Source of the DNA: a phage
NCBI GenBank assembly: GCA_017062915.1
Contig: GCA_017062915.1_4331.1
Reading direction: 5' to 3' (one strand)
DNA length: 40,644 bases
In this document: one piece after another, positions 1 to 40,644 of the stretch
Numbering within the stretch: the first letter of the stretch is position 1
Layout of the letters: every line of letters starts with the position of its first letter
Translations under genes and position numbers: made by a program
Notes under the pieces: generated by a model
The model's input: the letters and a program-made list of their open reading frames with translations, nothing else
Databases searched by the model: none
What the model was told of the DNA's origin: nothing

Positions 1-230
1 AAAAAAAACCATTTGCCACGTCGCCGATAGTAACTGACGCATCACCATCCGCCCGCCCTATGGCATCGGCAAAAGTAGCCATGAATGGTGCGACAAGCAT
101 CGACATTACATACTCTGATGGTTCCACCGTAAACGTGCCCGCAGTAGATAACTACGCCACCATCCCCCAAGCGGATTCGGCGTGGGGTAGTAAATATATC
201 ACCCGTATTGATTTTAATGTGGACGGTTAA
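1..230 (+). CDS. 3' end of a structural (tail) gene whose start lies upstream of the window
   Basis: Frame open from the window edge to TAA at 228-230, 4 nt before the next start codon; no motif recognised. Confidence 0.35.
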   Translation, partial: KKPFATSPIVTDASPSARPMASAKVAMNGATSIDITYSDGSTVNVPAVDNYATIPQADSAWGSKYITRIDFNVDG

Positions 231-233
231 CTT

Positions 234-749
234 ATGAGCCAGGAATCAGTAGAAGCAGCCTACCGCCGTAAGCTGGCCTCAAACCCCGACGGCGAGATTG
301 ACTACACGACGCTGGAGATAGTGCATCCGCTTCTTTCGAAGCGGTATTTACTTGTGCGCGGAACTTCTGACCTGACGGCAACGTTAGAGACCGGAGAAGT
401 AGTTACGTTTGAGGCCACACCAATGGAGGCTAAAGGGGCCGCCAACAATAACGACATGGACCAGCGAGCATCGTTCGCATTGCCCGATATTGGAAACCAG
501 TTAGACGATGAGATGGATAGGATACCGCCCGATAATACCGTGTTGCCTAAGTTTATATTCCGCCGTTTTGTTAGTACCGATTTGTCTTACCCGGCTGACG
601 GGCCTGTTGTGTACGAGTTGCAGTCGATAAACCAGGAAAAGGGGCTATTTACCGCCGACGTTGGCGTTCCTATGTTGAACCAAAGGGTCACTGGTGAACT
701 AATGACCCCTTCAGTAATCCCATTGTTACGGGGCGTTTTGTCCACATGA
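234..749 (+). CDS. minor tail protein (putative)
   Basis: 171-aa ORF in the tail gene block, end overlaps the next gene start (translational coupling); no catalytic motif recognised. Confidence 0.4.
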   Translation: MSQESVEAAYRRKLASNPDGEIDYTTLEIVHPLLSKRYLLVRGTSDLTATLETGEVVTFEATPMEAKGAANNNDMDQRASFALPDIGNQLDDEMDRIPPDNTVLPKFIFRRFVSTDLSYPADGPVVYELQSINQEKGLFTADVGVPMLNQRVTGELMTPSVIPLLRGVLST

Positions 750-1111
750 ATATTAATTCTTATACAGGGTTGCCGTACGACTTTCGCCGTCGTAATTGCT
801 GGCACCATGTCCGTAACGTTCGTGCTGATGTAGGCCTCTTTACGCCTGAGTTTAACGTCGCTTCGCCAACACAGATTAACGACGCCTTCGAAGAAGGCCA
901 TAAAGATACTAAAGGCCTTGTACGCGTAGAAACTCCGCAAAACTTCGATGCCGTGCTGATGGCAACACGGCACAGAAACCGTGTAATCTGGCACGCCGGA
1001 GTATACTATGACGGTATGGTTAGTCATTGCGAGCTGGCGAGTCGCCAGGTACGGTTAGACCGTCTGGAAGACTTGCGCGAAACTTATGCGGAGATAGAAT
1101 TTTGGCGCTGA
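746..1111 (+). CDS. minor tail protein (putative)
   Basis: 121-aa ORF coupled to its neighbours in the tail block; assignment by position only. Confidence 0.35.
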   Translation: MNINSYTGLPYDFRRRNCWHHVRNVRADVGLFTPEFNVASPTQINDAFEEGHKDTKGLVRVETPQNFDAVLMATRHRNRVIWHAGVYYDGMVSHCELASRQVRLDRLEDLRETYAEIEFWR

Positions 1112-3657
1112 CATTACATTACACCCGTAACGAAGACGGTACTTTCGACCGCGAACGGCACAACGTACCGCCGATGGAATACGTCGTCGCTAACATCCCC
1201 GACGGGGTGCCTGTACGTATTTACCGTGGCGAGATCGGCGAGGACACGGAAGTAACTGAAGATTTCGAAGCGCTGAAAGAAGACAATGTTTTCCATATTA
1301 TCGAAGGCGCTGGTGGCGGTGGTGGTTTTCTGGGTAAACTCCTGGACCCTTTGGGCGTGCTTAAATTTGTTACCAAGTTGATTTCTCCGTCGCAGAAAAC
1401 GCCTAAAACGAGTTTAGCGAACCAGCAGGCTGAGTCCCCTAACAACAGCCTGACGGACCGAAACAATAAACCACGCCCATATGAACGGTCGTATGACATT
1501 TGCGGCAGGGTCCAGACTATCCCTAATGACCTCATGACAACGTATAAAATATTCGACGAATCCGGGCGAATTATCGAATACGGATACTACGATGCCGGTC
1601 GTGGGTATCTGGACATCAAGGCCGAAGATATTACCGACGGCGATACTAAGGTACAGGAGATTACGGGGACCTCTGTCGCGGTGTACGCGCCGTTTACATC
1701 CCCCAACAATACAAATACCCCGCAGCTTCTGGTGGGGGAACCTATCAATCAGAATCTTTATATAACTATCGCGTCTAATGAAGTAGATGGAGCCGTTCTT
1801 AAAGCCCAGAACGATATTCGGGTCAACCCAAGCGACACGGGCCGCGTGAGATATGACTCTGCTACAAAAATTGGATACCTGTATGACGACACGGGGGATT
1901 CTGGCTTCGCGGAAATATTATCTGTTGGTGACACCGCGTCGTTCAATAACTTTGACGTTCCGGGCGTAACAAATACCAACGGCAACTTTCGTGTTCTTTA
2001 TGTCGATAACTTCGAGCTGCGGGTCGACACCGGCGGCGCGTCTAATTGGGCTGCTTTAGGCTCAACCACCTATTCACTTTCCCAGAGAAGTGACACGTGG
2101 GTAGGCCCCGTGGATACGTATGAAAGAACATTAACCGACTGGACCACCTTAAACCGCCTGGAAGTTGAACGCGTAGTAGCCAACATCGCTGCCGCTAACG
2201 GTATGTATAAAGACAACGGCAGTAAATTGCGTACGTCGGTAACTATTGAACTCCAATACCAACTACTCGATGAAACCGGTGCCCCATACGGGAGTATCTA
2301 TTCAAAACAGGCCGTTATATCTGGTCGGTCCGCCGACTACACCGGAGTTACTATTTACGCCGACTTGCCCATGAGGTCGAAAGTTAGGGTACGTGCCCGT
2401 CGTGTTACCAACCTGGACCTTGATTTCGAGGGCACCGTGGTAGACGAGGTTTCCTATATCAACCTTTACGGTCAGGTCCGTGACACTACGCCACATTACG
2501 GCAATCGTACTACCGTACACTCGGCACGTAAGCAGACGCCGCGGGCCGCAGAGATTAAGCAACCACAGTTACGTATGGTCGCCACAGAGATGGTGTACAA
2601 ATACCTCGGTAATGGTGTATTCGATACCGTAATGACACCGAATACTCAGGCCATTCAATCATTAATACGTCTCGCCCGTGACCCGGTAGTAGGTAATCTC
2701 AACCTAACAACATCCAATATGGACAAGTTGTTAGCGACTCAGACCGAGATTGAGAATTATTTCGGTAACGTGGAGGCGGGTCAATTCTGCTACACTTTTG
2801 ACGACTATAAAATGACCATGCAGGATATCATCAGCACAATAGCCGATGCTATTTTCTGCACTCCATATCGTAAAGGGCAAGACATATTACTGGATTTCGA
2901 GCGCCCGCGTATGGGGCCGGAAATGGTATTCACACATCGAAGTAAGACAACAGCTTCGGAAAAGTGGACGCGCACATTCAACGACGCTCAGGTATACGAT
3001 AGTCTTAAGTTCTCCTACATCGACCCAGATACTAACGTAAAAGAGACCATCAGCATTCCCGCCGAGGGCGGTGTTAACACAGAAACGTATGACTCTAAAG
3101 GTATACGTAATTATCGTCAGGCGTACTGGGCGGCGTACCGTCGGTACCAGAAGAACCTGTTGAAGAAGGTGACGGTATCATTCACGGCAACAGAAGAAGG
3201 TGTTTTTGTGTTACCAGGGCGTGCAATAAGCGTGGTTAAAGGTTCTCGCGTAGCACCTCAAGATGGCTATGTTGTTGCCGTTAATGGGCTTACCCTGACG
3301 TTATCACAACCGGTTACTTTTACCTCCGGAGACGACCACTCATTGATTCTTAAGAAGCGTGACGGTGGTGTTCAGAGCGTTGCAGTGGTTCCGGGAAGTA
3401 ACGACCGTGAAGTGATTATGCTCTCCGCACCGCAGGAGGCAATTTACACAGGGAATAGCGCACTAAAAACTGAGTTTTCATTCGGCAACGAAGCAAGGCA
3501 TAATGCTCAGATGATTCTTGTTTCTACAGTTGACCCCGGAGACGACAGAACGGTTAAGATTACCGGGATTAACTATGACGACGGATTCTATAAATACGAC
3601 GGCGTCGCGCCTTTCGGTCGCGGTTTCTCCGACGGATTCAGCAACGGTTTTTATTAA
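1027..3657 (+). CDS. tail tip / central tail fibre protein (host-specificity J-like)
   Basis: 876-aa ORF directly upstream of the tailspike; Gly-rich linker GAGGGGGF near the N-terminus; the track start is TTG and overlaps the previous gene, the true start may be the internal ATG near 1174. Confidence 0.5.
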   Translation: MRAGESPGTVRPSGRLARNLCGDRILALTLHYTRNEDGTFDRERHNVPPMEYVVANIPDGVPVRIYRGEIGEDTEVTEDFEALKEDNVFHIIEGAGGGGGFLGKLLDPLGVLKFVTKLISPSQKTPKTSLANQQAESPNNSLTDRNNKPRPYERSYDICGRVQTIPNDLMTTYKIFDESGRIIEYGYYDAGRGYLDIKAEDITDGDTKVQEITGTSVAVYAPFTSPNNTNTPQLLVGEPINQNLYITIASNEVDGAVLKAQNDIRVNPSDTGRVRYDSATKIGYLYDDTGDSGFAEILSVGDTASFNNFDVPGVTNTNGNFRVLYVDNFELRVDTGGASNWAALGSTTYSLSQRSDTWVGPVDTYERTLTDWTTLNRLEVERVVANIAAANGMYKDNGSKLRTSVTIELQYQLLDETGAPYGSIYSKQAVISGRSADYTGVTIYADLPMRSKVRVRARRVTNLDLDFEGTVVDEVSYINLYGQVRDTTPHYGNRTTVHSARKQTPRAAEIKQPQLRMVATEMVYKYLGNGVFDTVMTPNTQAIQSLIRLARDPVVGNLNLTTSNMDKLLATQTEIENYFGNVEAGQFCYTFDDYKMTMQDIISTIADAIFCTPYRKGQDILLDFERPRMGPEMVFTHRSKTTASEKWTRTFNDAQVYDSLKFSYIDPDTNVKETISIPAEGGVNTETYDSKGIRNYRQAYWAAYRRYQKNLLKKVTVSFTATEEGVFVLPGRAISVVKGSRVAPQDGYVVAVNGLTLTLSQPVTFTSGDDHSLILKKRDGGVQSVAVVPGSNDREVIMLSAPQEAIYTGNSALKTEFSFGNEARHNAQMILVSTVDPGDDRTVKITGINYDDGFYKYDGVAPFGRGFSDGFSNGFY

Positions 3658-3669
3658 AGAGGACTCTAT

Positions 3670-5907
3670 ATGTCAAGCGGATGCGGTGACGTTTTAAGCC
3701 TGGTGGATTTACAAACCGCCAAGAAACACCAGATTTTCGAAGCCGAGGTTATCACAGGTAAATCCGGCGGCGTTGCTACGGGTGCTGATATTGATTACGC
3801 AACTAATCAGGTTACTGGTCAGACACAGAAGACGTTACCCGCCGTGTTGCGCGACGCCGGCTTTTCTCCCGTGTCGTGGGACTTTTCTACAGGCGGGACA
3901 TTAACGGTTAATGACCGAGACAAAGTAGTGTATGACCCGGTAAGTATGGCGTGGTACTCGTACGCGGGGACGTTACCAGTTACAGTTCCCGCGAGTTTTA
4001 ATCCCGTAGGTAACGCTAACTGGAGGCCACAGACCGATCCTAATTTACGTGGTGAGTTATCCATCATTGAAAACATAGCTGAGCTTATGTCTAAAACGCC
4101 AAACCCAGAACTCACGTACACCGTGAAAGGCTATGCCCCCGGTACGACTTTCGGCGGGGGCATTTTCTACTGGGACGCCACCCTCCCTAAGTCACAACAC
4201 AACGGCATCACTGTATTTAGTCCAACGGTGCCATGGGACGGAACCTACACCACTCTCGCGACCTTCTTAGCTGGCACAGGGGAAACCACCCCATCCGGCA
4301 GCGGATGCTGGGTCCGTATGCAGAACAGCCGCGACATGCTCGTTTCTTGGGGCGGCGTTGACATCACAGGGACGAACGTTGCGGACGCCGCTGTAACCGC
4401 GGTTATTAAGTATGCTAATACGGTCAAGCGTTCTGTTAGATTTGACTCTGGTGCAAATATTAAATGGGGCTTCTCTACCCTTGTCCAGCACTTTGACAAG
4501 TTCAATCTTAATGTGCAATGTTCTGTTGTTCTGGAGAATATCAGCGGGATTAAGGTTTACGCGGAGAATGACGTTGAGTTCAACACTGACCACCCTACTT
4601 ATGCGGAGCGTGTTGTCTTTCGCCTTAAAAACTGTAGCGAAGTGGAATTCTCTGGATTCAACTTCAACTCCAATTTCACCGACTATTCGACGACGACATC
4701 GGACACTACGTACAAGCCCCAAGAATGGTGGCAGGGCTTCACAGCCGAAGGTTGTTCTAATATAGAAATCACTAAGCATCACGTTAATGCGTGCCAAGTA
4801 TTTGTAAGGGCTGATTGTACAAACTTAGCAGCAAACCTTCATAACATAGATATTCATGTTACAGATAACATGTTTAAGTATGTAACGAATTACTGCGTTA
4901 TTTCCAGAAACATAAATCTGGTTGAATTCAGCCGCAACAAGGTTTCATTTAATGGGCGTAACTGGCACACATTCGGAGAGGCGTTCGCCCCTACGACAGG
5001 CTCCCTTAATATAATTGCCAAAGATAACATTTTTACTAACCAAATTGCGCAGCAGTCGTGTATTACGCCAACTCTGGGCGCTTCATCTGTAACTATTCAA
5101 GGTAATTATTGCCGCCGGCAGTATGGTATTTTTGTTGAACTCGGTAGTTCAAGCAATGTGTTAATTTCTGGTAATACATCGATAAGTACCGGTGAGCGCG
5201 CTGATACAACACACATTCTTTTGGTTGGGGCGGTAGATGGCAATCCGGCAGGTGGGCTTTCAAACGTAAACATTACCGCAAACTATTTTCAAGGCGGTGG
5301 TTTTGCCATTCAAGAATACAATACCGGAAACGCATTGCGCACTGGGTTCAGTATAACTAATAATCATATGATTGACTGCAAATTACCAGCCATCACTAAC
5401 CAATCTTACATTGGTGTTGTAGTTCGCGGTAACTATATGGAAGCACCCACTAACTTTCCTGATTTAGCTATCGCAGGACAGAGGCCTGTTATAGACGGTA
5501 ACATGTTTGTTGGTGTTAGGGTGCGTGCAAGAGATTTAGGGTATAGCGTAATAGCTCCTAAGGTAACCAACAATGTATGGAGAGCAAACTCCCTGGGGGA
5601 ATCATATCCAGCACTTATCGACTATACCGAATTCACCGCATTAGTGGCGGATGGCAACGACTCAACAGCAGCGGCGTACACGGACTTCATTGTCCACCCT
5701 TCAAATTGTAATAATGCAGGGTTCCGTAGGGTAGGCCCAACTGAAGGTTTTAGCGTTAGCCCTTCCGCTCGTTTCGGCGCTAAATTGACGGACGCGCATG
5801 TGGGCGATTTTGTGGCTAATTCATCTCCTACGGCATCGGGTACTTATGCGTGGGTATGCGTTAATCAAACAACAAAAACATTCAGTTCTATCGCATTGAG
5901 TGCATAA
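3670..5907 (+). CDS. tailspike protein with beta-helix (pectate-lyase-like) repeats
   Basis: 745 aa, RBS AGAGGA; repeated short Asn/Gly/Ile-rich beta-strand units (NIEITKHH, ISGNTSIS, ITANYFQGGG, ITNNHMIDC) typical of right-handed beta-helix depolymerases; terminal position in the tail module. Confidence 0.55.
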   Translation: MSSGCGDVLSLVDLQTAKKHQIFEAEVITGKSGGVATGADIDYATNQVTGQTQKTLPAVLRDAGFSPVSWDFSTGGTLTVNDRDKVVYDPVSMAWYSYAGTLPVTVPASFNPVGNANWRPQTDPNLRGELSIIENIAELMSKTPNPELTYTVKGYAPGTTFGGGIFYWDATLPKSQHNGITVFSPTVPWDGTYTTLATFLAGTGETTPSGSGCWVRMQNSRDMLVSWGGVDITGTNVADAAVTAVIKYANTVKRSVRFDSGANIKWGFSTLVQHFDKFNLNVQCSVVLENISGIKVYAENDVEFNTDHPTYAERVVFRLKNCSEVEFSGFNFNSNFTDYSTTTSDTTYKPQEWWQGFTAEGCSNIEITKHHVNACQVFVRADCTNLAANLHNIDIHVTDNMFKYVTNYCVISRNINLVEFSRNKVSFNGRNWHTFGEAFAPTTGSLNIIAKDNIFTNQIAQQSCITPTLGASSVTIQGNYCRRQYGIFVELGSSSNVLISGNTSISTGERADTTHILLVGAVDGNPAGGLSNVNITANYFQGGGFAIQEYNTGNALRTGFSITNNHMIDCKLPAITNQSYIGVVVRGNYMEAPTNFPDLAIAGQRPVIDGNMFVGVRVRARDLGYSVIAPKVTNNVWRANSLGESYPALIDYTEFTALVADGNDSTAAAYTDFIVHPSNCNNAGFRRVGPTEGFSVSPSARFGAKLTDAHVGDFVANSSPTASGTYAWVCVNQTTKTFSSIALSA

Positions 5908-5912
5908 AACTA

Positions 5913-5936
5913 AGGCCCCAAACGGGGCCTTTTCTC
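5913..5936. terminator. bidirectional rho-independent terminator
   Basis: Hairpin AGGCCCC-AAAC-GGGGCCT followed by TTTTCTCT; T-rich on the opposite strand as well; lies between convergent gene blocks. Confidence 0.6.
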
Positions 5937-6073
5937 TACTCTTCCGATAACTTCTCCAGTACAAACGCCAGTTGCGCATTAGCGGCGTCTCTTTGCTGCC
6001 GTAGTCGTAGAACCTCTTCCTCGAGTTCCTTGATACGTTTTTGCAATGCTGGAATTGGGGCTATGATGTTCAT
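5936..6073 (-). CDS. small coiled-coil protein (45 aa), hypothetical
   Basis: ATG overlaps the upstream stop (ATGA coupling); heptad-like QKRIKELEEEVLRLRQQ; below the ORF-track length cutoff. Confidence 0.3.
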   Translation of the reverse strand: MNIIAPIPALQKRIKELEEEVLRLRQQRDAANAQLAFVLEKLSEE

Positions 6074-6255
6074 TTATTACCTTCGCTTTTCTTAAAACTG
6101 CGCTTTATATCCGGCAGCGTGTAGCATCGCGACTTTTCGTATTTACCGTCCGCGCTTACCAAAACAAAGCTGTTGCCGTCTTTTGATATGTACTCGATGG
6201 TGAAAGTATTGAATGAATGTACACTGTATATTTCATCGCCAACATTAAGTTTCAT
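6070..6255 (-). CDS. hypothetical protein
   Basis: 61-aa ORF coupled to the upstream helicase gene. Confidence 0.45.
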   Translation of the reverse strand: MKLNVGDEIYSVHSFNTFTIEYISKDGNSFVLVSADGKYEKSRCYTLPDIKRSFKKSEGNK

Positions 6256-7676
6256 TTCTTACCTCGTCTCTTCATGTAATTAAGCAATTCTTCCTGGACC
6301 GATTTCTTCTCGTCAGTACGCGCGGCAACAACCTCGTCCAGCGTGTCTTTAGCAACGATGTGGTAAAGGAATACCGGGCGCTCGTGTCCCGCCTGTTTCT
6401 GGCGTACCGGGCCTATACGCTCAACGACCTGCAAATAGTGCTCAAGGTTCCAGCCTTGTGAAATAAACGCCAGATGATGCCCACCGTCCTGTAAATTGAG
6501 GCCGTGGCCCGCTGACGCCGGATGTACGCATAAGATTTCGATTTCACCGCGGTTCCACGCTTCCATCTGCTTATTGCCCTTAGCACCTTTTGCAAACGCC
6601 TGGGCTTGAGGGAATCGCTTAAGGATACGTTCCAGTTCGTGCTTGAACTGATAGGCGACCAGTAGCGGTGCGCCCTGTAACTCCTCGACAATGGACTCAA
6701 GCGCATCCAGTTTCGTATCGTGCACTTTCTCCCAGTCTTTGGTTGCTTCTCCGTCCGGCCCCGACACATACACGGCACCAGATGCAATCTGCAAACACTT
6801 CGACGTCTTCGCCGCTGCGTTAGCTGCTTCAACTTCTCCGCTCTCCAGTTCTGCAAATAGCTTCTCCTCCATATCTATGTACGCCTGACGCGCTTTCTTC
6901 GGCAGGTCGATTTCAACCGGTACGATAATCGGCGCTTCGCAACCGAACCACTCGGCAGCGTCAATCGTTAGACTAATGTCCTTCATCTTCTGGTGAATCT
7001 CAGTATCCGCGCCCGGGCGGGCGTGATACTCTCGTGCCATAGCGGACTTACCCTTCTGTACCGAATTAAACCAGCGGTCGGTGAACGCGGTGTATGAAGA
7101 ACCCAGGCGCTCGCCCGCGTCTATAAACCAGTTCTGCCCCCACAGGTCTTTGAGACCGTTAGGAGATGGTGTACCTGTCAGGTTGATGAAACGCTTAACC
7201 TTACCGAACGCCACCTTGCTGAGCGCCTTCGCTCGCTTGCTGCCGCCAGAACGGCTACGGAAAGATTTCAGTTTCGTGCTCTCGTCGGCAACTATAACGG
7301 TGAAAGGCCAGTCGTCTTTGCCGTAGTAGTCGATTAGCCACTCGATGACCTCGTAGTTGGTGCATACCACGTTAGCGTCGGACTCAAGCGCCGCGATGCG
7401 GCGCTTCTCTGAACCGGTTGCGTCTACTACACGCAGACACGGAAACCGCCATTTCTCTTGTTCTGCAGGCCACGTACCGGATGCAACACGCAATGGGGCC
7501 AGGATTAACACGCGGTCGTCGTCCGTAAGTTGCCCGTTGCGGAACAGGCGGTTTAACGTCCACAGGACGCTGCCCGTCTTCCCTGCGCCCATCGAAGCCC
7601 ATATGTTACAGCGCGAGTGCTGTAACATGAACGCTGTCATGAGTTTTTGATATTCGCGCCTTTGAAATTTACTCAT
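6252..7676 (-). CDS. SNF2/DEAD-like superfamily 2 helicase
   Basis: Walker A MGAGKTGS, motif II VIVADEST, C-terminal helicase-type region (HGLNLQDGGHHLAF). Confidence 0.7.
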   Translation of the reverse strand: MSKFQRREYQKLMTAFMLQHSRCNIWASMGAGKTGSVLWTLNRLFRNGQLTDDDRVLILAPLRVASGTWPAEQEKWRFPCLRVVDATGSEKRRIAALESDANVVCTNYEVIEWLIDYYGKDDWPFTVIVADESTKLKSFRSRSGGSKRAKALSKVAFGKVKRFINLTGTPSPNGLKDLWGQNWFIDAGERLGSSYTAFTDRWFNSVQKGKSAMAREYHARPGADTEIHQKMKDISLTIDAAEWFGCEAPIIVPVEIDLPKKARQAYIDMEEKLFAELESGEVEAANAAAKTSKCLQIASGAVYVSGPDGEATKDWEKVHDTKLDALESIVEELQGAPLLVAYQFKHELERILKRFPQAQAFAKGAKGNKQMEAWNRGEIEILCVHPASAGHGLNLQDGGHHLAFISQGWNLEHYLQVVERIGPVRQKQAGHERPVFLYHIVAKDTLDEVVAARTDEKKSVQEELLNYMKRRGKK

Positions 7677-7864
7677 TTCAACACCAGCACCAGTTCTTTA
7701 CGCCCGAACGCCGTAACGTTACCGGTTACGTCCTCAATAACCAGTTTACCGTTCGACTCGACGAACACTGTATCAACGGCAACAGGCTGGCGTGTCTTAA
7801 CGTTGAAAATCATGTCGCCCGGTACGATGTCACGTGCCGGCTTGCGGTCATATTCGTGTTTCAT
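7673..7864 (-). CDS. hypothetical protein
   Basis: 63-aa ORF directly downstream of the leftward promoter at about 7898-7926; ATGA overlap with the helicase gene. Confidence 0.45.
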   Translation of the reverse strand: MKHEYDRKPARDIVPGDMIFNVKTRQPVAVDTVFVESNGKLVIEDVTGNVTAFGRKELVLVLK

Positions 7865-7894
7865 TTCTCAATTCCTTATATTGTTGGTGTGGGA

Positions 7895-8182
7895 CTAACT
7901 ATAATAGTTTGCTATTAGGTCGTCAACCTCTTCTTTTGTTCCTACTACAAAAACATTTGCGTCGCGTTTACGAAGCCGTTTGTGTTCCCGCAACTGATGG
8001 GCCTCCGGTTCCGTGTTTTCATCCTTCTTCACCTCTACAAACCATATCACCCCTCCCGGAAGGACAACCAACAGGTCAGGCGCTCCGTTTCTACCCTCGT
8101 ACGACAACTTACGAACGAGGCCCCCAAGGGCCTCGAATTGCTCTTTTGCGTATTTCTGAATCTTGCCCTCAGGCGTACACAT
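7895..8182 (-). CDS. VRR-NUC domain nuclease
   Basis: 95 aa; GAPDLLVVLPGGVIWFVEVKK matches the PD-(D/E)XK-like VRR-NUC core (D..E-V-K). Confidence 0.6.
   Translation of the reverse strand: MCTPEGKIQKYAKEQFEALGGLVRKLSYEGRNGAPDLLVVLPGGVIWFVEVKKDENTEPEAHQLREHKRLRKRDANVFVVGTKEEVDDLIANYYS
7898..7926 (-). promoter_or_regulatory. sigma70-type promoter (TTGACG-N17-TATAGT) with AATAG-N4-CTATT palindrome in the spacer
   Basis: Reverse complement reads GTTGACG, 17-nt spacer, TATAGT; leader shares CACCAACAATA with the promoter at 36211-36239. Confidence 0.55.
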
Positions 8183-8384
8183 CTACACACCCCTCACGTT
8201 TCGTATGCTCAATCCCGCAGCGCGGACAGATTCGGCGGTCTTCTTCATAGAACCAGTAAATTTTCATTCCAGCACCCACAGATAAATTGTGATTAACATA
8301 CACAATACGGCAACCATCATGCCATATTGGCCATCGTGGCAGTAAACACCGGCGGCGAATCCCGCCAGTGCTGTAACAATCAGT

Positions 8385-10634
8385 TTACTTAGCATAACGC
8401 TTCATCTCCGCACCTTCCGCTACCAAAGGGAAGCCCCCGGCCCAGTCTGGTAATTCGCACATCAACCGCTCAAGTTCATCCACATTGTATTCAGGCGAAT
8501 CCGGTGTCTCGCAGATAATCTCATCATGTACGTGAAGTACAATCGGGTAGCCGTTTGCTTCAACGTTCAGCAGGGCATTAGCTAGCAAATCACGGCACAG
8601 CGCCTGAGTGCAGTTTTCCACCAGTTTACCGGAGTAGGTGTACTGGAACCCCCACTGACGGGTTAGCTGATTTTCGCCCTGGTACTTGATGCGCACGTTA
8701 GTAGACACCTTCCCGTCTTCGTCTGTCTCTTTTGACACGCTCAATCCTACGCCCGGGTATGACATTACACGACCCGACGGCAACGTCATGCGCAACCACC
8801 AACCCGCTACCTTGTTGCCGTTGTTGTCTGTTTCTACGTTGCGGGAAAACTTAACGCCACGTGGCCCTGCGGTGAACTCTTTCCCTGGATTACGGATTGC
8901 TGCCATAGCTGCGTCTTCAATATCGCGCCAGAAAGCTACAGTCTCCGGGTGAGACTCCCGCCACATACGCTTGATCGCGTCACAAGTACGCCACACTTTC
9001 TTATCAAGAATATATGATGGTCGGTCATCTTTTTCACCAGGACGCGGCGGGCGCTTCGCCTCCTGAATACGCGCCCACTCGTAGCCTCGCGCGGTGGCGG
9101 CCCAGATATGGTCCGGGAAAGTTCCGTCCATTGTTTTAGCCATATCGATGAGGTTTAGGCCGAGGTTCTTGGCGAACTGAACGAAAGCGCCGACGCCACC
9201 CGCATAGCCCAATCCCAACTCACATGCTTTACCAATCTGGCGCAGGTCGCTACGGCTTTCGAGAATGTAATTAGGATCCATACCAAACATCTTACCCGCC
9301 GTTACACAATAAATATCGAGTCCAGCACGGAAAGTATCTAGCGCAGTTTCTTCTCCAGCCAGCCATGCCAGACCACGCCCCTCAACGTTAGAGTAGTCGG
9401 CAACAACAAATTTGTGCCCGGCTTCCGGGATGATGCAGCTACGCACCGTCGATGCCGTTAGCTTGGCTACATCAAATCTTCGATGGGCACGCCCTTTAAG
9501 CAACAGGTCAATCCCATAGGACAATGGGTGTGTTACTCTCCACCAGTCCTTCTCTGACATCCAGTCGTAACGTACTTTCTTCTTTTTATTCTTCGGGTCG
9601 TCGTGATAGTACCCGCGCGCCAGGTTCTGCGGCTGGAAGCCTTTGCCCGCGAATCGTAGCGTACGCTTAGCCCCACCGTACTGTATGCAACCACGGCGAC
9701 GGTCGTCAGAAGAACGGCCCAACAGCAGTGGGTTATATTTAGTTGATGCAGTTGAAGCAGCCCCGAGGCGCATTTCGATAATCGTGCGCGCATCGTCCGG
9801 TAAATCGTCGTCCGCCAGCAGGTCATGAAGTGTTGACTTCTGCGCATTGTGAATGCGGTGAGCGGGGGCCAGTTCACGCAGAATTGGCAGGAAGTCTTTA
9901 CCGGTTAACGAGCCGCCGTATTTGCGCCGGGCTTCTTCCTGTAACTGTGCCTTGTGCTTCTCTACGGCTTCAATCGCAGCCTCTGCCAGCGCAACGTCAA
10001 CCTTAAACCCACGGTCGTTGATTAACTGGTCCAGTTCCAGTACACGGTCCTCGAACTCGGAGTTACCCCACCGCGGCAGCTTATGGAAGACTTCGCGCAT
10101 CGCGGTGATGTCACTCACAGCGTACTTGATGAACAACGCCCACTCATCCGGGTGCGTATCGGCGGTGTAGCGGCGGATTTTATAGTTCTTCGGCGTAGGT
10201 TTTGAGAAACGCTGAATCAGCGCCTTGCCGCGTTTGTCTTTCGCATTGTCGGCGGATACACCGAGAACTTCACACAGCGCATCAAGTGAACCCGGCAGCG
10301 CGTGACGAAACGCCCAAATCATCGTATCAATGGTGTTGCTTACAGGGATATCAAAGTCCCAGCAGTTTTTCATGATGAGCCTATCGAAAAGTCCACCGTT
10401 ATGCCACACCATCTTAATGCGACTGTTCGGTTTCACCAGACGGCGTAACGCGCGGTGTAAATCTCCTGGCATATCGCTGCCGTCTGTGCAATCCCATACC
10501 TGCACAGGCTCGTCGTCAAAGGCATATGTACAGATAAGCACTTCGGTAGTCGGGTGTTCAGCATAAGCGTAAGAACCGACTTTCTTCAAATCAGCTTCGG
10601 AGAATGTTTCAAAGTCTAAGAACAGATAACTCAT
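8385..10634 (-). CDS. family A DNA polymerase with 3'-5' exonuclease domain
   Basis: N-terminal exo motif LFLDFETFS; Pol A motif A (VVADYSNVEGR), motif B (RQIGKACELGLGYAGG), motif C (VHDEII). Confidence 0.85.
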   Translation of the reverse strand: MSYLFLDFETFSEADLKKVGSYAYAEHPTTEVLICTYAFDDEPVQVWDCTDGSDMPGDLHRALRRLVKPNSRIKMVWHNGGLFDRLIMKNCWDFDIPVSNTIDTMIWAFRHALPGSLDALCEVLGVSADNAKDKRGKALIQRFSKPTPKNYKIRRYTADTHPDEWALFIKYAVSDITAMREVFHKLPRWGNSEFEDRVLELDQLINDRGFKVDVALAEAAIEAVEKHKAQLQEEARRKYGGSLTGKDFLPILRELAPAHRIHNAQKSTLHDLLADDDLPDDARTIIEMRLGAASTASTKYNPLLLGRSSDDRRRGCIQYGGAKRTLRFAGKGFQPQNLARGYYHDDPKNKKKKVRYDWMSEKDWWRVTHPLSYGIDLLLKGRAHRRFDVAKLTASTVRSCIIPEAGHKFVVADYSNVEGRGLAWLAGEETALDTFRAGLDIYCVTAGKMFGMDPNYILESRSDLRQIGKACELGLGYAGGVGAFVQFAKNLGLNLIDMAKTMDGTFPDHIWAATARGYEWARIQEAKRPPRPGEKDDRPSYILDKKVWRTCDAIKRMWRESHPETVAFWRDIEDAAMAAIRNPGKEFTAGPRGVKFSRNVETDNNGNKVAGWWLRMTLPSGRVMSYPGVGLSVSKETDEDGKVSTNVRIKYQGENQLTRQWGFQYTYSGKLVENCTQALCRDLLANALLNVEANGYPIVLHVHDEIICETPDSPEYNVDELERLMCELPDWAGGFPLVAEGAEMKRYAK

Positions 10635-10651
10635 TATTTTCGACCCTTAGT

Positions 10652-10673
10652 AAAAAGGCCCAATAAAGGGCCT
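10652..10673 (-). terminator. rho-independent terminator between the SSB-like gene and the polymerase gene
   Basis: On the minus strand: hairpin AGGCCC-TTTATT-GGGCCT followed by TTTTTAC. Confidence 0.5.
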
Positions 10674-10693
10674 TAATTAAACAGATTCAGATA

Positions 10694-11323
10694 TTAGCCA
10701 CGGCGACGACGTTCACGGCGCGGTGCTTCATCTTCTTCGTCGTCTTCCAGGTCATTGACGCTTGCTGCAACTTTAGAACCGCCAAACGCTTTACCTTCAC
10801 CTACGTATTTAATCGCCAGCAGGTTAACACCGAGAACTTTATACTTCTGGCTAAACCAGACTTCCACGCTTACGTTAGCAACGCAGCCGCTGTAAACCTG
10901 TTCGCCTTCAATCTGTTCACCTTCGACGTTGAAGTCAGGCTCTACCTGAGTTTCACCTTTTTTAGAGGTTACAATCAGAGGCTGTTTCTGCGCCTTCGCT
11001 TTGAAGTAGAAACCTTCCGGGAAGTCTTCAAACGGATTGTCGCGCTCAGCGATGTCCTTAATCGCGCATTTATCCATGTGCTTGCCTTCGCCGTAGTTTG
11101 ACTTCATCCACTTCCCTGCAGCGGCAGCCCCCAGTGCTTCTTCTACAACCGCGTAAACGGTGTCGTACATTTCGTCGATTTGCGCATGGTCAGACGGCAG
11201 AATGATAGTCGCGCTGTACTGGCCTTTAGTAATAGAGCCATCGTCGTTTTCACGGTCTTTTTCGCGTTCAAATACGTTAACCCATGCAGTGTTTACTTTA
11301 CGCAGATTCAGCTTAATACCCAT
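10694..11323 (-). CDS. ssDNA-binding protein-like (T7 gp2.5-like) replication protein
   Basis: 209 aa, RBS GAGGAA; acidic C-terminal tail DLEDDEEDE; first gene after a strong promoter and followed by a terminator (high-expression context); family assignment from memory only. Confidence 0.4.
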   Translation of the reverse strand: MGIKLNLRKVNTAWVNVFEREKDRENDDGSITKGQYSATIILPSDHAQIDEMYDTVYAVVEEALGAAAAGKWMKSNYGEGKHMDKCAIKDIAERDNPFEDFPEGFYFKAKAQKQPLIVTSKKGETQVEPDFNVEGEQIEGEQVYSGCVANVSVEVWFSQKYKVLGVNLLAIKYVGEGKAFGGSKVAASVNDLEDDEEDEAPRRERRRRG

Positions 11324-11380
11324 TTCCAGATTCCTCAGTTTTTTCAGTTTACTCCGGGAAGCTGCCCGGCCAGTGATTTA

Positions 11381-11409
11381 ACTATAATAGTTCGCTATTC
11401 AGGTGTCAA
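11381..11409 (-). promoter_or_regulatory. sigma70-type promoter (TTGACA-N17-TATAGT) with AATAG-N4-CTATT palindrome in the spacer
   Basis: Perfect -35 TTGACA, 17-nt spacer, -10 TATAGT on the minus strand; leader hairpin CCGGG-CAGCTT-CCCGG before RBS GAGGAA. Confidence 0.6.
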
Positions 11410-11413
11410 CACT

Positions 11414-12655
11414 TTATTCTAAATCTTCTTCACTAACCTGATTCCACTCAGGACGTTTGTCGTCCGCCGTTGCGACGCATGGCGCCCCCGGCTTACGGGT
11501 AATGAAGTCTTTCAGTTCTTCTTCCGATATAACTTTAACAGCTTCGGTCGGCGTCATTAGGACGACTTTATTCAGCATAGTGCCGTATTTCTCAGCCACC
11601 TTGTCGGCGTCTTTCCATGCACGATTACCCGGACGACCTTCTACCAGCTTGTACCCCGGAACTTTCTTACCAGAATACAACGCGGCGGACATCGCTTTTT
11701 CGACCTTGTCGATGTGCTGGCGCAACAACGGCAACTTCTCATACTCGGCGACTAGTTGCTCAGGTGTCAGTTCCAGTGCAAAGTCGTCTTCCAGTTCTTC
11801 TGCCAGTACCGAATTAACCGTCTTCGTTCTGGCGGCGCACTGTTCCGAGAACCTACACCACTGGCAACCGTCCACCGACGGCTTGAAGTCCGACGCTTTC
11901 AGGTTCTTCTTACCCCGGAAATACGCATCGAGTGCTAACAGTGCGCGTTTCTGCGCGAACTTAGCGAACAGTTCCAGACCTTCAACCGAAATATCCCACT
12001 CTGACGCACCACCAGCGTACGGCTGGAAGATGACCAGACGAACAGTTGTTATGTTATAACGTCTCTTGAGTCTGCGATAAACACCGAGAGCGTAAAGCAT
12101 AAGCTGCTTGTTTTCTTTCGCTTCGACACGATGCCGTCCTGTTTTCAGGTCGCCGATTACGAGCATATGCTCGTCGGTGTTTGCCAGTTCCTGAACGGCA
12201 ACAAGGTCGGCGGTCCCGAACGTCTCAACGCCTTCGTAGCCCGGATGCAGCACCTCAGTAAGATTGACACGCATCTCCAGCTTGGCGTAAGTCGCTACGT
12301 CAATAATCGCTTTGCAGTAGTCTGTGTACTTGCGCACCTGTTCAATCATGTCCGCCGTAATCAGTACCGCACCTTTCATCGGGCTGATTAGTGCCTTAAT
12401 CTGGCCTTTACCTTCATCCAGCACGTAAGCACCGACTTCACGCTCTAACGGCAGCGCAGTGCCCTTGATGTACTGGTTAAGGTGCATCTCCGCTATGGTG
12501 TGACATGCGGTCCCTGTAACGGCAGCTTTTCCAGATGCGTTAGGAATGTCTTTTTCACAGGCCAGTGACGCTGCACAACTTAGCCATTTCTTAGCACCAG
12601 ACGGAGACAGTAGTGCATGAACATCGTTATTGCCTCCGCGTTCTTTTAAAATCAT
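11414..12655 (-). CDS. PD-(D/E)XK family exonuclease with C-terminal Cys cluster (Cas4/RecB-like)
   Basis: Cys cluster CQWCRF..C; start placed at the ATG that overlaps the upstream stop (ATGA) rather than the track start. Confidence 0.6.
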   Translation of the reverse strand: MILKERGGNNDVHALLSPSGAKKWLSCAASLACEKDIPNASGKAAVTGTACHTIAEMHLNQYIKGTALPLEREVGAYVLDEGKGQIKALISPMKGAVLITADMIEQVRKYTDYCKAIIDVATYAKLEMRVNLTEVLHPGYEGVETFGTADLVAVQELANTDEHMLVIGDLKTGRHRVEAKENKQLMLYALGVYRRLKRRYNITTVRLVIFQPYAGGASEWDISVEGLELFAKFAQKRALLALDAYFRGKKNLKASDFKPSVDGCQWCRFSEQCAARTKTVNSVLAEELEDDFALELTPEQLVAEYEKLPLLRQHIDKVEKAMSAALYSGKKVPGYKLVEGRPGNRAWKDADKVAEKYGTMLNKVVLMTPTEAVKVISEEELKDFITRKPGAPCVATADDKRPEWNQVSEEDLE

Positions 12656-12924
12656 ACCCTGACCTCCCACTGGTCGATTAAATGCCGAGTCCTGTGGTCA
12701 CAATGCATCGCCCAACTATACATAGACTCGAAGACATAAAAGTCACTTTTAACGAAAGTCGTGCGCTTAATCTGCGACACGTGACGGCCTATATCTTTAG
12801 GGTGCGGCACTTTGCCTAAGTACGCCATCTCTTCCATCTGGTGCGAGCCAGACGGCGCACGTAACAGCCATAGCGCCTCTGTGCTATCCCGCCTGTCTAC
12901 GGCGCGGTAGAGTTGGTAAATCAT
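12652..12924 (-). CDS. hypothetical protein
   Basis: 90-aa ORF coupled to the exonuclease gene. Confidence 0.45.
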   Translation of the reverse strand: MIYQLYRAVDRRDSTEALWLLRAPSGSHQMEEMAYLGKVPHPKDIGRHVSQIKRTTFVKSDFYVFESMYSWAMHCDHRTRHLIDQWEVRV

Positions 12925-12967
12925 AATTCCGACCCTCAGTTAAAGCGGCCCGAAGGCCGCGGGATAG

Positions 12968-13489
12968 TTATTCTTCTTCGAAATACTTGTTCTTGATTGC
13001 TGTCAGGCGCTCCAGATACTCAGCCAGGTCTTCGTCTTTAATCGCTGCAATCTTCATCTTCTTACCGGTAAACTCTTCCAGCAGTTCGTCAGAATCGTCG
13101 CACGCGGCATCGCTTGGGCCTTCGTTAATCGCATCGTCGATAGCCTGAATCTGGTCGCGCAGAGACTGATAATTGACTTCTTCCTTCTCTTCTTCCGGTT
13201 CTGGCGTCTGCTCCTCTACTTTAGCTTTACGTGGTTTGCGTTTCGGCTTCTCTTCTTCTGCCGGTTTAGTGTCGACGATGTCTTCACCTTCGACCGGGAT
13301 TTCTTTCGCCTTCTCGACTTCTTCAAGTGCTTTAGCCAGCTCTTTTTTAACTGTTTCTACCCCCGTGACCGCAACATCAATGGTTAATTCACCTACTGAT
13401 TTGCCGTTTTGTGGTTTCACGCTATTCGCAGCAATCAGTTCATGTGCAACTACGAAACGTTCCAGTAATTTTAAAAATTGTTCTAACAT
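12968..13489 (-). CDS. acidic hypothetical protein (replication module)
   Basis: 173 aa, RBS AGGAGAA; highly charged central region (EEEKPKRKPRKAKVEEQTPEPEEEKEE). Confidence 0.5.
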   Translation of the reverse strand: MLEQFLKLLERFVVAHELIAANSVKPQNGKSVGELTIDVAVTGVETVKKELAKALEEVEKAKEIPVEGEDIVDTKPAEEEKPKRKPRKAKVEEQTPEPEEEKEEVNYQSLRDQIQAIDDAINEGPSDAACDDSDELLEEFTGKKMKIAAIKDEDLAEYLERLTAIKNKYFEEE

Positions 13490-13504
13490 TATTTGTTCTC
13501 CTGT

Positions 13505-13666
13505 TTATTTTGACGCTTGAATCATTGCTTGCCAGATAAAATAAACGGCGTCTGATAGTTGCTCTTCATCGACTTCATCCTCGATGCCAGGGATGTAGTA
13601 TATCAGTTGGTCTATGCCGGCTTTTAACATTTCTTCTGTTGGTTGCATGTCTACGCTGAACTTCAT
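13505..13666 (-). CDS. small acidic protein (53 aa), hypothetical
   Basis: First ORF after the leftward promoter; RBS AGGAG in the leader module CAAACGAGAGGAGAGACAA shared with the promoter at 18728. Confidence 0.35.
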   Translation of the reverse strand: MKFSVDMQPTEEMLKAGIDQLIYYIPGIEDEVDEEQLSDAVYFIWQAMIQASK

Positions 13667-13696
13667 TTTGTCTCTCCTCTCGTTTGGTATGGGCTA

Positions 13697-13725
13697 ACTA
13701 TAATAGCGAACTATTCACATGTCAA
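13697..13725 (-). promoter_or_regulatory. sigma70-type leftward promoter (TTGACA-N17-TATAGT) with AATAG-N4-CTATT palindrome
   Basis: Perfect -35 and 17-nt spacer on the minus strand; part of a divergent control region with the HTH gene. Confidence 0.6.
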
Positions 13726-13730
13726 TGGGC

Positions 13731-13758
13731 TTTTCTAAAATAATTAATATGGTACTAT
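13731..13758 (+). promoter_or_regulatory. rightward promoter for the HTH regulator gene (weak -35, -10 TACTAT)
   Basis: TACTATTCA -10 block as in the early-class promoters; half-site AATAT-N4-CTATT with one mismatch. Confidence 0.4.
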
Positions 13759-13789
13759 TCACATATCAACTGACTAAGGAGTAATTGAC

Positions 13790-14005
13790 ATGCAACCATC
13801 TGAACTAGGAATCCGTGTAGAGCAACGCCGTAAAGAACTCGGCATCTCCCAGCGCCGGCTGGCTGTCCTGACTGGCGTTTCCCAGGGTGCGATTAACCAG
13901 CTGGCTCTCGGTGTAACTCAGGACGTCCGCCCGGCAACGCTGTTTAAACTGGCGGAAGTGCTGGAAGTAGACGCCAAGTGGCTGGCGTTCGGTGAAGGGG
14001 CTTAA
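13790..14005 (+). CDS. XRE/Cro-type helix-turn-helix transcriptional regulator
   Basis: 71 aa; HTH signature ISQRRLAVLTGVSQGAINQLALG; RBS AAGGAG; single-gene unit ended by a terminator. Confidence 0.7.
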   Translation: MQPSELGIRVEQRRKELGISQRRLAVLTGVSQGAINQLALGVTQDVRPATLFKLAEVLEVDAKWLAFGEGA

Positions 14006-14020
14006 CGCCCCTTTCTTTTT
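13997..14020 (+). terminator. rho-independent terminator
   Basis: GGGGC-TTAAC-GCCCC followed by TTTCTTTTT; overlaps the stop of the HTH gene. Confidence 0.6.
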
Positions 14021-14022
14021 AC

Positions 14023-16290
14023 CTATTCCAAATCTTCCTCCGTAACCACCAGCATTTCATTCGGTTCGTATATTGTCTTCGGAATCTTGTTATCCGTTAT
14101 TCTGGTGTTCAGCCTGTAACGGCCTGGAATTATCTGATTGTTTTCGTCGGTCCCTGGCACAAGATACCCCGCCTCAACCATTTTCTTAATCTTCCCACGT
14201 TCTATGGCTTCTTTGGAGTTAAACGCCTTCGCGTTGGGGTCGGACTGTGCGAGTTTATTCGCTGCAGCTGCCGTGATACCTTCGTTGCCGTTGTAAGTTC
14301 CTTCTGCCAGTTCGAACGCTGCCAGTATCGTGACCTCTGAACTGTTGACGGCGTTCTCTACGGTTTTACGTACGTTTTCTTTACCTTCCTTTGTCAGCCC
14401 TTCTTCCCGCTCTTTCTCCTCGTCAGTCTTGAATGGTTCGAAGCCCCACGGCATCAACACAAGCGCCTTGTGTGGTTCAGGCAGGTCAAGGTTTACGATT
14501 GTGCCGTATTCCTCGGTGCTGCCCAGGAACTCAACCGCGCGGTACTCTTTCGGCGGTGGGGCTTCGCGGAACTGCACAGACTCCAGCGCCATACCAACCG
14601 TCTTCTGTTGAGGGCCATGCTTAAATTTCGAGTGGTATACGTTTATCTGACGGTCGGTCGCGCGTTCAATTGTCAGTTCCACGTCGACGCCCGCATACAG
14701 CGCCCCACTACCACGGGCTTTCTTTCCGCCCTTCGGGGTATGATGGACAACGCCCACCGCAGCTTTAGTCGCGTCACGTACTTCTTTCAGGATGGCGATA
14801 ACTTTACCCATGCCGATTGCCGTCGATGAACTGTTCTCGTCGAACTTATCAATCGTCAGCGCCAACGTCTGGTTAAGGGTATCGAACGCAACCATGCCAA
14901 TTGGCTCGTCGCCAGCAGTTTCACGCATCAGCTTAATCAGGCTTTTCAGTTTGCCGACTTCACCCATATCGATAACGTGGATGTAGTTCTTCCCCTCCTC
15001 GCCATATTTAGCCGCGAGTGCGTCGATACGTGTGCGTGTAGCTGCGCCACCCTCACCGTCGATATAGAAATGGTGGCAACGCTGGGTATCGGCCCCCGCA
15101 AACCGGTATCCAGCGGCGCTCAGGTACATCATCCCCAGCGTATAGAAGGATTTGTACGTGCCGGATTCCCCAACAATATCCCATATGCAATCCGAGGGCA
15201 TGTACCCCTCAACGACGAAATCAGCCTTTACCGGTTCCGGTAACTCGTCCTCCTCTGAGTCCTCGTCGTCTTCCAGGTCATCGAGGCTGCATTCGACCGT
15301 CTCACGCGCGCCCCAGCCGATGGCCTCAGCGACTTCACTGAACGGCAGCCCGGTCGCATCGCACGCATATTTCCACACCTCTTTCGGCGACATACTCTCT
15401 GTTGCCGTAATGTCGGTGTCGTGAATCATTGTTACGTTAGGCGCGGCGTAACCCTCTCGCGGAAAGCACAGCAGGAAATCATCCGGGCGCGGTGTCGGGT
15501 CGCTGTAGTTCTCGGCGTGCTCTGGTGTGGCTGGCATCTTAAGGCCGCGCGACGTCATAACACCGCCATACTCGAACGCAAGTGCCTCAAACGCATCTGT
15601 AAACGCGGTGCGCAGTTCTTCCGGTATCTGGTAGTCAGATGCGCTGCTCACCTCGTGATCCGGGATGCCTTCCAGTAGCTCATCCGGGTCAATCAGGTCG
15701 TTGCGGCGCGACCAGATAACCTGAGAGCCGACCGGCGGCAGGTACATAGGCTGCGAAAGAGTGAACCCACTGCGGTCTGCACCCATGCCTTTGAAGAAGT
15801 GCTCCAGCAATCCGTGGCGGACGCGGATGATGTCACCACCTTCTACCGGGCGGCCTAGTGGCGTGACGACGCGAAAGCGCGGCGACTCGTCGGTATGCGA
15901 TGCCGTGGTGTAAATGCACATGGCTTTACGACTGCGCTTAACCAGGCGCACAGCTTCCTGATACTCTTCCGGCGTCGCACTGTCGAAGTCCAGATAAGCG
16001 AGCGACGATTTGCTTACAGACGCGTCGCAGCGATAGAAGAAGCCTTTACGCGCCTGCTTAAAGTCACTGGTTTCCGGGTCTTTTACGGTGCTGTGCGTTG
16101 AGTCACACGCCGCGGTGATATAACCGGGAGCGGTCTTCGGGTTAACCCCATCGCGAACGGCATCGAGTGGCTGAATTAGCTCTTTCAGGTCGTCCAGTGT
16201 TGCCGTGTGGGTTGTTCTGACGTTTATATCCTTTTTCTCTGCCCGCGCGTTGCGACGAGACCACGAGTAGGATAAAATTACATCGGACAT
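14023..16290 (-). CDS. primase-polymerase (AEP-like) / helicase fusion protein
   Basis: N-terminal AEP-type motifs (AYLDFDS, TASHTDES); C-terminal P-loop ATPase with Walker A GESGTYKS; start set at an internal ATG with RBS AAGGA (the track ORF extends to 16332 from a GTG). Confidence 0.7.
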   Translation of the reverse strand: MSDVILSYSWSRRNARAEKKDINVRTTHTATLDDLKELIQPLDAVRDGVNPKTAPGYITAACDSTHSTVKDPETSDFKQARKGFFYRCDASVSKSSLAYLDFDSATPEEYQEAVRLVKRSRKAMCIYTTASHTDESPRFRVVTPLGRPVEGGDIIRVRHGLLEHFFKGMGADRSGFTLSQPMYLPPVGSQVIWSRRNDLIDPDELLEGIPDHEVSSASDYQIPEELRTAFTDAFEALAFEYGGVMTSRGLKMPATPEHAENYSDPTPRPDDFLLCFPREGYAAPNVTMIHDTDITATESMSPKEVWKYACDATGLPFSEVAEAIGWGARETVECSLDDLEDDEDSEEDELPEPVKADFVVEGYMPSDCIWDIVGESGTYKSFYTLGMMYLSAAGYRFAGADTQRCHHFYIDGEGGAATRTRIDALAAKYGEEGKNYIHVIDMGEVGKLKSLIKLMRETAGDEPIGMVAFDTLNQTLALTIDKFDENSSSTAIGMGKVIAILKEVRDATKAAVGVVHHTPKGGKKARGSGALYAGVDVELTIERATDRQINVYHSKFKHGPQQKTVGMALESVQFREAPPPKEYRAVEFLGSTEEYGTIVNLDLPEPHKALVLMPWGFEPFKTDEEKEREEGLTKEGKENVRKTVENAVNSSEVTILAAFELAEGTYNGNEGITAAAANKLAQSDPNAKAFNSKEAIERGKIKKMVEAGYLVPGTDENNQIIPGRYRLNTRITDNKIPKTIYEPNEMLVVTEEDLE

Positions 16291-16348
16291 GTTGTATATT
16301 CCTTCAGCAAGTAATTTAGCCTCGGCGTTCACGCGTCGGGGCTTTCTT

Positions 16349-16639
16349 TTATCTTTTGGCCAGACATTCCATCAAATGCGCGTACTTACGGTAATAATCT
16401 ACGACAATCTCATCGCCGAAATACTGATAAATGTACGCTAAGTGGTCAGAGACACCGATGGAGGCCGACATTGTGCTGAGTCTTCGGAGACTAATCAACT
16501 GCAATTCTTCTGTAACGCAAAACGGTGAATAAGAGTCCAGCTTACAAGAAACGTTAAAGCACAACGCGTACTCGCCTTGCGCTAAATAAACCATATAAGC
16601 ATTGTCGTTCTCTTTATCGTGGAAAATTACACCTTTCAT
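16349..16639 (-). CDS. hypothetical protein
   Basis: 96-aa ORF coupled to the AlpA-like gene. Confidence 0.45.
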   Translation of the reverse strand: MKGVIFHDKENDNAYMVYLAQGEYALCFNVSCKLDSYSPFCVTEELQLISLRRLSTMSASIGVSDHLAYIYQYFGDEIVVDYYRKYAHLMECLAKR

Positions 16640-16806
16640 TTCACGTTCTCCTTAATCCACGCTTCAACTTTATTACGGTCAAATGTTCCCGGTAAACGGC
16701 GGCCCATTACTTTAACGCTGCAATCAGGAAACTTTCCACTCTTAATCCAGTTATTAATCGTCTGGCGGGTGACGCCAATTAATTCTGCGACTTCATTGAT
16801 AGTCAT
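16636..16806 (-). CDS. AlpA/excisionase-like helix-turn-helix DNA-binding protein
   Basis: MTINEVAELIGVTRQTINNWIKSGKFP is the MerR-type winged-helix pattern of AlpA/Xis regulators; start at ATG with RBS GGAG; the track's N-terminal extension (TTG start) is rejected. Confidence 0.6.
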   Translation of the reverse strand: MTINEVAELIGVTRQTINNWIKSGKFPDCSVKVMGRRLPGTFDRNKVEAWIKENVK

Positions 16807-16846
16807 TTCACGCTCTCCTGTGTAAGATGTATCGAAGTATAAGGCG

Positions 16847-16886
16847 GTAACTTTGTAAAAGCAACCAAAACCGAACACAAAGTTAC
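16847..16886. promoter_or_regulatory. inverted repeat GTAACTTTGT-N20-ACAAAGTTAC overlapping a candidate leftward promoter (TTGCTT-N17-TATACT)
   Basis: Perfect 10-bp inverted repeat; one half-site lies in the spacer of the putative promoter of the AlpA-like operon. Confidence 0.45.
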
Positions 16887-16911
16887 TAAGATACAAAAGA
16901 TGCTACTGGTA

Positions 16912-17165
16912 TTGACTTTTACTTAAAAATATGCTAAGCTTCACTGAGCTTGTGAGATATCGCAAGCGACCGCGGAGCGGCAGGGAACGCAACGCGTGCC
17001 ATTAGGCACTTGAGTGTAGTTCCGCTGGCGCTTTCGGAAGGGCCAAAGTCTATTGTTAATCCCACCTAAATACCCAAGTCACTGATAATTAAAAGTTTCT
17101 ATAGTTTCCGTGAGCAAGGTGGAAAGTACTTCACTCCGCTGGGGCGGGCTAACGCCCGCCCACTG
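16912..17165 (+). ncRNA. candidate promoter-proximal structured RNA element, copy 1
   Basis: TTGACT-N17-TAAGCT promoter (16912-16940), about 200 nt without a credible ORF, GC hairpin GGGCGGGC-TAAC-GCCCGCCC at 17142-17161; paralogous to 28022-28259. Confidence 0.4.
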
Positions 17166-17219
17166 CGTTGCGTACTCTTTTAAGAAACGAAAGAATCACA
17201 ACGGCAACGTAACTATCTC

Positions 17220-17248
17220 TTGCACGCCCCAACATAATAGGATACTAT
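17220..17248 (+). promoter_or_regulatory. early-class promoter TTGCAC-N17-TACTAT with AATAG-N4-CTATT palindrome
   Basis: Near-identical module at 18728, 27927(-) and 36211(-); leader TTATCGAAACGAGACAGAGGAG supplies the RBS. Confidence 0.55.
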
Positions 17249-17282
17249 TCACTTATCGAAACGAGACAGAGGAGTGAAGGTT

Positions 17283-17474
17283 ATGTTTAAGAAGGGTCAG
17301 TTGGTTAAATGCGCCGACGGTAAACACGGTGTGATTGAATTAAAATCCGCTTTATTTCCGGGAGAGTACATAGTTACTGTGCAAAAGGTGAGAGGAGTAA
17401 ATTCGGTGGCATACGTAGCGGAAGAGAATTTAAAACTAATCGGCAACAATTTTAAATTCAAAGGGGCGAAGTGA
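17283..17474 (+). CDS. hypothetical early protein
   Basis: RBS AGAGGAG 8 nt upstream of the ATG; first gene after the early promoter. Confidence 0.5.
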   Translation: MFKKGQLVKCADGKHGVIELKSALFPGEYIVTVQKVRGVNSVAYVAEENLKLIGNNFKFKGAK

Positions 17475-17680
17475 TGCAAATCATAATTACAGATAACACC
17501 ATTACCTATGAAACGGCTAACGATACTCTGGAAAGCATAGGTGTAAATATAGGCGATGTTTTTGATGTACTGGATTCATGTAACGGCGGCTGGTGGATTA
17601 AAACCGGGCGCTACACTATACCGGTTACTAAGGATGAGGCGAAGATATACACATCGGCATCGGATAAAGAGGCGAAGTGA
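17471..17680 (+). CDS. hypothetical early protein
   Basis: 69 aa, ATGA-type overlap with the upstream gene. Confidence 0.5.
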   Translation: MMQIIITDNTITYETANDTLESIGVNIGDVFDVLDSCNGGWWIKTGRYTIPVTKDEAKIYTSASDKEAK

Positions 17681-17883
17681 TGCAAGAATTATTTGAAGAA
17701 CTGAAACATCATGAACTAGAAGAAGTGCATTTCATAATTGACCATTACAAAGTCACTTTATTAGACGGTACAACCATTTCTTCAGGGGCAAGTGACGATT
17801 TGTTGAAATTTTTACGTTTACTACGAACGGCATCGAATCATGATGCTCGTGCCGACGACTCTGAGGGAGGTTGCCGTAAATGA
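17677..17883 (+). CDS. hypothetical early protein
   Basis: 68 aa, coupled. Confidence 0.5.
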   Translation: MMQELFEELKHHELEEVHFIIDHYKVTLLDGTTISSGASDDLLKFLRLLRTASNHDARADDSEGGCRK

Positions 17884-18071
17884 GAATTCGAATAACTGAT
17901 GTTGATTATGTTCTTCCGCCGGGGTATGGCGACCACTCACTGCGCTACTTTGGTGTTTCGGTAGGTGATGAGTTCGAGGTTACGTCCAGTAATGACTACG
18001 GATGCACAGTCGAACATTGTGGCGAGGAACTGTACGTGCGTAGACGTGAATATGTGATTATTGAGGACTAA
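17880..18071 (+). CDS. hypothetical early protein
   Basis: 63 aa, coupled. Confidence 0.5.
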   Translation: MRIRITDVDYVLPPGYGDHSLRYFGVSVGDEFEVTSSNDYGCTVEHCGEELYVRRREYVIIED

Positions 18072-18074
18072 GTT

Positions 18075-18218
18075 ATGAGAGAAGCATTCGAACGGTGGGC
18101 CGTCGTAGAGGGGCTGCCGGTTAACAAGGGTTCGAAGAAAGAGTACCTGAACGTTAAGACGCGTCTCGCGTGGCGGGCGTGGAAAGCTGGTGTACAAGCT
18201 ATTCTGAATAAGGGGTAA
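18075..18218 (+). CDS. small hypothetical protein (47 aa)
   Basis: ATG with RBS GAGGA; fills the gap between flanking genes; below the track cutoff. Confidence 0.4.
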   Translation: MREAFERWAVVEGLPVNKGSKKEYLNVKTRLAWRAWKAGVQAILNKG

Positions 18219-18221
18219 GTT

Positions 18222-18416
18222 ATGAGCGAGTGGATTACGTGTAGTGAGCGGATGCCGGAGCATTTCCGTGATGTGCTGGTAACCAATGGCGTGGATGTAG
18301 AAGTTAAATGGCTTGATGAAAATTACTGCTGGGATAGTTTCACGGAGAACAATTCAAATATTCGTAGCTGCGACGTGGTGTACTGGATGCCGTTACCGCA
18401 GCCGCCAGAATTGTGA
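18222..18416 (+). CDS. DUF551-like phage protein
   Basis: 64 aa; C-terminal WMPLPQPP resembles the conserved DUF551 tail. Confidence 0.5.
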   Translation: MSEWITCSERMPEHFRDVLVTNGVDVEVKWLDENYCWDSFTENNSNIRSCDVVYWMPLPQPPEL

Positions 18417-18458
18417 TGTTATATTGTAACAATAGTTTGAGATTTTACTGAGTGACTT

Positions 18459-18495
18459 ACGCTGCTACACAGCAGCGTATCATTTTTCTCATTTT
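18459..18495 (+). terminator. rho-independent terminator
   Basis: ACGCTGCT-ACAC-AGCAGCGT followed by ATCATTTTTCTCATTTTT. Confidence 0.55.
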
Positions 18496-18549
18496 TGTCC
18501 TATTTCACTAAACGCAACAATCGAAGTGACTATTGCAGGAGATGCAACG

Positions 18550-18720
18550 ATGAAACTGAATGACATCGTAACCTGGACCGGCAGAAACGGAGAAAAGCGA
18601 TTCGGGCTTATTGTTGAGTCAAACGGCAACAAGTACCGTGTTATGCGATGGCGTCAGTGGGCCAGACGTCCAAGGTACTACTGGATTCGTAGTGAACGAT
18701 TATCTTTAAAACACCAATAA
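18550..18720 (+). CDS. hypothetical protein
   Basis: ATG with RBS AGGAG at 8 nt spacing (track start 18526 less likely). Confidence 0.45.
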   Translation: MKLNDIVTWTGRNGEKRFGLIVESNGNKYRVMRWRQWARRPRYYWIRSERLSLKHQ

Positions 18721-18727
18721 AATTTAC

Positions 18728-18756
18728 TTGCACACTGAGATATAATAGGCTACTAT
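18728..18756 (+). promoter_or_regulatory. early-class promoter TTGCAC-N17-TACTAT with AATAG-N4-CTATT palindrome
   Basis: Same module as 17220-17248; leader CACAAACGAGAGGAGAGACAAGG. Confidence 0.55.
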
Positions 18757-18796
18757 TCATTTACACAAACGAGAGGAGAGACAAGGTGAAAGAGTT

Positions 18797-19000
18797 ATGA
18801 CCAGCATCTTATTTATCTGGGTGCTGTCCGCAGGCCAGATGCAACTGGCGGCATCAGAAACGTTTTATTCGATGGAGGCGTGCCAGTCAGCGGCACGCGC
18901 CGCAGAGAACGCGCACTTTCTGTTTCAGGGTGACAAGCCCAACGATTCAGAGGTACGTGCTATCTGCTCACCTAAGCGACTTGGTAAACAGGAGAAGTGA
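18797..19000 (+). CDS. hypothetical protein with hydrophobic N-terminus
   Basis: 67 aa; N-terminal MTSILFIWVLSAGQMQLAA looks like a signal/anchor segment. Confidence 0.45.
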   Translation: MTSILFIWVLSAGQMQLAASETFYSMEACQSAARAAENAHFLFQGDKPNDSEVRAICSPKRLGKQEK

Positions 19001-19179
19001 TTATGGTACAGAGATACTCTAATAACGGGTTTTGTGTAGCGGACGCTGACGGTGGATACGTTAAATACGAAGACTATGTGAAACTCGAAGCCGAGTTACA
19101 GAAATACAAAGACCAGTTTCCGGATTACGTCGAGTGCGCGAACTGTGGGTCAATTACGCATGTGGAAGGGGTGGAGTGA
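18997..19179 (+). CDS. hypothetical protein
   Basis: 60 aa, coupled; CANCGS near the C-terminus. Confidence 0.45.
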   Translation: MIMVQRYSNNGFCVADADGGYVKYEDYVKLEAELQKYKDQFPDYVECANCGSITHVEGVE

Positions 19180-19346
19180 TGTCGTTAGCAACTGATATCC
19201 TGAAACGAAGCGGCCTTGCACCGCTGTCACCACGTAAAAGACATTTCAACACGCGTCCGACGTATCTTGAGTTACATGAGCGCCGGAAGACACCCGCACA
19301 ACGACTGGCTGAATATTGGAATAAGAGATATTCGGATAAATCCTAA
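19179..19346 (+). CDS. small basic hypothetical protein (55 aa)
   Basis: ATG overlaps the upstream TGA (TGATG); RBS GGGGTGGAG. Confidence 0.4.
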   Translation: MSLATDILKRSGLAPLSPRKRHFNTRPTYLELHERRKTPAQRLAEYWNKRYSDKS

Positions 19347-19398
19347 CCGTGGTATCCTCCAGGTACAGCATACTAAATACGCACCTGGAGGATTCATC

Positions 19399-19707
19399 TT
19401 GGATAAATTTACTGAAACAGTGACGGGCTGGCTTCTGGCTGCCGCACTAGCTGGCGGGGTAATAGGCTTACGACAACACAAAGCCACTATTACCGGCCCT
19501 GTCGATGCTCTCTGTTTTCTCGCCACTGGCTTTGCGTGTGCCGTATTCGGTGCGCCTCTCGCCGCTCAATGGTTCGGTATCGCAGGTGAACGCGAAATAG
19601 CGGGCCTTGGATTCATCATTGCTATTCTCTGGATGCCGATTTATTCCCGTCTCTCTGGCATTGTCGCCGGAGAATACATCGCACGTCGCGGAGGTGGTAA
19701 TGAATGA
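19399..19707 (+). CDS. holin-like membrane protein
   Basis: About three predicted TM segments (GWLLAAALAGGVIGL, LCFLATGFACAVFGAPL, GFIIAILWMPIY); TTG start 7 nt after SD GGAGG; immediately upstream of the endolysin. Confidence 0.5.
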   Translation: MDKFTETVTGWLLAAALAGGVIGLRQHKATITGPVDALCFLATGFACAVFGAPLAAQWFGIAGEREIAGLGFIIAILWMPIYSRLSGIVAGEYIARRGGGNE

Positions 19708-19981
19708 ATTATTCTGGTTTGGCGGTATGCTCGCAATCGGAGGTACATCGCTGTTTAACGTATACCACCCCAGTGTGGACGATGGCCTGTTTGGCCGTGT
19801 GCTGTATATCCTCACCGCTATTGTCTGCGCTGCCGGTTGTATTCACCTGTTACATGGCAGCATGTCGCCGACGCTGCCGGAAACACTAATCACCCTGGTA
19901 GCGCTGCGACAGATTCGTCAGTCGTGGCTGCATTACCAGTCGAAAGGAGGACATAAGCGTGTCTCGAAACATTTCAGATAA
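19700..19981 (+). CDS. second holin/antiholin-like membrane protein
   Basis: 93 aa, two hydrophobic helices and a basic C-terminus; ATG overlaps the upstream gene end, RBS GGAGGTGG. Confidence 0.45.
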   Translation: MNELFWFGGMLAIGGTSLFNVYHPSVDDGLFGRVLYILTAIVCAAGCIHLLHGSMSPTLPETLITLVALRQIRQSWLHYQSKGGHKRVSKHFR

Positions 19982-20465
19982 TGGATTGCAGTTCAAGAAA
20001 GCGTGGGAGAAGTTTCGCGGAACTGCCTACAAAGCAACAAAGAACGAAAAATACTGGACTATAGGCTGGGGCCATACCGGGCCTGAAGTGTACGAAGGGC
20101 AGAAGATTACCGAAGGTCAGGGACTTCTGCTACTGAACCGCGATATGCAGTGGGCAGTGAAAGCAGTTGATGAAGTCGCGCACCCCTCACTGACCCAGGC
20201 CCAGTTTGATGCTGTTGTCGACCTGGTGTTCAACGCCGGAACTGGCGTGATTGCGGCTACTACTGGCACGTGTAAGGCACTACGGCAGGGAGACATCCCT
20301 ACTCTACGACACAAGATGAGTCAGTTTATCAACCAGCGTAACCCGAAAACCGGTAAACTTGAGCCTGTGCTTGGCCTACGCCGTCGCGTAGCTGGTCGTC
20401 TGGCACTGTTCGACGGTAAACCGTGGCAGGAGGCTGAGGCTATTGGACGCGCGGTGAAAGGTTGA
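19959..20465 (+). CDS. endolysin, phage lysozyme (T4-lysozyme-like GH24 muramidase)
   Basis: GTG start with strong RBS AAAGGAGG; conserved GH24 core KYWTIGWGHTG with upstream Glu; 168 aa. Confidence 0.8.
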   Translation: MSRNISDNGLQFKKAWEKFRGTAYKATKNEKYWTIGWGHTGPEVYEGQKITEGQGLLLLNRDMQWAVKAVDEVAHPSLTQAQFDAVVDLVFNAGTGVIAATTGTCKALRQGDIPTLRHKMSQFINQRNPKTGKLEPVLGLRRRVAGRLALFDGKPWQEAEAIGRAVKG

Positions 20466-20581
20466 TAGACTAACGACAACAGAAGATTAAACAACATTAA
20501 GGGCATTCCGGGTATCATCACCCTCGCGGACCTGTAACAAGGTCGAGCCAAAGTGCGGTAACGCGCGCCGGAGAATCTCTG

Positions 20582-20610
20582 TTGACACCTAAGACTAATC
20601 CTACGATACT
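20582..20610 (+). promoter_or_regulatory. sigma70-type promoter TTGACA-N17-GATACT driving a very short terminated transcript
   Basis: Perfect -35, 17-nt spacer; predicted start about 40 nt before the terminator at 20652. Confidence 0.4.
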
Positions 20611-20651
20611 TAAATCACCTCCTGTTCCATCCCTCTGCTCTCCAGTTTTAT

Positions 20652-20681
20652 CCCGGCACTGACCCAGCCGGGATTTTTTTT
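20652..20681 (+). terminator. strong rho-independent terminator
   Basis: CCCGGC-ACTGACCCA-GCCGGG followed by eight T. Confidence 0.7.
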
Positions 20682-20703
20682 ATCTATTTTCTGCAATGAC
20701 TAG

Positions 20704-20732
20704 TTGACTATTACTCTGACACCAATTATATT
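20704..20732 (+). promoter_or_regulatory. sigma70-type promoter TTGACT-N17-TATATT for the 20766-22626 operon
   Basis: Good -35 and -10 with 17-nt spacer, about 35 nt upstream of the first RBS. Confidence 0.45.
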
Positions 20733-20765
20733 TACTCCATCGACAACGAGAACGGAGTAGAGAAG

Positions 20766-20915
20766 ATGAAAATAACAGATATCGAAGCATTCAAAGACGC
20801 ACAACTTATGGCACGTATCGCCGTTAGTAATCTCAGCACTGCTGTACCTGCGGACGCGTTCTGGTTCGCTGCGATGCAGACACTGAAAGCAGCTTATGCA
20901 GGAGAGAAGAAATGA
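20766..20915 (+). CDS. small hypothetical protein (49 aa)
   Basis: RBS GGAG; stop overlaps the next start (ATGA). Confidence 0.4.
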   Translation: MKITDIEAFKDAQLMARIAVSNLSTAVPADAFWFAAMQTLKAAYAGEKK

Positions 20916-21070
20916 CCGTTTATATTGTTACTGGTTGGCGATGTCTGCGTGATATAGAAATTATTAACGTGTTTGCAAATGAAGAGAAGGCCAAAAAAGC
21001 TGCGGAGTTAGTGCGAACCGCTGGCTACTACGATGTTGTTGAAATTAATAATTACGAGGTCGAGCAATGA
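20912..21070 (+). CDS. small hypothetical protein (52 aa)
   Basis: ATGA overlaps at both ends. Confidence 0.4.
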   Translation: MTVYIVTGWRCLRDIEIINVFANEEKAKKAAELVRTAGYYDVVEINNYEVEQ

Positions 21071-21225
21071 GTGAACAAACACCAATCAGCCAACCGTTAC
21101 GAGTAGGCCGTAAAGTCAGTCACACCCCGTTCCCGACACGCGAGGAGCTGATGAAACGTAACAGTTTCCCGGGGCCGGACAAGAACAAGTATCTCAATCG
21201 CATGTGGGGAGCGCGTAAAGAATGA
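21067..21225 (+). CDS. small hypothetical protein (52 aa)
   Basis: ATGA overlaps at both ends. Confidence 0.4.
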   Translation: MSEQTPISQPLRVGRKVSHTPFPTREELMKRNSFPGPDKNKYLNRMWGARKE

Positions 21226-21458
21226 CTGACCGTGAATACGAAAAGATGATGGTAGAGGCCGTTAACGGCGGCGTAGACGTAAGCCACGTGATGCACGTCC
21301 TGAATACTAAAATCGCAGTAGCGGAGCAAATGGTAGAGTCGCTTTACGAGACTCGCCGTGAACTGATTAACCGCTTCAACCTGAACAAGGGGTGCGCTAT
21401 TTCTGACGATTTCGATGGGGATTACCGAAATGGAGATTTTTATGAGGGGGCCGAATAA
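21222..21458 (+). CDS. hypothetical protein
   Basis: 78 aa, coupled. Confidence 0.5.
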   Translation: MTDREYEKMMVEAVNGGVDVSHVMHVLNTKIAVAEQMVESLYETRRELINRFNLNKGCAISDDFDGDYRNGDFYEGAE

Positions 21459-21697
21459 TGCCTAAAATCACAATCGCGTCACTCGATCGCCGTATTCTGG
21501 TGCTTGAGTCGGAGAAACAGACGTTAGGCGGGCAACTGTCTATCAACGGCGAGTTTCAACTGGAGGCGTTTAAGTTGCTTCTTGCTAAGTTGAAGGAGGA
21601 CGAAAAGCCTTGCGAGCACGATTACTACCTACATGTGGTCGGTGGATTACATCGAGCCACGTGCATTAAATGTGGTGAAGCGTATGGAGTCGCCTAA
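21458..21697 (+). CDS. hypothetical protein with C-terminal Cys/His cluster (zinc-ribbon-like)
   Basis: 79 aa; CEHDYYLH...CIKCGE spacing consistent with a small zinc-binding fold. Confidence 0.5.
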   Translation: MPKITIASLDRRILVLESEKQTLGGQLSINGEFQLEAFKLLLAKLKEDEKPCEHDYYLHVVGGLHRATCIKCGEAYGVA

Positions 21698-21866
21698 ACC
21701 AGTAGTCATTGATGGCGTCCTGTGGAAACCGTACTCGGTTAACCACATCGACGCCGACGGGAAGAAGTTCAGCTTCTACATTTTTGCAATTAGCCGTGAG
21801 CACGCCGCTTGTGTGGTTGACGATATAAGAGAAACGGCGTGGCTTGGTGATGAGATAGTGGGGTGA
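21684..21866 (+). CDS. hypothetical protein
   Basis: Start placed at the internal ATG (MESPKPVV); the track ORF starts at 21633 and overlaps the previous gene. Confidence 0.4.
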   Translation: MESPKPVVIDGVLWKPYSVNHIDADGKKFSFYIFAISREHAACVVDDIRETAWLGDEIVG

Positions 21867-21953
21867 GGATATGAGCCTTGAAGTGGTTATAGGTTTAGTT
21901 GGTCTTAGTTATTTTATCGGGTTGGCTGTCGGCTTTCTGTGGGGTAGATACTA

Positions 21954-22124
21954 ATGTTCAGTGACATCGCCGCGGCAATCGAAGAAGCAATCTGGCGTCG
22001 CTACAACGGCGAGCAACAAAGACACTTCTGCCTCGTGCAGCGCGGTAACATGATTGCCGTGGTGCAGGACCGGGATAATAAATACCCAAATGCGATGTGG
22101 ACGACGAGGAATTTCTTAGGATGA
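21954..22124 (+). CDS. small hypothetical protein (56 aa)
   Basis: Fills the gap between 21866 and 22121; TGA overlaps the next ATG. Confidence 0.35.
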   Translation: MFSDIAAAIEEAIWRRYNGEQQRHFCLVQRGNMIAVVQDRDNKYPNAMWTTRNFLG

Positions 22125-22357
22125 TTACCAGCATTCCGAACCTGATTAAAGAATACGGCACGATGGCTGAGACATGCCGACAAACCGGCATCAACGAAAT
22201 GACGATTCGCAAGTACAGCAAAGACGTAGACTGCGAGCGCCATGTAATTTATAACAACCGACTGATGACGCACGTTAAGACAAGCCCGGTGCTATTCACA
22301 CGCCGCGGCATCACGAAGACTGAGCAACGTATCGCACGAGAGGAGAGTGGGGAATGA
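22121..22357 (+). CDS. hypothetical protein
   Basis: ATG start with ATGA coupling preferred over the track GTG at 22097. Confidence 0.45.
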   Translation: MITSIPNLIKEYGTMAETCRQTGINEMTIRKYSKDVDCERHVIYNNRLMTHVKTSPVLFTRRGITKTEQRIAREESGE

Positions 22358-22626
22358 TTGAATATGATAACTACCACATAAACCGGTGTGAGGCACTTGA
22401 ATTTTTGTCCAGAAACTTCCACGATTTCCCGGAATGCATGCCTAATGTACGCGAAGTTGCAGAGGGTATTTCCGAGAACATATTCAAAGGTTGGCGATTC
22501 GTCGTTATTGATTCCGGTGAGTTGGTTTTCGCGGATTGCCTTTCACCATGTATCCGTAAAATAGACCTTGAGGAATTTAATGCAACTTTTAGTCTTTCCG
22601 AATGCCTGGGCAATCGCTGTATCTAA
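22354..22626 (+). CDS. hypothetical Cys-rich protein
   Basis: 90 aa, coupled; last gene before a terminator. Confidence 0.5.
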   Translation: MIEYDNYHINRCEALEFLSRNFHDFPECMPNVREVAEGISENIFKGWRFVVIDSGELVFADCLSPCIRKIDLEEFNATFSLSECLGNRCI

Positions 22627-22685
22627 CGACCACTACGGCGGCGATGGTAAAAGAGCGCCACGACACGGCCTATATAACTGATACA

Positions 22686-22708
22686 AGCCCTCTACGGAGG
22701 GCTTTTCT
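22686..22708 (+). terminator. rho-independent terminator
   Basis: AGCCCTC-TACG-GAGGGCT followed by TTTCT. Confidence 0.6.
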
Positions 22709-22802
22709 GTACATCCCGCCCAATCCCCTTATATAATCCCTTTAGACGCGTAGGGCGCGTCTGATGCGCTCTGATGGTCAGACGCATATGTCAGGGGGTT
22801 AT

Positions 22803-23312
22803 ATGAAACTTACACTTAAGCAACCATCACCTGAGGTGGTGCAAGCTGCGCATGAAGAGGCTGTTAGTGCCAACCGTCGCCGTAAACGACCGCGCGGTAA
22901 ACAGAGCCTTTATCAATCATCCCGTAATTCCGCAGCATTGTGGGACCCGGACTATTGCGACGAGTTAATCCGGTTCTTTGACCGCAACTCATGGGAACTC
23001 GTACCTACGTCCAAGGGTGACGAACGCCCACTTATCCAAGATAAACCCCCATCACTGGCCCGCTTCGCCTTACACATCGGCGTCACTATCCCGATTATTA
23101 AGCTGTGGCTGCGTGAGATTCCGGCGTTCGCAGAAGCCTATGAAACGGCGCAGGCACTGGAAGAGGCGTATTTCACGGAGACAGGGGCGGCGGGCATCTC
23201 CGCTACGTTTGCTGCCGCTAAGCTGGGGCTTAATAAAACTGTTGTCGCTGAAGAAGTACGCGACGAGCCAATCAGCGAAGTAACTATTAAGGTGGTGTCT
23301 GGTGAACGTTAA
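22803..23312 (+). CDS. terminase small subunit (putative)
   Basis: About 170 aa directly upstream of and overlapping the large terminase gene; start at ATG after GGGGG RBS; assignment mainly positional. Confidence 0.5.
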   Translation: MKLTLKQPSPEVVQAAHEEAVSANRRRKRPRGKQSLYQSSRNSAALWDPDYCDELIRFFDRNSWELVPTSKGDERPLIQDKPPSLARFALHIGVTIPIIKLWLREIPAFAEAYETAQALEEAYFTETGAAGISATFAAAKLGLNKTVVAEEVRDEPISEVTIKVVSGER

Positions 23313-24573
23313 TATCACGGCGACAGAGCCACAGGGCACGTTTCTCGGTATGCACTGCAAGTTCCCTGCGTTCGTGGCAGGCTTCGGTACTGGCAAATCT
23401 GAGGTTATGTGTAACTCCGCGCTACTCGACAGTATGGAAGGCGGCAGCGATTCAATCATCGCCATGTACGAGCCCACCTACGACCTTGTGCGTCTTATCC
23501 TTGCACCACGTATGGAAGAAAAGTTGACTGACTGGGGCGTACGATACAAATACAACAAGTCCGACAACATAATTTATACGTCATCAGGACAATTCGGGGA
23601 TTTTGTACTGCGTACATTAGACAACCCAGCACGAATCGTTGGTTACGAATCTTTTCGTGCAAAAATCGACGAGTTGGACACCCTTAACATGGAACACGCC
23701 GAACACGCGTGGAACAAAGTTATCGCTCGTAACCGCCAGTTGCCGCGGACATATAAACCTATTACACCAAAACCGGCTAATACCGTTTCCGTATTCACTA
23801 CGCCAGAAGGTTTCCGGTTTGTACACGACCGCTGGGTAGTTAAAAAGAATCCAGGCTACGAGATGATACAGGCCTCGACTCTTTCCAACCCGTTCCTTCC
23901 GGAAGACTACGTACAGTCGTTGCGGGATACCTACCCTGGGCAATTGATTGACGCTTACATCAACGGAGAGTTCGTCAACCTGACTGCGGGGACCGTCTAC
24001 TACGCGTACGACCGCAGGAAAAACAGCAGCCGCGAAACAATTAAGCCAGGAGAAACCCTGTATATCGGGCAGGACTTTAACGTAGGCCATATGGCGAGTA
24101 CGGTTTATGTGCAGCGCGGTAAAGTCTGGCATGCTGTCGCCGAGTTGGTGGATATGTTTGATACGCCTGATGTAGTGCGAGCGATAACGGAGCGATGGAA
24201 AAATAAAGGGCATTACATCATCATGTACCCGGACGCTAGCGGCAAAAACCGCAAAAGTAACAACGCCAGTACATCCGATATCGCCCAGCTACAGCAGGCG
24301 GGCTTCGAGGTAAGGGCTAAATCAACAAACCCTCCAGTTAAAGACCGTGTATCGTCGATGAATAAGGCGCTCGAATCTGGTATGGTCATGATTAATGAAC
24401 AGGCTTGCCCGGTTACCGCGCGATGCCTGGAGCAACAGGCTTACGACAAGAACGGCGAACCAGACAAATCAGGCGGTGTGGACCACCAGAATGACGGAAC
24501 CACGTATCCAATCGCATATGAAATGCCGATTCGCAAACCAGTAATCAACATTCCGGTGACTTTCGCACTTTAA
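23302..24573 (+). CDS. terminase large subunit
   Basis: Walker A AGFGTGKS, Walker B-like KIDELD, C-terminal nuclease-type acidic residues; 423 aa. Confidence 0.8.
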   Translation: MNVNITATEPQGTFLGMHCKFPAFVAGFGTGKSEVMCNSALLDSMEGGSDSIIAMYEPTYDLVRLILAPRMEEKLTDWGVRYKYNKSDNIIYTSSGQFGDFVLRTLDNPARIVGYESFRAKIDELDTLNMEHAEHAWNKVIARNRQLPRTYKPITPKPANTVSVFTTPEGFRFVHDRWVVKKNPGYEMIQASTLSNPFLPEDYVQSLRDTYPGQLIDAYINGEFVNLTAGTVYYAYDRRKNSSRETIKPGETLYIGQDFNVGHMASTVYVQRGKVWHAVAELVDMFDTPDVVRAITERWKNKGHYIIMYPDASGKNRKSNNASTSDIAQLQQAGFEVRAKSTNPPVKDRVSSMNKALESGMVMINEQACPVTARCLEQQAYDKNGEPDKSGGVDHQNDGTTYPIAYEMPIRKPVINIPVTFAL

Positions 24574-24584
24574 GAGGACAACAA

Positions 24585-26078
24585 ATGGTTTCCGCAAATA
24601 TTAACGCAAGGCAAGGGCAGAATGTAAAAACTCGCCATCGCCAGTACGAAGAGTATTTCCCTAAGTGGCAGAAGGTGCGACATGCACTTTCTGGCGACCT
24701 GACATCATATTTACGTGATGTGGGTAAGAATGAGCCAGACCCGGTTTACGGACGGCAGCGTCAAGCTGAATATGAAGCCGGGGCTATCTGCTACAACTTC
24801 ACCAAGCGAACACTCTCTGGCATGGTCGGCTCCGTTATGCGCAAAGACCCCGAGCAAATCATCCCTAAAGAACTTGAGTACCTTCTGGAAAACGCAGACG
24901 GTTCAGGTGTAGGGCTGTGGCAACATGCGCAGGACACGCTGTACGAAATCGACGCTATCGGACGCGGGGGCCTTCTGGTGGACGCGCCCGCGGTAGAAGT
25001 CGCCACTATGGCGGAGCAAAACGAGGGCTTACTAAACCCTACAATTGCTTTCTACACCGCGGAGAACATCATCAACTGGCGGCTTCAGCGCGTCGGGTCG
25101 GTCAACCGTGTGGTTATGGTCGTATTGCGCGAAGAATACGAGTACACCGACGGTACGGATGAGTTCAGCCCGAACTACGGCGAACAATACCGCGTCCTTG
25201 ATATCTTCGAAGGCCGGTATCGCCAGCGTCTGTACCGGTTTAACCAGAAAGGTGCACTGATGGGAGGCGGCTATATCGAAATCTTCCCGAAACTCGGTAA
25301 TATTCCGGTAGGGGTGATTCCGTTCACGTTCATTGGTGCAGGGAATAACGATTCTACGCCGGATGATGCGCCTTTGCTGCCGTTGGCTGAGCTAAATATC
25401 GGGCATTTCCGCAACAGTGCCGACAATGAGGAATCCAGCTTCGTTGTAGGCCAGCCCACACTGTTCATTGCCCCAGGCGAGAATATGAGCATGGAGCAGT
25501 GGAAAGAGGCCAACCCCCACGGCGTGCGCATGGGTTCGCGCTCGGGCCACAACATCGGCTACGGCGGCAACGCGTTTCTTGTTCAGGCGGGCGAGAATAA
25601 CCTTGCCAAACAGAACATGCTGGACAAAGAGAATCAGGCTATCCAGATTGGTGCGCAGCTTATCACGCCGACGCAGCAAATCACCGCTGAATCTGCCCGC
25701 CTGCAACGCGGCGCTGATACGTCCGTAATGGCTACTATCGCGCGCAATGTAAGCATGGCGTACACCGAAGCGTTGCGTTGGGTAGCCGCGATGCTGGGCT
25801 TGCGCGAAGGCACTGAGATTGAGTTCAAGCTGAATATGGAGTTCTTCCTGCAGCCGATGACCGCTCAGGACCGCGCGCAGTGGATGGCTGACATTAATGC
25901 CGGTTTACTGCCTGCAACTGCTTACTACGCGGCGTTGCGTAAGGCCGGGGTAACTGACTGGACTGACGAGGAGATTACGACGGCGATTGAGGATGCACCT
26001 GTGCCGTTAGGTGCTGTTACTCAGGTAGCAGGAGAGATTCCGCAGTCGGCACAGCAACAAAACACCGCTCAGCAGTAA
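24585..26078 (+). CDS. portal protein
   Basis: 497 aa immediately after the terminase gene, RBS AAGAGGA; acidic/Gln-rich C-terminus. Confidence 0.65.
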   Translation: MVSANINARQGQNVKTRHRQYEEYFPKWQKVRHALSGDLTSYLRDVGKNEPDPVYGRQRQAEYEAGAICYNFTKRTLSGMVGSVMRKDPEQIIPKELEYLLENADGSGVGLWQHAQDTLYEIDAIGRGGLLVDAPAVEVATMAEQNEGLLNPTIAFYTAENIINWRLQRVGSVNRVVMVVLREEYEYTDGTDEFSPNYGEQYRVLDIFEGRYRQRLYRFNQKGALMGGGYIEIFPKLGNIPVGVIPFTFIGAGNNDSTPDDAPLLPLAELNIGHFRNSADNEESSFVVGQPTLFIAPGENMSMEQWKEANPHGVRMGSRSGHNIGYGGNAFLVQAGENNLAKQNMLDKENQAIQIGAQLITPTQQITAESARLQRGADTSVMATIARNVSMAYTEALRWVAAMLGLREGTEIEFKLNMEFFLQPMTAQDRAQWMADINAGLLPATAYYAALRKAGVTDWTDEEITTAIEDAPVPLGAVTQVAGEIPQSAQQQNTAQQ

Positions 26079-26088
26079 GTTCACATAT

Positions 26089-26110
26089 AGCCCCGAAAGG
26101 GGCTTTCTTA
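26089..26110 (+). terminator. rho-independent terminator
   Basis: AGCCCC-GAAA-GGGGCT followed by TTCTTAT. Confidence 0.55.
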
Positions 26111-26147
26111 TAGTATGCTATTAACTTTAGCGCCACAGGGTTTATCT

Positions 26148-27191
26148 ATGAGCTTACTTACATCCCTAATCAGCCACCAGATATGGCTGCAACGCACCGC
26201 ATCCGGTGAAGTGAAAGACCTTGCGCCGTTTCTTCAGAAAATGCGGGACGAAATCAAACGGCAGGTGCTGTTATTCGGTGACGACGGGCGAAGCACCGCG
26301 CGGTTGAATAAATTGTTACGCGACCTCGAAGAAGCATTGACTGGGCTTACGGGCGACTGGCAGACAAAGCTGACAGAAGACCTTAAGGAACTGGCGGCGT
26401 ATGAAGCCGAGTGGAACGTAAAGACTCTGACCACCAACGTAAATGCGGAATTTGTTACACCTACCGCCGAGCAGGTGTGGGCCGCCGCCGAGTTTCAGCC
26501 CTTATCATTAAGCGACAAGCCTGTCGATTTCACTAAGCTGATGTCCGGCTGGGGTGAAACAGAAGTGTCGCGCCTGGTAACGGGCGTTAAGATGGGTTTC
26601 GTACAAGGTCAGACGACACGACAGATTGTTAAGAATGTCGTAGGCGCTGGTGGACTGGCTGACATCTCTGAACGCAACGCAGCTACGGTAATACGTACTG
26701 CGCTGTCTCACGTGTCCAACGAAGCACGCAACGAGACGTACCGCCAGAATGACGACATCATTGAGAAATACGAATGGGTGTCGACGCTGGACAGCCGTAC
26801 CAGCACGATTTGCAGAGCCAGAGACGGAATGACATGGGAAATTGGAAAAGGGCCGATGCCCCCGGCCCATCCGAACTGTCGAAGTACCACTGCACCCGTA
26901 ATAAGCTCCGAGTTCGACTTCCTAGATAAAGGCGCAAAACGCGCGGCTAAGGGCGCAGACGGAGGCACTCAGGTAAGCGCAGATACCACTTATTACGAGT
27001 TCCTGAAACAGCAACCGGCGTGGTTTCAGGACCAGGCGCTCGGCCCTGTACGGGGTAAGATTTTCCGCAACAGCGGTATATCGCCGGAAGAGTTTCGCGT
27101 AATATCTGTAGATGGTTTCGGGAATCCGCTCACGCTTAAGCAGATGGCGGAACTCGATAAACGTGTTGCTGATTATCTGAAAGGGGAATAA
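26148..27191 (+). CDS. head morphogenesis / minor capsid protein (SPP1 gp7 / Mu F-like)
   Basis: Position after the portal gene; size about 350 aa; family from memory of the typical portal-associated minor capsid protein. Confidence 0.55.
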   Translation: MSLLTSLISHQIWLQRTASGEVKDLAPFLQKMRDEIKRQVLLFGDDGRSTARLNKLLRDLEEALTGLTGDWQTKLTEDLKELAAYEAEWNVKTLTTNVNAEFVTPTAEQVWAAAEFQPLSLSDKPVDFTKLMSGWGETEVSRLVTGVKMGFVQGQTTRQIVKNVVGAGGLADISERNAATVIRTALSHVSNEARNETYRQNDDIIEKYEWVSTLDSRTSTICRARDGMTWEIGKGPMPPAHPNCRSTTAPVISSEFDFLDKGAKRAAKGADGGTQVSADTTYYEFLKQQPAWFQDQALGPVRGKIFRNSGISPEEFRVISVDGFGNPLTLKQMAELDKRVADYLKGE

Positions 27192-27652
27192 TGATGGGCT
27201 TTTTCAAAATTACTGATGTACCGTCGCGTCGCGTAGTCCAGTTTGCCCGTGTGTCTGGCTCTGGCGAGAACGTGGTGTTTATTGAAGATGAAAGTGAACT
27301 GGGTACACCGGTAGACGATATGCCGTTTGCGGATAAAACTGGCATTGCGCTGCCCGCGGCGGGTATGCTCTATGAGATTCCGTATCTGGCTGATGCAGGC
27401 GACGTGTATTTCTCTGCGCAACCGCAGGACGCTGAACTGACAGACGGCAGCGCAACTATCACTGTCGAAGTTAAGGCGGGCAAAGCACCATATGCTTTAA
27501 CATGGTACAAAGACGGAAAGGAAGTGGTAAACGCACCCGAAGAGGCCTTGTCTCTGTCGGTTAATTCTGTCGGCGAATACTTCGTTAAAGTTACTGACGC
27601 CGATGGGGTAGAGGCTGTGAGTAAAGCAGCAAAGGTTACTAAGCCAGAATGA
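27191..27652 (+). CDS. hypothetical protein with Ig-like C-terminal domain (possible capsid decoration protein)
   Basis: C-terminal beta-rich repeat-like segment (ITVEVKAGKAPYALTWYKDGKEV...YFVKVTDADGVEAV). Confidence 0.35.
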   Translation: MMGFFKITDVPSRRVVQFARVSGSGENVVFIEDESELGTPVDDMPFADKTGIALPAAGMLYEIPYLADAGDVYFSAQPQDAELTDGSATITVEVKAGKAPYALTWYKDGKEVVNAPEEALSLSVNSVGEYFVKVTDADGVEAVSKAAKVTKPE

Positions 27653-27656
27653 TAAA

Positions 27657-27682
27657 AGGCCCCTTACGGGGCCTTAGTTTTA
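27657..27682. terminator. bidirectional rho-independent terminator
   Basis: AGGCCCC-TTAC-GGGGCCT flanked by T-rich sequence on both strands; between convergent genes. Confidence 0.6.
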
Positions 27683-27892
27683 TTCATGCGTCGCTGCTCT
27701 AAAATTAAGTTCTTCACGAGGGATAAAACCTCTATCAGTTTTTACGTAACAAGTTGTGTAACTGTACATTACCTCTCTGCCTGTGATATCTCCGTAGTTC
27801 TCACACTCGTGTTTATCTAAGCTGCGTACACCAACAGCAGTTACCAGTAAAACCGCCGATACCGTCAATACCGCTTTAATTAAGTCTTTCAT
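27680..27892 (-). CDS. small secreted protein (signal peptide plus about 45-aa two-Cys domain), accessory gene
   Basis: N-terminal MKDLIKAVLTVSAVLLVTAVGVRS signal-like segment; own early-class promoter; reverse orientation inside the forward late block. Confidence 0.5.
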   Translation of the reverse strand: MKDLIKAVLTVSAVLLVTAVGVRSLDKHECENYGDITGREVMYSYTTCYVKTDRGFIPREELNFRAATHE

Positions 27893-27926
27893 CTTTAAAT
27901 TCCTTATCTCTCGTTTCGATAACTGA

Positions 27927-27955
27927 ATAGTACCCTATTATATTGGTGTCTGCAA
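27927..27955 (-). promoter_or_regulatory. early-class promoter TTGCAG-N17-TACTAT with AATAG-N4-CTATT palindrome
   Basis: Same module and leader (TTATCGAAACGAGAGATAAGGA) as the promoter at 17220. Confidence 0.55.
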
Positions 27956-28021
27956 ACTATTTGTTTACGTATTACAGTTATTCCTCCTAATTGTAAATGT
28001 TGGAATAAACTATTCGAATAG

Positions 28022-28259
28022 TTGACTTTTCACTAAAAATATGCTAAGCTCCACCTGAGCTTGTGAAGTATGAACAAGCGACCGCGGCGCGGGCAGGTAA
28101 CGGAGCGGGACGTAAGTCATGAGTGTAGTTACGCTGACGCGTTCGGAAGGGCCATACTCTATTGCTTGTGTAAAAAGTAACTGGTTTACTGAGATTACGC
28201 CGTTTCTATGTTTAAATGATAAGGACTAGCGCCCCGCTTTAAGGCGGGGCTTTACTTAT
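28022..28259 (+). ncRNA. candidate promoter-proximal structured RNA element, copy 2
   Basis: TTGACT-N17-TAAGCT promoter (28022-28050), conserved core shared with copy 1, intrinsic terminator GCCCCGC-TTTAAG-GCGGGGC plus T-tract at 28231-28259. Confidence 0.4.
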
Positions 28260-28274
28260 CGAGAAAGGAGAAAC

Positions 28275-28661
28275 ATGAATCTTAAAGCAACTGTCGTAGC
28301 GGGAGCATGTTTCATCGTCCTGTTATATGCACACGGCATCTACCAGTACCGCGTCGGCTGGAACGAAGGCCGGGCGAATATCATTTCGCAGCAACAGCAG
28401 AAAGCACAGGCTGAGTTAGCGAAGAAAACACAACGGCAGCAGCAGGACGAATCAAAGGCCGCAGCCGCTGACAACGAAGGCAAGACGAAATCAGAGGTGA
28501 TTACCCGTGAAGTCGTTAAGTACATTAGAACGCCTGGTCGCAGCGTGTGCACTTTCGATGATGCTCGCGTCCTGCTCAAGTCCCGTGCCATCGCAAACGC
28601 CAATTCCATCCCCGGATACGACGATGATGCAGCCGCCATGCAAGCTGGCTCTGCCAAGTAG
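28275..28661 (+). CDS. inner-membrane spanin (Rz-like)
   Basis: N-terminal TM segment, Gln/Ala-rich coiled-coil region, RBS AAAGGAG; contains an embedded lipoprotein gene in another frame. Confidence 0.6.
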   Translation: MNLKATVVAGACFIVLLYAHGIYQYRVGWNEGRANIISQQQQKAQAELAKKTQRQQQDESKAAAADNEGKTKSEVITREVVKYIRTPGRSVCTFDDARVLLKSRAIANANSIPGYDDDAAAMQAGSAK

Positions 28662-28770
28662 AGACGCTGACGAGGATTTGGCTATTGACGTCCAGAACGC
28701 CGAATGTGTACGGCAACTGCGCCTGAAAGTATTCCAGTTGCAGGATTATGTGAGGAATATTCTGGAATAG
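28507..28770 (+). CDS. outer-membrane spanin lipoprotein (Rz1-like), overlapping the Rz-like gene
   Basis: Lipoprotein signal with lipobox LASC, Pro-rich mature region; overlapping out-of-frame arrangement typical of Rz/Rz1. Confidence 0.55.
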   Translation: MKSLSTLERLVAACALSMMLASCSSPVPSQTPIPSPDTTMMQPPCKLALPSRDADEDLAIDVQNAECVRQLRLKVFQLQDYVRNILE

Positions 28771-28799
28771 TTGCCTTGCATGTTGGAATAATTTATTCT
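28771..28799 (+). promoter_or_regulatory. candidate promoter TTGCCT-N17-TATTCT upstream of the scaffold/capsid genes
   Basis: Shares AATAGTTG and ATGTTGGAATAA blocks with the region upstream of ncRNA copy 2; followed by leader hairpin TCCGGG-TGG-CCCGGA. Confidence 0.35.
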
Positions 28800-28849
28800 T
28801 TACATGTAAATCCGGGTGGCCCGGATTCCAACGTCCAGGGGACATACTG

Positions 28850-29476
28850 ATGAGCGAAGAAGTGAAAGACGAAACTATCGAACAACAAGAGCCTAAGACC
28901 ACGTTCACTAAAGAAGAAGTTGACGCGCTGGTATCTGGTCTTAAAGCTAACAACGAGAAACTCTTGTCTGAAAAGAAAGCCGCTGCCGCTGCTGCTAAAG
29001 AAGCCGCAGATGCGAAGCTGAAAGCCGAGCAAGAACGTGCTAAGCAGAACGGCGAACTTGAGGCATTCGAGAAAACGTTGCGCAGTCAGTATGAGCCTGT
29101 ACTCGCTGAGAAAGACGGCAAGATTAGCAAGATGGCGGAGCGTATCCTCGGCGCAGAACGTAAATCAGTTATCAGCCAGTTGTCTGGCATGTTGATTGAC
29201 GAGAGCGCAGCAGATATCATCGCTATGATGGTTAAGACCGAATTCGATGGCGACGACGTCGTTACTAAGTTCACCGGTGCAGACGGCAACGTCATCACCA
29301 CCGACGCAGAACAATTTAAAAAGTATCTGCGTGAGCACAAAGCATTCTCGCATCTCATTAAAGCAGACGCAGCAACCGGCGGCGGGGCTTCCGGTAACAA
29401 AAATTCTACTGGCGGGGCCGGTGGTACGGACGTAATCCAGCAAAAACTTAACGCCAAATACGGCAAACGAGGATAA
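28850..29476 (+). CDS. scaffolding protein (putative)
   Basis: 208 aa, acidic N-terminus, Ala/Lys/Glu-rich helical region, Gly-rich C-terminal tail; immediately upstream of the capsid gene. Confidence 0.5.
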   Translation: MSEEVKDETIEQQEPKTTFTKEEVDALVSGLKANNEKLLSEKKAAAAAAKEAADAKLKAEQERAKQNGELEAFEKTLRSQYEPVLAEKDGKISKMAERILGAERKSVISQLSGMLIDESAADIIAMMVKTEFDGDDVVTKFTGADGNVITTDAEQFKKYLREHKAFSHLIKADAATGGGASGNKNSTGGAGGTDVIQQKLNAKYGKRG

Positions 29477-29482
29477 CAGAAT

Positions 29483-30451
29483 ATGTCTCTGTCAGATATG
29501 AATGTTTATAACGACGATATCGTCGGCACTACTATCGAATTGCTCGGTCAGAAAACTGACCAGTTCAACGCAGCTTCTGGTGGTGCAATTGTACTGTCTA
29601 CCGCTTCATGGCGCGGTGACTTCTCCCGCGAGTCTTTCTTTAACCAGATTGCCTCTGCTAAACGTCGTGTTGACCGTTACGCGGCTATCGCATCTCAGGC
29701 CGCTACCGCGCTGACCCAGGGTGAACATGTTGGCGTTAAAGTAGCAGGCGGCTTTGGCCCCGTTCTGTTCGAACCAGCACAGATGACCTGGCTGAACGAA
29801 GACCCGGCAAGCGCGATTCGTGCTATTTCAGAAGGTTTCTCCGACGCGCTGTTAGCCGACCAGCTTAACACCGCTGTTGGTGCTGCCGTTGCTGCGGTAT
29901 CAGGCCAGACTGCACTGGTTAACGACGTATCTGCGTCCGCCGGCCTGTCACTGAACGTACTGAACAACAGCCACGCAAAATTTGGTGACCAGTCTCAGTT
30001 GCTGATTACTGACATCATGACCGGTGCTGCTTACCACACCCTGGTAGACAAAGCGCTGACCAACGCAAACCAGTTGTTCGTTGCCGGTAACGTTATGGTT
30101 GTTGATGTCCTCGGCAAGCGTTATGTAATCTCCGACATCCCAGCGCTGTACGAAGCAGGTACGCCGAACAAGACCAAGGTCCTGTCCGTAGTTGCGAATG
30201 GCATCATCGTTGATAATGCTTCCGACATTATCAGCAACATCGATACCAGCAACGGCAACACCCGCATCCAGACCACCTGGCAGGCGGACTACAGTTTCGG
30301 CCTGAAACTGAAAGGCTATAGCTGGGATGTAACAAACGGCGGTAAATCTCCGCTGGACGCTGAACTGTTCACCGCGTCCAACTGGGACAAAGCTGTTGCC
30401 GAGAACAAGCACACTCTCGGTACTCTGGCAATCGCCGACGCGGACCTGTAA
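29483..30451 (+). CDS. major capsid protein
   Basis: 322 aa, strong RBS GAGGA, followed directly by a terminator (high-expression context); position after the scaffold gene. Confidence 0.6.
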   Translation: MSLSDMNVYNDDIVGTTIELLGQKTDQFNAASGGAIVLSTASWRGDFSRESFFNQIASAKRRVDRYAAIASQAATALTQGEHVGVKVAGGFGPVLFEPAQMTWLNEDPASAIRAISEGFSDALLADQLNTAVGAAVAAVSGQTALVNDVSASAGLSLNVLNNSHAKFGDQSQLLITDIMTGAAYHTLVDKALTNANQLFVAGNVMVVDVLGKRYVISDIPALYEAGTPNKTKVLSVVANGIIVDNASDIISNIDTSNGNTRIQTTWQADYSFGLKLKGYSWDVTNGGKSPLDAELFTASNWDKAVAENKHTLGTLAIADADL

Positions 30452-30472
30452 TACGGTTGATGGTAAAAACAA

Positions 30473-30493
30473 AGGGGCTACGGCCCCTTTTTA
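30473..30493 (+). terminator. rho-independent terminator after the capsid gene
   Basis: AGGGGC-TACG-GCCCCT followed by TTTTT. Confidence 0.6.
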
Positions 30494-30508
30494 CTAGGAG
30501 AAATTAAA

Positions 30509-30676
30509 GTGGAAATTAAATACGTACCTATGCCTATTACCGTAGAACAGAAGCGGGAGTACAACCGTCAAGGTTTCCGTGTGGTAGATGCACGTTTCGC
30601 ACCCGAAGGCACCGTGATAGAATCGACTAAAGAAGAAACACCACGCCGCCAGCGCCGGGCGAAGTCTGAGGAATAA
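30509..30676 (+). CDS. small hypothetical protein (55 aa)
   Basis: GTG start with RBS AGGAG at 8 nt; fills the gap before the next gene. Confidence 0.35.
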   Translation: MEIKYVPMPITVEQKREYNRQGFRVVDARFAPEGTVIESTKEETPRRQRRAKSEE

Positions 30677-30679
30677 TTT

Positions 30680-31192
30680 ATGCCGCTAATCGTGGAAGAC
30701 GGGTCAATAGTCCCGAATGCTGACAGTTACGTTAGCCTGGCTGACGCCCGCGCGTTAGCGGCTAATTACGGTCTTGAGCTACCGGCAGACGATACTGATG
30801 CCGAAGTAGCCCTGCGAAATGGCGCTACGTATGTCGGCCTGTCCGAACCGCAGATGTGCGGTCGCCGTGTGTCAGCCGAGCAGTCACTGGCGTACCCACG
30901 TACAGGAACAACCCTGAACGGCTTCCCTGTGGCGAACAATGTAATTCCTAAGCAGGTAATTCTCGCACAGGTAATCGCCGCGGTAACATACGGTTCCGGT
31001 ACAGAGGTACGCGCCAACTCAGACGGGCGTTCAGTACAGACTGAGCGCGTAGAGGGCGCGGTAACCGTTACCTACTTCAACAACGGCAGTTCTGGAGCCA
31101 CTACATCAATCACCGCAGCCGATGACGCCTTACGCCCGCTTCTTTGCGGTGGTCTTAACAATGGCTTCTCGTTTAACGTGTACCGGGGCTAA
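30680..31192 (+). CDS. head-tail connector / head completion protein (putative)
   Basis: Position between the capsid and major tail genes; 170 aa. Confidence 0.4.
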   Translation: MPLIVEDGSIVPNADSYVSLADARALAANYGLELPADDTDAEVALRNGATYVGLSEPQMCGRRVSAEQSLAYPRTGTTLNGFPVANNVIPKQVILAQVIAAVTYGSGTEVRANSDGRSVQTERVEGAVTVTYFNNGSSGATTSITAADDALRPLLCGGLNNGFSFNVYRG

Positions 31193-31194
31193 AA

Positions 31195-31821
31195 ATGGCG
31201 AAGACTAAAACAGAGATATTTACACTAATTGGGTCTGAATTACCAGATAACACAACCGGGCTAATCACCCCGGAGAAGTTACGCGGTGTTCTTACCCAAA
31301 TGGCCGACTCACCTATTTATGCCACTCCCGGCGTGAAAGAGGTTGAGGTGCTACGCGCCGCGTCTACTGTCACCCAGGCTCCGTCCGCGGTCGATACCGC
31401 GTTGCAACTAACCTTCGGTGCTGCGCAAGGTAGCGCCTCCGACCCTGTTATGATTAACGCGGCGGGTCTGGTAACTTTCAACACGGCTGGTAACTATGCC
31501 GTTCGCATTAAGCTACAGGCGTGGCGCACTGGGGCCAGCGGCACGTCTATCCTGTTATCCCGTATTCTGGTAAACGGCGCTCAGTATGGCTCACCGGCAG
31601 CTACGAAACTGGTTAGCGCGGAAACTACCAGTCCCATTGAATCGCGTGTAGTGATTAACCCAACAGCCGGACAAACATTTGCGGTTCAGATTATGCGGGA
31701 TAGCGCCGGGACAAACTTCGGTGGCGTATACCCGCAAGCCGCAACCGTAACCGCATGGGGTACCGCATGGGGTACCGCACCTTCGGCTTTACTGGTTATC
31801 TCGATACTGGAGGCTGCGTAA
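31195..31821 (+). CDS. head-tail joining protein (putative)
   Basis: 208 aa; contains a tandem 12-bp coding repeat (AWGTAWGT). Confidence 0.4.
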   Translation: MAKTKTEIFTLIGSELPDNTTGLITPEKLRGVLTQMADSPIYATPGVKEVEVLRAASTVTQAPSAVDTALQLTFGAAQGSASDPVMINAAGLVTFNTAGNYAVRIKLQAWRTGASGTSILLSRILVNGAQYGSPAATKLVSAETTSPIESRVVINPTAGQTFAVQIMRDSAGTNFGGVYPQAATVTAWGTAWGTAPSALLVISILEAA

Positions 31822-32180
31822 TGAGCACCGCCTTTAGTAAACGTATGCAGGGCGTGGGGACACGCCTGCTAACCAAATTCGGCAGCACGGTATCTCTGGT
31901 TCGCGCTGGCTCGAAAGTGTGGGATGAAGTTCTCGGCGAATACGTCTGGTCGGACGATGAAGTGCTGCCGTTGAAAGCGGTTCCCGTTCCTGTTAATGCC
32001 GGTTTAATTAACGGCACAACCGCTCAGGCCGGAGACATGATTGTTAAAGCGGATTACAGCGTCGTTCCGAAGATGGAAGACAAGGTGCAATTCGGCGGTG
32101 AGCAGTGGTCTGTTGTAGCCATCGAGAAGAAGATGGTTAACGATGACGTTGTGGCTTATTTCATTCAGGTGAGAAAATGA
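31821..32180 (+). CDS. head-tail joining protein (putative)
   Basis: Start at ATG MSTAFSK overlapping the previous stop; the track ORF begins earlier at 31755. Confidence 0.4.
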   Translation: MSTAFSKRMQGVGTRLLTKFGSTVSLVRAGSKVWDEVLGEYVWSDDEVLPLKAVPVPVNAGLINGTTAQAGDMIVKADYSVVPKMEDKVQFGGEQWSVVAIEKKMVNDDVVAYFIQVRK

Positions 32181-32572
32181 GTTTCGCGCTTGATGTATCA
32201 AAGTTCGTCGAGAAGGCGAAGAAGAACCCTGAAACGGTGATGCGTCAGGTGTCTATCAAGCTGTTTTCCGCTATTATAAAGGCGAGTCCGGTGGACACCG
32301 GGCGTTTTCGTATGAACTGGATGCCATCCGGCGGAACTCCGGCTTCTGGTACTACAGATGCTACCGACAAATCGGGAAACACCGCGACCGGAAACGCCAC
32401 TAGTTTCGTGCTGAAAGCCGCCGACTGGAAGGAGTTCACGCTGACTAATAACCTGCCGTATGCACAACGGCTGGAGTACGGTTGGTCGCAACAGGCCCCG
32501 CAAGGCATGGTCAGGACTAACGTGTCACGCTTCCAGCAACTAATTAATGAAGAAGCCAACAAGGTGAAATGA
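32177..32572 (+). CDS. tail completion protein (putative)
   Basis: 131 aa, coupled. Confidence 0.4.
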   Translation: MSFALDVSKFVEKAKKNPETVMRQVSIKLFSAIIKASPVDTGRFRMNWMPSGGTPASGTTDATDKSGNTATGNATSFVLKAADWKEFTLTNNLPYAQRLEYGWSQQAPQGMVRTNVSRFQQLINEEANKVK

Positions 32573-32985
32573 TGGGCTACTTTGAGGACTTAACCAAAGC
32601 GTTCGACGTGCCGCTGGTAGCCTTCGGAAACACCAACGGCATCAAAGTTGCGCTTGAGAATATCGACGCCCCAACGTCAACTGATACTCCGTATCTGGCT
32701 AGCTACATGCTACTGGCGGATACCGAGCAGGCCGACTTATTTTTCACAGAGCAACGCGCCGGTGTTTATCAGGTGGACATTAACTACGCATCGGTGAAAG
32801 GTAGCGCGCCAATCAATAAAATGGCAGACTTACTTAACACGGCATTCAAAGCAGGTAAGTCTTTTTCACGTAACGACATCTGCGCCGAAGTGCAATCGGT
32901 TAGCCTGGGGCCGCTGATTGTAGAAAATGGATGGGCCAAACGACCATTATCAATTAACTTTATTGCATTCACCAAGAGGCTGTGA
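32569..32985 (+). CDS. tail terminator / completion protein (putative)
   Basis: 138 aa, coupled. Confidence 0.4.
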   Translation: MMGYFEDLTKAFDVPLVAFGNTNGIKVALENIDAPTSTDTPYLASYMLLADTEQADLFFTEQRAGVYQVDINYASVKGSAPINKMADLLNTAFKAGKSFSRNDICAEVQSVSLGPLIVENGWAKRPLSINFIAFTKRL

Positions 32986-32987
32986 AT

Positions 32988-34154
32988 ATGGCTACAACTC
33001 CTTTTAAGGGCGCGAATACCGCGCAATTCTATGTGGCGGAAACTACCCCGGGCGTGACACCGACTTCCCCGGTATGGTCGCCGTTGCGTAACACTGGCGG
33101 CGTTCCCGCGGTAACCCGCGACGCGCTGACCTCCAACGAACTGGACGGCAGCCGTGAAACCACGTCTATCCGCACCGGCAACAAACAGGTAACAGGTGAA
33201 TACGCCATTGAGCTTAGCTCAAAAAGTCAGGATGATTTCCTCGCCGGTGCGATGACATCTACGTGGCAGGCTGGCGTCGAGATTACTGGCGCGGAAATTA
33301 CTGTAGCCCCGGTTGGTAAAACGTTCACCCGCGCAACCGGTAGCTTCATTACCGACGGCGTTGAAGTTGGCGACCTGATTGCGTTCACCGGACTGACGGG
33401 CGATAACACTAAACCGTTCATCGTCACCGAAGTTTCCGCTCTTGTTGTAACAGGTGCGGGAGTTCAGCACACACTGACCGCAGAAACCGTAACTACCGAT
33501 GCAAAAACCGGCGACAAGCTGGAAACTGGTAACGCGTGTAAGACGTTCTCTATCCTGACCTGGTTCAAAGGCCAGTGCGGAAACCCTGACGCGTACATGC
33601 TGACCAAAGGTGTAGAAATCTCTGGTTTCACCATCGAGCAGGCGGTTAATGCGATGGTCACGGGCAGCTTCCCGTTCATCGGCCTGAGCCAGGAGATTCT
33701 TACGGCCCCTCCGGCTGGTTCCGACTTCTCTCAGGTTACGTTTACCGATGAGCCGTTCTCTTCGGTTGATGTGTCAGTGTTCGACGGTACGTCGCCGTTG
33801 CGTTGCGACACGCTGACCATTACCAACGACAACGGTGCTTCCGCCCAGTTCGAACTCGGCAACAGTAACGTAGCGTTCGTTGAACGAGGCCGCGCGGCAA
33901 ACACCTTCTCCATCTCCGGCAAGCTGTACGACATGGCTATGATTCAGAAGTTTATCAACGAGCAACAGGTAGAGATTAACTCTATTCTGGCGGGGGTAAA
34001 CGGGGCTATGTCATTCAGCCTGAAACGTGCCGAGTTGACCGCAGTTACACCGGAGATTGGCGGGCCAGAGTCAATCACTCAGTCTATTGAAGGCCAGGCA
34101 ACCGGCAACCAGTATCAGTCGTCTATCGTAATTCAGCGCATCACCTACGCATAA
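32988..34154 (+). CDS. major tail (tube) protein
   Basis: About 389 aa, RBS AAGAGG 8 nt before the ATG (MATTPFKG); last gene of the head-tail block, followed by a strong terminator. Confidence 0.55.
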   Translation: MATTPFKGANTAQFYVAETTPGVTPTSPVWSPLRNTGGVPAVTRDALTSNELDGSRETTSIRTGNKQVTGEYAIELSSKSQDDFLAGAMTSTWQAGVEITGAEITVAPVGKTFTRATGSFITDGVEVGDLIAFTGLTGDNTKPFIVTEVSALVVTGAGVQHTLTAETVTTDAKTGDKLETGNACKTFSILTWFKGQCGNPDAYMLTKGVEISGFTIEQAVNAMVTGSFPFIGLSQEILTAPPAGSDFSQVTFTDEPFSSVDVSVFDGTSPLRCDTLTITNDNGASAQFELGNSNVAFVERGRAANTFSISGKLYDMAMIQKFINEQQVEINSILAGVNGAMSFSLKRAELTAVTPEIGGPESITQSIEGQATGNQYQSSIVIQRITYA

Positions 34155-34159
34155 AACTA

Positions 34160-34184
34160 AGGCCCCTTTCGGGGCCTTTTTCTT
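34160..34184. terminator. bidirectional rho-independent terminator
   Basis: AGGCCCC-TTTC-GGGGCCT with T-runs on both strands; separates the major tail gene from the convergent accessory cassette. Confidence 0.65.
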
Positions 34185-34593
34185 ATTCATCAATATTATT
34201 CCTGTACTCTCGTAACTTCTCCAGACTTTCTATAGCCTCGTCTAAGTCCGTGCCTGTGTCCTTGTGCCCGCGCAACCCCATACATAACAGCTTTTTCAAT
34301 GCGTGTTGTAGCGCCGGGTCGCGGATGTCGAAAGCACGTAGCACATCATAGACGTCAACAGTCATTGTGCTGCCGTGTGTATTTGTCATGGTTCTGTCGT
34401 ATTTATTGACTTCCTTAAAGCGTGCGATACCTGATTCGGTAATGTTACCAATACAGAAGTAGGAACTATACTTAGTAGAGTACATCATCACATCTCCGTT
34501 GGGCGTGACTACTCCGTCATACACGACGCCTACTTTGAACCCGTTGCATTCCGCGTAAGGACTTACTGCGGTACATTCGTATTTTGAAGTCAT
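34183..34593 (-). CDS. hypothetical protein with DUF3310-like C-terminal region
   Basis: 136 aa; C-terminal DVYDVLRAF...ALQHALKKLL..GLRG.KD...DLDEAIESL resembles the DUF3310 phage pattern (from memory). Confidence 0.4.
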   Translation of the reverse strand: MTSKYECTAVSPYAECNGFKVGVVYDGVVTPNGDVMMYSTKYSSYFCIGNITESGIARFKEVNKYDRTMTNTHGSTMTVDVYDVLRAFDIRDPALQHALKKLLCMGLRGHKDTGTDLDEAIESLEKLREYRNNIDE

Positions 34594-34823
34594 AAATCGC
34601 TCTCCTCTGTAAGAATAATAACCGCAGAAATAGCTACGGCGGCTACATATAAAAGACGTATGCCCGTTAAGCTAGCCTGTGTGGCCTCTTCGTACAAACT
34701 AAAGAACACTGACGAGTCCATAGAGATGAAGCACAAGGCTAACGCCAGAATTAACACGGAGAAAGCCAGCACAAAGAAAATAGCAAGCGGCATTATGGCG
34801 AAAATCCACAATAACTTAATCAT
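34590..34823 (-). CDS. small two-helix membrane protein
   Basis: 77 aa; two long hydrophobic segments; ATGA coupling on both sides. Confidence 0.45.
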   Translation of the reverse strand: MIKLLWIFAIMPLAIFFVLAFSVLILALALCFISMDSSVFFSLYEEATQASLTGIRLLYVAAVAISAVIILTEESDL

Positions 34824-35950
34824 CCCAGCATCTCCGGTGAAATAGTTAAACGAGCGACCTCGCCGTATTCGGCGCTATAAGTAATTACATTTGCACTCCG
34901 GCCTGACATCCATCCGCCGCGGGAAGCGTAGGCATCTTTAGCGGCCAGGGTGCGGTGTTGTTCAACAATCATGTTACGGCTTTCAATAATTTTCTGGTGG
35001 TGGAGGTGGCCCACATGCGCGTAGCTGTAGACGCTCTCGCCGAACGCTTTGCGGAACTTGGCAATCATAACAGGCTCGATTGCGTCGAAGCGTGCCTTAT
35101 GCCCGTGGTGGAAGAACAGCGTCGTTTTGCCGTGTTGCACCATCTTGTACACATCTGGCGACGTATCGACGAACACACGTGGCTCATTGTCGTACAGTGT
35201 GCTGAACATCTCCGCCAGCCAAATCATCCCACTTTCGTCGTGGTTTCCCTGAACTATAAGCAAGCGAACAGTTTTATGTTTAACCAGCGCCATATCGACA
35301 ACACGGCGTACCATGCGAATCATATAGCGAACAAGTTTCTGATAGCGCGTGTCGGCGTCAAGGACATGACCACTCGCTGGCGTAACGGCGTCAAGACTGT
35401 CGAAGTGCGCCAGGTCCCCCAGAAGATTAATAACCCCCGTACCGGCATCCGGTGCTTTCTGGAACGCAGCGTCAAACCAGCGGGAGAACAAGTCTTCCGC
35501 GATTTTCATATCCCAGTCGTCGCCGCTCTCATCGGCCCAGGCTAACATTCCGAGATGGAAATCGGACACGGTGTACAGGTTAAGCAGCTTATCGTCACGT
35601 TTAGCCATGGCGGCCTTCACCGGAGCTACCGGGGTAATCTCAGACTTCATGCCTTCGATCACGGCTTTCATCAACTCGACCTGACGTTCGGCATCTGTAT
35701 CAGTCTTAACCCACTGCAACTTGGTGTTGCCGAACTCGTCAACCAGAGACGACGTACCCTTAATCTTGTAGCCGTCTGGTACAAGGTGGCTTACGTCACG
35801 CCCGTGACCCACGCCTTTCTTGGCCAGCTTCGCTTTACGGATGCGGATAACGCGGTCTGAGATGCCGTATTTACGGGCGATATCGATATTCTTCATCCCG
35901 GCGTTCAATTCTTCCTGTAATTGCTCGTCGGTTATTTTCTTCTGGGCCAT
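34820..35950 (-). CDS. HTH-domain protein fused to a calcineurin-like metallophosphoesterase
   Basis: Start at ATG with RBS GAGGAAG; N-terminal HTH (IDIARKYGISDRVIRIRKAK); complete metallophosphoesterase motif set DFH, GDLAHFD, GNHDE, HHGH, GHLHH. Confidence 0.65.
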   Translation of the reverse strand: MAQKKITDEQLQEELNAGMKNIDIARKYGISDRVIRIRKAKLAKKGVGHGRDVSHLVPDGYKIKGTSSLVDEFGNTKLQWVKTDTDAERQVELMKAVIEGMKSEITPVAPVKAAMAKRDDKLLNLYTVSDFHLGMLAWADESGDDWDMKIAEDLFSRWFDAAFQKAPDAGTGVINLLGDLAHFDSLDAVTPASGHVLDADTRYQKLVRYMIRMVRRVVDMALVKHKTVRLLIVQGNHDESGMIWLAEMFSTLYDNEPRVFVDTSPDVYKMVQHGKTTLFFHHGHKARFDAIEPVMIAKFRKAFGESVYSYAHVGHLHHQKIIESRNMIVEQHRTLAAKDAYASRGGWMSGRSANVITYSAEYGEVARLTISPEMLG

Positions 35951-35988
35951 GCTTACTTCCTCGTGTTTAGGATTTGTCTTATAGTAGC

Positions 35989-36180
35989 CTACTTCTCTTT
36001 CACGTTCGAGTTGCAAGCCCAGATTAAAATGAATACCCACGGCAACAAAACCCATCCGAGAAATAAGTTAGCCATGAATATCGCCAGCTTTGCTTTATGG
36101 TTACGGAAGTAGGCAACTAAAAAAGGCGCAAAGTACGCGAGCAGTGCAAACAGGATTAAGGAAATTGGTAAACTGGACAT
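35989..36180 (-). CDS. superinfection-immunity-like small membrane protein
   Basis: 63 aa, two TM helices; pattern YFAPFLVAYFRNHKAKLAIFMANLFLGW...LIWA matches the small Imm-like superinfection-immunity family (from memory); first gene after an early-class promoter. Confidence 0.5.
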   Translation of the reverse strand: MSSLPISLILFALLAYFAPFLVAYFRNHKAKLAIFMANLFLGWVLLPWVFILIWACNSNVKEK

Positions 36181-36210
36181 TTTAAAACCCTCTATTGTTG
36201 GTGTAAGTGA

Positions 36211-36239
36211 ATAGTACGCTATTATATTGGGGTGCGCAA
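36211..36239 (-). promoter_or_regulatory. early-class promoter TTGCGC-N17-TACTAT with AATAG-N4-CTATT palindrome
   Basis: Same module as 17220, 18728 and 27927; drives the reverse-oriented cassette 34183-36180. Confidence 0.55.
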
Positions 36240-36347
36240 GTAATGTGATAGAATAATTTTGCGCCTAGTGTCGCACACGAAAAGCGGGTGGTTCCCGTCT
36301 GGCGCATTTACCATTAACCTGTAACCTCTTAACCAAAGGATTAAAGA

Positions 36348-36764
36348 ATGAAACTTTCTGATTTTTATTACGAAGCTGAGGCAGAAAAAGGCGCCCGTAT
36401 GCCGATACCACTGAAAGACGGCACCGATTCAGGGGAGTGGCTGAACGTTGTTTCACCGGAGGCAGACGTTGCTGTTAAAGCTATGAGGGCGTTTACACTT
36501 GCGTACCGCGCGGCATTAGGTAAATTGAAACCGCTTCGCGATAAATGCGAGGAACTGAAAGATTTCTCGGAATACAACATCAAGATGGAAGACGCCGCAA
36601 CGGACCTTAACCGCCAGTTAGCGCTTGAACTGGTTAACGGTTGGAGTCTCGACGATGAATTTAATAAAGAGAACCTGAATACTCTTTTCTCACAATATAA
36701 ACGACTCGCTGAACACGTTGTTGTTTTCCACAATGAACAGCTTCACCAATTGCAGGAAAAGTAG
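36348..36764 (+). CDS. tail assembly chaperone
   Basis: 138 aa directly upstream of the tape measure gene; RBS AAAGGA. Confidence 0.5.
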   Translation: MKLSDFYYEAEAEKGARMPIPLKDGTDSGEWLNVVSPEADVAVKAMRAFTLAYRAALGKLKPLRDKCEELKDFSEYNIKMEDAATDLNRQLALELVNGWSLDDEFNKENLNTLFSQYKRLAEHVVVFHNEQLHQLQEK

Positions 36765-36769
36765 ACGCG

Positions 36770-37129
36770 TTGCTCCAGTTTGCCCGTTGGAACTTCATAA
36801 CCCGCCACAAACGGCGGGAGTTTGACAGTATCGCCGACGGGCATAAAGCCGCGCTAATTGCTATGGGGGTTATGCAAGACGCGCCGGAAGCAACGCAGGA
36901 CACAGGGCCGGAATGCCCCCCTGAGCTATTAACCACCTTCGAGAAGTACAGGGAAATCAAATTCACCCGCCGAGTGGACGATGATGGCATCAAGATGTAC
37001 CCGCGCGAACAGTTAAGATGGTCGGATTTAGTGGCATACAGCACCGTTTCAGGCCAGAATATAGGCATGTTCGAATCTGACATCATCATGAGCTTAGACG
37101 CTATTTTCGAGGGTAGAAACGATGGCTGA
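36770..37129 (+). CDS. tail assembly chaperone extension (possible frameshift product)
   Basis: ORF in the -1 frame relative to the chaperone, open across its last codons, ending in overlap with the tape measure start. Confidence 0.35.
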   Translation: MLQFARWNFITRHKRREFDSIADGHKAALIAMGVMQDAPEATQDTGPECPPELLTTFEKYREIKFTRRVDDDGIKMYPREQLRWSDLVAYSTVSGQNIGMFESDIIMSLDAIFEGRNDG

Positions 37130-39458
37130 TGTAGCTAGTTTAGTTGTAAAGGTATCAGAGCAAGGCGCGAAAGCTACATCGGACCGTCTTGATAATCTCT
37201 CCAAGTCGGCAAAAGTAGCGGGGGCAGCCGTAGCCGGACTCGCTTCAATTGTCGCCGCGACAGCGTACAAGGCCGCACAGGAACTGGTAGACTCCCAACG
37301 GCAACTGGACAAGATGTCCGCCAGCCTGAAAACACTAACCGGAAGCACGCAGGGTGCAAGACAGGCGTTAAGCATCCTGCAAGACTTCGCGCGCGACACC
37401 CCGTATGGTCTTGAACAGGCGGTAGAGGGATTCCGTAAACTGGTGGCTCTCGGCCTTACACCGTCAGAAGAAGCGTTGCGCTCCTATGGCAACACTGCCG
37501 CTGCTATGGGTAAAGACCTTAATCAGATGATTGAGGCCGTTGCGGACGCCAGCACATTTGAATTTGAGCGCCTTAAAGAATTCGGCATCAAGGCCAAGCA
37601 AAACAAAGACGATGTTGAATTTACATTCCAGGGCACCACTACGGTAGTTAAGAAGAGCGCTGCCGACATCGAGCAATACCTGCTCAACATTGGTAACGTA
37701 AACTTCGCAGGGGCTATGGCGGACCAGGCCAACACACTTAACGGGGCCATCGCCAGTGCCAGCGATTCCTGGTCGCAGTTAAAAATGACACTGGCTACCA
37801 GCCTTGATGTTGGTGCTCTTGCGGAACCTATCCGGTACATCGATGATTTAATCCAGGAACTTAACGCACAGGTGGCATCCGGTGAACTCGCCGCCGAGAT
37901 GCGTATGTGGGGTGACATCGCATCAGAAGTGGGCAGCGCGATAGAGATGTCGTTCGACGCGGCATTTGGTTTCGTAGGCGACGCAATAAACGGGCTGAAT
38001 GAACTTTGGGATTTTAGCAGTAAAAGTATCACCGACAGCGGCGAACAAACGGCGACAACCATCGCGGAATCAGCTGCCGATGCGCTCGATTTCATCGCAG
38101 AAGAATTTACCGCGATGGAGCGCTTCTTTGAAGATATGGTTAAAGGGGCACAGGACGCTGGCCGGTTGGTGAAAGCTGCCTTCACACCAGGGGAATCCGT
38201 AGACGTAGCAAAAAACATTAACTTCCAGTTAGGGATGGCACTGGATACTCAGCGTGATGTTGCGGACCTGACCCGTAAAAGTTTCCGCGAACAGGTGGAG
38301 GCTCAGCAAAATATTGTCGCGCTTAAACGCGCGGCATATGACATCGACAAAGAAGCCGCTAAGGAAGAAGGTCTTAGTAAATTTAAGGTAACTGGTACTG
38401 GTGGCGGATCCGAAGATGATAGCGCAGGTGCAAAAGCCGCTAAGAAAGCCGCAGATGCGTTCGAGCGCCAGAAGAAAGCCGCTGAGGATTTCTACTACCA
38501 GTCGATTCATCTCAATGATGACGTATTCCAGAAAATAGAAGCCAACCAGGAACAGCAGCTAACCAAGCTACAGGAGTTTTACGGCAATCAGCTTCTTAGC
38601 GACCAGCAATACGAGAACGCTAAAACTCAGATTATGTTGGAGGCGGACACCGCTCGCCAGGAAGAACTCGCCAAGCGGGAGAAAGAACGACAGGAGAAGA
38701 ACCAGAAAGGCGAAGACTTCATGGCTCAGATTATGGGTCAGAATGCCACCGAGCTTGAGCTTCTGGAAATTCAGGAACAACAAAAACTGGACGTTGCGGA
38801 CAGATACCGTGAACAGAATCTTATTAACGAGGAACAGTACCAGGCTGCGGTTAATGCTATAAACGACCAGTACGCGTTAAAACGCGCCAACGCTACAGGT
38901 AACGCTTTCGGCATGATGGCGGATAATATTAAATCGTCGCTTGGCGAAGCGTCTACCGCTTATAAAGCGTTTGCTATCGCCCAGGCCACCATCGCCACAT
39001 ACACATCCGCCATCGAGGCTTATAAATCTGCGTCCGCGATTCCTTTTGTTGGTTGGATACTTGGGCCGATAGCAGCAGCTACAGCGGTAGCGGCAGGTCT
39101 CGCTAACATCAGCAAGATTCGTTCGGCCCGTGAACAGGGTGGTAACTTAGCTGCCGGGCAGCTATCCACCATTGCAGAACGTAACAAGCCGGAAGTTATT
39201 ATGCCTGCGGGGGCGTCACGCGTACGTACCGCGGAACAGATGCGCCAGATTATGGGCGAGAACGGCAACAAGTCAGGCGGTGACAGCGTGACAATCGTCA
39301 ACAACACCACCGGACGAGTTGATTCCGCCGTTACAGAGCGTGACGACGAAGGGCGGTTACGTGTTATCATCAGTGAAACAGTATCGGCGGCGTTACAAGA
39401 CAGCAACAGTGCAATCTCCAAGTCCCGCCGGGCTACACGAAACCAGCCGGGGTATTAA
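37122..39458 (+). CDS. tail tape measure protein
   Basis: 778 aa, long Ala/Gln/Glu-rich helical regions, C-terminal hydrophobic segment (ILGPIAAATAVAAGLA); position after the chaperone pair. Confidence 0.7.
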   Translation: MADVASLVVKVSEQGAKATSDRLDNLSKSAKVAGAAVAGLASIVAATAYKAAQELVDSQRQLDKMSASLKTLTGSTQGARQALSILQDFARDTPYGLEQAVEGFRKLVALGLTPSEEALRSYGNTAAAMGKDLNQMIEAVADASTFEFERLKEFGIKAKQNKDDVEFTFQGTTTVVKKSAADIEQYLLNIGNVNFAGAMADQANTLNGAIASASDSWSQLKMTLATSLDVGALAEPIRYIDDLIQELNAQVASGELAAEMRMWGDIASEVGSAIEMSFDAAFGFVGDAINGLNELWDFSSKSITDSGEQTATTIAESAADALDFIAEEFTAMERFFEDMVKGAQDAGRLVKAAFTPGESVDVAKNINFQLGMALDTQRDVADLTRKSFREQVEAQQNIVALKRAAYDIDKEAAKEEGLSKFKVTGTGGGSEDDSAGAKAAKKAADAFERQKKAAEDFYYQSIHLNDDVFQKIEANQEQQLTKLQEFYGNQLLSDQQYENAKTQIMLEADTARQEELAKREKERQEKNQKGEDFMAQIMGQNATELELLEIQEQQKLDVADRYREQNLINEEQYQAAVNAINDQYALKRANATGNAFGMMADNIKSSLGEASTAYKAFAIAQATIATYTSAIEAYKSASAIPFVGWILGPIAAATAVAAGLANISKIRSAREQGGNLAAGQLSTIAERNKPEVIMPAGASRVRTAEQMRQIMGENGNKSGGDSVTIVNNTTGRVDSAVTERDDEGRLRVIISETVSAALQDSNSAISKSRRATRNQPGY

Positions 39459-39461
39459 CCA

Positions 39462-40644
39462 ATGAGTGATTTGAGATTCCCTATGTCCCTTCGACCAATA
39501 GTGTCGAAGGGGTACTCCCAAACGCGAGGGAGTAATATCTGGCGTACAGAAGTGCAAGGTGGCGTGCCGCGACAGGGGCGTGATACATACTTTGAGCCAG
39601 TGCCGATTAGCGTTACGCTCGTCGTATCGTCGCTCGGGCGACAGGCGTTCTATAGCTTCCTGAACAACATAGACGGCGGTGCGTCTTCATTTATCATGCC
39701 GCACGATACGGGTTTAGGTCTCGAAGACCACCAGGTACTTATTACGTCGGACATTAGCGACAGCACCGACGATGGTAAAAACTGGGTAATTACTTTCACA
39801 GCAACCGCGGAGCGGACTGCGATTCAGGAAGATACCTGCCTTACGAAGAATCTACCGGATTTGTTCGGTTGTTATGGGGATTGTCTGGGTAGTTTCCTGA
39901 AAATATATGCGAACTACGAGACTACGTTCCCACGCATCTGGAGTAATGAAGGGCCTGCGGGATACCCGCCAATTAACCTTCTGGCGTCCGCGCTGGATAG
40001 CCGCATTGTTTATGAGGGGCCACAGGTATACCACATCAACCGAAACGGCAATCTTGTGCCATCAGCCGCAAATGAATGGCCCCTTACGTTTATTGACGGG
40101 GTTGCTGTTGGGCGTGTGCCACCAGAAGGCGGTTCTATTAACTACCAGATATGTGGGTTAGGTATTGGGTGGGTACGTACTTTCAACCGTATACCACTAA
40201 CATCAACAGAGGACAGTGTATATCAAGGCAACCTGGCGGGCACAGTCACCCCAACAGCAGAAAATAACCGCCATTTCTTGTATGCCGAATCGCTGGGGGA
40301 TTCAGTAATAGATGTTGGGGAAACATATACTGCTACGGTAATTCTTAAGGCGAATGGTGTCCAGTTTATTCAGGTTTATTGGAACGCAGGTAGCACAGGG
40401 ATTTCATCGCACTACTCTAACTTCGACCTTATTAATAAAGCTGTATCAGGCACGGCGACATCGGCTTTCGTAACTGAAATATCTGATGGGTGGGTTCTAT
40501 GCTCAACTACCACAACCGCGACAGGAGACGGTTCTGCACTATCCTCCATCGCGGTGGCAAGCGTACCGTCTATGACGTCTACCAGACTCCCGTCTTACGC
40601 ATCGGATGGAGCATCTTCTTTTTCAGTTGCGTCCGCTCAGGTTG
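39462..40644 (+). CDS. minor tail protein, 3' end outside the window
   Basis: ATG 4 nt after the tape measure stop; frame stays open to the window end (at least 394 codons). Confidence 0.45.
   Translation, partial: MSDLRFPMSLRPIVSKGYSQTRGSNIWRTEVQGGVPRQGRDTYFEPVPISVTLVVSSLGRQAFYSFLNNIDGGASSFIMPHDTGLGLEDHQVLITSDISDSTDDGKNWVITFTATAERTAIQEDTCLTKNLPDLFGCYGDCLGSFLKIYANYETTFPRIWSNEGPAGYPPINLLASALDSRIVYEGPQVYHINRNGNLVPSAANEWPLTFIDGVAVGRVPPEGGSINYQICGLGIGWVRTFNRIPLTSTEDSVYQGNLAGTVTPTAENNRHFLYAESLGDSVIDVGETYTATVILKANGVQFIQVYWNAGSTGISSHYSNFDLINKAVSGTATSAFVTEISDGWVLCSTTTTATGDGSALSSIAVASVPSMTSTRLPSYASDGASSFSVASAQV

What the first reader, a model, noticed from the sequence alone, without database searches (positions are those of the whole stretch)
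28022..28259. Paralogous noncoding element, copy 2, upstream of the spanin and capsid genes, with a compensatory hairpin change
Copy 2 has the same promoter (TTGACT-N17-TAAGCT) and ends in a clean intrinsic terminator (GCCCCGC-TTTAAG-GCGGGGC plus T-tract) just before the Rz-like gene. Between conserved blocks, copy 1 has the hairpin GTGCC-ATTA-GGCAC where copy 2 has GAC-GTAA-GTC: a different sequence but the same stem with a 4-nt loop, which points to selection on RNA structure. The conserved block can be read as a short ORF in copy 2 (MSVVTLTRSEGP...), but differences between copies fall on first and second codon positions and the frame stops early in copy 1, arguing against a peptide.
Basis: partly seen in the sequence, partly recalled or inferred. 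Interest (0 to 1): 0.7.

Follow-up and report, generated by a model that had tools for sequence, protein, structure and literature searches.

The report
Conserved structured leader RNA of Guernseyvirinae phages
Between a strong host-type promoter and a terminator just upstream of the phage's lysis and capsid genes lies a roughly 200-base non-coding RNA whose two-hairpin fold is preserved by compensatory mutations; it matches no described RNA family, and its most likely job is to control how much transcription reads through into the late genes.

Summary
The window is a Kagunavirus (Guernseyvirinae) genome. Copy 2 (28022-28259) and copy 1 (16912-about 17165) share an extended -10 sigma-70 promoter, TTGACT-N17(TGn)-TAAGCT. 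This promoter is invariant in 50 of 50 distinct homologues.

Both copies also share a 107-nt RNA core that starts at +3. It consists of hairpin P1, a GA linker, a long irregular hairpin P2 and a conserved tail, AAGGGCC..UCUAUU. In 38 distinct sequences, 97.7% of the proposed pairs form, against 32-42% when the pairs are slid. Eight pairs show compensatory changes, and G-U pairs fix the strand.

Both candidate ORFs fail. The other frame is broken by 1-nt indels and shows 16 non-synonymous against 2 synonymous changes.

Copy 2 ends in a real intrinsic terminator and no promoter follows it, so every late-operon transcript must carry this leader. Copy 1 is an optional paralogue, present in about a quarter of relatives, and its 3' hairpin has no U-tract.

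There is no match in Rfam, in host genomes or in the literature searched.

The function is inferred, not shown. My best guess (0.38) is a cis-acting leader that modifies elongating RNA polymerase to read through terminators, like the HK022 put RNA. A free-standing trans-acting sRNA is nearly as likely.

The parts
28010..28030 (.). Perfect palindrome CTATTCGAATAG (28010-28021), plus a degenerate copy of the phage operator motif (AATAG-TTGA-CTTTT, 28017-28030) that overlaps the -35. This is a possible regulator site. It is present at copy 2 only.
   Evidence: The sequence is conserved in copy-2 loci. Its role is inferred.
28022..28027 (+). -35 hexamer TTGACT of the copy-2 promoter.
   Evidence: TTGACT is present in 49 of 50 distinct homologues.
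28042..28050 (+). Extended -10, TGc-TAAGCT, with a 17-nt spacer.
   Evidence: TG, TAAGCT and the 17-nt spacer are present in 50 of 50. The n of TGn varies as C36/A9/G5.
28057..28163 (+). RNA core. The predicted 5' end is G28057, 7 nt after the -10. The core comprises P1, the GA linker, P2 and the tail.
   Evidence: Covariance model R1 scores 123 bits, E 6e-29. Covariation is shown. The transcription start site is inferred, not measured.
28059..28079 (+). P1 hairpin GCUUGU..ACAAGC. In other types it is extended to 8 bp with a 4-nt loop.
   Evidence: 100% of cells are paired, and the U-A/U-G alternation is at the sixth pair.
28082..28146 (+). P2 long irregular hairpin. From base to tip: basal helix CCG[C]GGxGCG/CGCyUUCGG, CAG/CUG, bulged G, GUAAC/GUUAC, an internal loop, and the apical hairpin.
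   Evidence: The x:y pair occurs as CG25/UA9/AU3 and the inner pair as UA22/AU11/GC5. The helix is 96.8% paired.
28108..28119 (+). Apical hairpin G-GAC-GUAA-GUC-A. In relatives it is GGAC-GUAA-GUCC. All four pairs covary across types.
   Evidence: helix 4, 98.7% paired, 4 of 4 pairs with double changes. The window-specific A at 28119 is shown.
28120..28127 (+). Conserved 3' side of the internal loop, UGAGUGUA.
   Evidence: It is nearly invariant in alignments A2 and A4. Its role is unknown.
28147..28163 (+). Conserved tail AAGGGCCAUACUCUAUU at the foot of P2. It may form a 4-bp mini-hairpin, P3.
   Evidence: It is conserved in all types. The motif CGGAAGGGYC..UCU is also found in Cornellvirus leaders. 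P3 is 89.9% paired and weakly supported.
28164..28228 (+). A/U-rich middle segment containing the block ACUGAnAnU...GUUUCUAUGUU that is shared with copy 1.
   Evidence: Median identity is 100% in 36 loci, higher than the adjacent spanin gene.
28229..28259 (+). Intrinsic terminator: the GC hairpin at 28231-28250 plus UUUACUUAU. The stem can extend to 28217-28261.
   Evidence: dG -16.1, or -22.3 for the extended stem. The loop is variable and the stem shows one compensatory change.
28265..28661 (+). Shine-Dalgarno AAGGAG and the Rz-like spanin gene (ATG at 28275), the first gene of the late operon that runs to the terminator at 34159-34178.
   Evidence: No promoter lies between the terminator and this gene.
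27916..27944 (+). Upstream operator-type promoter TCGATA-N17-TATATT with AATAG-N4-CTATT in its spacer. Its transcripts would also run through the element.
16912..16940 (+). Copy-1 promoter TTGACT-N17(TGc)-TAAGCT.
16946..17054 (+). Copy-1 RNA core, type A: P1 16948-16967, P2 16970-17037, apical hairpin 16996-17009, tail 17038-17054.
   Evidence: R1 scores 100.9 bits.
17141..17161 (+). Copy-1 3' GC hairpin GGGGCGGGC-UAAC-GCCCGCCC with no U-tract. Relatives have the compensatory form GGGGUGGGC/GCCCACCC.
   Evidence: dG -24.1; T score 0.76.
17220..17248 (+). Operator-type promoter TTGCAC-N17-TACTAT, lying between copy 1 and the early genes.

Best explanation
The element is a promoter-to-terminator module encoding a structured RNA that forms the obligatory 5' leader of the late (spanin-scaffold-capsid-tail) operon. 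In this phage a second paralogue sits ahead of the early operon.

Host RNA polymerase starts at the extended -10 promoter. The first 107 nt fold as they emerge into P1 and P2 around an invariant junction (GA-CCG...CGG-AAGGGCC).

I propose that this junction stays bound to the transcribing polymerase, either alone as the HK022 put RNA does or with an unidentified host or phage factor. Binding would make the polymerase resistant to the terminator 70 nt downstream and to later terminators such as the one after the capsid gene. Polymerases that are not modified would stop at 28250-28259 and release an RNA of about 195 nt.

Shown: the promoter, the fold, the terminator, the absence of any other route into the operon, and the non-coding nature. 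Inferred: the 5' end, binding to polymerase, and the antitermination itself.
For: - Promoter architecture is conserved in 50 of 50 homologues.
- The fold is supported by covariation and is strand-specific through G-U pairs. Every sequence type gives the same MFE architecture.
- The terminator is real and its stem is under selection.
- The operon upstream ends at a bidirectional terminator (27656-27675) and is followed by a convergent gene. No promoter lies in the 25 nt between the terminator and the spanin ribosome-binding site. All late transcription must therefore pass through the element and its terminator.
- A further strong terminator lies inside the operon after the capsid gene.
- Conservation is concentrated at the P1/P2 junction and tail, while distal parts vary freely. 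The put RNA, which contacts polymerase with residues from both stems, would show the same pattern (PMC9378689).
- The layout parallels put: two paralogous copies just downstream of strong promoters, each with two adjacent stem-loops (PMC9378689).
- No Q- or N-type antiterminator was found among 30 phage proteins.
- Related genera carry other structured leaders at the same site. These share the junction motif but have no U-tract, so there the RNA is necessarily a 5' leader.
Against: - There is no experimental evidence of read-through or of polymerase binding.
- The whole unit, including the 65-nt middle segment, is more conserved than the flanking genes, which suits a discrete RNA product equally well.
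- At the early-operon site the cassette is followed by a separate operator-type promoter. The early genes therefore do not need read-through, and copy 1 is dispensable in about three quarters of relatives.
- Several internal terminators in the early operon are followed by further operator-type promoter sites, which lessens the need for processive antitermination.
- The terminator stem can extend to about 17 bp, and long stems are reported to resist antitermination in another system (PMC10325885).
- There is no similarity to put RNA.
Confidence: 0.38

Rival explanations
1. It is a free-standing, abundant small RNA of about 195 nt running from promoter to terminator, and it acts in trans. It could sequester a host or phage protein, counter a host defence, or base-pair with targets. 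Late-gene expression would then simply reflect leakage through its terminator.
For: - The unit has its own strong promoter and a genuine terminator.
- The whole unit is more conserved than its neighbours: median 97-100%, against 91.5% for the spanin gene.
- Promoter plus core moves as a cassette between two genomic slots. The early slot holds unrelated promoter-RNA-terminator cassettes in other phages.
- The early genes have their own promoter downstream of copy 1.
- The two copies in one genome always differ in P2, in 22 of 22 genomes. That could mean two specificities.
Against: - Copy 1 and the Cornellvirus-type leaders lack a U-tract, so they are not discrete terminated transcripts unless they are processed.
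- No complementary target for the conserved single-stranded motifs was found in the phage genome.
- The U-tract is short for a classical Hfq-dependent sRNA.
- The late operon has no promoter of its own.
Confidence: 0.28
2. It is a 5'-UTR stability or processing module. The 5'-terminal P1 hairpin would protect the mRNA from 5'-end-dependent decay. The long P2 and/or the extended 3' hairpin would be RNase III sites that set the half-life or separate the leader from the mRNA.
For: - P1 starts 2 nt from the predicted 5' end.
- P2 is a helix of about 20 bp with an internal loop, and the 3' hairpin can extend to 17-19 bp in all leader families. These resemble the T7 and lambda RNase III sites, a comparison I make from memory.
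Against: - Simple stabiliser hairpins do not need invariant junction and tail sequences or a conserved internal loop.
- RNase III sites tolerate sequence change, yet here many unpaired positions are fixed.
- This reading does not explain the terminator.
Confidence: 0.14
3. It is a factor- or ligand-sensing attenuator. A phage or host protein, or a small molecule, would bind the core and switch the downstream terminator on or off. The small alternative hairpin CCGC-GGN-GCGG, which competes with the base of P2, might serve as the switch.
For: - The alternative hairpin can form in 99.3% of cells, and one lineage (L051) keeps it through a double change.
- An operator-like site overlaps the copy-2 -35, which hints at temporal control.
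Against: - The core lies 70 nt from the terminator and no convincing anti-terminator pairing was found.
- The alternative hairpin is only 4 bp and is supported by a single evolutionary event.
- Relatives lack the terminator.
- No riboswitch family matches.
Confidence: 0.1
4. It encodes a micropeptide, either the reader's MSVVTLTRSEGP... (28119-28229) or the 36-aa MNKRPRRGQ... that is annotated in some records (28070-28180).
For: The second ORF is annotated as a hypothetical protein in Bas70 and other records. Its ATG is present in most copy-2 sequences.
Against:
- The second frame is cut to 9-17 aa by 1-nt indels in four copy-2 variants, and copy-1 type A has no start codon for it.
- Substitutions are 16 non-synonymous to 2 synonymous, with codon positions 9/7/2.
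- Neither ORF has a Shine-Dalgarno sequence.
- The indels fall at bulges of the RNA structure.
Confidence: 0.02
5. It is a DNA-level element, such as a replication origin activated by transcription, a packaging site, or a protein-binding palindrome, and not a functional RNA.
For: - There are palindromes around the promoter (28010-28021, and AAGCTC-N5-GAGCTT at 28046-28062), as well as CCGCG-N-CGCGG.
- The A/T-rich segment after the core resembles an unwinding element.
Against: - Many conserved pairs are G-U (for example 34 of 37 at one pair). On the other strand these would be C-A mismatches, so the structure is specific to one strand of RNA.
- Covariation extends over helices 60 nt apart.
Confidence: 0.05

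Closest known systems
HK022 put RNAs (putL, putR): factor-independent, cis-acting processive antiterminator RNAs
   Same: - Two paralogous copies, each just downstream of a strong sigma-70 promoter at the head of a long operon.
- Two adjacent stem-loops.
- The copies differ in sequence but keep the fold.
- Terminators lie downstream.
- No dedicated antiterminator protein is recognisable for these operons.
- Conservation is concentrated where the two stems meet.
   Different: - There is no sequence or structure similarity. Model R1 finds nothing in the HK022 genome.
- The core is about 107 nt against about 70 nt for put.
- P2 is much longer and has an internal loop and a conserved 3' tail.
- The host phage is a virulent siphovirus, not a lambdoid.
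- One copy is optional.
- Activity and dependence on the beta' zinc-binding domain are untested.
Lambda PR'-qut-tR' late leader (6S RNA) with Q antitermination
   Same: A strong constitutive promoter is followed by a terminated leader of about 195 nt, placed directly upstream of the lysis and head genes. Late expression requires read-through.
   Different: No Q homologue was found. Q recognises DNA and a sigma-dependent pause, not a conserved RNA fold, whereas here the RNA fold is what is under selection.
Lambda nutL/nutR (boxA + boxB) with N and Nus factors
   Same: There are two copies at the heads of operons. A conserved linear motif sits next to hairpins that vary between relatives.
   Different: There is no boxA consensus and no N-like protein was recognised. 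The position in the tail that would correspond to a fixed boxA base varies freely.
EAR, conAn2 and Tn916 canT leader RNAs (processive antitermination in Gram-positive elements)
   Same: A structured leader RNA lies between a promoter and the first terminator of a long operon on a mobile element (PMC8191782, PMC11658703).
   Different: The hosts and sequences are unrelated, and some of these systems need a partner protein. None matches in Rfam.
T7 and lambda RNase III processing hairpins
   Same: They are long irregular hairpins with an internal loop in phage leader or intercistronic RNA.
   Different: Those sites lack the invariant junction and tail and are not tied to a promoter-proximal position. 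I recalled this resemblance from memory and did not test it.

Membership tests
Sigma-70 extended -10 promoter | A -35 hexamer, a spacer of about 17 bp, a TG one base upstream of the -10, and a -10 hexamer with A at position 2 and T at position 6. | tested here: met
   TTGACT occurs in 49 of 50. The 17-nt spacer, TG and TAAGCT each occur in 50 of 50, and the base between TG and the -10 varies freely. Activity was not measured.
Intrinsic (Rho-independent) terminator | A GC-rich hairpin immediately followed by a U-tract. | tested here: met
   Copy 2 has an 8-bp stem (dG -16.1) followed by UUUACUUAU. The stem shows a compensatory change and the loop is variable. Copy 1's hairpin fails this test: it has no U-tract and a T score of 0.76.
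Structured non-coding RNA | Base pairs maintained by compensatory substitutions, and strand specificity. | tested here: met
   97.7% of cells are paired, against 32-42% when slid. Eight pairs have double changes. The covariation score is 0.250 against 0.091, exceeded by 0 of 500 shuffles. G-U pairs are frequent. The MAFFT-only alignment gives the same result.
HK022 put RNA family | Homology to putL/putR in sequence and fold. | tested here: not met
   R1 finds no match at E<=10 in the HK022 genome. There is no Rfam hit of any kind.
HK022 put RNA family | Two adjacent stem-loops transcribed just downstream of an early promoter, present as two paralogous copies. | tested here: met
   P1 and P2 are separated by GA and start at +3, and there are two copies. 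This is a resemblance in layout only.
HK022 put RNA family | Cis-acting suppression of downstream terminators and pauses, and dependence on the RNA polymerase beta' zinc-binding domain. | not testable with these tools
   This needs in vitro transcription or reporter assays, and rpoC mutants.
Lambda Q-type late antitermination | A Q-family protein encoded by the phage. | tested here: not met
   A Pfam scan of 30 proteins found no Q or other antiterminator family. It found only HTH regulators, a NinH-like protein and DUFs. A divergent factor cannot be excluded.
Lambda nut sites | A boxA consensus (CGCUCUUA / UGCUCUUUA) next to a boxB hairpin, together with an N protein. | tested here: not met
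   The tail ..AUAnUCUAUU has only a partial likeness to boxA, and the key preceding base varies among C, G, U and A. No N-like protein was recognised.
Small protein-coding gene | A conserved start codon, a conserved reading frame, and synonymous-biased substitution. | tested here: not met
   In frame A the ATG is present in 1 of 50. Frame B is broken by 1-nt indels and absent from copy-1 type A, and it shows 16 non-synonymous against 2 synonymous changes.
Any Rfam 15 family | A score at or above the gathering threshold. | tested here: not met
   The window has no hit at gathering threshold. The best permissive hits have E about 1 and are unrelated. The alternative leaders of relatives are also unmatched.

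The most novel reading that the evidence does not exclude
This would be a new class of promoter-proximal RNA, unrelated in sequence to put, that binds E. coli or Salmonella RNA polymerase without any phage protein and makes it terminator-resistant. It would be carried by virulent Guernseyvirinae phages as a portable promoter-plus-RNA cassette that is swapped between the heads of the early and late operons. The two copies in one genome would be kept divergent in sequence but identical in fold.
Probability: 0.22. Interest if true: 0.75.

Novelty: new variant of a known kind. Interest (0 to 1): 0.5.

Why it matters
Guernseyvirinae (Kagunavirus and Jerseyvirus) are widely isolated and are used as therapeutic and biocontrol phages against E. 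coli K1 and Salmonella. How they regulate transcription is essentially unknown.

This RNA is among the best-conserved segments of their genomes, and it sits on the only route into the capsid and tail operon. Current annotations either leave it blank or call spurious small proteins across it.

If it is a polymerase-modifying antiterminator, it would be only the second factor-independent class known after put, and a compact part for synthetic biology. If it is a trans-acting RNA, it would be an abundant, very early phage product whose target is unknown. Either way it gives a defined and easily mutated handle on late gene expression in these phages.

Tried and rejected
- Rfam, at gathering and at permissive thresholds, on both copies and on the alternative leaders of relatives: nothing.
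- Host origin or mimicry: no match in 5,426 complete E. coli genomes. The only plasmid-collection hit is a 44-kb phage-sized record.
- Trans targets: no complement to the conserved unpaired motifs in the phage genome other than the element's own antisense strand. This is a weak test, and host targets were not searched.
- Peptide readings in both frames: rejected.
- A kissing interaction between the P1 loop (AGUAUG) and the tail (CAUACU): rejected, because the tail position varies without compensation.
- P3 mini-hairpin in the tail: only weakly supported.
- Alternative hairpin CCGC-GGN-GCGG: it can form nearly everywhere but is supported by a single double change. It is left unexplained.
- Homology to put: none.
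- Q, N and other antiterminator proteins: none recognised.
- boxA, the RfaH ops element, CsrA GGA sites and sigma-dependent pause elements: checked by eye, and none is conserved.
- A syntenic relative outside the subfamily (Serratia phage Smarc3) has no room for the element upstream of its spanin gene.
- Literature: no paper mentions a non-coding RNA in these phages. The one transcriptome paper reports genes only. King 2011 on put-like RNAs could not be read.

Full report
**What is there**

The window is a nearly complete genome of a Kagunavirus-type siphophage (Guernseyvirinae). The 401 bases around the finding match 184 phage records from Escherichia, Salmonella, Raoultella and Shigella hosts, mostly at 95-99% identity.

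- TTGACT lies at 28022-28027. A 17-nt spacer follows, whose last three bases are TGc, making this an extended -10 promoter. TAAGCT is at 28045-28050.
- The hairpin GCCCCGCU-UUAA-GGCGGGGC is at 28231-28250, followed by UUUACUUAU.
- The Shine-Dalgarno sequence and the ATG (28275) of the Rz-like spanin gene come next.
- The second copy starts at 16912 with the same promoter. These are the only two matches in the window.
- The two copies align over about 240 nt.

**The RNA fold**

Exact-pattern scans of IMG/VR and of metagenomes, followed by a covariance model (R1) built here, gave 38 distinct versions of the first 107 transcribed bases. They fall into at least six sequence types.

Every type folds on its own into the same shape.
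- P1 is a hairpin beginning two bases from the predicted 5' end.
- A GA linker follows.
- P2 is a long irregular hairpin. From base to tip it has the basal helix CCG[C]GGxGCG/CGCyUUCGG, then CAG/CUG, a bulged G, GnAAC/GUUnC, an internal loop whose 3' side UGAGUGUA is conserved, and an apical 4-5-bp stem with a 4-nt loop.
- The tail AAGGGCC-AUAn-UCUAUU closes the core.

On the model-fitted alignment 97.7% of cells form standard pairs, against 32-42% when the 3' partners are slid by 1-3 columns. Eight pairs carry changes on both sides, and the covariation score is 0.250 against 0.091 in shuffles, exceeded by 0 of 500. A plain MAFFT alignment, which is not fitted to the structure, gives the same verdict.

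The x:y pair occurs as C-G, U-A and A-U. The inner pair occurs as U-A, A-U and G-C. All four apical pairs covary.

Many conserved pairs are G-U. On the other strand they would be C-A mismatches, so the fold belongs to the + strand RNA.

**Not a peptide**

Forty-nine of 50 distinct homologues have CTG, TTG, CCG or TGG there, and the same change removes a pair of the apical hairpin.

A second ORF in another frame (ATG at 28070, 36 aa) is annotated as a hypothetical protein in several GenBank records.
- It is cut to 9-17 aa by single-base indels in four copy-2 variants.
- It has no start codon in copy-1 type A.
- It shows 16 non-synonymous against 2 synonymous substitutions and no third-position bias.
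- The indels fall at bulges of the RNA.

**Promoter and terminator**

In 50 distinct full-length instances the -35 is TTGACT in 49. The spacer is 17 nt, TG is present and the -10 is TAAGCT in all 50. The base between TG and the -10 varies as C36/A9/G5, as expected for a real extended -10 promoter.

The copy-2 terminator stem is kept, including one compensatory CCCUGC/GCAGGG variant. Its loop varies and its U-tract is invariant. The flanks can extend the stem to 28217-28261.

Copy 1's hairpin (17141-17161) also shows a compensatory change against relatives, but it has no U-tract. It is followed by a separate promoter at 17220-17248.

**Context**

The operon upstream of copy 2 ends at a bidirectional terminator (27656-27675), and a convergent small gene follows (27680-27892). 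Between the copy-2 terminator and the spanin ribosome-binding site there are 25 nt and no promoter.

The late operon runs from spanin through scaffold, capsid, connector and major tail genes (28275-34154). It can therefore only be transcribed through this element, either from its own promoter or from the operator-type promoter at 27916-27944. A further strong terminator sits just after the capsid gene.

The promoter-to-terminator unit is better conserved across 36 loci (median 97-100%) than the spanin gene (91.5%), the upstream spacer (85%) or the scaffold gene (69%).

**Distribution and modularity**

Of the 181 Kagunavirus and Jerseyvirus records that match the core, all carry at least one copy, at the copy-2 site in every listed record. 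Only about 43 have a second match.
- Phages without copy 1, such as Bas70, carry an unrelated promoter-RNA-terminator cassette in that slot. Its 3' half is widely conserved.
- In all 22 genomes with two copies the cores are only 81-87% identical.
- A core type found at the early slot in one phage occurs at the late slot in another.
- Cornellvirus-type relatives (SP-031, phiEap-2, TS33) and the Shemara/St162/TS6 group have other structured leaders upstream of spanin. These reuse pieces of the same kit: GACCGCGCGGAAGGGYC..UCU, the GUAAC..GUAA-loop..GUUAC hairpin, AUAGUCUAUU, and the 3' hairpin with loop CGCUUUAAGGC. None has a U-tract.
- A syntenic Serratia phage outside the subfamily has no room for the element.
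- Nothing similar was found in Rfam, in E. coli genomes or in the searchable literature.

**How it most likely works**

Three things are established: the RNA is non-coding, its fold is under selection, and it is the obligatory leader of the late operon. Its function is inferred.

The layout is a strong promoter, a structured RNA at the very 5' end, a terminator, and a long operon with further terminators. Processive antitermination systems have this layout. The closest parallel is HK022 put, with its two paralogous two-hairpin RNAs just downstream of early promoters, acting in cis on RNA polymerase without a phage protein (PMC9378689).

Two observations fit. Invariance is concentrated at the junction while the distal parts are free to vary, and no recognisable Q or N protein was found. 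I rate this reading at about 0.38.

Several observations cut the other way.
- The whole unit is conserved.
- The early genes have a separate promoter.
- Copy 1 is optional.
- There is no similarity to put.

A free-standing trans-acting RNA of about 195 nt is therefore nearly as likely (0.28). Lesser alternatives are a stability or RNase III processing role (0.14) and a factor-sensing attenuator (0.10).

**Verdict**

It is an undescribed structured RNA family at a regulatory choke point of a much-used phage group. Interest is moderate for now, and would be higher if polymerase-directed antitermination is shown.

Noticed in passing
window 7903, 11386, 13702, 13746, 17236, 18744, 20699, 26109, 27926, 28017, 36210: The palindromic motif AATAG-N4-CTATT occurs 11 times, against 1 expected. 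It lies in the spacer of sigma-70-like promoters at the heads of most operons on both strands, so it looks like an operator for a phage HTH regulator (candidates are 13790-14005 and 16636-16896). One paper calls it a 'phage RNA polymerase promoter', although these phages encode no RNA polymerase.
   Followed up: partly
window 28010-28030: The perfect palindrome CTATTCGAATAG is centred near -41.5 of the copy-2 promoter. A degenerate operator copy (AATAGTTGACTTTT) overlaps its -35. Copy 1 has neither, so the two copies may be regulated differently.
   Followed up: no
   Followed up: yes
window 28082-28093 (and L051 4365-4375): The 5' strand of basal P2 (CCGCGGCGCGG) can also fold on itself as CCGC-GGN-GCGG, which excludes P2. 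One lineage keeps this small hairpin or palindrome by a double change (CCGUGUCACGG) that weakens P2. Cornellvirus has the collapsed palindrome CCGCGCGG. It could be a folding intermediate, a switch or a DNA site.
   Followed up: partly
window 28046-28062: The inverted repeat AAGCTC-N5-GAGCTT runs from the -10 hexamer to +6. In transcripts that start upstream it would compete with P1. It may also explain the unusual TAAGCT -10.
   Followed up: no
window 30474-30494: There is a strong intrinsic terminator (GGGGC-UACG-GCCCC-UUUUUAC) immediately after the major capsid gene, inside the late operon.
   Followed up: partly
window 5902-5944, 27646-27688, 34149-34191: Three related bidirectional terminators (AAGGCCCC-loop-GGGGCCTT) lie at points where convergent transcription units meet.
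   Followed up: no
L004, L013, L024, L048, L053 (copy-1 3' parts): A (CTCA)n microsatellite with about 3 to 7 units lies in the 3' half of type-B early leaders. One type-A variant has (GTGA)n at the same place.
   Followed up: no
L043 (Bas70) 36258-36625 and 5282-5392: GenBank records annotate small 'hypothetical proteins' across both leader RNAs, on either strand. These are probably spurious calls.
   Followed up: partly
L043 36300-36560; L063-L065: The early-operon slot of Bas70 and the spanin slot of Shemara, St162 and TS6 share a different promoter module (TTGACAC-N7-TGTATAATG). This suggests that the two slots exchange promoter-leader cassettes across the subfamily.
   Followed up: partly
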